In this document: one piece after another, positions 1 to 64,000 of the stretch
Numbering within the stretch: position 1 is the first letter of the stretch
Layout of the letters: every line of letters begins with the position of its first letter
Assembly: GCA_964194675.1 (NCBI GenBank)
Contig: CAXMND010000064.1
Coordinates: 33,809 to 97,808, forward strand
Length of the DNA: 64,000 nt
Source: an uncultured Coxiellaceae bacterium
GTDB taxonomy: Bacteria > Myxococcota_A > Polyangia > Polyangiales > Houyiibacteriaceae
Direction of reading: 5' to 3'
The notes under the pieces: model-generated
What the model saw: the letters and a program-made list of their open reading frames with translations, nothing else
Database searches by the model: none
Told to the model about the DNA's origin: nothing
Made by a program: the position numbers and the translations under genes

Positions 1-1
1 G

Positions 2-1024
2 TACCGCTTCGTCTGGGAAGGTCGCCTCTGGCTGCAAGGGTACAACCCCTACCGCCTCGCCCCCGCGGATCCCGCGCTCGAGCCACTGCGAGACGAAGTC
101 TGGGCGGCGATCAACAACAAGTCCCTTGCGAGCGTTTACCCCCCGCTATCTCAGGCTCTGTTCGTCCTGGTCGCGCTGATTGGCGGCGGGATCTGGACGG
201 TGAAGCTCATCGCTCTCACCGCTCACGTCGTCACTACCGTCGTGGTCTCAAGGGTTTCTCCCGATCCGCGCGCTCCTCTTGCTCTCGCGCTCAATCCCCT
301 CCTCTTGAGCGAAGGCGCTCTCAACGGGCACCTCGACCTGCTCATCGGTCTCGCCCTGCTGGTCGCGGCGTGGGCCCTGTCGCGACACCGGATTGTGAGG
401 GCCGCGATCGCCGCCTGCGTTGCCGTGGGCCTCAAAGCGGTGGGTATGGTCATGATGCCTCTCTTCGTTCGTCGTCCGATCGCCCTCTCGGCTGTCGTGG
501 CGGTATCGGCCTTTGTTTTGTCACCGCTGGTGGCCTACCGACCGTTTGCGGATACCGCTTCGGGCCCCCTGCAGTTCGCGGCTCGCTGGCGCGGGAATGA
601 AAGCATCTACGCGGTTATCGAGTGGATGAGCCGTCAGGTCGTCGAGGAAAGCGTCGCGATCACTGTGGCCCGCGCAAGCGTGGTCGGGGTTGTGCTCGCC
701 GTCGGAGCGATCTCGGTCGCAAAGCGCATCCCTCCGCTTCGTGCCACGCGCATCATCCTGTGGACGACCCTGCTCCTTTCACCTCAAGTTCACCCTTGGT
801 ATCTCGCCTGGTTGCTGCCGATCGAGATCGTGGCTGGCGGTCTCGCCGGCTTGGTGTGGAGCGCGAGCATCCTTTGCGCCTATGCTCCGCTCGATCGCTG
901 GCTCGCTGAGGGGGTGTGGGAGATGCCGATCGCGCTTCAGGTCTTCGAGTACTCGGCGGTCGCCCTCGCCCTGGTCGTTGAGGGGCGCCGATCGAGGGCG
1001 CAAGACCCATGGTGGAACAGCTAG
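2..1024 (+). CDS. GT-C-type polytopic membrane glycosyltransferase (DUF2029/GT87-like), 5' end outside window
   Basis: The frame is open from the window edge, with no stop in codons 2-199. The track ORF 200..1024 is only its GTG-initiated tail. Very hydrophobic multi-TM protein. The N-terminal part reads GYNPYRL...SVYPPLSQALF and the C-terminal part reads QVHPWYLAWLLP, motifs I associate with mannosyltransferase-like GT-C enzymes. Family assignment is by eye only. Confidence 0.55.
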   Translation, partial: YRFVWEGRLWLQGYNPYRLAPADPALEPLRDEVWAAINNKSLASVYPPLSQALFVLVALIGGGIWTVKLIALTAHVVTTVVVSRVSPDPRAPLALALNPLLLSEGALNGHLDLLIGLALLVAAWALSRHRIVRAAIAACVAVGLKAVGMVMMPLFVRRPIALSAVVAVSAFVLSPLVAYRPFADTASGPLQFAARWRGNESIYAVIEWMSRQVVEESVAITVARASVVGVVLAVGAISVAKRIPPLRATRIILWTTLLLSPQVHPWYLAWLLPIEIVAGGLAGLVWSASILCAYAPLDRWLAEGVWEMPIALQVFEYSAVALALVVEGRRSRAQDPWWNS

Positions 1025-1157
1025 ATTGATTCATAATTTCAGTATGTTGTCTGTCGCACCGGCCGGTGGTGAGCTCCTCGCTGGGTTTTAGCTTGCAGGG
1101 AGGACACCAGCCCCTAAACTGCGCGGCCCCTGAGTACCAGGGCGTGACGGATTCACC

Positions 1158-1466
1158 ATGTACGCGGTCATTCAAACAGGCGGAAAACAGTATCGCGTCG
1201 CCGAGGGCGACACGATTCGCGTCGAAAAGCTGCTGGGCGACGTGGGCTCCAAAGTGGAGTTCGACGACATCCTGATGGTTGGCGGTGGCAAGGTCGCGGT
1301 GGGCAAGCCCCTTGTCGGTGGCGCCAAGGTCGTAGCCGAAATCACGGCGCAGGACCTTGCCAAGAAAATCATCGTCTTCAAGATGAAGCGCCGAAAGGGC
1401 TATCGTCGTCGACGGGGCCATCGTCAGCCCTACACCGAGCTTCGCATCGACAGCTTGAAAGGGTAG
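1158..1466 (+). CDS. rplU: 50S ribosomal protein L21
   Basis: MYAVIQTGGKQYRVAEGDTIRVEKL... is the canonical L21 N-terminus. 102 aa, immediately upstream of L27. Confidence 0.97.
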   Translation: MYAVIQTGGKQYRVAEGDTIRVEKLLGDVGSKVEFDDILMVGGGKVAVGKPLVGGAKVVAEITAQDLAKKIIVFKMKRRKGYRRRRGHRQPYTELRIDSLKG

Positions 1467-1475
1467 GGAAGCGCC

Positions 1476-1736
1476 ATGGCACACAAAAAGGGTCAGGGTT
1501 CAACCCGCAACGGGCGCGATTCGCAGCCCCAGTACCGGGGAGTCAAGGCATTCGGTGGGCAGACCGTGTCCGCTGGTAGTATCTTGGTTCGTCAGGTCGG
1601 TCAGTCTTTTCACCCCGGCGAGAATGTCGGTGTCGGGAAGGACTACACGTTGTGGGCCAAGGTTGACGGCGTGGTGAAGTTCGAGCGCCGCGGCCGAACG
1701 GGCAAGCGTGTGAGCGTCTATCCCGTCAACGGTTGA
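1476..1736 (+). CDS. rpmA: 50S ribosomal protein L27
   Basis: [29 protein letters not shown]...FHPGENVG is canonical L27. It lies 9 nt after rplU. Confidence 0.97.
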
Positions 1737-1745
1737 GCACTTCCC

Positions 1746-3233
1746 TTGCAGGAGCGGTTCCCGGCGCCGGAATTCCACTCCCCTCGGGGGAGCATCTTTC
1801 CGCCACCCGCGGGACGTCGCGTCTATTGCAATCGCAACTTGAGGCTCGACCAAATCAGCGTGGTCGGCTTCGACATGGACTATACGCTCGCGATCTATCG
1901 CCAAGCGGAAATCGACCGGCTCAGCATCGAAGCAACCCTCGTCAAGCTCGTCGAGCGCGGCTACCCCGAGGAGCTCCTATCGATGAAATACCGGACGGAC
2001 TTTCCCGTTCGAGGCCTGCTGATCGATCGGAAGCTCGGCAATGTGCTCAAGATGGACCGTTACCGTTACGTGAAGACCGCGTACCACGGGTTTCGCAAGC
2101 TCACGCGCGAAGAGCGTCGCCGAGCCTACCACACCCGACGCCTTCGCCCGGGCACGGAGCGCTACCACTGGGTCGACACGCTGTACGCGCTTTCGGAAGT
2201 CGCGGTCTACGCTGCAGTGGTCGATCACTTCGAGAACCGCGGGCGCACCGTCGACTACGGCAAGCTCTTCGCCGATGTCCGAGAGTGTGCGGATATCTCG
2301 CACCAGGACGGATCGATCCTCGACGTGGTTCTCGCGGACCTCCCCAAGTACGTGGAGCCCGATCCTGACATCGGCGTCCTGTTCCACAAGCTCCGCAGTG
2401 CCGGCAAGCGCCTTTTCGTCCTCACCAACTCAGGACCCGAATACACCAGCGCCATGATGTCGCATCTCCTCGATGACGCGCTTGACGAGTACCCCAGCTG
2501 GAGAAACTATTTCGACTACGTCATGACGGCCGCGAAGAAGCCGAGTTTTTTTACGGGCAACGCTCCCTTCGTCGACTTCGAAACCGAGGAAGAGACCACG
2601 AAGCCCAAACGCGGGCGAGTCTACTTGGGGGGCAACATCGCCGCTCTTCGACGCACCCTCGCCGTGCCAGGAGACGAGGTGCTCTACGTCGGTGACCACA
2701 TCTACGGCGACGTTCTTCGCGCCAAGAAGGAATCCGCGTGGCGCACCGCAATGATCATTCAAGAGATGGATGACGAGCTGCGGACTTTGCGCGAGCACGC
2801 GGTCAGCTTCGAACGCCACGATGCTCTCGAGGAGATGCGTATAGCGGTGCAGGACGAGCTCAGAGAGAATCAAGCGCGCTTGAAGGAAGTCGAGCGAGCG
2901 CTCAACAGCGACGCCCCGAACTCTCCCAAGCCGGCGCTCGAGGCCCAGCGATCTCGCCACCGTCGCTCGATCGACCGCCTTCGGGCCCAACTCCGCGATC
3001 TCGACGCGGAGAGCTCCGCCCTGAACGACACCCTCGACGAGGCTTTCCACCCGTTCTGGGGTTCCAGCTTCAAGGCGGGCAACGAGATCTCGAGCTTCGG
3101 CAACCAAGTCGAACAGTACGCGTGCCTCTATACGTCACGCGCCACGAACTTCACGCAATACTCGCCAATGCACTACTTCGAGAGCCCCAGGCACCGGATG
3201 GCGCATGAAGCGGGCACGAGCCCCGGCGCGTAG
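1746..3233 (+). CDS. HAD-IG family 5'-nucleotidase (cytosolic cN-II-like)
   Basis: RVYCNRNLRLDQISVVGFDMDYTLAIY carries HAD motif I (DxDxT). Also present: ...LFVLTNSGPEYT... and ...LYVGDHIYGDVLRAKK... The overall layout matches the 5'-nucleotidase (PF05761-type) family. Only a TTG start is available, 10 nt after the rpmA stop. Confidence 0.8.
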   Translation: MQERFPAPEFHSPRGSIFPPPAGRRVYCNRNLRLDQISVVGFDMDYTLAIYRQAEIDRLSIEATLVKLVERGYPEELLSMKYRTDFPVRGLLIDRKLGNVLKMDRYRYVKTAYHGFRKLTREERRRAYHTRRLRPGTERYHWVDTLYALSEVAVYAAVVDHFENRGRTVDYGKLFADVRECADISHQDGSILDVVLADLPKYVEPDPDIGVLFHKLRSAGKRLFVLTNSGPEYTSAMMSHLLDDALDEYPSWRNYFDYVMTAAKKPSFFTGNAPFVDFETEEETTKPKRGRVYLGGNIAALRRTLAVPGDEVLYVGDHIYGDVLRAKKESAWRTAMIIQEMDDELRTLREHAVSFERHDALEEMRIAVQDELRENQARLKEVERALNSDAPNSPKPALEAQRSRHRRSIDRLRAQLRDLDAESSALNDTLDEAFHPFWGSSFKAGNEISSFGNQVEQYACLYTSRATNFTQYSPMHYFESPRHRMAHEAGTSPGA

Positions 3234-3245
3234 CAGCGGCGGGGA

Positions 3246-3330
3246 CAGACAGCGTCAGCGCCAGTGTCAGCGCCAGCGCCAGTGCCAGCGCCCCCAGTGT
3301 CAGTGCCAGCGCCCGTGTCAGCGTCCATGT
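3246..3330. repeat. Period-6 tandem array, CAGYGY type (array 1)
   Basis: CAGA CAGCGT CAGCGC CAGTGT CAGCGC CAGCGC CAGTGC CAGCGC (CCC) CAGTGT CAGTGC CAGCGC CCGTGT CAGCGT CCATGT. Starts 13 nt after the 5'-nucleotidase stop and is intergenic. Confidence 0.9.
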
Positions 3331-3348
3331 GATCATTCTTGGGTCGCC

Positions 3349-3423
3349 GTGATTTCCTTTCTGAGCGGCTCGGCCCCCCCTCCCGTTTGTGAGGGGACCC
3401 GATCCACTCAGAAAGGAAATCAC
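3349..3423 (+). promoter_or_regulatory. 75-nt rod-like leader hairpin sequestering the SD of the first 4HB gene
   Basis: A perfect 17-bp outer stem pairs GTGATTTCCTTTCTGAG (3349-3365) with CTCAGAAAGGAAATCAC (3407-3423). An inner 7-bp helix with one mismatch pairs GGCTCGG with CCGATCC. The apical stem is CCCCTC(8 nt)GAGGGG (3377-3396). The 3' arm contains the AAAGGAAAT Shine-Dalgarno region and ends 2 nt before the ATG at 3426. Confidence 0.75.
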
Positions 3424-3425
3424 TC

Positions 3426-3752
3426 ATGGGACTCATCGTTCAACAGAAAGCACTTCAGGCAGCGAGGGGGCTTCAGCCTCTTCTGCCCATCATCAGGAAG
3501 CGCGACAAGGACCTCTTCGACCAGGTTCGGAGGGCTATGAATAGCGTCGTTCTCAATATTGCCGAGGCTGATGGAAATGACTCGGGGACGGCGAGAGCTC
3601 GCTTTGCGACTGCGTGTGGCTCAGCCAAGGAAGTCCGTGTGGGGCTCCAGCTTGCCGCAGCCTACGGCTACATCGGCCAAACCCGATTGGCGGAAGTGGA
3701 CATCGCGCTCGATGAGGTCTGCGCGATGTCCTGGAGGCTGTCGGGCCGTTAG
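3426..3752 (+). CDS. Four-helix-bundle protein (23S rRNA intervening-sequence protein / Avd-like family)
   Basis: 108 aa. The core DQVRRAMNSVVLNIAEADGNDSGTARARFATACGSAKEVRVGLQLA matches the pattern I know for the PF05635/TIGR02436-type 4HB family. The SD is inside the upstream hairpin. Confidence 0.8.
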   Translation: MGLIVQQKALQAARGLQPLLPIIRKRDKDLFDQVRRAMNSVVLNIAEADGNDSGTARARFATACGSAKEVRVGLQLAAAYGYIGQTRLAEVDIALDEVCAMSWRLSGR

Positions 3753-4081
3753 CCCCTCCGAGCCAAGCACCACGTAATGGCACACACCTCGTCGAGTTTC
3801 TCGTCGAGGTGGGTCGCCGTCTGTGCCTCGATGTACCCCCAGTCGCTTGCCACATCGAGTGCCGCCCGAACTTCCTTCGCGGACCCACACGCGGTGGCAA
3901 AGCGCGCCCGCGCATTCCCCGCATCACTCCCCCGAGCTTCCGCGATATTGAGGACCACACTCTGCGCAGCCCTCTTGAGCTGGTCTGCAAGCACCCGATC
4001 TCGTCCCTGCACCACCCGGAGGAGCGGAGCGAGCTCCCGCACAACCTTTCGGGCTCGGATGTAAACGTTAGTGGATTGCAT
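3749..4081 (-). CDS. Four-helix-bundle protein, paralog of the adjacent gene
   Basis: 110 aa. The core DQLKRAAQSVVLNIAEARGSDAGNARARFATACGSAKEVRAALDVA is nearly identical to its neighbour. AAGGAG lies 6 nt before the ATG. Its stop codon overlaps the stop of the + strand gene (TTAG at 3749-3752). Confidence 0.8.
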   Translation of the reverse strand: MQSTNVYIRARKVVRELAPLLRVVQGRDRVLADQLKRAAQSVVLNIAEARGSDAGNARARFATACGSAKEVRAALDVASDWGYIEAQTATHLDEKLDEVCAITWCLARRG

Positions 4082-4087
4082 TTTGTA

Positions 4088-4153
4088 CTCCTTGATTTGG
4101 GTTTGGGCCCCGTTGGCCTCACCCCGCTGTGGTCACAAACCCAAATCAAGGAG
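4088..4153 (-). promoter_or_regulatory. 66-nt leader hairpin sequestering the SD of the second 4HB gene
   Basis: A perfect 18-bp stem pairs CTCCTTGATTTGGGTTTG (4088-4105) with CAAACCCAAATCAAGGAG (4136-4153), with a 30-nt loop. On the minus-strand mRNA the 3' arm carries AAGGAG followed by TACAAAATG. Confidence 0.75.
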
Positions 4154-4156
4154 CGC

Positions 4157-4252
4157 CAGCGCCAGCGCCAGCGCCAGCGCCAGCGCCAGTGCCAGCGCCA
4201 GTGCCAGCGCCAGCGCCAGTGCCAGCGCCAGTGCCAGCGCCAGCGCCAGTGC
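4157..4252. repeat. Period-6 tandem array, CAGYGC type, 16 perfect units (array 2)
   Basis: (CAGCGC)x5, then two copies of the 30-nt block CAGTGC CAGCGC CAGTGC CAGCGC CAGCGC (4187-4216 and 4217-4246), then CAGTGC. Verified against the AS- and PA/PV-repeat translations in the ORF track. Confidence 0.95.
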
Positions 4253-4338
4253 CGGGCGCGGGTCCTTCAGGTGTTTTTTTTGTTCCCACGAGCCCGCTCT
4301 TGTCTATACTGCTGTCGCTAACGGAAGAGGAGCGCGAC

Positions 4339-4629
4339 ATGGCCAAAGCAGTAACGAAGAAGCGAACCACCAAGAAGGCCGCGAAGAAGCGAGCCGCGCC
4401 GAAGAAGGCCGCCAAGAAACGCGCGAGTAGCGCCGCTAAGCGCGCGAGAGCTGAAGTGGACGCATTGAGGAAGAGGGCCACCAAAGAGCTCGCCGCTCTC
4501 AGGAAGAAGCTCGACAAGGCAAGGCGGGACGCAAAGAAAGAAACGGCTGCCCTCAAAAAGAAGCTCACCGCCGCAACAAAGACGCTTCAAAAGAAAACAA
4601 AGAAAAAGCGACCCGCCAAGAAGAAGTAG
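4339..4629 (+). CDS. Lys/Ala-rich histone H1-like nucleoid-associated protein
   Basis: MAKAVTKKRTTKKAAKKRAAPKKAAKKRASS...KKTKKKRPAKKK. 96 aa, with KKAA-type basic repeats flanking a coiled-coil-like core (AEVDALRKRATKELAALRKKLDKARRDAKKE). GGAAGAGGAG lies 6-15 nt before the ATG. The upstream part of track ORF 4129..4629 is just the hexamer array read as PAPAPV. Confidence 0.6.
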   Translation: MAKAVTKKRTTKKAAKKRAAPKKAAKKRASSAAKRARAEVDALRKRATKELAALRKKLDKARRDAKKETAALKKKLTAATKTLQKKTKKKRPAKKK

Positions 4630-4719
4630 ACGCGCGGTAACGTCCAGCGACTGCGCCAGCGTGAACTCCAGGGGGGATGCTTGCGAAGCGGCACACAGGT
4701 GCTAAGTCGGGCTCCCCTT

Positions 4720-4792
4720 GGGGCGGTAGCTCAGCTGGGAGAGCACTACACTGGCAGTGTAGGGGTCCGGGGTTCGATCCCCCGTCGCTCCA
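4720..4792 (+). tRNA. tRNA-Ala (anticodon GGC)
   Basis: Hand-folded cloverleaf. The acceptor GGGGCGG/TCGCTCC includes the G3:U70 alanine identity pair. D arm GCTC-AGCTGGGA-GAGC. Anticodon arm CTACA-CTGGCAG-TGTAG, with GGC at 4753-4755. T arm CGGGG-TTCGATC-CCCCG. Discriminator A. CCA is not encoded (the sequence continues CCCC). Confidence 0.93.
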
Positions 4793-4803
4793 CCCCATGA
4801 AAC

Positions 4804-4836
4804 CGACGCTTTGCGTCGTCCGGGGGGCAAACCCCC
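4804..4836 (+). terminator. Two tandem GC hairpins just 3' of the tRNA (possible terminator or processing signal)
   Basis: CGACGC-TTT-GCGTCG (4804-4818) and GGGGGG-CAAA-CCCCC (4822-4836). No U-tract follows. Confidence 0.3.
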
Positions 4837-4840
4837 ACGT

Positions 4841-4943
4841 CCACTGGCACTGGCGCTGACACTGGCGCTGGCACTGACACTGGCATTGGCACTGGCGCTG
4901 GAACTGGCACTGACACTGGCGCTGACGCTGGCGCTGAGCACTG
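4841..4943. repeat. Period-6 tandem array, reverse-complement form RCRCTG, 17 units (array 3)
   Basis: CCACTG GCACTG GCGCTG ACACTG GCGCTG GCACTG ACACTG GCATTG GCACTG GCGCTG GAACTG GCACTG ACACTG GCGCTG ACGCTG GCGCTG AGCACTG. Opposite orientation to arrays 1 and 2. Confidence 0.95.
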
Positions 4944-4987
4944 GGACCGTCATCCCAAATTTTGACGTTTCAGGTTGGGGCAGCGAA

Positions 4988-6490
4988 ATGGAGGCGATGC
5001 GCACCGCTGTCCTATGCGCCCTCCTTCTCTCCTCGGCCTGCAGTGCCTATGACGACCTTCGGCTTCTCGATATCGAAGCGATCGAACCGCCGCAAATCGA
5101 GCCAGGAGGGACGCTCCGCATTCACGGAGAGGGCTTTCCGCTTGGGCGCTCCGCTGTCGTGAGCCTTCACGGAACCCTCCATCGACCGGGTGTCCCTGCG
5201 AGCCCCCTCGATGTACGCCTCCGTGCGGAGGTCCAGACCGAGACGCTCATCGAAGTCCCGATCGATGCCGAGTTCATGCGTTCGATCGGTGGTCGCGCCA
5301 CTTTGGAGGGGAGTCTACGGCTCATCTTTCGAGCCGCGAACGATCGCCGCGACGTGTTCGCTGAGCAGCCCGTTCTCGTTGACTTCCTACCCGACACCTC
5401 TGTTCAGCTTCGCACCGAGCCGAACGTGTACGAGCCGGTTCAATCTATCGACGGGCAGCACTTTGGTGTTGCGCTTTCGCGCGAAGAGTCTGGTACGATC
5501 GGTGTCCGCGTTGAGTCCGTCGATCCGCACAGCTTCGCGGCGACACAAGGAGTGCGTCCGGGCGACACCCTGGTTGGCCTCGATGGAATGCGCCTCTACA
5601 GTTGGCGCGATTTCTTCCCCGACCCGAGCCAAACCGAGTCGAGCGTGTGGGTCGCACGACCCGGCTTAGAGGGAGTGCATATGCTGCGCTGGTGGCACGA
5701 GGCGACCGAGCGTCGGGCCGATCCGCTGACGTTCGGCGTTTTGCTGCTCTTTGGGCTCCTGCTCGGGTGGCTTTCCCCGATGGCGCTCCGGCTCGGAAAG
5801 GCACCATCGGCCTCGATCGAGGTCTGGCTGACTCGACTGAGCCTCGTTCTCGTGTTCGTCGCGGCGCTCTTTTGTGCGTCCGCCCTGCAGTGGACGACGA
5901 TCTGGATCCTGGTCCTCGGATCGCTGGCCGCGCTCTTTTCGCTCGCCGCGCGAGACCGGGTTGCCATCACGAGCTTCGCGTTTGCCGTCCTCTCGACCCT
6001 CACGGTCATGCTCCTGGCTCGTACCGCAAGCATCGCGTCCATCGTAGCGGCCCAAGATGGGACGGTGCTCGATTGGTATCTTTTTCGGACGCCGGCGTCG
6101 ACCCTCGCCTTTGGTAGCTATCTCTACGCGCTCGGTGAGCTCGGCGGTCAGAACCGCCTCTCGGCCTCCCTCTATGCGTCCGCCGCCGCGGTTCTCGGAG
6201 CGGCGCTCTTCCTCGGTGGTTGGGAAACCACAGAGCCCGTTTTGGGCGTTTCACTGTTGGTTGCCAAGGCCGGCGCCATACTTCTAGGTGCGCGCTTCTT
6301 TCGGATGAGCCGCCAAGTCGCCATCTCGGCGTTGGGCCTCGGGCTCTCGCTTGCCCTCCTCGGAGCGTGGGCGGGTACCGACGTGCTGCTCTCCTATTGG
6401 AGCGCGCTCGCCGCGGGCTGCGTCGGGGCGGTGCTAGTCCGAGCAATCGTGCCGGCTTTGCACCGACCGTCGGTTCCTGCGGTCGCCTAG
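4988..6490 (+). CDS. Membrane lipoprotein with extracytoplasmic IPT-like and PDZ-like regions and a polytopic C-terminal domain
   Basis: I take the start at ATG 4988 (MEAMRTAVLCALLLSSAC, lipobox-like LSSAC). The upstream 59 codons of the track ORF are the hexamer array read as LALALT. QIEPGGTLRIHGEGFPLG looks IPT/TIG-like, and QGVRPGDTLVGLDGMRLYSWRDF looks PDZ-like. The last ~270 aa are multi-TM. Function unknown. Confidence 0.5.
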   Translation: MEAMRTAVLCALLLSSACSAYDDLRLLDIEAIEPPQIEPGGTLRIHGEGFPLGRSAVVSLHGTLHRPGVPASPLDVRLRAEVQTETLIEVPIDAEFMRSIGGRATLEGSLRLIFRAANDRRDVFAEQPVLVDFLPDTSVQLRTEPNVYEPVQSIDGQHFGVALSREESGTIGVRVESVDPHSFAATQGVRPGDTLVGLDGMRLYSWRDFFPDPSQTESSVWVARPGLEGVHMLRWWHEATERRADPLTFGVLLLFGLLLGWLSPMALRLGKAPSASIEVWLTRLSLVLVFVAALFCASALQWTTIWILVLGSLAALFSLAARDRVAITSFAFAVLSTLTVMLLARTASIASIVAAQDGTVLDWYLFRTPASTLAFGSYLYALGELGGQNRLSASLYASAAAVLGAALFLGGWETTEPVLGVSLLVAKAGAILLGARFFRMSRQVAISALGLGLSLALLGAWAGTDVLLSYWSALAAGCVGAVLVRAIVPALHRPSVPAVA

Positions 6491-6515
6491 CAGCGGAACC
6501 GTCCTAAGATCTTCC

Positions 6516-6890
6516 CTACGTCTGCGCTAAGAAATCTCGCAAGAGGGTCCGCTGCTGTTCCGATGGCGCCAAGAACTGCAATCCGGCAGTGACCGCGTCC
6601 TGGCCCGCGCGCTTCGTCCATCGCACCGATGCTGCGCATTCGAACGGCGCGCGGTCGGGATCTTCGATCCCATCTTGCGTCAAGAAGAAGCTCACCGTTA
6701 CCACTTCACCGACCGTCAGGGCCCTCGAGAACAACACCGCGGCACCTCCGGTGCTCAGATTCTGGGTCTCCGCGTGGAGGGTTTCGCCCGAGAGCGTGAG
6801 TTCGCAGGAGATCCGGATCGGGTAGCGCTCGTCCTCCCGCTTCTGAGGGTGAGTCTCCATCACTTCCTCATGATGAAGAAGACGGGCCAC
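6516..6890 (-). CDS. PilZ domain protein (c-di-GMP binding type)
   Basis: The RxxxR motif (RYPIR) and N-x-S-x-x-G motif (NLSTGG) sit at the canonical spacing. 124 aa, single domain. Confidence 0.75.
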   Translation of the reverse strand: MARLLHHEEVMETHPQKREDERYPIRISCELTLSGETLHAETQNLSTGGAAVLFSRALTVGEVVTVSFFLTQDGIEDPDRAPFECAASVRWTKRAGQDAVTAGLQFLAPSEQQRTLLRDFLAQT

Positions 6891-6923
6891 GTCGCAAAAT
6901 TGTGTGCACTACTCCGAACCGGT

Positions 6924-7475
6924 TTATTGGACAGATCGCCGTGCTCGACTCTGCGAGCGGACCGTGTTGGCTTCTCCGCGGAGCTCGGGATCGTTGGGCG
7001 TATCGCGCAATAGGTTCGCGTAGATGGCCAGCGAGCGCTTGTAATGGCCCTGGTCCGCCAAGATGCGGGCCATCGTGCGCGTCGGGAACGGCTCTTCGAA
7101 TGTGAAGTACGAGCCCGAAAAGACCCCTGCTGGCGGGCGTGAAGGGGGCGCCGAGCTTGGCGTTTTCGGAGGCGGTGCGGCGCCCGAAGGCGCGTCGGAG
7201 GGGGGCGCGAAGTGCTTCGTGTCGGCCTGCGCGGACTCGCCTTCCGGCTCGGCGTCCGAAAGCTGTTCGTCGGGCGTTGCGGTGGTTTGGAGAGCCCACT
7301 TGGCGAAGCCCAGCACGCGACCGAGGAACCCTTCCGGCGGAGGCCCCCCGACCCGGTCGCGGATCACGTGTATCAGCTGAGCCCGGCTCAATGCGTACGT
7401 GTCGTTCACGCCCAGCCGCTCCGCCTCCGCGCGAAGCTCAGGTGTGGTCAGATTGTAGAGCTTCGTCAGATCCAT
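6924..7475 (-). CDS. Hypothetical protein with Rho_N/SAP-like N-terminus, Pro-rich linker and TPR-like C-terminus
   Basis: MDLTKLYNLTTPELRAEAERLGVNDTYALSRAQLIHVI resembles the Rho N-terminal helix-hairpin motif. The C-terminus reads ARILADQGHYKRSLAIYANLL. It overlaps the ribF stop by 10 nt, so it is probably co-transcribed. Confidence 0.45.
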   Translation of the reverse strand: MDLTKLYNLTTPELRAEAERLGVNDTYALSRAQLIHVIRDRVGGPPPEGFLGRVLGFAKWALQTTATPDEQLSDAEPEGESAQADTKHFAPPSDAPSGAAPPPKTPSSAPPSRPPAGVFSGSYFTFEEPFPTRTMARILADQGHYKRSLAIYANLLRDTPNDPELRGEANTVRSQSRARRSVQ

Positions 7476-8395
7476 CGAGCCAGTTCCAGGTCCATCTCTT
7501 CTAGCGCGTTCTTCGCCTGCTCGCAGTCACGATCGATCTGATCGCGCAATTCCTGCAAACCGCCGAACCTATGCTCACCGCGAATGCGCGAGACGAAACC
7601 GACGCGGAGTCTCCTGCCGTAGAGATTCCCCTCGAAGTTGAAGAAATGTGGCTCGACCGAGCGGCCCGCGTCGAACGTTGGGCGCACGCCGAGGTTCGCG
7701 ACCCCATGGAGTAAGGGGGCATCCGCCTCGTCGAGCACCCGGGCGACGACCGAATAAACCCCATCTTTGGGCAGTTGCAGTGGTTCGACATCGAGATTCG
7801 CGGTGGGGAAGCCGATTTCTCGACCGCGCTGGTCTCCTCGGACGACTGTGCCGGCTACCTCGTGGACGCGGGTCATCATCAAGGCGGCGTCCTCTACGTT
7901 TCCGTCTTCCTTGAGGATCCGGCGGATACGAGTCGAAGAGATGGACTCACCCTCGTGCATGACGGGTTCGACCACCTCGACTGTGAATCCGACGCGCTCC
8001 CCCCATTCGCGCAGGGTGACGATGTTCCCGGATCGTTTGTGCCCAAAGTGAAAATCCGGTCCAATGACGACGCCCTTTGCGCAACACGCGTCCAGTAGCA
8101 CGCGCTCGACGAAGGCGTCTGGGGTGGTTTTCGCGAAGTCTGCATCGAACGGCAAAACAACCACATCATCACACCCCGCCCCCTTCAATAAGTCGACACG
8201 GCGAGGCATACCCGTGAGCAAGACCGGTGAGCGGTCGGGTGCCAGGATCGAGGTCGGATGCGGGTCGAAGCACATCGCTAGGGTTTGCCAACCATGCTCG
8301 TCGGCCGTGCGTTTTGCGGCGTCGATCAGCGCCCTGTGACCAAGGTGTACGCCATCGTGGTTGCCAGGGGTAACGACAGAAGGTGCTCGGCGCAT
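7466..8395 (-). CDS. ribF: Bifunctional riboflavin kinase / FMN adenylyltransferase
   Basis: VVTPGNHDGVHLGHRALI is the nucleotidyltransferase motif. The C-terminal riboflavin kinase region reads GFPTANL...GVANLGVRPTF. 309 aa. Confidence 0.95.
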   Translation of the reverse strand: MRRAPSVVTPGNHDGVHLGHRALIDAAKRTADEHGWQTLAMCFDPHPTSILAPDRSPVLLTGMPRRVDLLKGAGCDDVVVLPFDADFAKTTPDAFVERVLLDACCAKGVVIGPDFHFGHKRSGNIVTLREWGERVGFTVEVVEPVMHEGESISSTRIRRILKEDGNVEDAALMMTRVHEVAGTVVRGDQRGREIGFPTANLDVEPLQLPKDGVYSVVARVLDEADAPLLHGVANLGVRPTFDAGRSVEPHFFNFEGNLYGRRLRVGFVSRIRGEHRFGGLQELRDQIDRDCEQAKNALEEMDLELARWI

Positions 8396-8518
8396 CGGTT
8401 CAGGGGGGCGTGGAGCGGTGAACGTGCTCCGCCTTCAAGCACCTACAGCGCCCTCGGGGGCACTTCAACTCGAATGCGGTCGATACGCACGTTGGTGACG
8501 TTCGCCTTTCGGTGGGGT

Positions 8519-8797
8519 ATGGTTGAAAACATGAGGAATTCGAAGGGGAGGTCGAATCCCAAGGAAGAGGCTCCTTTTGAGGAAGTCATGGAGCGCCTCC
8601 AGACCGTTGTGGAGCAGCTCGAAGAGGGAGATTTGCCTCTCGAGCAGTCTTTGGCGATCTTTGAGGAGGGGGTTCGTTTGTCTCGCGCCGGTGCGAAACG
8701 ACTCGATGAGGCCGAGCGTAGGGTAGAGGAGCTCCTAGCCGCCGGAGACGAATTGCAGACCAACCCTCTGGAAGAAAGCGAAGCGGGGGAAGCATGA
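8519..8797 (+). CDS. xseB: Exodeoxyribonuclease VII small subunit
   Basis: PFEEVMERLQTVVEQLEEGDLPLEQSLAIFEEGVRLSRAGAKRLDEAERRVEEL is a typical XseB. The start is ATG 8519 or 8531. The longer track ORF from 8285 runs antisense over the ribF 5' end and is rejected. Confidence 0.85.
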   Translation: MVENMRNSKGRSNPKEEAPFEEVMERLQTVVEQLEEGDLPLEQSLAIFEEGVRLSRAGAKRLDEAERRVEELLAAGDELQTNPLEESEAGEA

Positions 8798-9960
8798 GCC
8801 AGGTCCTCACAGTACCGACACATTTCAACGATATTGGAGAGCTCTCCGAGGGCTTTCTCGACCGCGTCGAACAAGACACGCTCATTCTCTATGGGCCTGT
8901 TCCCTACGAAGACGGGTCCGACATCGACTTTGTGGTTTTGCTCGCGGATGGCACTACGGCCCTCGAAGGCAGCGGCCGGGTCCGTGCGGCGGTCGATGGT
9001 GGCGCCGAACGTGTTCCCGAGACTCGCTACGACGTGGTCCTAGAGGCGCTCGAGCTGGACGGTCGCTATGAAGTCGTCTTCGAGCGTCTCGTGATGGAGC
9101 GGCAGGCGGTCTCGGATCGTGCACCTGCCGAAGACGACGCGCCCGCCACGGGCGACATGGAGGCGACGCCCCCGGACGAAACAGACGACGGGAACGAAGC
9201 CGAAGAAGCGGCGGCCCCCGAGGTCAAGATCGCCGCCGAGGAAGTCTACTCCATACCCCCCGACGAAATCTTGTCCGTCCCGCCGGGCGACCTTGAAGAC
9301 GTGGAGTCTGCCGAAGAAGCCGAAGTTGCCGAAGAGGACGACGACGAGATGGAAATGAAGATGTCCGTCGAAGAGGCATCGGTCGACGACGCCACCGATT
9401 GGGACAAAGAATCGCCGGTCGAGCTTTCGATGGACGCACAAGCCACGCTCGAGAAGTACGCAGGCTCACACGAGGAGCAGGGTCCCGTCGGAGAGGCCTA
9501 CGACGAGGCCACTGCTTCCGAAGGGACATTCGAAGGAGCGTTGCAGGCTGAGTTCGATGAGGACGGCGAGCCGCTCGTGGCCGCTGAGCCCAATGTCGGC
9601 GCTCCGGTTCCAAAGCCTTCGATGGCCGCGCCGCCGGAGGTGCCCCCAGCACCAGCTGGTCTCGACTTCGTTCCGCCCCCAGACGGGCTCACGCGGCCTT
9701 CGCGAGCCAGCGCAAACGAAGACCTGATCGCCAGCTATGAAACGGCCGGGGAGGAAGAGAACTCGGGTCTTTTCGAGTACGAAGAAGGGCTCCCGATTCC
9801 ATCACGGCCGCCGCTCCCCGACCTAGACCCAGCGCGCCGCGTCGCCGCGGTTGAAGCAAACGATGTCGAAGACGTCGAAGACTCGGAGCCACCCGAGGCC
9901 GATGACGACTACGAGGAAATTCGACTCAGCGACCTTGCTGAAAGCGCCGAAGAGGGGTGA
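8794..9960 (+). CDS. Hyper-acidic low-complexity protein with a ~110-aa structured N-terminal domain
   Basis: Its ATG overlaps the xseB stop (ATGA). 388 aa, with long D/E/P/A-rich tracts after residue ~110. No family recognised. Confidence 0.5.
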   Translation: MSQVLTVPTHFNDIGELSEGFLDRVEQDTLILYGPVPYEDGSDIDFVVLLADGTTALEGSGRVRAAVDGGAERVPETRYDVVLEALELDGRYEVVFERLVMERQAVSDRAPAEDDAPATGDMEATPPDETDDGNEAEEAAAPEVKIAAEEVYSIPPDEILSVPPGDLEDVESAEEAEVAEEDDDEMEMKMSVEEASVDDATDWDKESPVELSMDAQATLEKYAGSHEEQGPVGEAYDEATASEGTFEGALQAEFDEDGEPLVAAEPNVGAPVPKPSMAAPPEVPPAPAGLDFVPPPDGLTRPSRASANEDLIASYETAGEEENSGLFEYEEGLPIPSRPPLPDLDPARRVAAVEANDVEDVEDSEPPEADDDYEEIRLSDLAESAEEG

Positions 9961-9966
9961 CGTCTC

Positions 9967-10281
9967 ATGAGACCCTTCGTTGCCGCCATCCTGTGCGCTT
10001 TGAGCCTACTGGTCACGACACATGCGAGCGCTGATGCGGTGGTCCACGTCATCGTACGCAATATCGACGAGCAGCCGGTCGACGGCCTCGTCAAGCTCAG
10101 GCCACTCGGTGACGGCAAGAGCTTCAACTGCTCAACCGTCAAGGGTGCCTGCACGATGCGCTCGGTCCCGGGCGGCAGCTACATCGTCACCTTCCAGCCC
10201 AGCAAGGGGAGCTCCCCCACCCCCCGCAAGGTCATGATTCCGCCTGACGGCGAAGCAGACCTTCATATCTCGGCGAAATAG
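9967..10281 (+). CDS. Small secreted protein, carboxypeptidase-regulatory-like beta-sandwich
   Basis: Signal peptide MRPFVAAILCALSLLVTTHASA. VVHVIVRNIDEQPVDGLVKL...SVPGGSYIVTF fits the CarboxypepD_reg pattern. Confidence 0.5.
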   Translation: MRPFVAAILCALSLLVTTHASADAVVHVIVRNIDEQPVDGLVKLRPLGDGKSFNCSTVKGACTMRSVPGGSYIVTFQPSKGSSPTPRKVMIPPDGEADLHISAK

Positions 10282-10346
10282 CGCCGGAGTTGGACCCGGG
10301 CGCCCTCAGAATGTAATCATTTCGAGCGGGGAAGCTCGCGAAGGGG

Positions 10347-12359
10347 ATGCGAAGTAGCCGGATACTGTCCTGCCTGGCAGGGATTGTCGTGTTGGGGTGC
10401 GCGGTGTTCGTTCGTGCGGATGGCGATCGACCTGACGCCGGGACGCGCGACGACCAGCTGCTTCTCTCCCAGAACAGTTTTAGCGGGCCTACCGGTGGCA
10501 TCCGCGTCGTCGATGCGTCCTCCGGCCCGAAAGGCACCTTCCGGCTTGCGCTGAACACCGAGTTCTTCCTCATTCGGGACTACTTCGTCCCGAATGACAG
10601 GACGCAGCACTTTGCCGGCAACCTTTCGCTGAGCGTGACTGCGACCGACTACCTCGAAGTGTTCGCATCGGCCGAGGTCACGTCGGCTTGGGACAATTCG
10701 ACCGATCCGATGTTGGTGCAGCGCGTGGCCGACGCCTTGATCGGGCTCAAAGGCTATCACTGGGTCAAGCCCTGGGTCGCGCTCGGCGGCGATGCGAGCA
10801 TTGGGTTCCCAGGCGGCGTAGGCGACATGAAAGCAACGTTTCGAGCCACGAGCGTCGGGCTTCGCGTGAATGCGACCCTCGACTTCCGAACGTATCACCG
10901 TCGCAAGCTGCCGCTGATCACGAGGCTCAATGGGCAATACTGGTTCGACAACTCGGCGAAGCTCACCGGGAGTATCGGTACCGAGGGTCCGCTCACTCCT
11001 TTTGAACGCTTCGCTTACGGGATCAACGAAACCGACACGTTCCGGATCGGTGCGGGGGTCGAGGCGCCGCTCGAAGCCGGCAAAGTGGGCCTCCATCCCC
11101 TGCTCGACTGGCGTTGGGACATTCCCGTCAATCGACAAGATTTCCAGTGTGCCTCGGCGAGCCTCCCCGGTGGCGACAACTGTCTCTCCGACGTCGGGGT
11201 CAAAGCGTATCCGATGACCCTGACGATCGGCCTACGCGTGTATACGCCTCCCAAAGGGCTGACGTTCACGGTCGCTGCAGACGTCGGCCTCACTGGCACA
11301 AGCGATTTCGTGCGCGAGCTCGCTCCGAATGCGCCCTACAACATCCTCTTCGGCATCGCCTACGCTGTGGATCCGCGTCCCCGTCATGTCTCGGAGGAGC
11401 CGGTGACCGTGCCGGCGCCGCGCGTACCAGCCGCCGAGGGCCGCGTTTACGGCTTCGTGGTTGACGCGCACAGCGACCAGGCTGTCGCGAACGCCCGTGT
11501 CACGGTGGTCGGACAGAAGCCGTCCCCCCAGACCAGTGACGACGACGGACGCTTCATCACTTATGCGGTCCCAGTCGGCGAGGTTACCCTCGAGGTCAGT
11601 CATTCCGAGTATGAACCCACGGAGTGCCTCGCATCGTTTGTAGAGCCCGATCCCTTGGAGGAGATCGAGCCAATCGCTGAGGTGATCTGCCGGATGACTC
11701 CGAGCAGCCTGGAAGGCGGTCTCCGGATCACCGTCGTCGGCAAGAAGGGCAGGCCCGTTCCAGCCGTTGCGGTCACCATACGCGGTCCTTCCGACCATAG
11801 GCTGGTGTCCGACGACACCGGACAGGCTTTCGTCGAGCTTCCGGCCGGGCGATACACCGCCTACATCGACGACCCCGCGTATCTCGTCGCGGTGAGTGAC
11901 GTCGCGGTCGCCCCCCGCGAGGAAGCCATGCTGACGCTCAAGATCTTGCCGAAGCCATCCCGCCCGCGGGTCATAGTGCGGGGCCAGCGGATCATTCTCC
12001 GCAGTCAGGTGAGCTTCGCCACCGGAAGCAACGAGATCCTGCCGAACAGCGAGCCCTTGCTCCTCGAGGTCGCCGACGTCTTGCTCCGTGACCCTTCTCT
12101 CGAGCTCATCGAGATTCAGGGCCACACCGACAATCGCGGCGAGCGAGAGCTCAACATGAAGCTATCGCAGAGCCGTGCCGAGGCCGTACGGGAGTGGTTG
12201 GTCGGGCACGGCGTCGAGCCCGCGCGACTGATCGCTAAAGGCTACGGCCCGACCCGTCCGATCGTGCCCAACATCACCGCGCATAACCGCGCCCGCAACC
12301 GCCGGGTTCAGTTCACGATTGTGCGTCGCGCTGGAGCGAGCGCCGCCGCAACACCGTGA
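10347..12359 (+). CDS. OmpA-family outer-membrane protein
   Basis: Signal peptide, then a beta-rich N-terminal half with internal CarboxypepD_reg-like repeats (GRVYGFVVDAHSDQAVANARVTV...). The C-terminal OmpA_C domain reads IEIQGHTDNRGERELNMKLSQSRAEAVREWL...RNRRVQFTIV. Confidence 0.85.
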   Translation: MRSSRILSCLAGIVVLGCAVFVRADGDRPDAGTRDDQLLLSQNSFSGPTGGIRVVDASSGPKGTFRLALNTEFFLIRDYFVPNDRTQHFAGNLSLSVTATDYLEVFASAEVTSAWDNSTDPMLVQRVADALIGLKGYHWVKPWVALGGDASIGFPGGVGDMKATFRATSVGLRVNATLDFRTYHRRKLPLITRLNGQYWFDNSAKLTGSIGTEGPLTPFERFAYGINETDTFRIGAGVEAPLEAGKVGLHPLLDWRWDIPVNRQDFQCASASLPGGDNCLSDVGVKAYPMTLTIGLRVYTPPKGLTFTVAADVGLTGTSDFVRELAPNAPYNILFGIAYAVDPRPRHVSEEPVTVPAPRVPAAEGRVYGFVVDAHSDQAVANARVTVVGQKPSPQTSDDDGRFITYAVPVGEVTLEVSHSEYEPTECLASFVEPDPLEEIEPIAEVICRMTPSSLEGGLRITVVGKKGRPVPAVAVTIRGPSDHRLVSDDTGQAFVELPAGRYTAYIDDPAYLVAVSDVAVAPREEAMLTLKILPKPSRPRVIVRGQRIILRSQVSFATGSNEILPNSEPLLLEVADVLLRDPSLELIEIQGHTDNRGERELNMKLSQSRAEAVREWLVGHGVEPARLIAKGYGPTRPIVPNITAHNRARNRRVQFTIVRRAGASAAATP

Positions 12360-13272
12360 CCGCTAGCAAGGCGAGAAGAAGCGCTCCCCAGGGGGACTCG
12401 CCAGAGCTGACTCTTGCTGCCGAGCAGCCCCCGCTGGAGGGGATCGGAGTCGGATCGGTGCAGTTTGGGGGACCATCGTTTTCGCAGTTGAGATCCAAGC
12501 CACCGACGACATCGGGGTTGCACGAATCATCGAGACTACCCGGCGGATAGATCGCGCACACCGCGCGGATGTCGTCCTGCTCAAGCGTTCGCTTCGACAC
12601 TTCAGTGCGTGCCGAGGACGGAGCCATGGTGGCGCCGTCGACGTTGGAATGGCCGATACCGATGAAGTGTCCGACTTCGTGCGTCACGATGCTCTGCAAG
12701 TCCACCGGGCCCGGGTTGCCGGTCGTGCCGGGCTCGCATCCCGATTCCGAACAGCGCTCATAGGGGCCCAGGAGATCGTTGATCATCATGTCGGCATCGA
12801 AAATCTCACCGGTTGAGGTGTTGTGCCAAACGATGGTGACGGCGAACGCGTTCGGCGAGTACTCGCTGCCGCATTGGTCTTCCCAGGGATCGAGAAATGC
12901 GATCGTGTTGACGTTGCCGCTCTCTCGGAACTCCGCTCGCTGGCACGTCGACGAGTTGAGTGGCTTGAAAATCAAGTCGACGGGTTCTCCGTCGCAGGTC
13001 TCGTTTTGCCACGTGTTGAAGGAGGTATCGACCACCTGCTCGACGTCGCTGAATGGCATCCAGCTGCTGCCGCGTCGATCGATGGCATACGAAAGACATG
13101 CGACGGGCCACTCGAGAAACTCGCCGCGCTCGAGGCAGATCTGGTTGCCAACTTGGGTGCCGCCGTCGGTCGTCATTCGGCAAAATGCCGAGGCGTGGCC
13201 GGCCGTCAGCGCCGCGACCAACATCAGCCCGATCGCGAGCGCGAGAAGAACACGGCTACTCAAGGGTCCCAC
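12313..13272 (-). CDS. Secreted matrixin-type (M10-like) zinc metalloprotease with MYXO-CTERM-like tail
   Basis: HEVGHFIGIGHS is the HExxHxxGxxH motif, followed by a Met-turn (GATMAP). N-terminal signal peptide. The C-terminus GGCSAARVSSGESPWGALLLALLAVTVLRRRS has a Cys, a hydrophobic helix and an Arg cluster. The last 47 nt overlap the convergent OmpA gene. Confidence 0.8.
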   Translation of the reverse strand: MGPLSSRVLLALAIGLMLVAALTAGHASAFCRMTTDGGTQVGNQICLERGEFLEWPVACLSYAIDRRGSSWMPFSDVEQVVDTSFNTWQNETCDGEPVDLIFKPLNSSTCQRAEFRESGNVNTIAFLDPWEDQCGSEYSPNAFAVTIVWHNTSTGEIFDADMMINDLLGPYERCSESGCEPGTTGNPGPVDLQSIVTHEVGHFIGIGHSNVDGATMAPSSARTEVSKRTLEQDDIRAVCAIYPPGSLDDSCNPDVVGGLDLNCENDGPPNCTDPTPIPSSGGCSAARVSSGESPWGALLLALLAVTVLRRRSLQRDAQS

Positions 13273-13855
13273 CCGCTTGCTCTCGCACGATCGTGCTTAC
13301 TCTCTCGAGGAAGGCTTTCAGTCGCTCCTTGCGAGGGAGGGCGCCGGGGCTCCGTTTGAGCAGGCCGTCCGCACCGCGCCGCACTAGAAGCAAACCCTCA
13401 CGGCTCTGGAAGACGGTTTCGTCTCCTGCGTCCATCCGAATGCGCATCACGCCCTGCGCCATTCCAACCGGCCGAAACGCGAGCTGGTTGCCCTCTCGCA
13501 TGAAGATGACTGCGCGCTCGCCGACCGAGAACGTCGGCTCTCCCTCGACGCGCATGCCGAGGTCTCCGATCTGCCCTCCGAGCACCTGGATGATCACCTC
13601 GGGCTCATCGTCCTTGGTCGGGGCGTCACCTCGCAGCTCACGCTCGACCTCGACGCGATACCAAGTGGCGATGGTGCCATCGCCACGCTGAAAGGCCTCG
13701 GCGAGAACCACCCGCCCGACGACGATCCGGTCGGACTGTGCAACGAGCTCCGACAGGTCTAGGGCCTGAACGATGGACCCATTGGCGGGGCTAGCCGTAA
13801 TTAGGGCGGCGAGCAGAACCGCGCACAGTCCCAAGAGCGCTCTGAATCTAAGCAT
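13256..13855 (-). CDS. Secreted hypothetical protein, co-transcribed with the matrixin
   Basis: Signal peptide MLRFRALLGLCAVLLAALITASPANG. 199 aa. Its stop overlaps the matrixin start by 17 nt. No family recognised. Confidence 0.5.
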   Translation of the reverse strand: MLRFRALLGLCAVLLAALITASPANGSIVQALDLSELVAQSDRIVVGRVVLAEAFQRGDGTIATWYRVEVERELRGDAPTKDDEPEVIIQVLGGQIGDLGMRVEGEPTFSVGERAVIFMREGNQLAFRPVGMAQGVMRIRMDAGDETVFQSREGLLLVRRGADGLLKRSPGALPRKERLKAFLERVSTIVREQAGGTLE

Positions 13856-13915
13856 TTTCTAACCCTGCAGTCCTCACCCAGGGTCGTCAAGCGATCGGGA
13901 TCACGACGATCTCAA

Positions 13916-13945
13916 TTGACAATTTCGTCCGAGTCTTCGTACACC
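13916..13945 (+). promoter_or_regulatory. Candidate sigma70-type promoter giving a near-leaderless tatT mRNA
   Basis: Perfect TTGACA (13916-13921), an 18-nt spacer, then TACACC (13940-13945). The tatT ATG at 13953 lies only ~7 nt downstream and has no SD. The -10 element is weak. Confidence 0.25.
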
Positions 13946-13952
13946 TGTTCCC

Positions 13953-14882
13953 ATGTACGAAGATCTGCTGGTAGGCCGCCTCGGGCGGGCGCTCATAGGG
14001 TTTTGTATTGTGATGCTCGGGGCGGGCTGCGACGTCACGAAGCTTACCGCCGAATCGACGGCCGGGCTCTTCGAGCGTGCAGCCCCGGCGTTCGAAGAAT
14101 ACTGGGACTACGATCTCGCGGGGGAGGCTCTCCCAGCCACCATCGTTCAATTCGAGGGCATACTCCGCGTCGCGCCCGATAGCGACGCGTTGCTAGCTCA
14201 GCTCTCGCAGGCGTACTTCGGCTACGCCTACGGCTGGATCGACGTCGATGTCGAGGCGCTCGAGTTCGAGGGAAAGTACGACGAGGCAGACGCACAAAGG
14301 CGGCGGGCGCGCATCATGTACATGCGCTCCAAGGACCTCACCATGCACCGGATCAGTCTTCTGCATCCCGGTGTCTACGACGCGACCAGAGGGAGTGTGG
14401 AAGAGCTCCAGGCATGGCTCGCGGCGTCGTTCGTCAAAAAGGGCGACGCGTCGTTGCTCCTTTGGGCTGGCCAGGCGTGGGGCGCCTACATCAATACAGC
14501 CAAGGATGACATGGTCGCCGTGGCGGACCTTCCGTACGCCAAGGCCCTCGTAGAACGCTCGATCGAGCTCGACCCCGATTACTACCATGCTGCGGGCTAT
14601 CTCTTCATGGGCGTCGTCACCGCGTCAGAAATGGCGGCCGATCTGGACGCCGCGAAGGCCTATTTCGACAAGGCTTTGGACTCAACGGAGCGGCGAGCCT
14701 TGATGACCCAGGTCAGCATGGCCCGGTACTACGCGGTGCAGACAGGCAATCGCGCTTTGTTCGACGAACTGATCGCCGAAGTTCTCGACGCGGGTGATGT
14801 GCTTCCGGAGGCCCGCTTGGCCAATCGCATGGCAAGAGAGCGCGCCGAACTGTACACCACCTACGCAGACCAACTTTTCTAG
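13953..14882 (+). CDS. TRAP-transporter-associated TPR lipoprotein (TatT family)
   Basis: Lipobox LGAGC. The helical repeat protein reads ...FERAAPAFEEYWDYDLAGEALPATIVQFEGILRVAPD...LLAQLSQAYFGYAYGW... It sits directly upstream of dctPQM. The resemblance to TatT is by eye. Confidence 0.65.
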   Translation: MYEDLLVGRLGRALIGFCIVMLGAGCDVTKLTAESTAGLFERAAPAFEEYWDYDLAGEALPATIVQFEGILRVAPDSDALLAQLSQAYFGYAYGWIDVDVEALEFEGKYDEADAQRRRARIMYMRSKDLTMHRISLLHPGVYDATRGSVEELQAWLAASFVKKGDASLLLWAGQAWGAYINTAKDDMVAVADLPYAKALVERSIELDPDYYHAAGYLFMGVVTASEMAADLDAAKAYFDKALDSTERRALMTQVSMARYYAVQTGNRALFDELIAEVLDAGDVLPEARLANRMARERAELYTTYADQLF

Positions 14883-15034
14883 TGATCTCAGGGTATAAAT
14901 GGGGATTGGCGAAAGACCTAACAGTTTTCGTTGACTCAGAGCCTGATCCTGAGTGAATGTTCGGCTTCCTCGAGCCGTATTAATCGATGGGGTCTGACCC
15001 TACGGGCCCCGTCTCCGGCTCGAGCGAGGCAAAG

Positions 15035-16054
15035 ATGAAGCACAGATTTGCACCAACTCTGGTGGTCCTCGGCCTCGCGCTTCTCGCGTCGGCCGTCCCA
15101 GGAGGGGTTGTCAGATCCGCGGATGCGGAGGGCGCCACCGAGCTTCGGATAGCCACCTTGGCGCCGAGCGGTTCCTCTTGGATGAGGATATTCAACGCGT
15201 GGAACTCGACGCTGCAAAAGGAAACCGACAACACCTTGAAGCTCCGTTTCTACACTGGTGGAAGCCAGGGGGATGAGCGCGACTTCGTCCGGAAGATGCG
15301 TGCTGGCCAGATGGATGGCGCTGCGGTGACCACGACGGGTCTGGGCATGGTGGTCCGGTCGATTTTGGTATTGGCGCTGCCCGACGTGATCACCGAGTAC
15401 GATCAACTCGACCGGGTGCGCGATGAGCTCAACAGTCGATTTGCCGAGATGTTCGACAAGGAAGGCTACAAGCTTCTCGGCTGGGGGGATGTCGGCAAGA
15501 CGCGCATCTTTTCGATGCACAAGTTTGAACGACCTTCCGATCTGAAAAAGCTGCGACCTTGGGCCTGGAAAGACGATCTGATCTTCTCGGAGTTCTTGAA
15601 GGTCGTCGGTGCCAACGGGGTTCGTCTCGGCGTTCCCGAGGTGTACCCCGCGCTTCAGACGAAGATGGTCGATACCGTTCCCGCTTCTGCGCTCGCGGCG
15701 GTTTCGCTCCAGTGGTACACGCGGCTCAAGTACGTCACTGCCGACAACAGTGGCATCATCGTTGGCGCTACCATCATTCGAAAAGACAAGTTCGAGGCCC
15801 TGACGGAGGAGCAGCAAAAGGTTCTCGTCGACACCGGTATCCGCGCCCACAAAGCGCTCAACAAATCGATTCGCCGCGACGACGACAAGTCCTACGACAC
15901 CATTCTGAAGCGAGGGATCACCGCGATCGACACCAGCGCCGCCAAGCCTGAATGGGAAAAGGCCGCCAAACAGGTACGCACCAATCTTACCGGTCGTGTT
16001 TACCCAAAGAGCCTACTCGACGCGGTCGAGAGCGCAGCGGGGAGTAGCCAATGA
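15035..16054 (+). CDS. dctP: TRAP transporter substrate-binding protein (DctP family)
   Basis: I take the start at ATG 15035 (MKHRFAPTLVVLGLALLASA, signal peptide). LRIATLAPSGSSW...YTGGSQGDERDFVRKMRAGQMDGA is typical of DctP-type SBPs. Confidence 0.85.
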   Translation: MKHRFAPTLVVLGLALLASAVPGGVVRSADAEGATELRIATLAPSGSSWMRIFNAWNSTLQKETDNTLKLRFYTGGSQGDERDFVRKMRAGQMDGAAVTTTGLGMVVRSILVLALPDVITEYDQLDRVRDELNSRFAEMFDKEGYKLLGWGDVGKTRIFSMHKFERPSDLKKLRPWAWKDDLIFSEFLKVVGANGVRLGVPEVYPALQTKMVDTVPASALAAVSLQWYTRLKYVTADNSGIIVGATIIRKDKFEALTEEQQKVLVDTGIRAHKALNKSIRRDDDKSYDTILKRGITAIDTSAAKPEWEKAAKQVRTNLTGRVYPKSLLDAVESAAGSSQ

Positions 16055-16746
16055 AACGTATTCGGCGCCTGGATAGAGGGATTGCGCGAGGCGAAGCGGC
16101 GGTAGCCGCGACGGTCCTCCTGCTCATGATCGTAGTCGCGGCCGCGCAGGCCGTCCTTCGCAATCTCACCAATCTCGAATTCGAGTTCGCGAACGCCGCG
16201 CTCGAACGGTTGTCGTGGGCGGACTCTTTCCTCCAGAAGGGCACCTTGTGGCTGGCCTTCTTCGGCGCGTCGCTTTCAACTTTTGATGAAAAGCACATCG
16301 CGATCGATATCCTGCCTAGGCTCTCGCCACCACGGATGCAGCAGCTGCTTCGGGGGATCACTTCGCTGTTTGGGTCTGTGGTGTGTTTCTACTTGGGGCG
16401 CGTGTTCTGGCTTTCGGTTCTCAACAACGCGTTAGAGATTCCGCTGGAGTACGCGATCCTCGGGCCTAACGACGAGATGGTGCACGTCTGTATGGCCCCG
16501 GCTCAGATGCTCGCAGACGCAGGGCTCTCGCGGCCGGACATGTTCTGCGGGATTCGCAGCCTGATCGAGGTGTTCGGGGCGAAGATGTCGACCCCGGATG
16601 TTTCCCTGCAACTGATCGTCCCCGCGATGTTCATGTTCATTTCGTTCCGCTTCCTCTCGCGCGCGGCCGCTGCCAGCATCGCCTTCATCACGAAGAACTA
16701 CCCCGAAAGCCAGGGATTCCCGGGCATCGACGAGGGGGAGGCCTGA
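16051..16746 (+). CDS. dctQ: TRAP transporter small permease (DctQ family)
   Basis: 4-nt overlap with dctP. Four-TM protein whose N-terminus AAVAATVLLLMIVVAAAQAVLRNL is typical of DctQ. It is larger than usual (231 aa). Confidence 0.75.
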   Translation: MKRIRRLDRGIARGEAAVAATVLLLMIVVAAAQAVLRNLTNLEFEFANAALERLSWADSFLQKGTLWLAFFGASLSTFDEKHIAIDILPRLSPPRMQQLLRGITSLFGSVVCFYLGRVFWLSVLNNALEIPLEYAILGPNDEMVHVCMAPAQMLADAGLSRPDMFCGIRSLIEVFGAKMSTPDVSLQLIVPAMFMFISFRFLSRAAAASIAFITKNYPESQGFPGIDEGEA

Positions 16747-16747
16747 G

Positions 16748-18325
16748 ATGGACACTATTTGGATAGTCCTGCTCACAGTGATGGCGATCCTCGGCGCGCC
16801 GCTGTTCACTATCTTCGGCGCTGCGGCGATGCTCCTTTTCCTGGCGCTTCCCGACACCAGCATCACCGGCACCGCCAACGACGTCTTCAGCGAGAAATTC
16901 GCCGACTCGCCGCTCCTGGTCACGATTCCGTTGTTCACTTTCGCCGGCTACCTCATGGCCGAGAGCGGGACGCCTCAACGTCTCGTGAAGGTCTCGCGCG
17001 CGTGGCTCGGATGGATGCCTGGTGGTTTGGCGATGGTGTGCTTGGTCGCGTCCGCTTTCTTCACAACCTTCACCGGCGGCAGCGGCATCACGATCGTTGC
17101 GATCGGCGGTCTTCTCTTTCCGGCGCTTCTGTCCGACAAGTACAACGAGAACTTCTCCCTCGGCCTGGTCACGACCGGCGGTTCGCTAGGGCTCCTGTTC
17201 CCGCCAAGCATCCCGATGATCCTCTACGGCGTCGTCGCCGGCGTCATGATCGAGAAGATCTTCTTGGCCGGCATGATCCCAGGCATCATCGTGGTGGCCG
17301 CCCTCGGCGTCTATAGCGCGATCATCGGCGTCAAGCAGAAGATGCCCCGGACGCCCTTCGCGTGGAAAGAGGCGTTTTCCTCTTTTTGGGAGGCGAAATG
17401 GGAGGCGGCGCTTCCCGTGGGTCTCCTTGGCGGGATGTACAGCGGCTTGCTCCGTATTCACGAGGCTGCGGCCTTTACCGCGATCTACGTCCTCATCATC
17501 GAGGTGTGGGTCTACCGCGACGTGAGCTTCAGGAGGGACCTTCCGCGGATCATCCGAGAAGCGATGACTCTCGTCGGCGCGATCCTGATCATTCTGTCGA
17601 CCGCCATCGGATTTACCGCGTTCCTGATTCAGGCGCGGGTGCCTATGCTGATCCTCGAAAGCATGGAGGCCCTCATCAGTACGCAGCTGATGTTCCTCGT
17701 CGCCCTCAACTTCTTCTTGATCGGCGTCGGGATGTTGATGGACATCTTCTCCGCAATCGTGGTCGTGGTTCCGCTGATCGTTCCGATCGCCTTGAGCTTT
17801 GGCGTTGACCCGTACCATCTCGGTATCATCTTTCTGCTCAACCTCGAGATCGGCTACCTGACCCCGCCAGTCGGCCTGAATCTCTTCATCGCGAGCTTCC
17901 GGTTCAACAAGCCGATCACTCAGCTCTACAGATCCGTCTTGCCCTTCATCGGCCTGCTCGTCATCTGCCTCATCCTCGTCACCTACATTCCGGTCCTCTC
18001 GACCTGGCTCCCGAGCCTCATCGAGGACCAAGGAATCAGCCTCGACGCCCCAGGAGGCGACGAGGACGTGGAGGGTTTCGATCTTGACGCTCTCGAAGAA
18101 GGCGGCGATGAGTTCGATCTCGACGACCTCGAAGAAGACGACGACGACTGGGATCCGTCCGAAGACGATGACGAGTGGGCAGGCGACGACGACGACGACG
18201 ATTGGGATCCCGCCGCCGACGACGACGTGTGGGAAGAAAGGACGCCCAAAGATGCGGGCAAAGAGCCGGACTCGGGGGCGGCCGAAGCCGAAGAGAAGCC
18301 GGAGCCGGACGAGGGCAGTCCCTAG
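16748..18325 (+). CDS. dctM: TRAP transporter large permease (DctM family) with ~100-aa hyper-acidic C-terminal tail
   Basis: Typical DctM body (...LVTIPLFTFAGYLMAESG..., ...GGSGITIVAIGGLLFPAL..., ...YLTPPVGLNLF...). It is followed by DEDVEGFDLDALEEGGDEFDLDDLEEDDDDWDPSEDDDEWAGDDDDDDWDPAADDDVWEE... Confidence 0.9.
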   Translation: MDTIWIVLLTVMAILGAPLFTIFGAAAMLLFLALPDTSITGTANDVFSEKFADSPLLVTIPLFTFAGYLMAESGTPQRLVKVSRAWLGWMPGGLAMVCLVASAFFTTFTGGSGITIVAIGGLLFPALLSDKYNENFSLGLVTTGGSLGLLFPPSIPMILYGVVAGVMIEKIFLAGMIPGIIVVAALGVYSAIIGVKQKMPRTPFAWKEAFSSFWEAKWEAALPVGLLGGMYSGLLRIHEAAAFTAIYVLIIEVWVYRDVSFRRDLPRIIREAMTLVGAILIILSTAIGFTAFLIQARVPMLILESMEALISTQLMFLVALNFFLIGVGMLMDIFSAIVVVVPLIVPIALSFGVDPYHLGIIFLLNLEIGYLTPPVGLNLFIASFRFNKPITQLYRSVLPFIGLLVICLILVTYIPVLSTWLPSLIEDQGISLDAPGGDEDVEGFDLDALEEGGDEFDLDDLEEDDDDWDPSEDDDEWAGDDDDDDWDPAADDDVWEERTPKDAGKEPDSGAAEAEEKPEPDEGSP

Positions 18326-18329
18326 CCGG

Positions 18330-18479
18330 CAGCGGCAGTGACAGCGCCAGCGTCAGTGACACTGACAGTGTCAGCGACAGCGCCAGTGACAGCGGCAGTG
18401 TCAGTGTCGGTGCCAGTGTCGGTGCCAGTGTCGGTGTTTGTGATCGAGCACGAGCACGAGTACGACCACGACCACGACT
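18330..18479. repeat. Composite period-6 array, 25 units in one phase (array 4)
   Basis: There are 19 CAGYGN-type units: CAGCGG CAGTGA CAGCGC CAGCGT CAGTGA CACTGA CAGTGT CAGCGA CAGCGC CAGTGA CAGCGG CAGTGT CAGTGT CGGTGC CAGTGT CGGTGC CAGTGT CGGTGT TTGTGA. Six ACGASC-type units follow: TCGAGC ACGAGC ACGAGT ACGACC ACGACC ACGACT. The array starts 5 nt after the dctM stop. Confidence 0.95.
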
Positions 18480-18502
18480 AGGAGTACGGGGTTGGGGGTC
18501 GC

Positions 18503-19108
18503 TTACTCGGTTTTCTTGCTCACCACGAAGCGTAGGTTTTTGAACTCGGTTTGTCCGAGCGTGTAGATGACCTCGGACAGGGTGCGGTAGGGGGTGCGCT
18601 TGTCGGCTATGATTTGGACGTCGCCGACGAATGGCTGGTTTGTGAAGCGTTGTGCCGTGCGTTTCTTGCGGTCGCGGATGTCGCCGAGGCGCTTGTAGAG
18701 GGGGATGATCAGGAACCCGCTGCTGCCGCCTTGTTTGAGGCTCGGGTCGATGATTCCGTTTCGAAGCTCTAGGACTGACTTCCCGTCGACGACCACTTCG
18801 CTCCGCGAAATCTGCAAGGAGAGCGCATCGCTGAGCTCGACTTTGGATGTCGAGTAAGGGATCCGGAGCTCGCTGCTCTCTTGGACGGCGGCCACCGAGG
18901 AGGTGGCGAACATCGCCATCATGTAGACGAGCAAGATCGTCAGCATGTCCATCATCGGATAGATGTTCAGCCCAAAGTGCTCAGGCTCAGGCCTGCGACG
19001 GAGCTTGGCCCTGACGACCCGGTTCACATAGGCCATCGAGACGGGCTTGTCCTCGATCGGTGGCGCCAGCGAGTTTTGCGCAGGTCGATCGCTCTCGTTC
19101 GTCGTCAT
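18503..19108 (-). CDS. ExbD/TolR-family biopolymer transport protein
   Basis: Single N-terminal TM with the conserved Asp (GLNIYPMMDMLTILLVYMM), plus a periplasmic ExbD-like domain. Confidence 0.85.
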   Translation of the reverse strand: MTTNESDRPAQNSLAPPIEDKPVSMAYVNRVVRAKLRRRPEPEHFGLNIYPMMDMLTILLVYMMAMFATSSVAAVQESSELRIPYSTSKVELSDALSLQISRSEVVVDGKSVLELRNGIIDPSLKQGGSSGFLIIPLYKRLGDIRDRKKRTAQRFTNQPFVGDVQIIADKRTPYRTLSEVIYTLGQTEFKNLRFVVSKKTE

Positions 19109-19665
19109 CGAATCCCCGCAGAGAGCAAGACATCGGGGAACAGCGGCTCGCCCTCATCGCCGCGCACAGCGTCCATCGCTGCTACCAGGTGCTCATAGGG
19201 CACCTCCGGGTCAGCGCTGAGGGTGACACGCGTCTCATCCTCGAACTGCTGCTTCACCCGGGATACGCAGTTCGTCAAGCCTATCCAATCGTGCTCACCG
19301 TTCATCCTGGCCGGCACGGTCAGCACCTTGCCGGGCGCAGTGGTTGCGCATCCGCGCGCGAGCTTTCCGCCCGAGCCGGACACGATGACACCGGCGCGAG
19401 TGATTGTGACATTGAGGTTCAAGGCCTCGTTCTGAGCAGCTCGGCTCCCGATGCTGCCCTTGCGGTATTGAGGGAGGGCAGCCTCGACCTGCGAGAAGAA
19501 CGCGACCGTCGCCAAGGTCATCAGCAAGAACATGACGATGTTCACGACGATGTCCAAGAACGGGACGATATTCAGCTCCTCGCTGAGCTCGGACGGATCC
19601 AGGTCAGGGATGTGGACGCGCTTCCGAATGTAGGCTCTTTGGCGTGGCGTGAGTCGTGCGGGCAT
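19105..19665 (-). CDS. ExbD/TolR-family biopolymer transport protein
   Basis: ELNIVPFLDIVVNIVMFLLM contains the conserved TM Asp. 4-nt overlap with the downstream exbD paralog. Confidence 0.85.
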   Translation of the reverse strand: MPARLTPRQRAYIRKRVHIPDLDPSELSEELNIVPFLDIVVNIVMFLLMTLATVAFFSQVEAALPQYRKGSIGSRAAQNEALNLNVTITRAGVIVSGSGGKLARGCATTAPGKVLTVPARMNGEHDWIGLTNCVSRVKQQFEDETRVTLSADPEVPYEHLVAAMDAVRGDEGEPLFPDVLLSAGIR

Positions 19666-19677
19666 CCCGAGCCCCGA

Positions 19678-20310
19678 TCAGCCGCCTTGCCGACGCAGTG
19701 TGAGGAGGTTCTCGAGCTGCATCGTGACCTTTTCCATCTCATGCTTGTGCCGCTTGGTGAGGCCGTGGAGCACGAGGTGAGCGATCATGAAGATCACCGC
19801 GATCAGCAGACCGAGAAAGGTGTTCCACATTGCCTCGGCGATACCTGCGGAGAGCATGGCGGTCTTTTGCGAGGGGTCGTCGATCGTACCTACCGCCTTG
19901 AATGCGCGAATCAAACCGCTGATCGTGCCGAGCAGGCCGATCAGTGTGGCGATATTCGCGAGGGTCCAAAGTGAGCCAGTGCGCTTCTCGAGCGCAGGGA
20001 TCACCTCGGACATTTTTTCTTCCATCGAAGCGATGACAGCTTCTTCACCGCGGTTGACCTGTGTAAGCCCGGACTTGACGACCTCGAGCAACGGTACGGC
20101 TTTGGCGTCGCACTGACGAATCGCGCGGTCAATGTTTCCGGCCTGCACCAGCTTGCGAATTCGATTCATGAATTCGGGTGCATCGACGCTGTAATTCATC
20201 CGGATGTACCAAGCGCGGTCGATGATGACGCCCACGCCAAAAGCCAAAACACCGAGATTGATGAACGAAAACGGAGCACCCTCGCGTAGTGCCTCCCAGA
20301 TTTCATGCAT
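19678..20310 (-). CDS. MotA/TolQ/ExbB proton-channel protein
   Basis: Three-TM layout. ...LANIATLIGLLGTISGLIRAF...LSAGIAEAMWNTFLGLLIAV... is typical of ExbB/TolQ. Confidence 0.88.
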   Translation of the reverse strand: MHEIWEALREGAPFSFINLGVLAFGVGVIIDRAWYIRMNYSVDAPEFMNRIRKLVQAGNIDRAIRQCDAKAVPLLEVVKSGLTQVNRGEEAVIASMEEKMSEVIPALEKRTGSLWTLANIATLIGLLGTISGLIRAFKAVGTIDDPSQKTAMLSAGIAEAMWNTFLGLLIAVIFMIAHLVLHGLTKRHKHEMEKVTMQLENLLTLRRQGG

Positions 20311-20561
20311 TCTTGCGGCTCCCTCCAGCTCGCCCTGATCTCGGCGAGTTACCCCTGTTTTCGCTCCCCTTCAGTCGTGCTGGAACCCGGCCCGGGGGCT
20401 GGAATCCGTTGAAATCATTACGACTGTCGGGGCAAACCCCTTGTCGAGGGGGACGCTACCGCACGCCCCGCGGCGTTGTCAACGCGACTACAGCTTTTTC
20501 CGTTCTTCTCACCCAAGCTCCCGGCTCGAGAGGTTTCTAAGGAGTTGAATCAGGCACGATA

Positions 20562-20589
20562 TTGACTTGCTGGATCCAACCGTTATCAT
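20562..20589 (+). promoter_or_regulatory. Candidate sigma70-type promoter for the + strand exbB cluster
   Basis: TTGACT (20562-20567), a 16-nt spacer, then TATCAT (20584-20589). It lies within the only clearly AT-richer stretch of the 425-nt divergent intergenic region. Confidence 0.35.
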
Positions 20590-20597
20590 CCCTATAT

Positions 20598-20624
20598 AGT
20601 AAGCAAACCGTGGGAATGCTTACT
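20598..20624 (+). promoter_or_regulatory. Perfect 8-bp inverted repeat at the predicted 5' end of the exbB leader (operator or 5' stem-loop)
   Basis: AGTAAGCA (20598-20605), 11 nt, then TGCTTACT (20617-20624). It begins ~9 nt after the candidate -10 element. Confidence 0.4.
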
Positions 20625-20735
20625 GTTCTGGGGGGAACAGCGAGTTTTAATCAGAAGACAGTGGTGGGGATTGCACCGTACTCACTCGGGGTCCGGATAA
20701 CACTGTCAAAGTAAAGTTCGCAGGAAGCAGGAAAA

Positions 20736-21386
20736 ATGGCCAAGTTGGCGTATCACTTTGAAGCAGGCGGATGGGCGATGTGGCTGATCCTCATTTGTCT
20801 CGTGGTTGCGATCGGCTTCACCGTCGAGCGCGCGATGTATCTCTACAAGTCGTCGATCGATAAGGACGAGTTCATCGCCAAGATGCAGAAGTGCATCACC
20901 GCAGGAGACGTGGCGGGTGCGATCAAGGTTTGCTCGGCAGAGCACAACCCGCTCGCTCGCATCGTCAAGCAGGGTTTGCTCAAGGTGAACCGGCCCGACG
21001 AGGAGGTCCAAGCGGCCATGGATGAAGCTGCGCTCAAAGAGCTTCCACAGATCGAGCGTCGCACGCCGTACCTCGGTCTGCTCGCGAACGTCGGCATGCT
21101 CTTTGGTCTCTTCGGGACGGTTGTCGGTCTGATCACCGCGTTCGGCGAGGTGGCCAAGGCCGATGCTGCGAGTAAGGCGACCGGTCTTGCGAAGGGCATC
21201 GAGGAAGCGATGAACTGCACCGCGTTTGGTCTCATCACCGCGGTCTTCGCGCTGCTGATGATGGGCATCTTGAACGGTAAGACGCAGAAGATCATCGATG
21301 ACATCAATGCGGCCACCGTCCAGGTCTTGAACCTGGTCGTCGGAAACCGCTCCAAGGTCGACCTTCAGAACATGCCGGCCGAGTAA
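20736..21386 (+). CDS. MotA/TolQ/ExbB proton-channel protein
   Basis: ...LANVGMLFGLFGTVVGLITAF...LAKGIEEAMNCTAFGLITAV... has the same architecture as the divergent paralog. AGGAA lies 5 nt before the ATG. Confidence 0.88.
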   Translation: MAKLAYHFEAGGWAMWLILICLVVAIGFTVERAMYLYKSSIDKDEFIAKMQKCITAGDVAGAIKVCSAEHNPLARIVKQGLLKVNRPDEEVQAAMDEAALKELPQIERRTPYLGLLANVGMLFGLFGTVVGLITAFGEVAKADAASKATGLAKGIEEAMNCTAFGLITAVFALLMMGILNGKTQKIIDDINAATVQVLNLVVGNRSKVDLQNMPAE

Positions 21387-21404
21387 CGGCGAGAGGGCGT
21401 TCAA

Positions 21405-21896
21405 GTGGCATCGTTCGAAACAGGCGGAAGTAGCCCGGGAAAGAAAGCGGTCAATCAGGAAATCCCCCTGATTCCGTTCATCGACCTACTGCTCTGCTGC
21501 GTGATGTTCTTGTTGGCGACCGCGGTCTGGAACCAACTCGCCGCCGTGAACGCCAATCAGCAAGTTCCGGGGCAGGCCTCGACCGAGGATGCACCACCTG
21601 AAGACGAGAAAGTGAAGCTCATCCTACAGGTTCGGAACTCCGGCTACGTGCTGGGGTCCTCGGCCGGGGAAAGCATCGATATCAAGAAGCGGGTCGTGGC
21701 TGACCAGCGCGAATTCGATGTCGACGAGCTCGAGACCAAGCTTGCTCAGTGGAAGCAGGCTTGGGACAAGCGCGAAGATCTGATCGTCGCGCCCGAGGAC
21801 GGCGTCCGATACGAGGATGTCATCGTTGCAATGGATGTCGCGTCTGCGGCCGGGTTCACGACCCTGTCGATGGCGGACGGAGCTGCGTTCCTGTAG
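21405..21896 (+). CDS. ExbD/TolR-family biopolymer transport protein
   Basis: GTG start. EIPLIPFIDLLLCCVMFLL contains the conserved TM Asp. Confidence 0.85.
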   Translation: MASFETGGSSPGKKAVNQEIPLIPFIDLLLCCVMFLLATAVWNQLAAVNANQQVPGQASTEDAPPEDEKVKLILQVRNSGYVLGSSAGESIDIKKRVVADQREFDVDELETKLAQWKQAWDKREDLIVAPEDGVRYEDVIVAMDVASAAGFTTLSMADGAAFL

Positions 21897-21908
21897 GGGG
21901 AAACACGC

Positions 21909-22448
21909 ATGGCAATCAAACGGCCACAACCGGAGCTGCTGCACCACATTCCTTTGAGGTTCGTTCGCGGCCGCGTTGCCGGGCACGGGCGAAAGGCAGT
22001 CGACCATCAGATTCCGCTGATTCCGTTCATCGACTTCTTGATCGTTCTCGTGATTTTCCTGCTCATGTCGTTCTCGGCGTCCGGTGAGCTGGTTGCGCAG
22101 CAGCCGACCATCTCCATGCCGGAGGCGGCGAACACCACGCGGATCGAGATCTCGCCGATCGTGGCGATCGATAGTCGCGTGATCACACTCGACGGCTCGC
22201 GCGTTGCAGACACGCAGACTCTGGGCGCCATCGCTCAGGTCGATCGCATCGAGCCGCTGATCCAGGGGCTCGAGGCGGAAAAGCGCAAGTGGGAGACCAT
22301 CCATCCTTCGGAGCCTTTCGCCGGGCAGGTCATCGTCCAGGCGGACCGCGACATCGACTTCCGAGTCGTGAAGAAGGTGATGTTCTCAGCTGCTTCTGCG
22401 GGCTACGGCAACGTCAGCTTCGCGGTCAATCAGCGCGAAATGCAGTAG
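21909..22448 (+). CDS. ExbD/TolR-family biopolymer transport protein
   Basis: QIPLIPFIDFLIVLVIFLLM contains the conserved TM Asp. ...VIVQADRDIDFRVVKKVMFSAASAGY is a typical ExbD C-terminal domain. Confidence 0.85.
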   Translation: MAIKRPQPELLHHIPLRFVRGRVAGHGRKAVDHQIPLIPFIDFLIVLVIFLLMSFSASGELVAQQPTISMPEAANTTRIEISPIVAIDSRVITLDGSRVADTQTLGAIAQVDRIEPLIQGLEAEKRKWETIHPSEPFAGQVIVQADRDIDFRVVKKVMFSAASAGYGNVSFAVNQREMQ

Positions 22449-22458
22449 TCTTCCGATC

Positions 22459-23325
22459 ATGGAGCCTGCCGAGCTCACTCCTGCCGAGTTCGAAGGCGGT
22501 CACGAGAACCGATACCGGCCGCGATTGCCGTGGAAGCGTATCGGCTTTTTGCTTGCGCTCGTGGGGCTGATCGTCGGCGGCTACTTCTGGCGCCAAAAGG
22601 TACGCGCCGACGAGCTCCGAGAGCGGATATACGGCCAGCACGCGCAGCAAGTGGCTCCGACGCTCGACGCGTTCGAGGCTACTGGAATCGACTTGAGACA
22701 AAAGGCGCTGTCGGCCAAATCTGGGGCCGCCGATCGACTGGTCGAAGCCGACGTGGTGCTTTCGGCGCTGCACGACGAGAAGATCTTCTACCTGAAGGTG
22801 CTCGCTACCGACCTCGCCTCCGAGGCGGCGCTCCAAATCGCGATCGACGCCGAGGAGGAAGACGCGATTGGTCCTTGCCTCGGCCTCGAGCTGATCGAGC
22901 TCTCCGCGCTTTCGGACGTGCCCGAGGTCCTGACGAAGAAGTGGCTGGCCGGCGCTGAGGAGACCAACGACATGATGCGTCTCAGCGTTCGCGAGGAACA
23001 GCTCACGCGCGCGATCGAACGGGAACTCCCGGCGCTAGCCGAGCTGGTGCCTGCCGAGTATTTCCTTCTGCTGGTCGTTCAAGGTCACAGCCGCTTTCGC
23101 GACCCCGTCGATGTGTTTCTCTGGGACCTTGACGAAGACCGGCTCGTGCTTCGCTCACGGACGGAGAACCGCGGGCGGCTGATCACGGTGCTGAGTCAGA
23201 TCGGGCCCGAGACAGACAGAGCGCGCGCCAAGGGAGACCCGATCGTCACCGCCGATTGCTCGATCGCGGCGCACATCAAGGGACAGCTCGGGGAGCCGAC
23301 GATGGACCTGGCATCGTCGGACTGA
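22459..23325 (+). CDS. Single-pass membrane-anchored hypothetical protein at the end of the exbB-exbD-exbD cluster
   Basis: 10 nt after exbD. One TM (IGFLLALVGLIVGGYFW), then ~240 aa of predicted periplasmic sequence. No TonB/TolA motifs were recognised. Confidence 0.5.
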   Translation: MEPAELTPAEFEGGHENRYRPRLPWKRIGFLLALVGLIVGGYFWRQKVRADELRERIYGQHAQQVAPTLDAFEATGIDLRQKALSAKSGAADRLVEADVVLSALHDEKIFYLKVLATDLASEAALQIAIDAEEEDAIGPCLGLELIELSALSDVPEVLTKKWLAGAEETNDMMRLSVREEQLTRAIERELPALAELVPAEYFLLLVVQGHSRFRDPVDVFLWDLDEDRLVLRSRTENRGRLITVLSQIGPETDRARAKGDPIVTADCSIAAHIKGQLGEPTMDLASSD

Positions 23326-25564
23326 CCTGCCCGGTTTGCGCATACTCGATTCGCTCAATCCAGTGTTGCGCTTCAGCCGATGCCGCGGGGCTGATCGATT
23401 TTCGTCGCTGCCAAACCTCTTGCGATTCGGCGTATGAGCCTTCGGCGAAGTAAACGATCCCCAGCATGTGGCTCAGCTCGCGTTCTAACCGCTCGGTGGG
23501 AAGCCCACGCACCTCGGCTTCCTGCAGCAGCGGCAGCGCCAGGGCGAACCGTTCTTGAAACATCAATTGCCTTGCTTCGAGGTATTGCCCGAGCCCATCG
23601 GTTCTCGCGTTGGCCAGTTCTTGCGCCACGTGGACCGCCACCGGCGACGATGGCGGCTCGATCAGCATTTCGTACACGAGCGCCTGCTCCTCCGGGCTCC
23701 CGGCAAGGGCGAGCTTCTTTACTTCGCTTTGCCTGGCCGGCCCGTCGGTGCGTGGAATCCCGAGAAGCTCGTCGTAGAGCGCCGCTGCCTCTTCGAGATT
23801 GCCCAATGTCCAGCACGCGTCTGCGTACTGCTCGAGGGCCGCCGCGACGATGGGCTTGGGCGCGTTTATAGCTGCACGTAGGGTATCGAGCTCGGCGCGG
23901 GCTTCGGCTTCGTTTCCGGTCCTCGCTAGCGCGCCGACCAGCGACGCATGCGCCTGGGGCTCGTTCTCTTCGATGCTCAGGATCGCACGGCAAGTTTCGA
24001 TCGTCCGCGTGTCATCGCGCGCCGCGGCGTCGCCGGCCAGATCGGCGCGAAGCTTTGCGAGGCGATGCGGGCATACCGAGGTGAAAATGCTCGACTGCGC
24101 AAGGGCCACCTCGGCGATTCCACGCTCGTGATCTGTGATGGGCACCTCGGAAAGGTATGCGCGCCACTCCGTTTCGAGGGCGTCGAGGTCTTCGATCGAA
24201 CCGTTGTGGTAGCCGCGTAGGAATGCGCCGGTACCACGGGTCGCGATCAGAAAACGCGTGAGAGAGCCCGCGGCCATGTACGCGCGCCTGGGCGGGAGAG
24301 TGCTGAACCCAAGGCTCATCAAACCGCTTGCGGGCGGCAACTCGTCACGATCGAGCATGATCCGTGACCACTGATCGGGATCCATGTCGTCGCGTAGGTC
24401 CCAGGCGAGCGCGACTGCCGCTCCTTCGACGATGCCGGGGTTGGGTAGCAGGCCCCCGAAGCTTCCGGCGACCGAGAAAGGCCCTTGGGCCGCGTCCTTG
24501 AGCACCGCATGGGCGATCTCGTGTCCGAGCACGGGGTGCGGCCAGCCACCGGCCTGCAGATAGACCTCGTTCCTCCAGGGCTTGGCGATCAAGGTTCGTC
24601 CCACGCCGATCAGCGTCTTCTTCTCATTCCGATTCCTGAAGAAATAGGCGGTCACCGGTTCGGTAGATTCGAGGCCGAGCAAACTCCGCGTCCTCGTGAC
24701 TTGGAAGTCACAATCTTCGACGAGGCGCCGTGCGACCGCGGGGGGTGTCTCCCGTGGCATGTGGACCATGCAGTGCTTTCCGGCATCGCTCTTCCCGAGC
24801 TGCTCGGAGAGGTAGTCGGCAGTGATCCACTGTCCGAGGTGATCGCCGACTCCATAGGCACCCGCAACGAGCCCCAGCATGGCGAGGCCCACGACGATAG
24901 TGCCGAAACGGTGTCGCCAGCCGCGTCCCGCATCGAGGAGCTCAGAGGCTCGGTCCCAAAGCGCGTCGAAGAGCAGCACCAGTGCGACGATCGCCAGCAA
25001 GGTGACAGCTCGGTAGGTGATGTAGCGCGTCGGGACTGGAACGAGGTCGTCGTAGATCGCGCCAGGGAAGTACCCGGCGAACGCTCCGAAGACATGAACC
25101 GTCGGTGTCGCGTAGAAAGCCCAAAGGCCCCATAAAAGACCGCCGATGGGTACCGCGGCCGCCGCCCACGGAGACCAACGCGAGCCCCGCAAGAGGGCCG
25201 CTGTCCAGACGCCGGTGACCGCTGCCAGTGCGCATCCGATCGCCGGGCCGAGCACCATGAATGCAAGGCCTTCCCAAGGCGCACACTGACGCACCCGAAG
25301 CGAGTTCAGCGCGAGAATCGCGACGGGGATGAGCCAAATGGTGAGGCCACCGCCGATCGCGCGAGACATCACGTCGATGCCACGCACCGAGCCCTCTCGG
25401 CGTTGGTAGTTGGCGGCGGCGGCAGCGACCCAGGGTGGGAGAACGATGCCCAACGCGAGAGCGCTTTCGACGCCGTGCACGCCGAGCAATGGGTTGAAGG
25501 CCAGCGCGGTGCCGGTGACGGCTCCAACCAAAGCGGACAGCCAAGACGTAAGCAGCGTCGTCAC
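23276..25564 (-). CDS. Polytopic membrane protein with HExxH metalloprotease-like core and C-terminal TPR region
   Basis: 762 aa. ~270 aa of TM helices, then ...HPVLGHEIAHAVL... (HExxH), then TPR-like helical repeats (...EEAAALYDELLGI..., ...GSYAESQEVWQR...). It starts 3 nt after the lon stop. Confidence 0.55.
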   Translation of the reverse strand: MTTLLTSWLSALVGAVTGTALAFNPLLGVHGVESALALGIVLPPWVAAAAANYQRREGSVRGIDVMSRAIGGGLTIWLIPVAILALNSLRVRQCAPWEGLAFMVLGPAIGCALAAVTGVWTAALLRGSRWSPWAAAAVPIGGLLWGLWAFYATPTVHVFGAFAGYFPGAIYDDLVPVPTRYITYRAVTLLAIVALVLLFDALWDRASELLDAGRGWRHRFGTIVVGLAMLGLVAGAYGVGDHLGQWITADYLSEQLGKSDAGKHCMVHMPRETPPAVARRLVEDCDFQVTRTRSLLGLESTEPVTAYFFRNRNEKKTLIGVGRTLIAKPWRNEVYLQAGGWPHPVLGHEIAHAVLKDAAQGPFSVAGSFGGLLPNPGIVEGAAVALAWDLRDDMDPDQWSRIMLDRDELPPASGLMSLGFSTLPPRRAYMAAGSLTRFLIATRGTGAFLRGYHNGSIEDLDALETEWRAYLSEVPITDHERGIAEVALAQSSIFTSVCPHRLAKLRADLAGDAAARDDTRTIETCRAILSIEENEPQAHASLVGALARTGNEAEARAELDTLRAAINAPKPIVAAALEQYADACWTLGNLEEAAALYDELLGIPRTDGPARQSEVKKLALAGSPEEQALVYEMLIEPPSSPVAVHVAQELANARTDGLGQYLEARQLMFQERFALALPLLQEAEVRGLPTERLERELSHMLGIVYFAEGSYAESQEVWQRRKSISPAASAEAQHWIERIEYAQTGQVSPTMPGPSSAPRAVP

Positions 25565-25567
25565 GGA

Positions 25568-27928
25568 CTATTCAGCGGCCGCCGGGGTGGTCGTGGGGCC
25601 GGGAGCCGCGACGAGACCGAGTATTTCGTCCACACGGGACACGAGGCAGATCTCGATGCTTTCGCGAATCTCGTCGGGGATTTCCTCGAGGTCCGGCTCG
25701 TTGCGTTTCGGCAAAAGGATCCGCTTCACGCCCGCGCGATGGGCTGCGAGACACTTTTCTTTGATCCCGCCGACCTTGAGGATGTTGCCGCGGAGGGTGA
25801 TCTCACCGCTCATCGCTACGTCAGGCCGCACATTGAGCTCGGTGAGCACCGAAGCCAATGCCACGTAGAGTGGGACTCCTGCCGAGGCGCCGTCTTTCGG
25901 AATTGCCCCTGCCGGCAAGTGGATGTGAATGTCGGTGCGGCTGACGAAATCTTCCGTAAGTCCGAGCTCTTCGGTCCGTGTGCGGACGAAAGTGAACGCC
26001 GCGGCGGCCGATTCCTTCAGGACGTCGCCCATGTTGCCGGTCAGGTGAAGTTTGCCGGTCCCCGGCATTCGGGTGGCCTCGACGAACAGCAGGTCGCCTC
26101 CGGACGGCGTCCACGCCAAGCCGGTTGCGACCCCGGGGCGAGCCGTCCGTTCGGGCTGTTGTCGGTGTGCTTTGGGGGCACCCAAGACCTCCTCGATGAA
26201 GGGCGGATCGGCCATGATCGATACGTCCTCTCCGTTGGCAAGGCGCACGGCCACCGCGCGGCACACCGCCGCGGCCTGTTGCTCGAGCTTTCGAACTCCC
26301 GCTTCATGGGTGTACGAATCGACCATCACGTCGATGGCTTCGTCTGAGAAGTCGAGCCGTTCGATCGACAGGCCGTGCTCATGGAGCTGCCTCGGGATCA
26401 AGAAGTCACGCGCGATCGAGCGCTTTTCGCGAGGCGTGTAGCCAGGAATCTCGATGACCTCCATTCGATCGAGGAGCGGAGCTGGAATCGTGCTCTGCTG
26501 ATTGGCGGTTGCGATGAACATCACCTTACTGAGGTCGAAGACCGCATCGATGTAGTGGTCGATGAACTGATGGTTTTGCTCCGGGTCGAGTACCTCGAGG
26601 AGCGCGCTCGACGGGTCGCCGAGCTGGTCCATGCCGAGCTTGTCGATCTCGTCGAGGACCATCACCGGGTTGTTCGCACCGGCTTTCTTGAGGCCTGAGA
26701 TGATGCGCCCAGGGAACGAGCCCACGTATGTGCGTAGATGTCCCCGAATCTCGGCTTCGTCGTAGACGCCTCCCAGCGATACTCGGATGAACTGCCTGCC
26801 GGAGGCTCGCGCGATCGATCGCCCCAGAGATGTCTTGCCGACTCCAGGGGGGCCGACGAAACACAGAATTGGAGCGCGGCCGTCCCGCCGGAGTTTCCGG
26901 ACAGCGACGTACTCGATGATGCGCTTCTTTGGCTTTTCGAGGCCGTAGTGATCTTCGTCGAGCACAGTCCGAGCCTGCATCACGTCTAGGCGGTCTGGCG
27001 TGGACTTCTTCCAAGGGAGATCTGCAAGCCATTCGACATACGAGTGAGCGACCTGGTATTCGCTGCTCGCTGTGTTCATATCGCTCATCCGGCGCAGCTC
27101 TCGCTTGGCCGACTGTTCGGCGTCGGAAGGGAGACCTGCGAGAGCGATGCGCTCCCTAAGATCTTCAATATCGTCCTCATCGATGGTTTCACCGAGCTCG
27201 CGGCGAATGTCCTTGATCTGCTGCCGGAGCAGATACTCCTTTTGGGAGCTCGACATTTCTTCCTCGACCATCGTCGAGATTTCTTGCTTCACCCGCAGCA
27301 CTTCGTTCTGGCGCTGGACTTGGTCGAGCACTTTTCGGATGCGCTCGCGGACGTCGAGGGTCTCGAGCACCTCCTGCTTGGATTCGTTCGACACCGGGAG
27401 GTTCGACTCGATCAGGTCTGCGAGGGCGCCTGGCTCTCGTACGTTGTCGAGGATGTGAAGCGACTCGCGCGACGCCGTGGGCAGCTCATTGAGGAGCCGA
27501 CGCGCAGACTCACGCAGGTGCGCCGAAAGTGCTTCGATCTCGACGTCGACGACCGGGGCTTCGTGGTACCGCTGCACACGGGCTCGCATCGTCGGGTGGC
27601 GCCCGAGGGGCTCCTCGATGCGCATCCGGCTGACACCTTGGAGCACGACGCTGTACTGCCCGGAGTTCAAGCGGATCACCTTTAGGACTCGTGCGATCGT
27701 GCCCGTCTGATAGACCTGCTCGAACGTGGGGTCCTCGACCTCGGGTTTGTGTTGGGTGACGACCCCAATGGCGGGCCGCTCGCGGCCACAGGCTTCCTCG
27801 ATCAGGCGAACCGAGCGCGCGCGGCCCACGTTGACAGGTACGACCGTGGCCGGAAACAGCACCGAGTTTCGAAGCGGCAGAATCGGTAGTATGGGTTCGG
27901 CGCCCGCGGGAAAGATCGAATCGGACAT
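25568..27928 (-). CDS. lon: ATP-dependent Lon protease
   Basis: The N-domain begins LPILPLRNSVLFP. Walker A is GPPGVGKTS. The protease domain carries the catalytic-Ser motif PKDGASAG. 786 aa. Confidence 0.97.
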   Translation of the reverse strand: MSDSIFPAGAEPILPILPLRNSVLFPATVVPVNVGRARSVRLIEEACGRERPAIGVVTQHKPEVEDPTFEQVYQTGTIARVLKVIRLNSGQYSVVLQGVSRMRIEEPLGRHPTMRARVQRYHEAPVVDVEIEALSAHLRESARRLLNELPTASRESLHILDNVREPGALADLIESNLPVSNESKQEVLETLDVRERIRKVLDQVQRQNEVLRVKQEISTMVEEEMSSSQKEYLLRQQIKDIRRELGETIDEDDIEDLRERIALAGLPSDAEQSAKRELRRMSDMNTASSEYQVAHSYVEWLADLPWKKSTPDRLDVMQARTVLDEDHYGLEKPKKRIIEYVAVRKLRRDGRAPILCFVGPPGVGKTSLGRSIARASGRQFIRVSLGGVYDEAEIRGHLRTYVGSFPGRIISGLKKAGANNPVMVLDEIDKLGMDQLGDPSSALLEVLDPEQNHQFIDHYIDAVFDLSKVMFIATANQQSTIPAPLLDRMEVIEIPGYTPREKRSIARDFLIPRQLHEHGLSIERLDFSDEAIDVMVDSYTHEAGVRKLEQQAAAVCRAVAVRLANGEDVSIMADPPFIEEVLGAPKAHRQQPERTARPGVATGLAWTPSGGDLLFVEATRMPGTGKLHLTGNMGDVLKESAAAAFTFVRTRTEELGLTEDFVSRTDIHIHLPAGAIPKDGASAGVPLYVALASVLTELNVRPDVAMSGEITLRGNILKVGGIKEKCLAAHRAGVKRILLPKRNEPDLEEIPDEIRESIEICLVSRVDEILGLVAAPGPTTTPAAAE

Positions 27929-28178
27929 TAGATTTGCCTAACAATATTCGAGATGTACGATGCCAGCAACGCGCCGCCGCGGTCGGGTAGCGCGGGGAAC
28001 CGGGGGCTGGTATCAATCGGGCGCCCAAGATGCTGAGAAGGAAGCTAGAGAGGGGTGTGGGTGTGCTCGGTTTGGCGGTGCTCGGCGGCTGTCATGGCGG
28101 GATTGCGCTCAACGCAATTGTACTGCTGATTACGCTCGGTATCTTCATGGGCACGATCTTGATGGATCGATCCTAGCC

Positions 28179-29231
28179 GTGGCTGCCCCCGAACTTCGAA
28201 ACCTGAGCGATTTCACCTTGGCCGACCTAGAGGCCATCCGTGTGCTCTTGCGGGGTGGCTCGGTCGTCGACTGGCATCGGCTCAACTTTGGGGACGAGAA
28301 CGAGGCCCGGGACTTCGTTTCCACACATGAGGTCGACCTCAACGACCCTCAGGACCATGCTCGCGTCGAGCAGATCAAAGAATCGGCGATCGAATACCTT
28401 CGACGCCACTTCGACTTTCCCGTGCCTAAGCCGGTCGCCAAGAAGGATTTGGTGGGGCTTTTGATGCTGGCCTCGTCGAAGGGACATCGGCAGATCTGTG
28501 CATGCGCGATTTTGAAGGTGATGCACATCATCTATCATCTCGAAGCGCGGGAGTTGATGTTCCTGTTGCCGGTAGCCGACGAAGAGATTTTCCATCTCGT
28601 CGAGCACAAGGTTTACCAGGTGATGGGGGCCGCGCTCGCAAATGACTTTCCGATCTTGGAATTCATCGGAGGGCGAAAGAACAAGGACTCGCTTTACACG
28701 AAACTTCTCTCGAAGTCCGACGTGAGCGCGGTACAGATCTACGACAAAGTTCGCTTTCGAATCGTTACGCGCTCGGCAGGCGACATCTTTCCAGTGCTCA
28801 ACTACGTTCAGCGCACCGTCGTACCCTTCAACTTCATCATCCCGGGGCAGTCGATCAACACTCTTCTAAGGTTTCACGAGTATTGCTGCTCGGAACCCTC
28901 GCTCGACAAGCTCGTGCCTTTCTTGCAGCTACCGCTCGACATCGAGGACGGGCTGTCGTCCATCGACAACCGATTCACCGCACCGAGTTATCGCGTAGTG
29001 CACTTCGTAGCCGATGTTCCCGTTTGTGTGCCGCAGCGGGTGCTCGACGCGGCGCCGTCAGCAATCGCGAACCTCGGACGGATCATCTTCGTGCAGGCCG
29101 AATTCCAGCTGATCGATCGGGAGACAGATCAAACCAATGAAGCAGGTGATGCGAGCCACGCAAACTACAAAGAGCGGCAGAAGCTTGCGGTTATGCACCG
29201 GCTAAAGGTTGGCGGCTTCTCAAAGCCTTAG
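28179..29231 (+). CDS. Divergent RelA/SpoT-fold (nucleotide pyrophosphokinase-like) protein
   Basis: GGRKNKDSLYTKLLSK resembles G-R-x-K..S...K. IYDKVRFRIVT resembles the D-x-x-R beta strand. AEFQLIDRETDQTNEAGDASHANYKERQ resembles E-x-Q...H..YK. These elements occur in the order seen in RelA_SpoT synthetase domains. The maximal ORF starts at 27960, only 31 nt from the divergent lon start. There is no in-frame ATG, and GTG 28179 just precedes the conserved-looking LSDFTLADLEAIRVLLRGG. The start is uncertain. Confidence 0.5.
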   Translation: MAAPELRNLSDFTLADLEAIRVLLRGGSVVDWHRLNFGDENEARDFVSTHEVDLNDPQDHARVEQIKESAIEYLRRHFDFPVPKPVAKKDLVGLLMLASSKGHRQICACAILKVMHIIYHLEARELMFLLPVADEEIFHLVEHKVYQVMGAALANDFPILEFIGGRKNKDSLYTKLLSKSDVSAVQIYDKVRFRIVTRSAGDIFPVLNYVQRTVVPFNFIIPGQSINTLLRFHEYCCSEPSLDKLVPFLQLPLDIEDGLSSIDNRFTAPSYRVVHFVADVPVCVPQRVLDAAPSAIANLGRIIFVQAEFQLIDRETDQTNEAGDASHANYKERQKLAVMHRLKVGGFSKP

Positions 29232-29373
29232 TGTGCGGATCTTTTCGCTTGTGGTCGGCTTTCCTCCTCGCTGGCGCTACGCGCCGCTGCTACGCAGCCC
29301 TGCGAGGTACAGCAGTACCTCTCAGTCGCTCTCTGCGGGGGCGCTCGACCACAAACGAAAATCTCTCGCACAC
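29231..29373. terminator. Heavily structured convergent spacer (nested inverted repeats; bidirectional-terminator-like or MITE-like)
   Basis: The outer arms 29231-29257 (GTGTGCG GATC TTTTCGCTTGTGGTCG) and 29346-29373 (CGACCACAAACGAAAA TCTCT CGCACAC) pair over ~22 bp. Inside are GCTGC-TAC-GCAGC (29286-29298) and GAGGTAC-AGCA-GTACCTC (29304-29321). The arms abut both stop codons. Confidence 0.45.
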
Positions 29374-29374
29374 T

Positions 29375-31405
29375 CTATTTACGGGTCTTGACGGTGATCT
29401 CTTTGTTGGCTTGGTTGCCGGCTGCATCGAATGCACGGATGGCGACGATGTGACTCTTGCCGGGTAGGTTGCCGAGATCGAGCTCGAACGCCTTGTTCCG
29501 GCTATCGAGCAGCAAGTCCTTCGGGAAGATGTCCCTCCACGGTCCCGCGTCGATCGAGGCCTGAATGCGTGCGATCGGTCCGAGCGAATCGACAACCCGA
29601 CCTTGGACGCGCCCCTTGCGAAACCCAAGCTTCTCGATGCGGGGTGGGTGATTGTCGATGAGAATCGGCTCGGACACCGCTTCGGAGCGAAGCGTCAGGT
29701 TCTCCGGATTCGCCTCTTCGTCCGATACATCCACCTTCACGATGTAGTACCCGTCGGGGATGCTTCCGGTGTTCCAGGCGTACTTCGGTTCGTTTACTAC
29801 GTGATCTTCGAGGAACATCGGCCGCCATACCGGCTGTCCCTCCTGTAGGTACGAAAGGCGAAAGCGCAACGCATCGCGGTCCGGGTTGTCCACCTTCCAA
29901 GTGAGATTCAACGAGGTACTTGGCGCTGGCGTCTTCGGCGCTGGCTTGCCGGGTTTGGGCGGGGGCGGTTTAGCTTCGATCATCGAAATCCGCGCCCTCT
30001 GGTTTTGGGGTAGGTAGTAAAGCTCGACAGCACGCAGTTCCGCGAGCTCGTTCCTCGGAAAGAAGGCGCGCACTTGAGCGAAACGTCCAGGTGGGCTCGC
30101 GACCCGTCCCGGTTTCTTGAGCTTTTTCGACCACGCACTCCACGTATCGTCCGGTTCCTTCGTGTTGCCGGAACGAATCTGAAAGACGAGCTTCCCGCGG
30201 CCCCGCCAGGTCAACCGCCCCCACTGTGATCCGAAACCGGTATCGAGGGAATCGCTGGTCCAAACCGCCTTGCGAGGCGTGCCTGGCTCTACCCAGTAGA
30301 TCGCCGCACCGTCGCCCGTGACGAACACAGGTGTCTTGGCGCGTAGCGCGAGGCCGAGGATTTGCCGCTCCTCGACGTCAGCCCAAATCGTGTAGCTGGC
30401 GTCGGGTTGCACTTGAAAGACCTGGCCTTCGGAGCCGCCCCCCACGAAAATCGTGCCGTTGGCCGCCCACTGGACGGAGGTGAAGTGCGTGTCTTTCCGA
30501 TCGAGCAGTCGTTCGATGCTGCCGTCCTTGGAGACGCGCCACAGCTCGCCCCTACCCTTGAGAGGGCGGCCTGCCCCAGGGCGTGCAGCCGGTGATCCCG
30601 CTTTCGGGGCGGGGGTCCCGAACCGAGCGCCAGGTTTGGTCTTGAACTCGTTTGCCGCGACCGCAAGTTGGCCATCGTAGTAGTCGATCGCGGTCACTTC
30701 GTTTCCTGGGAAGTCGTGTACGACCGTTACCTCGTCGTTCGACGCGATCTTCATCACCAAGGCACTGTCACTTGTGCCCGCATAGATCGTGCCTTTGCCG
30801 TCGCCCGCGAGCGACATCACATGTGCGGCGTCGCCCTTGTGCAGAACCTCAGCCGCGCCCATAGGGTTGATCTCGAAGATCACTCCTTCCGGTCCCGTAC
30901 CGGCGATTAGCCTCCCTCGCTTCCGGTCATAGAGCAGTGCCCAGATGTGCTTCGCGTCTTCGGGTTTGGAGAAACGTTTGATCTTGCCGGTCTTGCGGTC
31001 GATTTTAAAGATTCGGCCGTTGGGCAGCGTGCCCGCGTAGAGTGAACCATCGCTGCCGAACGCCAATGAAGCCACGAGAAGCTCCCCGGTCGCGTACTTC
31101 TTTGCAAGCTTCTTCCCTTCGAAGCGGTAGATCATCCCGTTCGTGCCGGTGCCGACATAAATCACATTCCCCCGCTCGGCCACGCTGTACGCGACGGGCA
31201 CGTTTTCGAGCTCGGTGCGCCTCATCGAAGCGCCGAGCCTCACGGAGCCATTGGAGTGCACCGCAGTCCCTTCGAGCTCGCCAGCAAAGAAGCTCTCGGC
31301 GCTATCGATCGTGAAGTGTTCGGTAGTCACTGCTGCAACGGTGGCGCTCGAAGCGATCGTGAGACCCACGAGCGCGATTAGGATGATCGTTCTTGGAGTT
31401 TTCAT
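29375..31405 (-). CDS. Secreted beta-propeller protein with C-terminal Ig/FlgD-like domains
   Basis: Signal peptide. Repeated blades such as ...VIYVGTGTNGMIYRF..., ...SLYAGTLPNGRIFKI..., ...RLIAGTGPEGVIFEI... and ...TIYAGTSDSALVMKI... 676 aa. Confidence 0.55.
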   Translation of the reverse strand: MKTPRTIILIALVGLTIASSATVAAVTTEHFTIDSAESFFAGELEGTAVHSNGSVRLGASMRRTELENVPVAYSVAERGNVIYVGTGTNGMIYRFEGKKLAKKYATGELLVASLAFGSDGSLYAGTLPNGRIFKIDRKTGKIKRFSKPEDAKHIWALLYDRKRGRLIAGTGPEGVIFEINPMGAAEVLHKGDAAHVMSLAGDGKGTIYAGTSDSALVMKIASNDEVTVVHDFPGNEVTAIDYYDGQLAVAANEFKTKPGARFGTPAPKAGSPAARPGAGRPLKGRGELWRVSKDGSIERLLDRKDTHFTSVQWAANGTIFVGGGSEGQVFQVQPDASYTIWADVEERQILGLALRAKTPVFVTGDGAAIYWVEPGTPRKAVWTSDSLDTGFGSQWGRLTWRGRGKLVFQIRSGNTKEPDDTWSAWSKKLKKPGRVASPPGRFAQVRAFFPRNELAELRAVELYYLPQNQRARISMIEAKPPPPKPGKPAPKTPAPSTSLNLTWKVDNPDRDALRFRLSYLQEGQPVWRPMFLEDHVVNEPKYAWNTGSIPDGYYIVKVDVSDEEANPENLTLRSEAVSEPILIDNHPPRIEKLGFRKGRVQGRVVDSLGPIARIQASIDAGPWRDIFPKDLLLDSRNKAFELDLGNLPGKSHIVAIRAFDAAGNQANKEITVKTRK

Positions 31406-31410
31406 ACGTG

Positions 31411-33285
31411 CTATTTGCCCAGAAACTGGTCCCGCGCGATTTCGCGCACCCGCAGTCGAAGTTTGGCCGTCCCGACCACTACTTGCGGCATCTTCACTTC
31501 CGTGTGCGATCTCGTGACGAATGGTCGGCTGTCTTCGGAAGTGCTCACGAGCTGAAGCGAGTTCAGGGCGGAGGCGGGGAGCGAGTCGACGACGTGGCCC
31601 TCGAACCGGAGTCCTCGGCTTGGCATCTGCAATGACACGACTATCGAAGTCGCGGGGAAGCGTTCGGTGGCTTGCTCGATCAGGTCGTCGAGGGAGGCAG
31701 GGCGAGGCCGTTCGATGGAAACCCTGTTCCCGGCGTCGATCGAGAGGTTGAGCGTCTTGCCGGCGGCTGACTCAGGGATTCGGACTTTGACCGCCCGGGT
31801 GGTGTCCTTGCGTCCCACCTGCCGAAGGCGAACGTAAATGGTCACCTCTTGCCCGGGATCGACTTCGTCGAAGGCGACCGATGCGTCCAAGACCTGGAGT
31901 ACTTCTCGGTTGAACTCGAGGTCGAGGTCGAGCTCGATCGAAGTGATGCGGGAAACCTCGAACGGATTGGCGAACGCAGCCTCCATCAACCAGAACATTT
32001 GCAGTTGGGACAGTGCGATCGGGCTGGCGGCGCCCATCGGCGAGTACCCTTGCTCGTCGAGGCTGACGACTCCGTGGCCTTCGATTCCGATCTTGCTACG
32101 GGCGCGGAAGATCACGTCGTCGACGTCGCCCGCAGTCGACTTGAGGGCATTAAGGATGACTGCGAACGCAATGGCTGGCGTCAAAGCTCGTTGGCTCGCG
32201 ACGTCGACGTTCCATTCGGTCTTGGGCGCTCCTTCGGCCCCGTGAATCCGGACGTGCACCGGGATGCGGGCAGCCTCGACGTCAGGGTCGACGACGATGG
32301 CTGACTGTCGGTCCTGAACGAGGGTCCCAAGATTTCGTGCCGCCTCCGCGATCTTGAAGGAGCGAAGCTCACTCACGAAGATATGAAGCACGCGTGCCGT
32401 GGCTGTCGGGAGACCGCTTGGCCCTGCATCCATCATAGGATGCCCGAACGCCAACACGCGTTCGCCGCTCGCCACGTAGGTGACGGTACCGATGCCGGTC
32501 ACCGAGATGTCGCCGCGGGCGAGTGCAACCGCGATCGCACCGCCGTTTTCAAAACGCCTGGGGCCGCCTCGGGCCGAGCCACTCGAACCTGCTTGGGTCG
32601 CCACGAGTCCGAGTGGCTCCAGCTCATCGCTCAACATCCTGGCCACCGAGTCGGTCAGCCCACCCAACATGACCGGGGTCGTTGCGGCTCTCAGGCCGAC
32701 CGGCCCATCGGTGTTCGCCCCCCGCTTCTCGGCGAGCGCGCGTACCGTCGAAAAGGCGTCGACCTCATGGTCGCCCTCGAACGGAGAGAGACCTGCGAAG
32801 CGTGCGTTTGAAGGCTTGGCCTCGGGGCGACTCGTCCGTGCGCGCTTCGCGGGCAGGGGCCTCGCCCCCGGGAACATCTCGAGCCGAACCGGTCGCCTGA
32901 GCTCGGCCAGCATGTTCGAAATTGGAGTCACTCCGACCACGGGGTCGGTTCCGTACGGCCAGCCATAGGCGTAGGCCCCAGCCAAGCGACCATCGAGATA
33001 GATCGGACTGCCGCTCATCCCACCTACCGCCCGGGCCCGATCGAGCAAGGGATGTGGGGTGCGGAGCAGGATCAGGTCCTGCGAGGGTCTGAAATTGCGG
33101 AGGACGTCGATCACTTCGACGTCGAAGCGCTCGGGCTCGGTGCCCCGCAGGACGGTGAGACCGTAGCCCTTCATGCCCGGGCGGATCTCGTCAACCCCGA
33201 TGAAGCCTTGCGACGACTGTGCGATGGCGGCCCCAACCAGGGACGCGCTCAGCACGAAGCACAATCCAGACAGCAGCCGTTTCAC
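31411..33285 (-). CDS. Secreted peptidase S55 (SpoIVB-type) domain protein
   Basis: Signal peptide. ...GMKGYGLTVLRGTEPERFDVEVIDVL...RARAVGGMSGSPIYLDGRLAGAYAYGW contains the GMSGSP serine motif characteristic of SpoIVB-type peptidases. 624 aa. Assignment is by eye. Confidence 0.6.
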   Translation of the reverse strand: MKRLLSGLCFVLSASLVGAAIAQSSQGFIGVDEIRPGMKGYGLTVLRGTEPERFDVEVIDVLRNFRPSQDLILLRTPHPLLDRARAVGGMSGSPIYLDGRLAGAYAYGWPYGTDPVVGVTPISNMLAELRRPVRLEMFPGARPLPAKRARTSRPEAKPSNARFAGLSPFEGDHEVDAFSTVRALAEKRGANTDGPVGLRAATTPVMLGGLTDSVARMLSDELEPLGLVATQAGSSGSARGGPRRFENGGAIAVALARGDISVTGIGTVTYVASGERVLAFGHPMMDAGPSGLPTATARVLHIFVSELRSFKIAEAARNLGTLVQDRQSAIVVDPDVEAARIPVHVRIHGAEGAPKTEWNVDVASQRALTPAIAFAVILNALKSTAGDVDDVIFRARSKIGIEGHGVVSLDEQGYSPMGAASPIALSQLQMFWLMEAAFANPFEVSRITSIELDLDLEFNREVLQVLDASVAFDEVDPGQEVTIYVRLRQVGRKDTTRAVKVRIPESAAGKTLNLSIDAGNRVSIERPRPASLDDLIEQATERFPATSIVVSLQMPSRGLRFEGHVVDSLPASALNSLQLVSTSEDSRPFVTRSHTEVKMPQVVVGTAKLRLRVREIARDQFLGK

Positions 33286-33304
33286 CGCCGATCAGCCTAG
33301 CAGG

Positions 33305-33745
33305 TTACTCCGCGGGTGCGGGCGTAAGTTGAAGCGACTCGATCAACGCCCGAAGCGCATCGAAGCGGAATGGCTTGGGAAGGTAGGCGGTGATGTCGGT
33401 GGAAGGTGTCTTCTGGACGGGCTCTGTGACCTGGTCACCCATCAGAATGACGACCAGGTCGGGGTTGCGCTCGCGAAGCCTCTTCGCCACTTCGAGGCCG
33501 TTCATGCCGGGCAGGTGTGCCGCGACGAGGGCGAGATCCGCTCGCCATTCAGAGATGACGGTGAGCGCCCCATCACCCGAGCTCGTCCCGACGACTCGGT
33601 TGCCGTCGACCGTCAACATGCGGGCGAGGCGCCACTGCAGGTCCGGATCACTTTCGACGACGAGCACGCTTCGATGCCGCGGACGGTTCTCCGCTATCGA
33701 TTTCGCGGCAGTTTCCAGCATATCTTGTTCTTGTCGGATACCCAT
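33305..33745 (-). CDS. Stand-alone receiver-domain protein (atypical, phospho-acceptor Asp apparently absent)
   Basis: VLVVESDPDLQWRLARML...ADLALVAAHLPGMNGLEVAKRLR...VVILMGD...AYLPKPF has the CheY-like fold pattern with the conserved Lys. The position 4 residues before the LPG Pro, where the phosphorylated Asp normally sits, is Ala. Confidence 0.85.
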   Translation of the reverse strand: MGIRQEQDMLETAAKSIAENRPRHRSVLVVESDPDLQWRLARMLTVDGNRVVGTSSGDGALTVISEWRADLALVAAHLPGMNGLEVAKRLRERNPDLVVILMGDQVTEPVQKTPSTDITAYLPKPFRFDALRALIESLQLTPAPAE

Positions 33746-33890
33746 GCGGCCATGCGACTCGCTTGAAGTGGCGTTCGCATCCGAACGGGAAACGCCAGTC
33801 GTGCGTTCCAGCTTGCCCGTCCGGGGCTCATTCTAGGGACCTTGGCCCGCCGATGCAATGGATCCGGACGGAGCCCTGTGATTTCGGCGG

Positions 33891-36110
33891 TTAAGCGGTC
33901 GCACGCGCGGCGGAACCCCCGTCGTGAGCCCGAGCACTGCCGGGCTCGACGGCATCGGGGCCATGGAAGGTTCGTCCGCTCCGGGTGATCTCTTCGAGAA
34001 CCGGCGCTGGCGAGAAGCGGGGGCCGAGCTGCTGCTCGAACTCTTTCAGGCGGCCGAGAATCTCCTTCGCGCCCACGTGATCGACGAACCGGAACGGCCC
34101 GCCTCGGAACGGAGGAAAGCCGAGGCCGAAGACCGCTCCGACGTCGCCGTCACGCGCGCTCCGAAGAATCCCCTCCCCGAGACAACGGCAGGCCTCGTTC
34201 ACGAACTGAAGGGCGCAACGCCACGCGATGTCTTCTGCCGAGATACTCTTGTTGTTGGGTGTGACGCCGAGGACGTCATAGACGGTCTCGTCGACCCCCT
34301 TCTTCTTGCCGCCGTACAGATAGAATCCGCGGCCGTTCTTGCGCCCGAAGCGTTCGTCTTCGATCAAGTTCTGCATACCGGTGGGCGCGTCCATACGCTC
34401 GCCAAACGCTTCACGCATGATCTTGCCAACCTTGGCGCCGACGTCGATGCCGACTTCATCGGTGAGCTTGATCGGGCCGACTGGGAAGCCCCAATCGAGC
34501 ATCGCGCGATCGATCTTCTCGATGGGTACGCCTTCGGTGACCAAATGCGCAGCCTCGTTCATCATCGGCGCGAGGACGCGGCTCGTGTAGAACCCGACCC
34601 CGTCGTGGACGACGATCACGTGCTTGCCTTGGCGCTTGCCAAGGTCGACGCAGGTTGCGGTCACCCAATCGGCCGTCTTGTCCGTCACGATGATCTCGAG
34701 CAAAGGCATTTTGTGGACCGGTGAGAAGTAGTGCATGCCGATTACGGTTTCCCGGTGCTTGCTGGCTTCGGCGATCTTCGTAATGGGCAGGGACGACGTG
34801 TTGGAAGCGAAAATTACGTCGTTTTTTCCGGCCTCCTCGACGTCTCGAACCATCATCTGCTTTAGCGAGAGGTCCTCGAAGACCGCCTCGATGACCACAT
34901 CGGTGTCCTGGAACCCTTCGTACCCGGTCGTACCCGTAGTCTGCAGCATCATGTGATCGGCTTGCCGTACTGTGAGTCGCTTTCGCTTCACGCGGCCGTC
35001 GATGATGCCACGGACGTAGCGAAGGCCTGCGAGCACGCCATCGCGATCTCGATCCTTGAGGCGGACAGGGATTTTGGCCAATGCAGTCGTCACGTATGCG
35101 ATGCCGGCGCCCATCAATCCAGCGCCGAGCATGCCGACCTTCTTGATCGGGCGTGGCTTCACGCTCGGGTCGTCCACCCCGGAGTCCTTCTTCAGTGCTG
35201 TCGTGGCGAAGAAGATGCTCATCAGGTTTGCGGATTCGGTTGTGGTGAGCAGCTGACCAAACCCACGCGCTTCCGCGTCGAGCCCCGCATCGAAGCCGCC
35301 TTCGAGACCCGCTTTCACCACGTCGATGATGAGATCCTGCGCCGGGTAGTTCCCGCGGGTTTGTTTGTGCAACTGTTTGCGCGCCTGGTCGAAGAGGATC
35401 TTGCGCCCGACCGGATTCTTAGCGAGGGCGAACTCGGTGATCGCGTCCTTGTCCTTGAGCTGGTCAATGAAACTTTCTCTCTTGGGCTGCTTCCCGATGC
35501 GTGCGAGGGCAAGCTCGGCCGCCGTCTCGATCAAGATCGGTGGGGGGACGACGTCATCCACCAAGCCGAGCTTGAGGGCCTTCCTCGCCGGGATTTGCTT
35601 GCCCGTGAGCATCATGTCGAGCGCGGGTTGGACGCCGATGAGGCGCGGCAGTCGCTGTGTTCCTCCGGCCCCGGGGAGCAGTCCGAGCTGCGATTCGGGC
35701 AGTCCGAGCTTCGTCTTCGAACTGTCGGTCGCAATTCGCGCATGGCACGCCAACGCCACCTCGAGGCCGCCGCCGAGGGCGACGCCATGAATCGCCGCGA
35801 CGACCGGCTTCGGGAACTTCTCGATCCGGTCCATCGCCCCGTGGCTCGCTTTCGAGATGCGTTCACCGTCTTGCGCGGTCTTTACCTCTTGAAGCATCGT
35901 GATGTCCGCTCCGGCTATGAAGCTGTCTTTTTTGCCGGAGGTGAAGACGACAGCCTTGACGTCCGCGTCGTTTTCGAGCGCGTTGAATACCTCTTCGAAG
36001 GTGTCCACGAAGTCGCTCTTCAGCGTGTTCATCGGCTCGCCGGGGATATCCATACGAACGACGGCGACTCCATCGTTCCGCTTCTCAATCGTCAATCCTT
36101 CGTACGCCAT
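33891..36110 (-). CDS. fadJ: Fatty-acid oxidation complex alpha subunit (enoyl-CoA hydratase / 3-hydroxyacyl-CoA dehydrogenase)
   Basis: I take the start at ATG 36110 ([21 protein letters not shown]). The crotonase domain is followed by an NAD-binding region, VGMLGAGLMGAGIA. The ATG overlaps the thiolase stop (TAATG). The thiolase-first order matches fadIJ. Confidence 0.88.
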   Translation of the reverse strand: MAYEGLTIEKRNDGVAVVRMDIPGEPMNTLKSDFVDTFEEVFNALENDADVKAVVFTSGKKDSFIAGADITMLQEVKTAQDGERISKASHGAMDRIEKFPKPVVAAIHGVALGGGLEVALACHARIATDSSKTKLGLPESQLGLLPGAGGTQRLPRLIGVQPALDMMLTGKQIPARKALKLGLVDDVVPPPILIETAAELALARIGKQPKRESFIDQLKDKDAITEFALAKNPVGRKILFDQARKQLHKQTRGNYPAQDLIIDVVKAGLEGGFDAGLDAEARGFGQLLTTTESANLMSIFFATTALKKDSGVDDPSVKPRPIKKVGMLGAGLMGAGIAYVTTALAKIPVRLKDRDRDGVLAGLRYVRGIIDGRVKRKRLTVRQADHMMLQTTGTTGYEGFQDTDVVIEAVFEDLSLKQMMVRDVEEAGKNDVIFASNTSSLPITKIAEASKHRETVIGMHYFSPVHKMPLLEIIVTDKTADWVTATCVDLGKRQGKHVIVVHDGVGFYTSRVLAPMMNEAAHLVTEGVPIEKIDRAMLDWGFPVGPIKLTDEVGIDVGAKVGKIMREAFGERMDAPTGMQNLIEDERFGRKNGRGFYLYGGKKKGVDETVYDVLGVTPNNKSISAEDIAWRCALQFVNEACRCLGEGILRSARDGDVGAVFGLGFPPFRGGPFRFVDHVGAKEILGRLKEFEQQLGPRFSPAPVLEEITRSGRTFHGPDAVEPGSARAHDGGSAARATA

Positions 36111-37402
36111 TACTCTGCCTCCAAAACCATAGCTGCGCCTAAGCCACCCGCCGCGCAGGCGGTGCAAAGGGCCAAGTTCCCACCACGTCGCTTCAGCTCG
36201 CGAAGGGTCTGGGTGATCTGACGAGCGCCGGTTGCCGCAAAGGGATGACCGATGGAGAGCGATCCGCCGGTGACGTTGAACTTGTCCCAGTCGATGTCAC
36301 CGATTTTCTCCGAACGCCCCAAGTGCTTCTCGGCCCATTCTTTGGACTCGAAAGCCTGGGTGTTCGAGAGGATCTGGGCCGCAAAAGCCTCGTGCATGTC
36401 GATGAGGTCGAGGTCGGACGCCTTCAACCCGGCGCGATCGAGGGCGATCGGGCTGGCGTAGGACGGACCCATCAAGAGCTGGCCCGCTGGATCGAGCGCG
36501 GCAAACGCGTAACTCCGGATGAAACCGAGCACGTCGAAGCCGTGTGCCTTGGCCTTGTCCTCCCGCATGAGTACCAGTGCGCTCGCGCCGTCGGTGAGCG
36601 GCGAGCTGTTGCCTGCCGTGACGGTGCCGTGCTTGCGGTCGAACGCGGGCTTGAGTTTGGCGTACTTCTCGATCGCCGTGTCTTTACGGATGAGGTTGTC
36701 CTCTCGGATCTCCTCTTTGAAGCGGTTCGGTACGAACACCTCCATCACCTCGTCATTGAACTTGCCTTCGGCCCAGGCCTTTGCGGCTAGGGAGTGGCTG
36801 CGATGCGCGAACTCGTCTTGCGCTTCACGTGTGATGTGGTTTTCCTTCGCCATCTTCTCGGCGCTTTCGCCCATGGTGAGCCCCGTCGAGAATTCCTTGA
36901 TCGCGGGCGGTACCGGTACGAGGTCGCGCGGACGCAGTCCGGCAAAGGCCTGCATCCGCTCCCCAATGCTCCGGGCTTTCGTCGCGGCGACGAGGGCGTC
37001 GGCCAAAGGCTTCGATACGGTGATCGGAACGTTGCTCGCGCTATCCGCGCCGCCCGCGACACCGGTGTCGATGGTGCCAGCCATGATTGCCTCCGCGACG
37101 TTGACCGTCGACTGGTAGCTCGTCGCGCATGCGCGCGAAACGCTGTAGGCCTCGATGTCTTTGGGCATGCCGGTCGCGAGAACGACCTCTCTTGCGATGT
37201 TCGGCGCCTCGACCGAAGGAACGACCTGGCCGTAGACGACCTGCTGAATTTCGTGGGGATCGAGGTCGATCCGTTGCAGCATTTCCGCGACGACGATGTT
37301 GGCGAGGTCGAGTGCGCTGACCTCCCGATAGGCGGACCATTGCTTTGCAAACGGCGTTCGCAGGCCCGCCACGATCGCTATGCGCTTTCCATTTGATGCC
37401 AT
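36110..37402 (-). CDS. fadI: 3-ketoacyl-CoA thiolase
   Basis: I take the start at ATG 37402 ([21 protein letters not shown]) with AGGAG upstream. The active-site region reads ...[13 protein letters not shown]... and the C-terminus reads ...[18 protein letters not shown]. 430 aa. Confidence 0.88.
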
Positions 37403-37522
37403 GCGCTGAGCTCCTGAAATGAATAGGGATTCAGTGGAAGCGTGAGGGTGGGATCCACCCCCAACGATGTCAAGGAGCACAACCCCGTTGACCCGCTCGA
37501 AACCATCTCTAGACTCTGCCTG

Positions 37523-38599
37523 ATGCGCCGCCGACTGCCGCTCGTGGAAAGCCGCTCCGCGGTCTATGATGAATGGCCGCCCCGCCCTGACGATTTCGAA
37601 GCGATTCCGCTCCTGCGTGACTCGCGCGACAGGCGCTACACGTATCTTCGGCTGAGCGTCACCGATCGCTGCGATCTTGCATGCGTGTACTGCATGCCCC
37701 CGAGCGGCGAGGAGGATCACGCGTTTCGGCGCGAGCTTTTGACGTTCGAGGAGGCCGCCCGACTCGTCTCGGTGTTTGCTGCTGCCGGTATCAGGCGCGT
37801 GCGTCTCACCGGCGGTGAGCCTCTCGTGCGAAAGGACATCGTGCGACTGGTCGATCTCATTCATCGGCGCACCGAGGTCGAGCAATTGGTGATGACCACC
37901 AACGCGACCCGGCTGTCAGAGCTCGCCCGGCCACTTCGAGACGCTGGGCTGTTTGGCGTGAACATTTCGATCGATACCCTCGACGCAGACCGCTTCAGGG
38001 AGATCACGCGCGGCGGCGATTTGGGGCGCGTCCTCGCCGGCATCCACGCGGCCCTCGACGTCGGCCTGGATGTCAAGCTCAACACCGTGCCCCTCCGTGG
38101 CAGCAACGACGACGACCTCGCACGGATCGTGGAGTTCGCCTGGTCCCTTGGGGCGACGCCTCGTTTCATCGAGCTGATGCCTCTCGGCGAAGGCGCCAAG
38201 TTGCCGCAGAGCATGCGGATGGACGCCGATGACGTCATCACCGTGCTCGGGGACCGGCTTCATAGGACCACCGCCACAGGGGTCGAGGGGCACGGGCCGG
38301 CCCGCTATCTTTCGGCGAACGACGGATCGGGTCGTCGGGTCGGGTTCATCACGCCGATGAGCAACGAGTTTTGTGATACCTGCAATCGGGTACGCGTCAC
38401 GGCGCGCGGCGACATTCGCGCTTGCCTCGCGTCGAGGAAGGCGATCAACTTGCGGAACATCATGCGTGCTGGGGGCAGCGACATGGATCTCGCCTGGGCG
38501 ATGGTATGGTCGCTCTCTGGCAAGGACCGCGGGCACCACTTCCTCGAAGCTGACGAGCAGGAACACGAGCACGTCGGGATGAGCTTGATCGGCGGATAG
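37523..38599 (+). CDS. moaA: GTP 3',8-cyclase (molybdenum cofactor biosynthesis protein A)
   Basis: Radical-SAM motif [10 protein letters not shown]. ...[13 protein letters not shown]... The C-terminal Cys cluster is [19 protein letters not shown] take the start at ATG 37523. Confidence 0.9.
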
Positions 38600-38613
38600 G
38601 CTACAGGGGGCGG

Positions 38614-39033
38614 GTGTTGAAAAGGTTCCTCCCTACGTGCGCGCTCGTGGCCGCATGCTCCGTGGCCGCATGCTCCAACGGCGAGCGGGAACCGCTTCAG
38701 GTTTGGACTGCAGCGGATCACGCTCATCTGCCCGACAATTTGATCGACCCGACACGCGTACCTCAAAAGGAACGACCCAACCTCACCGTGGGTGAGCTTC
38801 TCTGGCAAGGTCGATGCGCGCGATGCCACGGGCCGACGGGGCAGGGCGGTGCAGAGGCGTCCGTGGACCTCACCAGCGCCGATTGGCAGGCAACATTGGA
38901 CGATCAGGCGGTCGCAAGAAGGATCGCCAACGGAAAACCACCCGGCATGCCGTCCTTCGCCGATTTGCTGAGCGGGAGCCAGATCAAGGAGCTGGTGAAA
39001 CACATCCGCGCCTTCGGCGGAACGCCCGAGTAG
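38614..39033 (+). CDS. c-type cytochrome lipoprotein
   Basis: Lipobox (LVAACS), haem-binding CARCHG (CxxCH), and ...GKPPGMPSF with the distal Met. Confidence 0.75.
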   Translation: MLKRFLPTCALVAACSVAACSNGEREPLQVWTAADHAHLPDNLIDPTRVPQKERPNLTVGELLWQGRCARCHGPTGQGGAEASVDLTSADWQATLDDQAVARRIANGKPPGMPSFADLLSGSQIKELVKHIRAFGGTPE

Positions 39034-39093
39034 CGCGCGGCAGCCGCGTCAAGACTCTGCGTCGACCGGTGTCGGTGGTATGCTGGGTCAGAC

Positions 39094-40482
39094 ATGACCG
39101 CCACCCACTACGACCTCCTCGTCATCGGGAGCGGGCCCGCCGGCCAGAAGGCCGCCATAGCGGCCGCCAAGCTCAAGAAGCGCGTGGCTATCGCGGAGCG
39201 GCGTCGCATGATCGGCGGTGCGTGTCTGCACACGGGGACGATTCCGAGCAAGACCCTGCGCGAGGCGATTCTCTACCTCTCGGGCTTCCGCCAGCGCACC
39301 TTCTACGGCAAGCACTACAGCGTAAAGGAGCACATCACCATCAAGGACCTCAACTTCCGGGTGGTGAGCGTGCTCAATCGCGAGCTCGAGGTGGTGCGCG
39401 CCCAGCTCAAGCGCAACGACGTGACCGTTCTCGAGGGGCCCGCGCGCTTCATCGACCCGCACACGATCGAGGTCCAGGCGGACGACGGCAAGATCACCGC
39501 CACCGCGGACCACTTCCTGATCGCCTGCGGCACGCGCCCCGCCCACCATCCCGAGATCAAGTGCGACGGCTCCCACGTCTTCGACTCGGATCAGCTCCTT
39601 CTGCGGGGCCAGAACATTCCGCGCACCGCCATCGTGGTGGGCGCCGGTGTGATCGGCCTCGAGTACGCCTCCATGTTCAGCGCCCTAAATGTGGAGGTGA
39701 CGGTCATCGACGCGCGCCCGAAGATCCTCGATTTCGTCGACGAGGAGATGATCGAGGCGCTCAGCTATCACATGCGCCGCAACAACGTCACCTTCCGCCT
39801 GGGGGAGAAGGTCGAATCGGTAGACGTGGACGACCGCGATCGCGTGGTCGCGAGCCTCGAGAGCGGCAAGCGCGTGAACGCCGAGACCCTGCTCTACACC
39901 GTGGGTCGCCAGGCGAACACCGACCGGCTGAACGTCGAGGTCGCGGGGGTCACGCCCGGCGAACGGGGCCGTCTCCAGGTGAACGGGAACTTCCAGACCC
40001 AGGTGCCCCACATCTACGCGGCGGGCGACGTGATCGGCTTTCCGTCCCTCGCCTCGGCCTCCATGGAGCAGGGCCGCTTGGCGAGCTGTCACATGTTCGA
40101 CGTGCCCTTCAAGCACACCCCCGAGCTATTCCCCTACGGGATCTACACGATTCCGGAGATCTCGATGGTGGGAAAGTCGGAGCAGGAGCTCACGAATGCC
40201 AAGGTGCCCTACGAGGTGGGTCTCTCGCGCTTCGAGGAGCTGGCCAAGGGCCAGATGCTGGGGGACGAGACGGGGCTGCTGAAGCTCATCTTCGACCCGG
40301 ATTCCCATAAGCTCCTGGGCGTGCACGTGATCGGCGAAGGCGCCTCGGAGCTGGTGCACATCGGACAAGCCGTGCTCTCGCTCGGCGGCAACATGGACTA
40401 CCTGCGGGACACGGTCTTCAACTACCCGACCCTAGCGGAGGCCTACAAGGTCGCCGCCTTGGACGGGCTCAACAAGCTCTAA
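39094..40482 (+). CDS. sthA: Soluble pyridine nucleotide transhydrogenase (Si-specific NAD(P)+ transhydrogenase)
   Basis: YDLLVIGSGPAGQKAAIAAAKL (FAD site), GGACLHTGTIPSKTLREA (SthA-type, no redox disulfide pair), and a second dinucleotide site, IVVGAGVIGLEYAS. 462 aa. Confidence 0.8.
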   Translation: MTATHYDLLVIGSGPAGQKAAIAAAKLKKRVAIAERRRMIGGACLHTGTIPSKTLREAILYLSGFRQRTFYGKHYSVKEHITIKDLNFRVVSVLNRELEVVRAQLKRNDVTVLEGPARFIDPHTIEVQADDGKITATADHFLIACGTRPAHHPEIKCDGSHVFDSDQLLLRGQNIPRTAIVVGAGVIGLEYASMFSALNVEVTVIDARPKILDFVDEEMIEALSYHMRRNNVTFRLGEKVESVDVDDRDRVVASLESGKRVNAETLLYTVGRQANTDRLNVEVAGVTPGERGRLQVNGNFQTQVPHIYAAGDVIGFPSLASASMEQGRLASCHMFDVPFKHTPELFPYGIYTIPEISMVGKSEQELTNAKVPYEVGLSRFEELAKGQMLGDETGLLKLIFDPDSHKLLGVHVIGEGASELVHIGQAVLSLGGNMDYLRDTVFNYPTLAEAYKVAALDGLNKL

Positions 40483-40544
40483 GGTCCGCACCCGGGACCA
40501 GACAGATCCGACCGTCGATAGAGCGCGCCATTTTCCGCGTCCGA

Positions 40545-41192
40545 CTACGGAATCAGTTTCTCTTCTTTGAGCTTCTTCGCGACTGCTGCGGTCATCGAGG
40601 CGCGGGCGTCGGGGATCGACTCTGGGTTGACCGTTTCCGATTGGCCTGACCAGACCAGGCCGCTGTTGGCGACGGAATAGAGGTTGGTTTCCAATCGGAA
40701 CGTCGTGCTGGTTTTGAAGTAGCCCGGCTCGTGCACCTTGGCGTAGGTGGTGCCGTAGAATCCGTAGTACCCGCGTCCGTACCCGGATGCGTAGTACGAC
40801 GTTCTCGGGTTGTAGTAGGTCGATCCGGGCACGTACTCTTGGTCCTTCTCGACGCTCAGCAGGCGGGTGATCAGCACGCCATCGAAGCCCCCGCCTTCGA
40901 TTGCCCGTTGGATCTGTTCTTCGCTCAGCTGAGTGCTCTGCGGCAAGACGCTCCAACTCGCCTGGGCCGCGCCGCCCGCCTCTACGAGCGCCTTGGCAAA
41001 GGCATCCTCGAAGGCCTGCCGGTTCTCCTGGTTCTCAGCGACCCCGATGACCAACACTTTCTTGAAGACCGTCTGTTCGTAGCCTGGGTTACGCCAGCTC
41101 TGTGGGATGTTGGTTTGGGTAGAGCTGCAGGCGGCGAGGGAGGAAACCGCGACGACGGCAATCAGGAATTTGGAGAGGGGAAACGTTTTCAC
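40545..41192 (-). CDS. Hypothetical lipoprotein with Tyr/Gly-rich segment
   Basis: I take the GTG start at 41192 (VKTFPLSKFLIAVVAVSSLAACSS, lipobox). 215 aa. ...YYNPRTSYYASGYGRGYYGFYGTTY... The longer track ORF to 41510 crosses the hexamer array and the divergent GST gene. Confidence 0.5.
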   Translation of the reverse strand: MKTFPLSKFLIAVVAVSSLAACSSTQTNIPQSWRNPGYEQTVFKKVLVIGVAENQENRQAFEDAFAKALVEAGGAAQASWSVLPQSTQLSEEQIQRAIEGGGFDGVLITRLLSVEKDQEYVPGSTYYNPRTSYYASGYGRGYYGFYGTTYAKVHEPGYFKTSTTFRLETNLYSVANSGLVWSGQSETVNPESIPDARASMTAAVAKKLKEEKLIP

Positions 41193-41207
41193 GCGGGAAG
41201 GGTAGGA

Positions 41208-41237
41208 CAGCGACAGCGACAGTGCCAGTGTCATGCT
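41208..41237. repeat. Short period-6 array, CAGYGN type (array 5)
   Basis: CAGCGA CAGCGA CAGTGC CAGTGT CATGCT. It lies in the divergent lipoprotein/GST intergenic region. Confidence 0.7.
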
Positions 41238-41345
41238 GGGATGGAGTGGGCACTGCGAGTTCGCCGACGCCCCACGCACGATCCGTTGTTGTCTACGCCC
41301 GTGTCGGGCGCTAGCGTTCTGATCCCACGTTTGAGGAGGCCCCCG

Positions 41346-42116
41346 ATGCTCACGCTCTACGAAAACGCTTTCAGTCCCTTCGCCCGCAAAGTGAAGCTTG
41401 TGCTCGATTACAAGGGGCTCGAGTTCAACATGGTCGACGGCCTCACCCGCAGAAATAACGAGAAACTCGCGGCGGTGAACAAACGCCTCGAAGTACCGGT
41501 GCTCGATCATGACGGTCTCATCGTCGTGAACTCAGCGGACATCGTGGCGTACCTCGAACGCGTCTTTCCCGACTCGCCCGTCTACCCGGGCGATGACAAA
41601 ACATGGGTGAAGGCTCGCGCCTGGGAGCGGTGCGCGGACACCGTCATCGACCCGATCTTGGTCGACATTAGCTATTGGGTGTGGGCTGACCGAAAGGACA
41701 AGATGCCCGACGGCCTCCTCGACGTGGCGCGGGCCGACTTGGAACCCATCTACGATGTGCTGAACCAAGAGCTCACCAATCGAGACTGGGTCTGTGGGGA
41801 ACTCTCGATCGCTGACATCGCTCTCTTCCCGCACCTCAGCGGCGCCCGAATGCTCGGAGTCCCCTTCGAAAAATCGCGCCACTCAAATCTGCTCGCTTGG
41901 TACAAACGTTGTCGGGAGACGCAGATCTTCGCCAACGACATTGCACGGACCAAGGCGTATCTGGCCGAACCATCAAAGTTGGACATCGAGCGGCAAAGGA
42001 TCTTCTGGCGAGGCGACCGAATCGAATGGATCCTCGCGCGCGGCTACCACGATTGGTTCGTCAAGGAAATCGAGGATGGCAGGGTTTTGTGGCCACGAAT
42101 CGGCGTGCCCATGTAG
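41346..42116 (+). CDS. Glutathione S-transferase family protein
   Basis: MLTLYENAFSPFARKVKLVLDYKGL...LEVPVLDHDGLIVVNSADIVAYLE is the thioredoxin-like GST N-domain, followed by a helical C-domain. GAGGAGG lies 6 nt before the ATG. Confidence 0.8.
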   Translation: MLTLYENAFSPFARKVKLVLDYKGLEFNMVDGLTRRNNEKLAAVNKRLEVPVLDHDGLIVVNSADIVAYLERVFPDSPVYPGDDKTWVKARAWERCADTVIDPILVDISYWVWADRKDKMPDGLLDVARADLEPIYDVLNQELTNRDWVCGELSIADIALFPHLSGARMLGVPFEKSRHSNLLAWYKRCRETQIFANDIARTKAYLAEPSKLDIERQRIFWRGDRIEWILARGYHDWFVKEIEDGRVLWPRIGVPM

Positions 42117-42203
42117 GCAGGAAGTCTGCCCACGGACGTGGCCGATGAGAAAGATCGCCGGCCTTCACCGAGCCAGCCGCTAGGATACGCTTCGCTATGG
42201 CGC

Positions 42204-43673
42204 TTAGGGGAAGGGCGGAGGTTGGAATCCGCCTCTTACTTCGGCGAGGAGTTCCGCGAAACGAATCGTCGTCTTGTCTCCCAAGTACGGGCCGATGATT
42301 TGGATGTTCACCGGGAGGCGATCCGAGGTGATGCCTACCGGTGCGCTGGTTGCTGGCAGATAGGCAGAGGTTGCGAGGGCGATCCACGGGATGTGGTCCA
42401 TATAGGGGCGTTTCTTTCCATCGACGGTGATCGTCCGAGATAGGAGGTTGCCTTCCGTCTGGTGCGGAAATGCCGTTACTGGCGTGATCGGGGTGAGCAG
42501 CACGTCGATCTCTTTGAACAGTTCGTGGCACTGCCAACGCAATCGTGTGCGACCCTCGTCGGCGCGATTCCAGTCCGCGTGGGAGAGCTGCAGGCCGCGC
42601 ACGGCGTTCTTCGTGAGCAGACTCGGGTTCATTCCCATCCGGTCCATCAGCGCGTAGTAGGGCGACAGCGTGCGCGCCAGCACCTTCAGTGGTTTGGGCA
42701 TATCTGTTCCGACAACACCCAGCAGCAACCGGACATAGAGCGGGACGATGCTCTCCAGTCGAAACGGCAGGTCGAGCTCCACGAGCTGCACTTGGGGCCG
42801 GAGCGCTTCGATCGTGGCTTCGAGCTCGGTGCGGACCTTCGAGTCGACGGGGCACAGCGGATCATCGAGCCAGTACGCGACCCGGAACTCCTTCAGCGTT
42901 TGGGCTCGCGGGGGAGGAAGCTCGAGCGACCAACCGCCCCGATCGAGTGTATCGGGGCCCGCGATGACATCGAGCGCAAGCGCCAGATCGCTCGCGGTGC
43001 GGGCCATTGGGCCGAGCACCGCGAGATCCGGCTCACCCTTGGTCCCGGGCGGTCCAGGGATGTGCCCTCGGGGTGGCACGATCCCATGGGTGGTCTTGTG
43101 CCCATAGACACCGCAGGAGCTCGCGGGCGTCCGGATCGACCCGGCGATGTCGCTTCCAATCTCTAGGGGCACGAAACCTGCGGCGAGCGACGCTGCAGAG
43201 CCACCAGAAGAACCACCCACGGTGCGCGTCACGTCCCAGGGATTGTTGGTGCGTCCGTACACCGCATTGAAGCTTTGCCAGTCGCTCGCGTAGAGGGGGA
43301 GGTTGGTTTTTCCAAGAACGATGGCGCCCGCATGGACCACGCGCTGAACCGCCACTGCGTCTTCGGCGGGCACGTGACCGCGAAGCTCGGGTGCGCCGGA
43401 TGTCGTCACCAAGCCCGCCGTCTCCAACGAGTCTTTGATGGTCATCGGTAAACCATGCAGCGCACCGAGATCCGTCCCGCTCGATCGTGCCGAATCCGCC
43501 GCGCGCGCACGCTCCCGCGCTCGTTCGTAGTCCTTCGCGACGACGGCGTTGAGCTTGGGGTTCAAGGCCTCGATGCGCGCGATACAAGAGTCGACAAGCT
43601 CCAAGGAGGTGACCTCACCGCTTTGGAGCAGCGCCAAACACTCCGAAGCGGACCGGTAGCTGAGCTGTTCCAT
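42204..43673 (-). CDS. Amidase-signature family amidase
   Basis: GGSSGGSAASLAAG is the AS motif. The protein also has ...LHGLPMTIKDS... and is 489 aa. Confidence 0.88.
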   Translation of the reverse strand: MEQLSYRSASECLALLQSGEVTSLELVDSCIARIEALNPKLNAVVAKDYERARERARAADSARSSGTDLGALHGLPMTIKDSLETAGLVTTSGAPELRGHVPAEDAVAVQRVVHAGAIVLGKTNLPLYASDWQSFNAVYGRTNNPWDVTRTVGGSSGGSAASLAAGFVPLEIGSDIAGSIRTPASSCGVYGHKTTHGIVPPRGHIPGPPGTKGEPDLAVLGPMARTASDLALALDVIAGPDTLDRGGWSLELPPPRAQTLKEFRVAYWLDDPLCPVDSKVRTELEATIEALRPQVQLVELDLPFRLESIVPLYVRLLLGVVGTDMPKPLKVLARTLSPYYALMDRMGMNPSLLTKNAVRGLQLSHADWNRADEGRTRLRWQCHELFKEIDVLLTPITPVTAFPHQTEGNLLSRTITVDGKKRPYMDHIPWIALATSAYLPATSAPVGITSDRLPVNIQIIGPYLGDKTTIRFAELLAEVRGGFQPPPFP

Positions 43674-43716
43674 GCACGGAGCATACGCGAGCAGCGGTGC
43701 ATCTTGCTAGCGGGAG

Positions 43717-43770
43717 GCACTGGCATCGACACCGGCACGGGCGCTGGCGCTGGGACGGGCGCTGTCGGCG
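43717..43770. repeat. Degenerate period-6 array, reverse form (array 6)
   Basis: GCACTG GCATCG ACACCG GCACGG GCGCTG GCGCTG GGACGG GCGCTG TCGGCG. It lies between the prs stop and the amidase start. Confidence 0.65.
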
Positions 43771-43773
43771 ATC

Positions 43774-44700
43774 CTAGACGCTCTCTTCGAGGAACTGTGC
43801 GATCAGGTCCGCCACCGAATACACCCGTAGAAAATCCCCGTCTGCGAGCCCATGCACGTGGGGCCTCGTGTTTGTGCACGCGATTCCCCTCAAGACCCCG
43901 CTGTCCTGCAGCTTCCCGAGTGATTCCTGGGCGAAGACGCCGTGGGTGCATACCGCGTACACTTCGCTTGCGCCCGCCTCTTTGTAGGACCGTGCAGCAG
44001 AAATGAGTGATCCGCCTGTGCGGATCATGTCGTCGTAGATCACCACCGAGCGACCTTCGACGTCTGCGGCAAGTGCGGTGACCTCGATTTCGGTTTCGGA
44101 CAACCGACGCTTGAAAACGAATGCGGCGTCGACTTGGAGGTCGTTTGCGAGTCTCTCGACCCATTTGGCTCGGCCCGCGTCTGTTGCTCCGAGAACGAAG
44201 TCCTCTTCGCCGAAGTCACGAATCGCTTGAAGGACCACCGACCGTGCCTGAAGGTGCACGGGTCGAATGTCGCCGGTAAAGTATTGCGGGATGCCCTCCG
44301 AGTGGAGGTCGATCAGAACGACACGGTTGCCCGAGCCGGCCATGGGAATCGAAGACAGAAGCCTCGCGCGGTTTTTGGCGGCGACGATCTCACCGCGCTT
44401 CGAGGCACGTTCCATCGTCTGATAGCCAAACCAGGGGAGCACGAGCGTCAACGTATGGGCTCCTTGCTGCACCAGACCCGACGCGAGGTCGTAGATTTCC
44501 AACGTGTCGATGTCGTCGATGGTGCCGCCCACCAGCGTGACGTCGCGCCTGGCCACGTCGGTTTCGATCCGGCGATAGCGCTCTCCGTCGGGGAACACCT
44601 TGCGTTCGACGACTCCCGGGTCGAACCCCCCCGCGCCGGCGATGTCCTCGCCAAGCTCTTGGTAGCGTTCGGTCGCAAATAGGAGCATGGGCTGTTTCAT
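43774..44700 (-). CDS. prs: Ribose-phosphate pyrophosphokinase family protein
   Basis: ...KVFPDGERYRRI..., ...NRVVLIDLHSEGIPQYF... and the PRPP-binding loop VVIYDDMIRTGGSLISA. 308 aa. Confidence 0.75.
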   Translation of the reverse strand: MKQPMLLFATERYQELGEDIAGAGGFDPGVVERKVFPDGERYRRIETDVARRDVTLVGGTIDDIDTLEIYDLASGLVQQGAHTLTLVLPWFGYQTMERASKRGEIVAAKNRARLLSSIPMAGSGNRVVLIDLHSEGIPQYFTGDIRPVHLQARSVVLQAIRDFGEEDFVLGATDAGRAKWVERLANDLQVDAAFVFKRRLSETEIEVTALAADVEGRSVVIYDDMIRTGGSLISAARSYKEAGASEVYAVCTHGVFAQESLGKLQDSGVLRGIACTNTRPHVHGLADGDFLRVYSVADLIAQFLEESV

Positions 44701-44738
44701 CGTCGTAGCCTCATGACAACACAGGATCGATTTGCTGG

Positions 44739-45602
44739 CTAGCGCTTGGCGAGCACCTCGAGAAGAACGTCCGGAACGTCGGTTACGAGCGCATCGACCC
44801 CCAAGTCCAGCAGCTCGCGCATCTCAGGCGGGTCGTCGATCGTCCAGACATGCACTTGAATTCCGTGATGATGCGCGGCCTCGATGAACCGCGGCGTGAC
44901 GATCCGGAGGTGGCGAAAGGTGGCGGGAATCTGCAGTGCATCGAACGCGAAAGTTGCGTGCTTCCACGTACCCGAAAGAACTCGCATCCAAAACCGTAAG
45001 GCTTCGCGACGGCTTGCAGACGTCGCCACCCGGCCTTGGCTGAGCTGGCGAAACGCATTGACGGACTCATCGTGCTCCGACGCGACCAGGACCCGGTCGT
45101 AGATTCCATGGTGCACGATGAAATCCCAGAGGCGCTGCGCCATGGATGGGTCTTGGGGCTTCATATCGAGGTTGTAGCGAAGACCGGGATCGAGTGAGAG
45201 CGCCTCTTCGAGCGTCGGAATGCAAACACCGTTGTGGCGATAGGGGTGGTGGCCTCCCCGAACGAAGCGGTCGGCGGCGTCGAGTTTCTGTACCTCGGCC
45301 AGCGTGTGGTCGAGCACTTTGCCATGCCCATTGGTCGTGCGCTCGACCGTCTCATCGTGGAAACACATGAAGTGCCCATCGGCCGTTTCGCGCAGATCGG
45401 TCTCGATGTGCCAACAGCCGAGGTCGGCGGCCGATCGAAATGCTAACAGGGTGTTTTCCGGCCAGCGTCGCCCCCCGCCACGGTGCGCAAACGGGAATGG
45501 CGAAGTGGGGCCGAAATACGGGCGAGGCATCGAGGCCGACAGCATACCGCCGTTTGCCCCAACACGGGCGTAACACTTGTCACCCGTGGAGTTTCTGTGC
45601 AT
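44739..45602 (-). CDS. Glycerophosphodiester phosphodiesterase family protein
   Basis: FAHRGGGRRWPENTLLAFRSA...IETDLRETADGHFMCFHD are the GDPD catalytic motifs. The true start may be an internal Met (45545 or 45530). Confidence 0.85.
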   Translation of the reverse strand: MHRNSTGDKCYARVGANGGMLSASMPRPYFGPTSPFPFAHRGGGRRWPENTLLAFRSAADLGCWHIETDLRETADGHFMCFHDETVERTTNGHGKVLDHTLAEVQKLDAADRFVRGGHHPYRHNGVCIPTLEEALSLDPGLRYNLDMKPQDPSMAQRLWDFIVHHGIYDRVLVASEHDESVNAFRQLSQGRVATSASRREALRFWMRVLSGTWKHATFAFDALQIPATFRHLRIVTPRFIEAAHHHGIQVHVWTIDDPPEMRELLDLGVDALVTDVPDVLLEVLAKR

Positions 45603-45627
45603 CGTACACGGCCGAAAGGGCTATGAG

Positions 45628-46452
45628 ATGGCGAAGAGCTTGGCTGGAAAAGTTGCGATCATCACCGGGGGCGCTGGGGGAATTGGAAAAGCGATAGCGG
45701 AGGAGATGACCGAGCGTGGATGCTACGTCGTTCTTGCGGATATCAACGAAGAGCTTCTCCAGGCGACGGTGTCGGAACTGCGCGCAACCGGAGCCCAAAT
45801 CGATGCAAAGACGGTGGATGTTCGTGATGCGGGACAGGTGCAGAGCCTCGTCGGGGCGGCCTTTCGAGAGCTCGGTCGGGTCGACTACATGTTCAACAAC
45901 GCGGGGATCAACGTCCTGGCAGAGCTTCGGGATACTTCGCTCGAGGACTGGAACCTGCTGATCGACGTCAACCTACGCGGTGTCGTGCACGGCGTGCACG
46001 CGGCATTCCCCCTCATGTGCGAGCAGGGCTTTGGCCACATCATCAACACCGCTTCGGTTGCGGGAGTGGCACCGATCCCGGCCGAAGGCGCCTACGCTGC
46101 CACCAAGCATGCGGTGGTCGGGCTTTCGACGACGCTTCGAATCGAGGCAGCCGCGTTCGGCGTCAAGGTCAGCGTAGTATGCCCTGGTGCCGTCGACACA
46201 CCGATCCTCTACTCTTCGAAACACGTGAAGTTCGATGCTGACACGATCGTCGAGTTGTTCCCCGAGAAACCCATGCCACCACGGCGCGCCGCACAGTTGA
46301 TTCTACGCGGTATCGAACGCGGTCGCTTTTTCATCGTGATCTCTAAAACGGCAAACCTATTCTGGCGAGCGTACCGGCTCGCTCCCGAGAGCTCGCTCTC
46401 GCTCGGGCAGCTGGCAATGAAACGTATCCGGGCGATCAAGCGGGACGCGTAG
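45628..46452 (+). CDS. SDR-family oxidoreductase
   Basis: I take the start at ATG 45628. Motifs are TGGAGGIGKA (TGxxxGxG), NNAG, and the catalytic YAATKHA (YxxxK). Confidence 0.88.
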   Translation: MAKSLAGKVAIITGGAGGIGKAIAEEMTERGCYVVLADINEELLQATVSELRATGAQIDAKTVDVRDAGQVQSLVGAAFRELGRVDYMFNNAGINVLAELRDTSLEDWNLLIDVNLRGVVHGVHAAFPLMCEQGFGHIINTASVAGVAPIPAEGAYAATKHAVVGLSTTLRIEAAAFGVKVSVVCPGAVDTPILYSSKHVKFDADTIVELFPEKPMPPRRAAQLILRGIERGRFFIVISKTANLFWRAYRLAPESSLSLGQLAMKRIRAIKRDA

Positions 46453-46453
46453 C

Positions 46454-47398
46454 TCAGCGGAACTCCTGCCCAATCCCGATCACGCCAAGTGCACCCTCGT
46501 GCATCCGGAACTCTGCGGGCCCCACGCCCGGGGCCTCGCCATCGATGTCCATGTAAGCGGTGTTTGCGGTCACATCGACCTCGACGTGCTTGCCACGGAA
46601 CGTACTGACCGTGGATGACTCGATGTGGGTCCCCTTGTAGAGGCCTGCCATGACGGGGAGGCCTCGCAGCGTGGAGGTCGCGCGCATCACGATGATATCA
46701 AACTCACCGTCTGCAACTCGCGCATTCGGGGCGAACATCATGCCACCTCCTGCCCAACGTCCGTTGCACACGCACACGACACTCACGTCGTGTTCCCCTC
46801 GGTCTTCTCCGTCGATCCGCAGACGTATGTGGGCGGGCTTGTATTTGAGTTGCGCGCGCATCGTTGCCACCAAGTACTTGGAGGCCCCGCTGCGGCGGGA
46901 CTTGGACGCTGCGACGTAGCGGTCGACCAGTCCGCTCATTCCCATTGAAGTGATGTTGAGAAAGTAGCGACTCGCTCGTCCACCATCATCGTGTGCGTAC
47001 TCGACCCAACCGATGTCGATCGGAACTGGCTCTCCATCGCGAATGACTGCGCATCCGCGTCCGAGCTCGTTCGTCCCGTCGATCATCTTCCGAAAGTCAC
47101 CCCCGGTTCCGGCGTGCAAGATGCCGAGTGCAACGTCGTGGTTGCGCCCCGACTGCATGATGCCATCGACGATCTCGCTGTGTGTTCCATCGCCTCCGAA
47201 CGACACGATGGTTCGCGCGCCCCCGGCAGCTGCGTCGCGTGCAATCTCCGTCCCGTGCCCTACCGATTCAGTCAGCCGCAATGCGACCGGGCCGAGTGCC
47301 TCTTGAATTTGGGCACTGAGTGCCGGCCAATTGTTCCCCACGAAACCGTACCGTGCGGCTGGGTTTGCGATGACAAGGGTTTTTTCGGGCTCGAACAT
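46454..47398 (-). CDS. Diacylglycerol-kinase-family lipid kinase (YegS/BmrU-like)
   Basis: ...VSFGGDGTHSEIVDG... is the GGDGT motif. 314 aa. Confidence 0.85.
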   Translation of the reverse strand: MFEPEKTLVIANPAARYGFVGNNWPALSAQIQEALGPVALRLTESVGHGTEIARDAAAGGARTIVSFGGDGTHSEIVDGIMQSGRNHDVALGILHAGTGGDFRKMIDGTNELGRGCAVIRDGEPVPIDIGWVEYAHDDGGRASRYFLNITSMGMSGLVDRYVAASKSRRSGASKYLVATMRAQLKYKPAHIRLRIDGEDRGEHDVSVVCVCNGRWAGGGMMFAPNARVADGEFDIIVMRATSTLRGLPVMAGLYKGTHIESSTVSTFRGKHVEVDVTANTAYMDIDGEAPGVGPAEFRMHEGALGVIGIGQEFR

Positions 47399-47523
47399 CG
47401 TTGAAGGCCTCGTACCGCATTTCGTCTGTTTCCGGTAGACGCAACAACAGCACCCACGCCACCCCGTAAAGCGACTTCGTCGCCACGGAGCAAGGCGCCA
47501 CCCTGGAATCAGCGAATCCCGTG

Positions 47524-47542
47524 GGCGATGCGAAGCGTCGCC
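47524..47542 (-). terminator. Candidate hairpin terminator downstream of the peroxiredoxin gene
   Basis: GGCGATGC-GAA-GCGTCGCC forms 8 bp with one mismatch, 9 nt after the stop. There is no U-tract, so support is weak. Confidence 0.3.
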
Positions 47543-47551
47543 TTTACGGGG

Positions 47552-48190
47552 CTACTTGTTGGGCTGCGGTGTCATCCGCAGGTAGGGCCTGAGCTCGCGG
47601 TGCCCCTTCGGGAACTTCTGCGCGATCTCGTCTGGGTCGGTGATCGAGGGGACGATCACGACGTCGTCGCCGTCCTGCCAGTTAGCCGGCGTTGCGACCT
47701 GGTGGCTGTCCGTGAGCTGCAGGGCGTCGAGCACGCGCAAGACCTCGTCGAAATTGCGTCCGGTAGCGGGCGGGTACGTGATGGTCGCGCGAACCTTCTT
47801 GTTGGGGTCGATGAAGAACACCGATCGGACGGTCACCTTCGCGTCGGCTTCTGGGTGGATCATGTTGTAGAGCGTCGCGACCTTTTGGTTCGGGTCGGCG
47901 ACGATCGGGAAGTTCATGCGAACGTCTTGGGTGTCTTCGATGTCTTTGATCCATTCCTCGTGCGAGTCGAGCGGATCGACGCTGATGGCGAGTGCCTTGG
48001 CGCCGCGTTGCGCGAGTTTGTCCTTGAGCTTGGAGGCGACACCGAGCTCGGTCGTGCACACGGGGGTGAAATCGGCAGGGTGCGAGAAGAAGATCACCCA
48101 GCCGTCGCCTGCCCAATCGTGAAAGCGAATCGTGCCTTCCGTGGTCTCTGCTTCGAAATCCGGTGCAGTGGTTCCTAACCGTAGGCTCAT
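47552..48190 (-). CDS. 1-Cys peroxiredoxin (Prx6 type)
   Basis: MSLRLGTTAPDFEAETTEGTIRFHDW...FFSHPADFTPVCTTELG. 212 aa. Confidence 0.92.
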   Translation of the reverse strand: MSLRLGTTAPDFEAETTEGTIRFHDWAGDGWVIFFSHPADFTPVCTTELGVASKLKDKLAQRGAKALAISVDPLDSHEEWIKDIEDTQDVRMNFPIVADPNQKVATLYNMIHPEADAKVTVRSVFFIDPNKKVRATITYPPATGRNFDEVLRVLDALQLTDSHQVATPANWQDGDDVVIVPSITDPDEIAQKFPKGHRELRPYLRMTPQPNK

Positions 48191-48267
48191 TGGCTTGCTC
48201 CTTGGAGTTGGTGGGGTCTAGATAGATGGCTCCCTTTCGTGTGCCTCGTCAAGGAGGATTCGAGACA

Positions 48268-49770
48268 ATGGGGCCACTAAGCTGGTATCGAAACTCCGTG
48301 CCCGAGCTCTTCCCACGATTGGTGTCTCCCGGGTCACGTCTCGCGCTCGTCGTTGGTGACGAATCGTGGACCTACACCGAGCTCGCCGGCGCTGCTCGTT
48401 CTCACGCGGGCGCAGTCGAGCGCTTGGGGGTTCGAGCCGGTGACAGGGTTGCGGTCTGGGCCCACCCGAGTCTCAGTACGGCCGCGGCCATCCTAGGCAA
48501 TATGGCCGCAGGCACAGCTACCGTGCTCCTCAGCCCGAAGCTTGGGTCACACGAGCTCGCCCACATCGTGAACGACGCTTCCCCCCAATTGGCGTTCTGC
48601 GATTCCGGCTACCCGACGCCATCCGAGGTGGACGGGATCGTCTGTCTTCGCGAGCGCTACGAAGCTTCCGAAGGGTCGCTTCGGTCTCTGGCGGTCAACG
48701 ACAGCCCAGCCCTGATTCTCTACACGTCCGGGACCACTGGACCTCCAAAAGGGGTCGTCATCACTCGCGGCAACATCGCTGCGAACCTCGATGCGCTGGC
48801 GCAGGCGTGGGAGTGGACCGAGCGCGACACTGTCGTCCACTCGCTTCCGTTGATTCACGTGCACGGGTTGGTCCTCGGCCTGTTCGGGAGCCTCCGCGTT
48901 GGGGGAGCGCTCCACTACCTACCGCGCTTTTCGCTCGATGGGATCGCCGAGGCTTTGACGGATTCGCGGCACGAGCAGACGATCCTGTTCGCGGTGCCAA
49001 CGATGTACCACCGGCTCGCCGAAGCCGCGGAGTCCGACGCTGTGCTTGCCGAAGTGTTGAAGCATCCGAGGCTTCTCATCTCCGGTTCCGCGGGCCTCCC
49101 TTCGCGCGAGCATGAGCGTATCGAGAGGTTGACCGGTCGAGGTGTTCACGAACGCTACGGGCTGACCGAGACCTTGATCAATTGCGGTGTCCCGGCATCG
49201 CACGCCCCGAGGCCCGGATTCGTGGGTCCCCCGCTTCCCGGCGTCGAGCTGGTCTTGGTAGACGATACGCGTCGGCGGATCGATGCTCACGACGACGAAA
49301 CAATAGGCGAGGTCGCGGTGCGAAGTCCCTCGGTGTTTGCGGGGTACCTCAATCGTCCCGATGCAACTGCGGCGGTATTGGACGAGGAGGGTTGGTTCTA
49401 CACGGGCGATCTTGCGACACGGGCGGAAGACGGATCGATTCGGATTCTCGGGCGGCGGAGCACCGACCTGATCAAAACCGGAGGGTACCGCGTGGGAGCC
49501 GGCGAGATCGAAGCGTGTTTGCTCAACCACCCAGCCGTCGCCGAAGTCGCAGTAGTAGGCTCACCCGACGACGATCTGGGGCAACGAATAGTAGCATTCG
49601 TGGTCATTCGTTCCGACAAGGACGTCAAACAGCTGTCGTCTCTCACCGACTTCGTCGCCGAACGCCTCAGCCCCCACAAACGTCCCCGCGACATCCAGTT
49701 CGTCAAAGAGCTTCCCCGAAACGCAATGGGCAAAGTTCAAAAGAAACAGATCCTCGCGCTCATCCCCTAG
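48268..49770 (+). CDS. AMP-dependent acyl-CoA synthetase/ligase
   Basis: LYTSGTTGPPKGV is the AMP-binding motif, with ...YGLTET... and ...TGDLA... also present. I take the start at ATG 48268, preceded by AAGGAGGA. Confidence 0.87.
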   Translation: MGPLSWYRNSVPELFPRLVSPGSRLALVVGDESWTYTELAGAARSHAGAVERLGVRAGDRVAVWAHPSLSTAAAILGNMAAGTATVLLSPKLGSHELAHIVNDASPQLAFCDSGYPTPSEVDGIVCLRERYEASEGSLRSLAVNDSPALILYTSGTTGPPKGVVITRGNIAANLDALAQAWEWTERDTVVHSLPLIHVHGLVLGLFGSLRVGGALHYLPRFSLDGIAEALTDSRHEQTILFAVPTMYHRLAEAAESDAVLAEVLKHPRLLISGSAGLPSREHERIERLTGRGVHERYGLTETLINCGVPASHAPRPGFVGPPLPGVELVLVDDTRRRIDAHDDETIGEVAVRSPSVFAGYLNRPDATAAVLDEEGWFYTGDLATRAEDGSIRILGRRSTDLIKTGGYRVGAGEIEACLLNHPAVAEVAVVGSPDDDLGQRIVAFVVIRSDKDVKQLSSLTDFVAERLSPHKRPRDIQFVKELPRNAMGKVQKKQILALIP

Positions 49771-49775
49771 CCCTA

Positions 49776-49811
49776 GTGTTCGTAGACGTGTTCGCGTTCG
49801 TGGTCGACTCG
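49776..49811. repeat. Short period-6 array of the second (GASCAC) family, reverse form (array 7)
   Basis: GTGTTC GTAGAC GTGTTC GCGTTC GTGGTC GACTCG. Its complement (GAACAC/GACCAC) matches the GAGCAC/GACCAC reading of the tail of array 4. It lies in a convergent intergenic spacer. Confidence 0.6.
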
Positions 49812-49824
49812 GCACGGATCGGCC

Positions 49825-50589
49825 TCAAGCCGTGCGTGCCAGTCCTTCACGCGTAACCCCACAAGCCAAGGCAACGCCATCCCGGTAGCCCCGCCACGCC
49901 TCGACGGCCTGTGCCATGGCGTGGACGACTCCCGCTCGCTCGTCGGCGCGCACGTGACCGAGCATCACCTTCCATGCGGCTTTTCGGTGCTCGCCTTCGA
50001 CGGCCCGGTGGGCTTTGGTGAGCGCCAGGCATCCGAGCGGCAGACCGTAGTGCTTCGCTAGCGGGTGCTCATCGAGTGGCGGCTCAGGCCTTGCGGGAGC
50101 GGAATCATCGAGCTCATGCCGCTCGTACGGCGTGCCTTCGATAAACAGGATCGCGACTGACGCTGCGACGGCCCATCCCCGGTTGGTGGTCGCGTCGTCG
50201 AGGAAGCTTCTGTATCGAAGCGCGCTCGGCAGAAGCTGCACGCGCGAGAAGCGCTCGACGTTCATTCCGAGACCGCGCGGGTACTCGAGGAAGAGCTCTG
50301 GGTGCGGCTTTCCCGCCGCGAGGCCGCCTGTCTCTTCTTCGTAGATGTTTTCCGCCAGCTCCCTTCGAACCTCGGCGATGGGGCACTGCACATATGCGCG
50401 TCCGAGGAGGATGGGAAAGTCACGGACGTAGACCTCCCACTCGTGCTCGAGGTGAATGTGCAGCTTGTCTTTGGGGACTAGGCCTCGGGTGAACGCCGGC
50501 CACGCCCAGTGCGTCTTTCGTTCCATCTGCTGAAGAAGCGCCTCTTGAAACTCGGAACGATCCACTCGTTCCAAGGTAGGCGCTGACAT
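49825..50589 (-). CDS. Haem-oxygenase-like fold protein (PqqC/TenA-like, iron-containing redox enzyme family)
   Basis: ...KTHWAWPAFTRGLVPKDKLHIHLEHEWEVYVRDFP...ENIYEEETGG...HPELFLEY... resembles PqqC-like proteins. No other pqq genes are nearby. Confidence 0.6.
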   Translation of the reverse strand: MSAPTLERVDRSEFQEALLQQMERKTHWAWPAFTRGLVPKDKLHIHLEHEWEVYVRDFPILLGRAYVQCPIAEVRRELAENIYEEETGGLAAGKPHPELFLEYPRGLGMNVERFSRVQLLPSALRYRSFLDDATTNRGWAVAASVAILFIEGTPYERHELDDSAPARPEPPLDEHPLAKHYGLPLGCLALTKAHRAVEGEHRKAAWKVMLGHVRADERAGVVHAMAQAVEAWRGYRDGVALACGVTREGLARTA

Positions 50590-50610
50590 CTCTCGTGTCG
50601 AAAACCACCC

Positions 50611-50627
50611 GAAAACATGGAGTTTTC
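50611..50627 (-). terminator. Candidate weak hairpin after speA
   Basis: GAAAAC-ATGGA-GTTTTC lies 4 nt after the speA stop. On the minus strand it is followed by GGGTGGTTTTCG. Confidence 0.3.
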
Positions 50628-50630
50628 TAG

Positions 50631-52556
50631 CTAGGCATCACCTTTCAAATACGTGTAGCCGCGAAGGCTTTCTTCGTAGTGCCGCATGAATGTGCGGAGC
50701 TGCGGAAGGGTCATGCGGCCCTGATTGAGCGCGCGTTCTGCCTGTTTGCGCACGCGCTCGACCATCTCCTCGGGGTCGTACTGGAGGTAGCGCAGCACTT
50801 CGTCGATAGCGTCGCCCTTGATGACATTGGCCACGCTGTATCCATAGTCTTCGACCCTCACGTGAACGGCATTGGTATCGCCAAAGAGGTTGTGAAGGTC
50901 ACCGAGGATCTCTTGGTACGCTCCGCCTAGAAACATGCCGAGGAGGTACGGCTCACCACTGCGAATAGGATGAAGGTCGATCCCGTGCTGGACTTCTTCG
51001 ACATCGATGAAGTGGTCCACGATACCGTCGGAGTCACAGGTCAAATCTGCGAGCCTCGCGCGGACGGTGGGCTCCTCGTCCAACCGTTGAATCGGCATGA
51101 ACGGGAACAGCTGATCCATCGCCCAGATATCCGGCGCAGATTGGAAGAGCGAGAAGTTGCAGTAGTAGATGGCGCCGAGCAGCTCGTCCACGGCGTTGAG
51201 TTCTTCGGGTACGTATTTCAGGCGTCGCATGCTCTGGCTGATCTTCTCGCAGCAGCTCCAAAACAAGTGCTCGGCCCGTGCGAGGTCCCGCATCCCGAGG
51301 TAGCCAAACTTGAAGAGGCTCCGTGCTTCTTCGAGGGCCTGCTGCGTGTCGTGCCACGATTCCTGCACGTTCTTAGGCTGCACCCCTCTCCATGTCTCGT
51401 AGAACTCATCGAGAATTCGGTGGTCTTCGGGGGCCGGCGGAGTCGGGTCTTCGAAATCGACGGAATCGACCCCGAGCGCGTCGAAGATCAACACCGATTG
51501 ATACGCGGCGATCGAACGGCCGCTTTCACTGACGATGGTAGGGGGCTCGATGGTCGCCTTTTCGCAGGCTTCCTGGATCGCGAACACGACATCGTACGCG
51601 TATTCTTGAAGGTCGTAGTTCATCGAACCTCGGAAGTCCGTCTTCGACCCGTCGTAGTCGACGGCAAGCCCACCACCCACATCAAGGAAACCCATCGTGG
51701 AGCCCATATTCACCAACTCGACGTAGATCTGGGCGGCTTCGCGCATCGCGTTCTTGACAGGGATGATGCTCGAGACCTGGCTTCCGAGGTGGAAGTGCAA
51801 GAGCTTGAGGCAGTCGAGCATGTTTCGCTTCTGGAGCTCGTCGACGACTTGGACGATCTCCGACATGGTCAGACCAAACTTCGCCCGGTCACCTGCCGAC
51901 GCTGCCCAACGTCCGATCCCCTTGCTGCTCAGCTTGGCTCTCACGCCGAGGCATGGGCGGATGCCGAGCTTTTCAGATGCCCGGAACGCGAGATCGAGCT
52001 CCTCAATGCGTTCGAGCACCACGACTACCGTGTTGTCGAAGCGTTGCGCGACGAGTGCGGTCTCCAAATAGGCCAGGTCTTTGTATCCGTTGCAAATGAT
52101 GAAACCGTCCTCGTCTTCCATCGCGGCGAGGGCGATCAAGAGCTCGGGCTTCGACCCCGCTTCCAACCCAAAGCGCCACGGTCGACCCGATTCGACGATC
52201 TCCTCGACGAGGTGTCTTTGCTGGTTGACCTTGATTGGAAAGACGCCTCGATATTCGCCCTTGTACCCATACTCCGAGATCGCGTTCTCGAAACACAAGT
52301 TGAGCAGTCGAATGCGGTCTTGGAGGATGTTCGGGAAGCGGATCAGGAGCGGGAGATCGAGCCCACGTTCACCGAGTTGTCTGGTGAGGTCATACAGATC
52401 GATCGTCCCGTCGAGGGTAGGATCGGGGCACACCGCAACATGGCCTCGCTCGTTGATCCGGAAGTAGGGTTCACCCCAGCCCTTGATCTGGTAGAGCTTC
52501 TCGCTCTTCTTGATGCTCCAATCCCGGTGCTGGCCGTTGCCGTCCATGAGGCACAA
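50631..52556 (-). CDS. speA: Biosynthetic arginine decarboxylase
   Basis: WSIKKSEKLYQIKGWGEPYFRINERGHV is the typical SpeA N-terminus. The PLP-dependent fold-III decarboxylase body is present throughout. 641 aa. Confidence 0.95.
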   Translation of the reverse strand: MCLMDGNGQHRDWSIKKSEKLYQIKGWGEPYFRINERGHVAVCPDPTLDGTIDLYDLTRQLGERGLDLPLLIRFPNILQDRIRLLNLCFENAISEYGYKGEYRGVFPIKVNQQRHLVEEIVESGRPWRFGLEAGSKPELLIALAAMEDEDGFIICNGYKDLAYLETALVAQRFDNTVVVVLERIEELDLAFRASEKLGIRPCLGVRAKLSSKGIGRWAASAGDRAKFGLTMSEIVQVVDELQKRNMLDCLKLLHFHLGSQVSSIIPVKNAMREAAQIYVELVNMGSTMGFLDVGGGLAVDYDGSKTDFRGSMNYDLQEYAYDVVFAIQEACEKATIEPPTIVSESGRSIAAYQSVLIFDALGVDSVDFEDPTPPAPEDHRILDEFYETWRGVQPKNVQESWHDTQQALEEARSLFKFGYLGMRDLARAEHLFWSCCEKISQSMRRLKYVPEELNAVDELLGAIYYCNFSLFQSAPDIWAMDQLFPFMPIQRLDEEPTVRARLADLTCDSDGIVDHFIDVEEVQHGIDLHPIRSGEPYLLGMFLGGAYQEILGDLHNLFGDTNAVHVRVEDYGYSVANVIKGDAIDEVLRYLQYDPEEMVERVRKQAERALNQGRMTLPQLRTFMRHYEESLRGYTYLKGDA

Positions 52557-52647
52557 GACCTAGCACACCGCTGTGACCTTGGGATGGCGCACGCTTCGTT
52601 GCCCCGGCGGCCCTGCCGTGGTAGCCGAACGCATGAGGGGAAAGCCC

Positions 52648-55008
52648 ATGAAGAGCCATTTGGCGCTGATTCTTATCTTTGTTTCGTCAGGATTCGCGTG
52701 CTCGGAGGCCGCCGGAAAGTCGGAGTCCCCGTCAGCGGAGGTGACCGCGGAGGCCGTTCTAGAAGAGGCTCAGGCGGAGGTGCCCTCTTCTGCCGCTGCG
52801 CCACTCGCCGCCGCAGCACCGGGGACGTCCACGTATATGGATCTCCTGGCGCTCCTTCACCTGGCGGATGTCTACGATCCCTCCGGTTTGTTCATCGACT
52901 TCGGAACCGTCGCGCGACTGAAATACACCAACGGCAATTGGAATAGCGGCTGGCAGGGCGACACCAAAGAAGGAGGCAAGACCGTGTCGACCTTTCGAAA
53001 AACAGCTCGGCTCTACCTCCCCGTCGACAACGCGCAGACGATGCAGCTCCGCATTCGGGCAAAAGCATATGCCCCGGGGCCCCTGATCACGTACCTCAAC
53101 GGAACAACCCTCAAGGAGGTGCGCGCATCTCCAGGCGAGGGGTTCGTCGAGCTCGTCGTCCCGATCCCTAGTGAAGACGTCAAGCCCGGTGAAAACGCGA
53201 TCCTGTTCCGCGCCACCAAGACCCGTCAGGTTCGCGGCAAAGCGCGTTCGTTTGCCGTCGACTGGGTTCGCCTCGAAGCCGTCTCCCCAGAAGGGGAAGC
53301 GCTCGTCGCACCCATGCGAGTCGCTGCCGAGCGAGTGGAGGCCAACGGCGTAGGCCGCCGCTCTGTTCGCCTCGCGCCCGGTGCCCAGACCGACTGGTTC
53401 GTCGAGGTGCCGCAGGACGCCTCACTGGTGTTCGGTGCGGCGACAACCTCTGATGGCGCGGGTACGCTCGAGATTGCGACCAAGAGTGACCGAAAGGCCA
53501 TCAGTCAGGACCTGCGCGTTCGGGGTTCATGGTCGGACCATCGAATGTCATTGCGCAGCCTCACCGGTGAAGTCGTCCGCATCCGCTTCCGCAACGTGGG
53601 TTCGGCCGAGCTCGCCCTGAGCAACGTTCGGGTCGTGAAAAAGGCAGTAGAGCCGATCGCGATCGAGAAGCCAGCGCGCAACGTCATCGTCCTTCTCATC
53701 GACACGCTGCGGGCGAGCAAGCTTTCGAGCTACAATCCCAAGACGCGGGTGAGAACGCCTGCGCTCGATGCATTCGCGGCGGAGGGCACCGTCTTCGAGC
53801 GGCCGCAAGCTCCCGAGAATTGGACTAAACCTTCGGTAGCCAGCGTGCTGACCTCGCTGCATCCCGCGACGCACAGCACCAAGCAAGACGCATCGAAGCT
53901 CCCGAAGTCGGCCCTCATGTTGAGCGAGGTTTACCAAAAGGCCGGGTTCGAGACCGGAAGCTTCATCGCCAACGGATACGTGTCGAACGCCTTTGGGTTC
54001 GATCAAGGTTGGGATCACTATACCAACTACATTAGGGAGCGTCGTAACACCAACGCTTCCAACGTGTTCGGCGAGGCGGCCTCGTGGATCGAGAAAAACA
54101 AGGACAAGCGCTTCTTCGCGTATATCCAGACCATCGATCCGCATGTTCCGTACGACCCGCCCGACGCGTTCCTGAAGATGTACGACCCCGCGCCGTACAA
54201 CGGCCAAGTTCGAAATCGCCGGACCCATTTGATGCTCGACGAGGTCAAAAAGAACCCGAAAAAGTACACTTTCACGAAGCGCGACAAGGAGCGTATCGAA
54301 GCGTTACACGACGGAGAGATCAGCTATCACGACGAACATTTTGGGCAGTTTCTCGCGAAGCTGCGAGAGCTTGGCCTGCAAGACGACACGATCATCGTGA
54401 TCACCTCCGACCACGGCGAAGAGTTTCAGGAGCATGGCTCGTGGGGCCACGGGCATTCGGTCTACCAAGAGTTGCTGGGGGTGCCCCTGTTGTTTCGATG
54501 GCCGGGTGTCATTCCCGCTGGTGGGCGGGTTGAGCCTGTGGTCAGCACGATGGACATAGGGCCCACGGTTCTCGAAGCCACCGGCGTTCCGATTCCCAAA
54601 GAGTTCGAAGGTCACAGCTTGATGGGGTTCATCCGGGGCGACTGGCCGATGGGCCCGTACGTCGCGTTCAGCGATTTCCTCGACCATCGCCGTGTGATTC
54701 GCGGCGGCGATTGGAAGCTGATCATCCGCGGCAACCTGTCGCAAGTCATCTTCGATCTGAAGAGCGATCCCGGGGAGCAGAAGGAGCTCGACGGGCGCGC
54801 CAACCCCATCGCGCACCGATACCTTCGAACCCTTCACGGCCAGTTTCTGGGCGCGCAAGACCGAGGAGAATGGCTGGCGGCTACGACGGACGGACCGGGC
54901 GAGAAGCGTTTGAGCCAGGAGAAGCAGGAGATGACCCCCGAGCTCTGCCGACAGCTCGTCGCGCTCGGATATATCAGCGCAGAGTGCGACCAGATGCTCA
55001 ACAACTAG
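52648..55008 (+). CDS. Sulfatase-family (alkaline-phosphatase superfamily) lipoprotein with ~330-aa N-terminal extension
   Basis: I take the start at ATG 52648 (MKSHLALILIFVSSGFAC, lipobox). The catalytic domain starts at NVIVLLIDTLRA. The nucleophile region reads NWTKPSVASVLTS, with the Thr codon at 53824-53826, rather than C/S-x-P-x-R. ...ITSDHGEEFQEHGSWGHGHS... Confidence 0.8.
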   Translation: MKSHLALILIFVSSGFACSEAAGKSESPSAEVTAEAVLEEAQAEVPSSAAAPLAAAAPGTSTYMDLLALLHLADVYDPSGLFIDFGTVARLKYTNGNWNSGWQGDTKEGGKTVSTFRKTARLYLPVDNAQTMQLRIRAKAYAPGPLITYLNGTTLKEVRASPGEGFVELVVPIPSEDVKPGENAILFRATKTRQVRGKARSFAVDWVRLEAVSPEGEALVAPMRVAAERVEANGVGRRSVRLAPGAQTDWFVEVPQDASLVFGAATTSDGAGTLEIATKSDRKAISQDLRVRGSWSDHRMSLRSLTGEVVRIRFRNVGSAELALSNVRVVKKAVEPIAIEKPARNVIVLLIDTLRASKLSSYNPKTRVRTPALDAFAAEGTVFERPQAPENWTKPSVASVLTSLHPATHSTKQDASKLPKSALMLSEVYQKAGFETGSFIANGYVSNAFGFDQGWDHYTNYIRERRNTNASNVFGEAASWIEKNKDKRFFAYIQTIDPHVPYDPPDAFLKMYDPAPYNGQVRNRRTHLMLDEVKKNPKKYTFTKRDKERIEALHDGEISYHDEHFGQFLAKLRELGLQDDTIIVITSDHGEEFQEHGSWGHGHSVYQELLGVPLLFRWPGVIPAGGRVEPVVSTMDIGPTVLEATGVPIPKEFEGHSLMGFIRGDWPMGPYVAFSDFLDHRRVIRGGDWKLIIRGNLSQVIFDLKSDPGEQKELDGRANPIAHRYLRTLHGQFLGAQDRGEWLAATTDGPGEKRLSQEKQEMTPELCRQLVALGYISAECDQMLNN

Positions 55009-56009
55009 TTGCGCCGTCGTTGGAGGGTGGCGCCGCCGATCTTCGCGATGAGGGTCGTGATCAGGTAGCCGAGGCCGATCAGTCCGAGTGCCATCATCAC
55101 ATCCGAGAACGAGGGTGAGTAGAACATGGTGGGGTACTTGTCCTGTGTGAGCTCGGCGAGCCGCTCCGCCGTGAGGGCTTCCCCTTTGAATATTTCGCCG
55201 ACCTGGGGCGCAACGCCTTCCTGAAATGGCCACAGGCCCAGCACCGCGCCGACCAAGAGTCCCATCAGCATGCCGAGGGTGGGTTGTTCGTACCGTTGGA
55301 GCACGAGCTTGATGACGTTGCTAATCAGCAGGATCCCCACGGCGACCCCGACGCCGACGGGCAGAACGACGCCCAGGATGGGCTCGTAGGCGCTGGCCAA
55401 CGCGTTGGCTTTGAGGGCCTGCTTGAGGGCGTCGATCGCGCTCAGCACCGGCACGTACACGCCGAGCACCAACAGCAGGTAGCCTCCACTCACACCGGGG
55501 AGGATCATCGCGCTGGCGCCCGCGACCCCCGCGACGAACATCACCAACGCCCCCTCGCGGTGGGCCCCCTCGCCCGAACTTGCGACTTGCAACCACGCGA
55601 GCGCTGCCATGGCGGTGAGACCCACCGCCGCCCCCGCCCAAAATAGACGGCTCGGAGGTCGCGCCATCTCCCAAAGGACCGGAACTCCGCCTAAGGTGAG
55701 CCCGATGAAGAGGCTGTACATGGCCCAGCGATGCTCGACGACCGCGTCCTTGACCGGTCCGGCGCCGAGGAGGATCGCCAGCGCTGCGGCGGTGCCGATC
55801 AAGCCCAACACCGCCAAAGCGCTCTTTCGAAAGCGGAGGCTGCTCAGGTCGGCCAAAGCCTCGATGAACCGTGGGTAGACCCCGGCCGCGAGCAGCATGG
55901 TGCCACCACTGATACCTGGCACCAGATTCGCCAAGCCCATGAGCACGCCGCCCATGAGACAGCGAGCGCCTGATTTCGGGCTGATCGCAGTGCTCGGTTC
56001 TTCGCTCAT
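55005..56009 (-). CDS. DUF368-family membrane protein (polyprenyl-phosphate transporter-like)
   Basis: ...LMGLANLVPGISGGTMLLAAGVY... and a second ...ILPGVSGGYLLLVLGVY... repeat are typical of DUF368. Confidence 0.8.
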   Translation of the reverse strand: MSEEPSTAISPKSGARCLMGGVLMGLANLVPGISGGTMLLAAGVYPRFIEALADLSSLRFRKSALAVLGLIGTAAALAILLGAGPVKDAVVEHRWAMYSLFIGLTLGGVPVLWEMARPPSRLFWAGAAVGLTAMAALAWLQVASSGEGAHREGALVMFVAGVAGASAMILPGVSGGYLLLVLGVYVPVLSAIDALKQALKANALASAYEPILGVVLPVGVGVAVGILLISNVIKLVLQRYEQPTLGMLMGLLVGAVLGLWPFQEGVAPQVGEIFKGEALTAERLAELTQDKYPTMFYSPSFSDVMMALGLIGLGYLITTLIAKIGGATLQRRRN

Positions 56010-56097
56010 TGCGCGGGTTTACGGCAAATAAGCCCCCTGTCCAAAGAAAACGAGCCGCCCGGTGGCTCGCGGCGGCCGGCGGACTTAGGTTCTTAAA

Positions 56098-56598
56098 ATG
56101 GGCCGCCTCTTTCTCCTGTTCACCGTCGTCCCTCTGGTCGAGCTGTATCTGCTGGTTGCGATCGGTCGAGTCCTTGGACCGGTGCCGACCATCGGGCTGG
56201 TCCTCGTGACCGGCGCGCTCGGTGCCTGGTTTGCGCGGCTTGAGGGCGCGCGGGTGATCCGTCGGTGGCAGGAGGCCATGGCCCGGCAGCAGCTCCCCAA
56301 AGATGGGGTGGTCGACGGGCTTCTCATTTTCGTGGGTGGCCTGATGTTGATCACTCCCGGAATTTTGACCGACGTTGCTGGGCTTTCGATGGTCATGCCC
56401 TCGACACGCCGTGTTATCGCCCGATTCGTGCGGGCCTGGTTTGAGCGGCAAATTGCCGCGGGTCGCGTGCAAGTCTACGCTCCGGGCTCCCCTTCTCCGC
56501 GAGGCCGACCCGGCGGCGTCATCGATGTCGAGGGTGAGGTGATAGACGTGGTCGAGGTGCGGGAAGTGTCCGACATCCCGCCACAGCTTGAGAAGTAG
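56098..56598 (+). CDS. fxsA: FxsA family membrane protein
   Basis: MGRLFLLFTVVPLVELYLLVAIG...GLLIFVGGLMLITPGILTD is canonical FxsA. Confidence 0.85.
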   Translation: MGRLFLLFTVVPLVELYLLVAIGRVLGPVPTIGLVLVTGALGAWFARLEGARVIRRWQEAMARQQLPKDGVVDGLLIFVGGLMLITPGILTDVAGLSMVMPSTRRVIARFVRAWFERQIAAGRVQVYAPGSPSPRGRPGGVIDVEGEVIDVVEVREVSDIPPQLEK

Positions 56599-56631
56599 AC
56601 ACGTCGCGTCTCGTCGGCTAGGACGCCCTTC

Positions 56632-57579
56632 ATGAAATCACCCTGGACCCTCCTGAACTGCGTAGTGCTCGCCGCTGCGCTAACCGCTTGCAAGAGCAGC
56701 GCCCCCGCCCCTGCTGAGGGCGAGTCTGAAAGCGAGGCTACGGCCACGACCGATGAAGGCGCAAAGACCGAAGCTGCGGCCGCGCCTGTCGAGAAGCCGG
56801 CTGCGAAGGAGGACATACCAGCGCCGCCCGATGTCGCTGCGCCGCCCGAGGACGCCAAGCGTAGCGAGTCGGGTCTTGCGTGGACGGTCTTGAAAGAAGG
56901 TGAGGGCGACAAGCACCCCGGAGAGTTCGACATCGCTACCGTGAACTACACGGGATGGACGACCGAGGGCCGGATGTTCGACAGCTCGGTGAAGCGTGGC
57001 AAGCCGGCCAAGTTTCCCGTGAATCGGGTCATCGCCGGTTGGACCGAGACCTTGCAGTTGATGGTGCCCGGCGAGAAGCGCCGCGTCTGGATCCCCGGCA
57101 AGCTCGCCTACGGCGAAGCGAAGGGCAACGACCCGCACGCGCAGTTCGGACCGCCGAAGGGCACGCTCGTCTTCGATGTGGAGCTGATCGGCTTCGAAGA
57201 AGCTCCCAAGCCGCCCGAGACGCCCAAAGACGTCGCCAAGATTCCAAAGAAAGCCAAGAAGACCGACTCCGGCCTTGCGTCGCGCGTGCTCGAGAAGGGC
57301 AGCGGCGACAAACATCCGGCGGCTACCAGCGTCGTTACCGTCAACTACTCGGGCTGGACGACGGATGGCAAAATGTTCGATAGCTCGGTCGTCCGGGGCA
57401 ATCCCGCGACCTTCGGCTTGAACCAGGTGATCCCGGGCTGGACCGAGGGGCTTCAGCTCATGGTCGTCGGTGAGACGCGACGCCTTTGGATCCCCGAGGA
57501 TTTGGCTTACAAGGGCCGATCCGGGAAACCGCAAGGCATGCTGGTCTTCGACGTCGAGCTACTCGAGATCAAGAACTAA
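56632..57579 (+). CDS. Lipoprotein with two FKBP-type peptidyl-prolyl isomerase domains
   Basis: Lipobox LTAC. There are two copies of ...V.Y.GWT..G..FDSS..RG.P..F....VI.GWTE.LQLM..GE.RR.WIP..LAYG... Confidence 0.9.
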   Translation: MKSPWTLLNCVVLAAALTACKSSAPAPAEGESESEATATTDEGAKTEAAAAPVEKPAAKEDIPAPPDVAAPPEDAKRSESGLAWTVLKEGEGDKHPGEFDIATVNYTGWTTEGRMFDSSVKRGKPAKFPVNRVIAGWTETLQLMVPGEKRRVWIPGKLAYGEAKGNDPHAQFGPPKGTLVFDVELIGFEEAPKPPETPKDVAKIPKKAKKTDSGLASRVLEKGSGDKHPAATSVVTVNYSGWTTDGKMFDSSVVRGNPATFGLNQVIPGWTEGLQLMVVGETRRLWIPEDLAYKGRSGKPQGMLVFDVELLEIKN

Positions 57580-57647
57580 AGCCGCCCTTCGAAGGGGTGA
57601 TAGATCCAAAACTCCCCTCGCCCGTCTACGGCAAGTGAGGAGCAAAC

Positions 57648-59258
57648 ATGAAGCAAGTAATCGCTGTTCTGGGTCTGTGTGTGGCCATGGCTTGGCCGAC
57701 GACGTCGCGCGCGTTCTGTGGGTTTTACGTGAGTGGAGCGGATGCGTCGCTCTACAACAACGCGACCATGGTCGTCATGATGCGGGAGGGCACACGAACG
57801 GTGCTCTCGATGCAGAATAACTACCAAGGGCCGCCGGAAGACTTCGCGATGATCGTTCCGGTCCCGGTGGTTTTGCAAGAAGAGAACGTGAAGACGCTGC
57901 CTCGCGAGATCTTCTCCAGAGTGGACAAGCTCGCCGCGCCGCGTCTCGTCGAGTACTGGGAGCAAGACCCTTGCCGTCCGATGGTGGTGGCCGAGATGGC
58001 GATGCCCATGGCGTCCCGCGCGGCGCGCAAATCGAGGGCGGCCGAAGATCGCGACGAGAAATATGGCGTGACGATCGAGGCCGAGTTCAAGGTTGCCGAG
58101 TACGACATCGTCATTTTGAGCGCGAAGGACTCAGGCGGTCTCGAAAAGTGGCTTCGGAAGAACAAGTACAACATTCCCAAAGGTGCCAACAAGGTGCTTC
58201 GGCCGTACGTCGAGCAGAATACCAAGTTCTTTGTCGCCAAGGTGGACGCCGAGAAGGTGAAGTTTCAGGACGGGAAGGCCGTGCTGTCGCCGCTTCGATT
58301 CCACTACGATGCGCCGACCTTCACGCTTCCTGTTCGCCTGGGGCTGCTCAACAGCAGCGGCGAGCAAGACCTGATCGTTCACATCCTCGCCAAGGGTCAA
58401 CGATACGAGGTGGCCAACTACAAGAACGCGTCGATCCCGACCAATATCCGGGTCGAAGACAGCGTTCGAGAGAATTTCGGGGGCTTCTACAATGCGTTGT
58501 TCGAGCGCACGACCGAGAAAAACCCCGGCGCCGTGGTGACCGAGTACACGTGGGACGCGACCAGCTGTGATCCTTGTCCCGAGCCGCCGCTCACGCCCCA
58601 AGAGCTCACCATGCTCGGCGGCGATGTGATCGTCCCCGGCGCGCAGGACCCGTACTCCGACATTCCCGGCGTCGTCCCGCGCAAGACGCGACGTGTGGCC
58701 TGGCAACCCTACGGATTCGTCCTGACGCGCCTTCACTACCGCTACGGGAAGAGTGGACTCGACGAAGACTTGGTGTTCCGAGCGGCGGGCCCAATCGTAG
58801 GCGGACGAGGCATGCCGGACCAAAACGGTGACCTTCACGAGCGCCGCGCGGAGGCGTCGGGAATCAACAATTTCCAGGGGAGGTACGTTATCCTGCATCC
58901 GTGGAAGGGCGCCCTCGCGTGTGACAACCCGCAGCGTGGCATGTGGGGCGGCCCACCCGGACGGCCCGTGCCGAAGCCTTTCGCGGCCCCCAGCCCCATG
59001 TTCGAGGGCGCGACGGCACCCACACTCACGAATCAATTGCCCGGGCTCATCCAAACCGACATCCCTGAGCTCGACTTGAAGGCGCGGCCGTCCGAGCCGG
59101 AGCCCAAAACTCAAGACGGTGCGGGGCCTTCGAGCGGCGGTGCCAGCACCAGTCCATCGGATGGCTGCAGCATCAGTGCGGCGAGAACAGCATCGCTCGG
59201 TTGGATCGCGTTGATCATCGTTGCTATGTGGCTGACGAGGCGAAGAACCGTCTATTAG
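57648..59258 (+). CDS. DUF2330-like secreted protein with MYXO-CTERM-like tail
   Basis: Signal peptide, then AFCGFYVSGADASLYNNATMVVMMREGTRTVLSMQNNYQGP, the pattern I associate with DUF2330. The C-terminus SPSDGCSISAARTASLGWIALIIVAMWLTRRRTVY has a Cys, a TM helix and an Arg cluster. Confidence 0.7.
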   Translation: MKQVIAVLGLCVAMAWPTTSRAFCGFYVSGADASLYNNATMVVMMREGTRTVLSMQNNYQGPPEDFAMIVPVPVVLQEENVKTLPREIFSRVDKLAAPRLVEYWEQDPCRPMVVAEMAMPMASRAARKSRAAEDRDEKYGVTIEAEFKVAEYDIVILSAKDSGGLEKWLRKNKYNIPKGANKVLRPYVEQNTKFFVAKVDAEKVKFQDGKAVLSPLRFHYDAPTFTLPVRLGLLNSSGEQDLIVHILAKGQRYEVANYKNASIPTNIRVEDSVRENFGGFYNALFERTTEKNPGAVVTEYTWDATSCDPCPEPPLTPQELTMLGGDVIVPGAQDPYSDIPGVVPRKTRRVAWQPYGFVLTRLHYRYGKSGLDEDLVFRAAGPIVGGRGMPDQNGDLHERRAEASGINNFQGRYVILHPWKGALACDNPQRGMWGGPPGRPVPKPFAAPSPMFEGATAPTLTNQLPGLIQTDIPELDLKARPSEPEPKTQDGAGPSSGGASTSPSDGCSISAARTASLGWIALIIVAMWLTRRRTVY

Positions 59259-59261
59259 TTC

Positions 59262-60935
59262 ATGGCAGAATTCATCTACACGATGAAGGGGGTTACGAAA
59301 GTTCATCCCCCGGACAAGAAGATCATCGAAGACCTCTATCTCTCGTTTTTTCCGGATGCGAGGATAGGGGTCATCGGCGTTAACGGAACGGGAAAGTCTT
59401 CGTTGCTGCGCATCATGGCGGGCGAGGACGACACTTTCACCGGTGAAGCTTGGATTCGTCCTGGTGCGAAGGTCGGGTATCTCCCCCAAGAGCCGGACCT
59501 CGGCGACGCGAAGACGGTGCTTGAGGCCGTCGAGGCAGGCGTGGCGCCGGTTCGTGCGCTTCTCGACGAGTTCAACGAGCTCAGCATGAAGCTTGGCGAG
59601 CCGATGAGCGATGACGAGATGACCAAGCTTCTCGATAGACAGGGGGCGCTTCAAGACCGAATCGATGCTGTCGATGGCTGGAATCTCGAGAGTACGCTGG
59701 AGATCGCGATGGACGCGCTACGGCTGCCGCCCGCCGACGCCGGCCCCGAGTCGCTATCTGGCGGCGAGAAGCGACGCGTTGCGCTGTGCAAGTTGCTTCT
59801 CGAAAAGCCAGAGCTTCTGTTGCTCGACGAGCCCACCAACCACCTCGATGCCGAGTCGGTAGCGTGGCTCCAGGGGTACCTTCAGAAGTACCCGGGATGC
59901 GTCATCCTCGTGACGCATGACAGGTATTTCCTCGACGAGATCGTGCAATGGATTTTGGAGCTCGACCGCGGCGGGGCGCATCCGTTCGAGGGCAACTATT
60001 CGCAATGGCTCGAGGCGAAGGGTGCGCGCCTCGCCCAGGAAGACAAGAAAGACAGCGCGCGAAGGCGAAAGATCGCTCGCGAGCTCGAGTGGGTGCGATC
60101 GTCGCCGAGGGCGCGTCAGGCCAAGAGCAAAGCGCGTATCACCGCGTTCGAGACTCTGGTGGCCGACGCGGTCAAGACGAGGCGCGACCCCAACGAGATC
60201 CGAATTCCGCCGGGGCCTCGACTGGGAACGCAGGTATTCGAGGTCGAAGGGGTCAGCAAAGGGTACGGCGACAAGCTGCTGTTCGAGGACTTGAGCTTTC
60301 GAGTGCCGCGCGGTGCGATCGTCGGGATCGTCGGCCCGAACGGTGCCGGAAAGACGACGCTCTTTCGAATGCTAGTGGGCAAGGAGACGCCCGATGCGGG
60401 CACCATCACCGTGGGTGAGACGGTCAAGGTCGCGTACGTCGACCAGAGTCGCGACGCGCTCGATGGAGGTAACAACGTCTTCAAGGAGATCGCAGGCGAC
60501 GCGGACGAGATCGACGTTGGCGCGGGCACCGTGAAGTCGCGGGCGTACGTGGGTTGGTTCAATTTCCGGGGGAGCGACCAGCAGAAGCCGGTCAAGAACC
60601 TCTCGGGGGGCGAACGTAACCGCGTGCATCTGGCCAAGCTCCTCAGGAGTGGCGGGAACGTACTCCTCCTCGACGAGCCCACGAACGACATCGACGTCGA
60701 CACCCTCCGTTCCCTCGAGGAAGCGATCCTAGCGTTTCCGGGGTGTGCGATGATCATCAGCCATGATCGCTGGTACCTGGATCGCCTTTGCACCCACATC
60801 CTCGCCTTCGAAGGCGACAGCCGGGTCGTCTGGTTTGAGGGCGCGTACGCCGACTATGCCGCTGACCGCAAAGCCCGTTTGGGCGCGGACGTCGAGATCC
60901 CGCACCGCATCAAATATCGAAAATTCTCCCGCTAA
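59262..60935 (+). CDS. ettA: Energy-dependent translational throttle protein EttA (ABC-F)
   Basis: MAEFIYTMKGVTKVHPPDKKIIEDLYLSFFPDARIGVIGVNGTGKSSLLRIMAG. There are two ABC cassettes and the protein is 557 aa. Confidence 0.95.
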   Translation: MAEFIYTMKGVTKVHPPDKKIIEDLYLSFFPDARIGVIGVNGTGKSSLLRIMAGEDDTFTGEAWIRPGAKVGYLPQEPDLGDAKTVLEAVEAGVAPVRALLDEFNELSMKLGEPMSDDEMTKLLDRQGALQDRIDAVDGWNLESTLEIAMDALRLPPADAGPESLSGGEKRRVALCKLLLEKPELLLLDEPTNHLDAESVAWLQGYLQKYPGCVILVTHDRYFLDEIVQWILELDRGGAHPFEGNYSQWLEAKGARLAQEDKKDSARRRKIARELEWVRSSPRARQAKSKARITAFETLVADAVKTRRDPNEIRIPPGPRLGTQVFEVEGVSKGYGDKLLFEDLSFRVPRGAIVGIVGPNGAGKTTLFRMLVGKETPDAGTITVGETVKVAYVDQSRDALDGGNNVFKEIAGDADEIDVGAGTVKSRAYVGWFNFRGSDQQKPVKNLSGGERNRVHLAKLLRSGGNVLLLDEPTNDIDVDTLRSLEEAILAFPGCAMIISHDRWYLDRLCTHILAFEGDSRVVWFEGAYADYAADRKARLGADVEIPHRIKYRKFSR

Positions 60936-61876
60936 GACGCGAACGACTTCGTCGCAGCCACGAGGCGATCGGCGATACCTCGCTCTAGGGCGGAGTGACC
61001 TGCGTCAGGGACTACATGGAACTGGCTGCCGGGCCACGCGCGGTGCAGCTCATAGGCGCTTTCGGCTGGGCAGACGATGTCATAGCGGCCTTGAATGATG
61101 ATCGCTGGGAGATGCTGGATGCGCGCGATGTTGTCGAGGAGATACCCGTCGTCTTGGAAGAAGCCACCGTTGATGAAGTAGTGACATTCGATGCGTGCGA
61201 AAGCTTCGGCGAATTGGTCCTCGCTGATTCGCTCGATGAGATCGGCGTCGGGAATGAGGCGGCTCGTGCGTCCCTCCCAGGTGCTCCATGCGCGAGCAGC
61301 AAGCATGCGAACGTTGCGATCGTTGCTCGTGAGTCGTTTGTAGTACGACCCGACCATGTCGTCGCGCTCCTCGATCGGAATCGGGGCGAGATACTCCTGC
61401 CATGCCTCAGGAAAGATTCGGCTCGCTCCCTCTTGGTAGTACCAAAGAATTTCTTGCGTCCTCAGAAGGAAGATGCCGCGCAGCACGAGCTCGGTGACGC
61501 GGTCCGGATGCTGCTGTGCATAGGCCAGCGACAAGGTGCTGCCCCACGAGCCGCCGAAGAGTTGCCAACGGTCGATTCCCAGGTGCTCGCGGATTCGCTC
61601 CATGTCGTCGACTAGGTCCCAGGTCGTGTTGTTCCGGAGCTCGGCATGCGGGGTACTCCGTCCGCATCCTCGCTGGTCGAACAGCACGATGCGGTAGCCA
61701 GCCGGGTCCCAGAAGCGCCTGTGTACCGAGTTGCAGCCGCCGCCTGGGCCCCCATGGACGAAAATCGCGGGCTTTCCGCCGGGATTGCCACATTGCTCGT
61801 AGTAGACCGAGTGGACGCCGTCGACATCGAGAAACCCGGAGTCGTATGGCTCGATTTCTGGGAATAGCCCTGACAT
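60932..61876 (-). CDS. pip: Prolyl aminopeptidase (proline iminopeptidase)
   Basis: I take the start at ATG 61876 (MSGLFPEIEPYDSGFLDVDGVHSVYYEQCGNPGGKPAIFVHGGPGGG). The nucleophile elbow is GGSWGSTL. 314 aa. The upstream 85 codons of the track ORF are rejected. Confidence 0.9.
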   Translation of the reverse strand: MSGLFPEIEPYDSGFLDVDGVHSVYYEQCGNPGGKPAIFVHGGPGGGCNSVHRRFWDPAGYRIVLFDQRGCGRSTPHAELRNNTTWDLVDDMERIREHLGIDRWQLFGGSWGSTLSLAYAQQHPDRVTELVLRGIFLLRTQEILWYYQEGASRIFPEAWQEYLAPIPIEERDDMVGSYYKRLTSNDRNVRMLAARAWSTWEGRTSRLIPDADLIERISEDQFAEAFARIECHYFINGGFFQDDGYLLDNIARIQHLPAIIIQGRYDIVCPAESAYELHRAWPGSQFHVVPDAGHSALERGIADRLVAATKSFAS

Positions 61877-61948
61877 TACGGAGCGCGCATCACAGCACGT
61901 TCGCGGACTGGCGCAACTGAGGACAATGACTATCTTGCCGCCCGGGCC

Positions 61949-63541
61949 ATGACCCAAACCGAATTCGAACGACGCCGCACGTTTGCGATCATCTCGCACC
62001 CGGATGCCGGAAAGACGACCTTGACCGAGAAGCTTCTGCTCTACGGTGGAGCTATCCATGCGGCCGGCGCGGTCAAGTCCCGCAAAGCCAAGCGTTCGGC
62101 GGTCAGCGACTGGATGGCTCTCGAGAAGCAACGTGGCATTTCGGTCACGACATCGGTCCTACAGTTCGAGTACGACGACATACGCTGGAATCTCCTCGAC
62201 ACGCCAGGCCACAACGACTTCAGCGAGGACACCTATCGGACCCTGATGGCGGCCGACTGCGGAATCATGATTCTCGATGCGGCCAGGGGCGTCGAGCCCC
62301 AGACACGAAAGCTCTTTCATGTGTGTCGCTTGCGTCAGACACCCGTCGTCACCTTCATCAACAAGATGGACCGTCCGGCGCGCGACGCGTTTGCACTCAT
62401 GAGCCAGGTCGAGGAGGTCCTTGAGGTGAATACGGTCCCGTTCACGTGGCCGATCGGGAGTGGCGATCTGTTTCAAGGCGTTTACGACCGTATCAACAAG
62501 CTGGTGCTCCGGTTTGAGCGCTCCGCGGAAGGTCAGGAGAAGCGAGCGGAGATGCAAGTGACCGGGCTCGACGATCCGGAGCTTGATTCGCTCCTCGGCG
62601 AGGACGCAGCCGCGACGCTTCGCGAAGAAGTAGAGCTCCTGGACGGTGCAGGGGAAGAGTGGGACGAAGAGAGATTCCTGTCCGGCGAGATCACACCGGT
62701 CTTTTTCGGGAGTGCCCTCAACAACTTCGGAGTCGAGCCCTTTCTTCAGTCGTTCAAGGGGCTTTGTCCGCCTCCGGGGCCGCGGCAGGCCGCCGGGGAC
62801 GTTTGCGTCGATCCCGCCGACGACCGTTTCAGCGCGTTTGTCTTCAAAGTGCAGGCCAACATGGACCCTTCACACAGAGACCGCGTCGCTTTCGCACGGA
62901 TCTGTTCCGGGCGTTTCGAGGGTGGGATGCGCGTCCATCACTATCGGCTCGGGAAGGCGATTCGGCTCAACCGAGCCGAACAGTTCTTTGCGCAAGAGCG
63001 CGAGAGAGTCCTCGAGGCATACGCCGGCGACATCGTGGGGCTCTACGACCCCGGCCTCTACCGTATCGGTGACACCCTCTCGACCGAAGGGCCGATGAGC
63101 TTCGATGCCGTACCGCGATTTTCACCGGAGCACTTCGCCCGATTGCAGTTGCTAGATCCACTCAAACGGAAGCAGCTTCAAAAGGGCATCCGGGAGCTCT
63201 CAGAGGAGGGAACGGTCCAGCTATTCACCGAGCCCGGACGAGAGAAGGATCCCGTTTGTGGTGTCGTAGGACGCCTCCAATTCGACGTCCTGATCTTCCG
63301 ACTAGAACACGAGTACGGCGCGAAGGTCACGTTTGACCTCTTACCCTACCAGCATGCTCGCTGGGTGGACGGGGTAGGTGGGTGTGACGAGCTGAAGGCA
63401 CGTCGGGTCCCCATGGCGGTGCTGGATCGAGACGACCGCCCGGTAGCGCTTTTTCGGGACGAATGGGAGATCCAAAGAGTCGAGCGCGACAACGAGAACT
63501 GGACGTTCCACGAGACCGTCCCGATAGTGGCTGCAGCATGA
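61949..63541 (+). CDS. prfC: Peptide chain release factor 3
   Basis: RRRTFAIISHPDAGKTTLTEKLLLYGGAI...LLDTPGHNDF are the GTPase motifs. 530 aa. Confidence 0.97.
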   Translation: MTQTEFERRRTFAIISHPDAGKTTLTEKLLLYGGAIHAAGAVKSRKAKRSAVSDWMALEKQRGISVTTSVLQFEYDDIRWNLLDTPGHNDFSEDTYRTLMAADCGIMILDAARGVEPQTRKLFHVCRLRQTPVVTFINKMDRPARDAFALMSQVEEVLEVNTVPFTWPIGSGDLFQGVYDRINKLVLRFERSAEGQEKRAEMQVTGLDDPELDSLLGEDAAATLREEVELLDGAGEEWDEERFLSGEITPVFFGSALNNFGVEPFLQSFKGLCPPPGPRQAAGDVCVDPADDRFSAFVFKVQANMDPSHRDRVAFARICSGRFEGGMRVHHYRLGKAIRLNRAEQFFAQERERVLEAYAGDIVGLYDPGLYRIGDTLSTEGPMSFDAVPRFSPEHFARLQLLDPLKRKQLQKGIRELSEEGTVQLFTEPGREKDPVCGVVGRLQFDVLIFRLEHEYGAKVTFDLLPYQHARWVDGVGGCDELKARRVPMAVLDRDDRPVALFRDEWEIQRVERDNENWTFHETVPIVAAA

Positions 63542-63605
63542 ATAGCGGAGAAGCAGCCCACGTCCTAGAATGGCGGAGAGGGACCAGAACGAGGAGAAGA
63601 GGGGC

Positions 63606-64000
63606 ATGATTCAGAAGACCAGCAAGGTCGCGTTTATCTTGGCAGTTTGCTTGGCGACTCCAGCGATCTCGCATGCCGACGCCACCAGGTTCCAAGTCCA
63701 TAACGGCAAGGCCACCTTCGTTTCGGACGCACCACTCGAGACGATGACGGGGACCACCGCGAAGGTGACCGGGACTGTGACATTCGATCCGGCCGACCTC
63801 TCCACTACGAAGGGCACGTTCAAGGCGCCCGTGATCTCGATGCGGACCGGTAACGACCTGCGCGACGAGCATCTTCAAAGCGACAGCTGGCTCGACGCAA
63901 AGGAGAACCCGCGCATCGTTTTCCAGATCATCGAAGTGAGCGGCGCGGAGTCGCTCAAGCCCAAGAAGGATACCAAGGTCAAGGTGAAGGGAGAGTTCAC
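63606..64000 (+). CDS. YceI-like periplasmic protein, 3' end outside window
   Basis: Not in the ORF track because there is no stop before the window end. My translation from ATG 63606 (GAGGAG upstream) is MIQKTSKVAFILAVCLATPAISHADATRFQVHNGKATFVSDAPLETMTGTT...MRTGNDLRDEHLQSDSWLDAKENPRIVFQI, which has a signal peptide and a YceI-type motif. Confidence 0.7.
   Translation, partial: MIQKTSKVAFILAVCLATPAISHADATRFQVHNGKATFVSDAPLETMTGTTAKVTGTVTFDPADLSTTKGTFKAPVISMRTGNDLRDEHLQSDSWLDAKENPRIVFQIIEVSGAESLKPKKDTKVKVKGEF

Follow-up and report, generated by a model that had tools for sequence, protein, structure and literature searches.

The locus described here raises the question of why the ribosome-binding site of a small protein-coding gene should be buried in a perfect hairpin, and of whether this hairpin serves the gene as RNA. 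The gene (gene 2) lies in a 64,000-nt window, which is the whole stretch of DNA that was analysed, and it faces a paralog (gene 1) with a hairpin leader of its own. The features of the locus are as follows.

4153..4136, minus strand: 5' arm of the gene-2 hairpin, CTCCTTGATTTGGGTTTG, with the anti-SD sequence CTCCTT at the 5' end of the arm (direct reading and fold)
4135..4106, minus strand: hairpin loop of 30 nt, TGACCACAGCGGGGTGAGGCCAACGGGGCC (direct reading)
4105..4088, minus strand: 3' arm of the hairpin, CAAACCCAAATCAAGGAG (direct reading)
4093..4088, minus strand: Shine-Dalgarno (SD) sequence AAGGAG of gene 2, inside the 3' arm
4087..4082, minus strand: spacer TACAAA
4081..4079, minus strand: gene-2 start codon ATG
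3749..4081, minus strand: gene 2, encoding a 110-aa four-helix-bundle (4HB) protein, PF05635 / TIGR02436
3426..3752, plus strand: gene 1, encoding a 108-aa PF05635 paralog, convergent with gene 2 with a 4-nt overlap
3349..3423, plus strand: gene-1 hairpin with a total of about 30 bp, of which 17 bp are perfect; its 3' arm contains the SD AAGGAAA
4152..4253, minus strand: hexamer array 2 (CTGGCG/CTGGCA), 17 units, directly abutting the gene-2 hairpin
3250..3323, plus strand: hexamer array 1; arrays 1 and 2 share one absolute orientation

Direct reading of the minus strand showed that the original prediction of an 18-bp perfect stem with a 30-nt loop, followed by TACAAA and ATG, was correct to the base, all 18 of 18 pairs being perfect. 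In a repeat search the arms at the gene-2 leader were reported as 4088-4110 and 4131-4153, and the loop (4106..4135) was found to contain a conserved apex motif, CCACA...GTGAGG, and a remnant of an upper stem, GGCC...GGCC. The folding energy of the leader RNA is -39.9 kcal/mol (z = -3.9), which was not matched by any of 200 shuffled sequences. The accompanying claim that AAGGAG is fully paired with the upstream anti-SD arm was supported both by the sequence and by a probability of 0.999 that the SD of gene 2 is paired to upstream sequence, compared with a mean of 0.50 in 547 other ORFs of the same genome that have a strong SD.

When the entire assembly (3.5 Mb, 238 contigs, 62% G+C) was scanned, 17 perfect inverted repeats of at least 14 bp with a loop of at most 45 nt were found. 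Only nine repeats per 3.5 Mb had a stem of at least 17 bp, and six of these nine were leaders of 4HB genes; by our own estimate, about 0.002 such 18-bp repeats would be expected by chance. The gene-2 hairpin is not a chance product, and as a leader structure it is restricted to these genes. A dispersed palindrome of the REP or MITE type was rejected, as the assembly holds no more than these nine repeats of at least 17 bp, six of them 4HB leaders, and the copies are old and divergent. Elsewhere in the assembly, a second array family, (CGTGCT)n, makes long perfect inverted repeats (C8:10679-10755, C227:57-130, C193:36696-36745, and C231:108-161), and an unrelated 24-bp perfect inverted repeat lies at C237:1666-1728.

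Other kinds of leader element were considered for the hairpin. An intrinsic terminator was not found: the stem is followed by TACAAAATG in the sense and GCGCCAGC in the antisense direction, with no U tract, and the terminator scan lists none at the hairpin. No curated Rfam family matched the hairpin at or above the gathering threshold, and the sub-threshold matches were to generic miRNA-precursor hairpin models only. An RNA thermometer of the ROSE or fourU type was rejected on account of the perfect stem (18 bp here and 30-35 bp in the paralogs, -40 to -78 kcal/mol). A translational attenuation leader of the ermC/cat type was rejected as well, as there is no conserved upstream start or SD and the reading frames differ between copies; the open frame through the array reads as an LA repeat in C178 and as HW/RW in C30, and it meets a stop in the loop of the window copy. 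Nor could an in-frame GTG start in the conserved loop sequence GTGAG be upheld, the GTG being in frame in some copies only. A promoter and terminator scan of positions 3150-4450 gave a sole promoter, that of the H1-like gene on the plus strand, and none for gene 2, and no sigma-70 or sigma-54 (TGGCAC-N5-TTGC) fits were seen by eye in the array, spacer, or arm. With only 6 nt between the stem and the ATG, and no promoter-like site in the leader, the transcript of gene 2 must either cross the stem or start within it.

The gene-2 protein matched the profiles PF05635 (E = 4e-17) and TIGR02436 (E = 2e-16), and its sole PDB relative by sequence was 2GSC, a weak match. Proteins of this family are abundant across bacteria, were first found in 23S rRNA intervening sequences (IVSs) more than 30 years ago, and are homologous to the DGR accessory protein Avd; to our knowledge, they have no known function outside DGRs. 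The locus has a 5'-nucleotidase gene on one side and an H1-like gene with tRNA-Ala on the other, and arrays 1 and 2 bracket the gene pair in direct, not inverted, orientation relative to each other. An Rfam search gave no rRNA match at 3200-4400. A reverse transcriptase (RVT_1) was sought across the whole assembly with no match, and membership of a DGR, with an Avd accessory gene, was rejected on this ground. PADLOC gave no credible defence-system match, and no transposase, integrase, or reverse transcriptase was associated with the cassette. The gene for RNase III (rnc) is encoded in the same genome.

In the flank of the locus, the Lys/Ala-rich H1-like gene (4339-4629, plus strand) encodes 96 aa, and its KKAAKK-type N-terminal repeats are two to three times longer in relatives. 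The tRNA-Ala (4719-4795, plus strand; region 4630-4841, with the flank AAGGGGAGCCCGACTTAGCACC) is on the same strand as the H1-like gene, and in four genomes of the same genus (L132, L133, L135, and L136) a tRNA-Ala(GGC) is opposite in strand to that gene. This difference indicates that a small segment beside array 3 is inverted in the window.

The gene pair was found at least three more times in the same genome (C49, C30, and C178), with 81-85% DNA identity. The gene-2 hairpins of these paralogs have 30-35 near-perfect pairs (-53 to -78 kcal/mol) and a conserved apex, ACCACAGCGGGTGAGG, and their stems differ by compensation (GAT/ATC versus GGT/ACC, and TTTG/CAAA versus TGTG/CACA). The window copy is without about 8 nt of the upper 5' arm that the paralogs have, and without the spacer of ~25 nt (TTCAGACTTGGYNATCGCTTG) that lies between array and hairpin in most relatives. 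Judged by these comparisons, the gene-2 hairpin of the window is a shortened version, from which the spacer and part of the upper stem have been lost.

Within the genus the 4HB gene is patchy, with 0 to 20 copies per genome and presence in 22 of 41 relatives, whose records are MAGs from uncultured marine myxobacteria, titled Myxococcales, Polyangiales, or Deltaproteobacteria bacterium. Fifty-nine distinct gene-2-type leaders were taken from 129 loci, and 57 of them keep a near-perfect stem of 17-35 bp with AAGGAG in the 3' arm, 5-9 nt before the start. The leader consensus outside this genome is CGCTTG-TCCTTGGNTTGGGTTTGGGCYC-G-CAC-nnnn-GTG-A-GRGCCCAAACCCAANCCAAGGAG-TCGCTG-ATG, and the arms themselves are roughly hexamer-periodic (TTTGGG / CCCAAA). 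The exceptions are L084 (CAWFPD010000010.1, about 1185-1200), in which exactly the palindrome is missing (CGCTTG joined directly to TCGCTCATG) from in front of a full-length ORF that has no SD, and L048 (about 690-700), in which a deletion begins in the 5' arm and extends into the start codon.

Nearly every copy has the same layout: a (CTGGCR)n array, a spacer of ~25 nt, the hairpin, and gene 2, followed by the opposing gene 1, its hairpin, a spacer, and an array. Solo copies of gene 1 or gene 2 exist too. In most genomes of the genus the site of the window locus is empty, with no arrays and no 4HB genes, the 5'-nucleotidase stop being followed after about 100 nt by the H1-like gene and then by tRNA-Ala. 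The empty sites show that the variable unit is the whole segment from array to array, with the hairpin internal to it. The same genome contains about 54 arrays of at least five units (YRNCAG/CTGNYR type) on 38 contigs, against 7 4HB genes or fragments, so most arrays stand without a 4HB gene. Four gene-2-type copies (L098, L101, L103, and L129) gave two tblastn pieces each, in different frames, and are likely to be frameshifted pseudogenes; such split copies, together with many other truncated fragments, point to turnover of the cassette. Close copies of the cassette with 82% and 60% identity to gene 2 were also seen in L082 (JARRLJ010000548.1) and L117 (CAXMPP010000320.1), respectively, on short contigs binned as Gemmatimonadales and Thermodesulfobacteriota MAGs, which mis-binning or transfer could explain.

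The original prediction had proposed covariation analysis of the leaders of related genes, and in both orthologous and paralogous leaders the results showed that pairing is kept via compensatory changes. Pairs were counted on 34 distinct arm pairs of 17 pairs each, with the base of the stem as anchor, a choice that leans toward structure; 99.3% of the lower-stem cells paired, and double-sided changes were present in 11 of the 17 lower-stem pairs (76 cells). None of 500 shuffles reached any of five covariation measures, and sliding the partner by 1-3 columns reduced pairing to 29-60%. With a MAFFT alignment of the leaders, which uses sequence only and mis-registers nine long-stem copies, RNAalifold recovered only 10 pairs, and double changes were present in 6 of these. 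At the outer end of the stem, four pairs, TCCT/AGGA (anti-SD/SD), are invariant while the inner pairs covary, and AAGGAG never varies in the aligned copies, where A78, G79, G80, A81, and G82 are invariant columns; this shows that the SD is selected as an SD.

The protein is conserved as well. Among 1244 pairs from 51 copies of gene 2, the median dN/dS was 0.107 and the median dS 1.19, and the paralogs within the window's genome differ by a dS of about 0.8. These values indicate that the gene-2 protein is under purifying selection, that the gene is used, and that the copies are old; with a dN/dS of about 0.11, the gene is presumably translated. Measured against the same substitution rates, the stem has stayed perfect over a time span that saturates neutral sites.

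It had also been suggested that the hairpins of gene 1 and gene 2 are unrelated and that their common design arose independently. The data contradict this. Genes 1 and 2 share 55% identity, and 58 distinct gene-1-type leaders have a hairpin of ~30 bp that is likewise kept by compensatory change. In both leader families a motif, gaCTTgGycATCG, lies 4-5 nt upstream of the TCCTT anti-SD arm, and its 11-nt pattern (CTTGGYNATCG) was found at one relative position in 26 of 59 gene-2 leaders and 23 of 58 gene-1 leaders. Each leader is, in addition, preceded by a hexamer array. Since motif, arrays, and paralogy are shared, the likeness of design reflects common descent followed by compensatory divergence and was not invented twice; the two leaders are best explained, on comparison of their sequences, as diverged paralogs of one ancestral leader. 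With direct arrays and convergent genes, the (YGCCAG)n of the gene-1 leader RNA would be complementary to the (CUGGCR)n of its gene-2 counterpart, and the two mRNAs could pair over about 70-100 nt of leader.

The form in which the stem is selected, RNA or DNA, was approached through the single-sided changes of the lower stem, where on the sense strand G.U is tolerated in the sense RNA and A.C only on the other strand. The ratio of G.U to A.C was 3:4 in gene 2, 11:5 in gene 1, and 14:9 in total, which is not significant. Of 1439 pair cells, 1370 are Watson-Crick, and indels are mirrored in both arms. Template switching homogenises the arms of inverted repeats without selection, giving perfect arms and symmetric indels (PMC7202029, PMC5941160), and it can introduce double changes in one step (PMC7202029, PMC8604942). 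Because Watson-Crick arms with mirrored indels are the signature of template switching, the covariation proves upkeep of the palindrome and not, by itself, that RNA is the selected form. The same caution concerns covariation work in general: where inverted repeats are long and perfect, template switching can produce both double changes and symmetric indels. The loop motif, consisting of CC-R-CAC, a loop of 4-5 nt, and GTG-A-GG with a conserved R.A mismatch, is never inverted in any copy, and this, together with the invariant SD and its fixed distance from the ATG, favours a strand-specific role at the RNA level.

The main alternative is that the palindrome acts as DNA, its hairpin or cruciform being a recombination, replication, or protein-binding site for gain, loss, or copying of the cassette, and that the SD was included merely as a by-product of position. 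Such a site would suit a cassette that is variably present (0-20 copies per genome in one genus, with an empty site in most relatives), arms that are nearly all Watson-Crick (1370/1439) with symmetric indels and no G.U excess, and the loss of exactly the palindrome in L084, as slipped-strand deletion would give. We nevertheless consider it unlikely, since the inserted segment has its boundaries beyond the arrays, which makes the hairpin internal and not terminal, and since no transposase, integrase, or reverse transcriptase accompanies it. The within-genome copies are moreover old (dS about 0.8), which means that there was no recent copying, and the invariance of the SD and its spacing and the fixed orientation of the loop also speak against a DNA site.

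The probability is lower still that the transcription start lies within the hairpin, either in its loop or in its 3' arm, so that both arms are never present in the mRNA, and that a dimeric regulator, possibly the 4HB protein, binds the repeat as an operator or as a site overlapping the promoter. No -35/-10-like hexamers fit the spacer, arm, or loop of either leader family, operators rarely have perfect arms of 22-35 bp that drift freely by compensatory change, and the covariation points to pairing and not to a fixed recognition sequence, even though an internal start would agree with the failure to find an upstream promoter, with the conserved CTTGGYNATCG just 5' of the arm, and with the conserved apex sequence. 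Least likely of the alternatives, and in our opinion very improbable, is a neutral passenger with no function of its own, kept perfect solely by template-switch (quasipalindrome) correction. This mechanism can homogenise arms and make double changes in one step (PMC7202029, PMC8604942), but long palindromes are prone to deletion, and yet 57 of 59 copies keep the hairpin at dS > 1. It also leaves the constant position relative to SD and ATG, the conserved loop motif and its orientation, and the near absence of such repeats elsewhere in the genome without a reason, and covering an essential SD with a stem of -40 to -78 kcal/mol would come at a heavy cost if no role compensated for it.

The reading that we prefer, at a probability of about 0.55, is that the hairpin is an RNA translational lock in the 5' leader of the PF05635 cassette. 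It would be a cis-acting part of the leader of a cassette that comes and goes and encodes a PF05635 (23S-rRNA-IVS-protein / Avd-like) protein. Once both arms had been transcribed, the anti-SD arm would pair with AAGGAG, and we infer that the hairpin would then act as RNA to block initiation, leaving the primary transcript untranslatable. Such a lock must open in the cell, given the strong purifying selection on the protein and an SD that never varies. We put forward, tentatively and with clearly less confidence than the lock itself, that an RNase III step opens it. RNase III would cut the long stem (double cut), the 5' arm would come away, and AAGGAG would lie free at the new 5' end of a shortened leader. 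The enzyme is the natural candidate because the perfect duplexes are typically 22-35 bp, other stems of the family are proven RNase III substrates, and rnc is present in the genome. The usual minimum for RNase III substrates is about two helical turns, and the 18 bp of the window copy are near or below that length. Cleavage need not activate translation and could be destructive, as argued for Coxiella (PMC4990558). True IVSs, and IVS-like cassettes in other Myxococcota, have a long stem around the ORF, and on the translational-lock reading the gene-2 hairpin may be the local counterpart of that stem on the 5' side.

The proposed logic, in which a leader stem hides the SD and cleavage frees it, is that of RNase III-activated mRNAs. 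In the phage lambda N leader and in E. coli adhE, translation is switched on by RNase III cleavage of a leader stem that occludes the SD. Those stems are imperfect and belong to one gene each, whereas the window-type stem has 18-35 bp with perfect pairing and accompanies a multi-copy cassette, its cleavage being a proposal. Type I toxin mRNAs (hok, tisB) are translationally inert primary transcripts that need processing (PMC11295053). They resemble the window in the sequestration of the SD in the primary transcript and, as proposed here, in the expression of a small protein only after RNA processing; they differ in that the window has no antisense RNA gene or toxin-like hydrophobic peptide, its product being a soluble four-helix bundle. 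The ermC/cat attenuation leaders and the ROSE and fourU thermometers also have the SD in the 3' arm of a leader hairpin. Unlike the former, the window has no conserved leader peptide ORF in its 5' arm, and unlike the latter, window-type stems, at -40 to -78 kcal/mol and with no mismatches, are too stable to melt with temperature.

Comparison with the family at large revealed two further arrangements of stem and ORF. In other Myxococcota families, an upstream tandem array of period 6-8 was present within 300 nt at 19 of 26 PF05635 loci, compared with 2 of 40 control windows. At 12 or more distant loci (L157, L158, L159, L160, L161, L163, L164, L165, L167, L170, L174, and L182; about 300 nt either side of the ORF), the downstream array is the reverse complement of the upstream one (e.g. 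GTCAGAG / CTCTGAC), the unit differing per locus, and the computed duplex energies of arrays pairing around the ORF were -89 to -171 kcal/mol. One of them, L167 (G043:C208), scores 2454 bits as Rfam LSU and is a genuine 23S rRNA gene that contains the PF05635 ORF; its IVS has (CAAGGNN)n and (NNCCTTG)n as arms, and the final 5' unit, CAAGGAG, doubles as the SD of the ORF. A comparable arrangement is described for the Coxiella IVS, in which a 28-bp stem is cut by RNase III, heptamer repeats precede the start, and a putative SD lies within the cut stem (PMC4990558); there, the SD is lost through the RNase III cut, and the protein is apparently not produced (PMC4990558). A local 5' anti-SD hairpin is not a family-wide trait, as the mean probability that the SD is paired upstream was 0.48 in 16 distant Myxococcota PF05635 genes, equal to the background of 0.50. 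Judging from these comparisons, the SD-containing stem of the family seems to have moved, in a change specific to this lineage, from enclosing the ORF to preceding it as the present hairpin.

The window feature thus shares with the 23S rRNA IVSs that carry an S23p ORF (Coxiella burnetii, Leptospira, and L167): (i) the PF05635 family, (ii) a long near-perfect stem tied to the ORF, (iii) an SD inside the stem (AAGGAG in the last 5'-arm heptamer of L167, AGAAGA in Coxiella), and (iv) short tandem repeats beside the start; RNase III is the established nuclease for IVS stems. It differs in being intergenic and outside rRNA, and not in helix 25/45 as the insertion criterion for an IVS has it. Both of its arms are upstream of the ATG and the ORF is outside the loop, whereas IVS repeats pair around the ORF; its flanking hexamer arrays are direct, and there are two convergent paralogs, each with its own hairpin. 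The array-armed PF05635 cassettes outside rRNA (among L157-L182) resemble it in gene family, arrays of period 6 to period 8, patchiness, and intergenic site. Their own arrays make the stem around the ORF, whereas in the window, with its direct arrays, the anti-SD belongs to a separate local hairpin.

The comparison links three layouts, the rRNA IVS, the array-armed cassette, and the 5' hairpin, into one series. A broader possibility, which as a whole we regard as improbable, is that all PF05635 cassettes have their SD within an RNase III-type stem, which encloses the ORF in rRNA IVSs and in array-armed cassettes and precedes it in this genus, and that this stem is a processing-gated switch, a 4HB pentamer reading the apex CC-R-CAC...GTG-A-GG and feeding back on its own synthesis. 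If true, this would give a first functional handle on the very large Avd-related orphan family. That the long stem of the family is placed right over the ribosome-binding site, while the protein is still selected, makes a testable prediction: expression would need the stem to be opened or cut.
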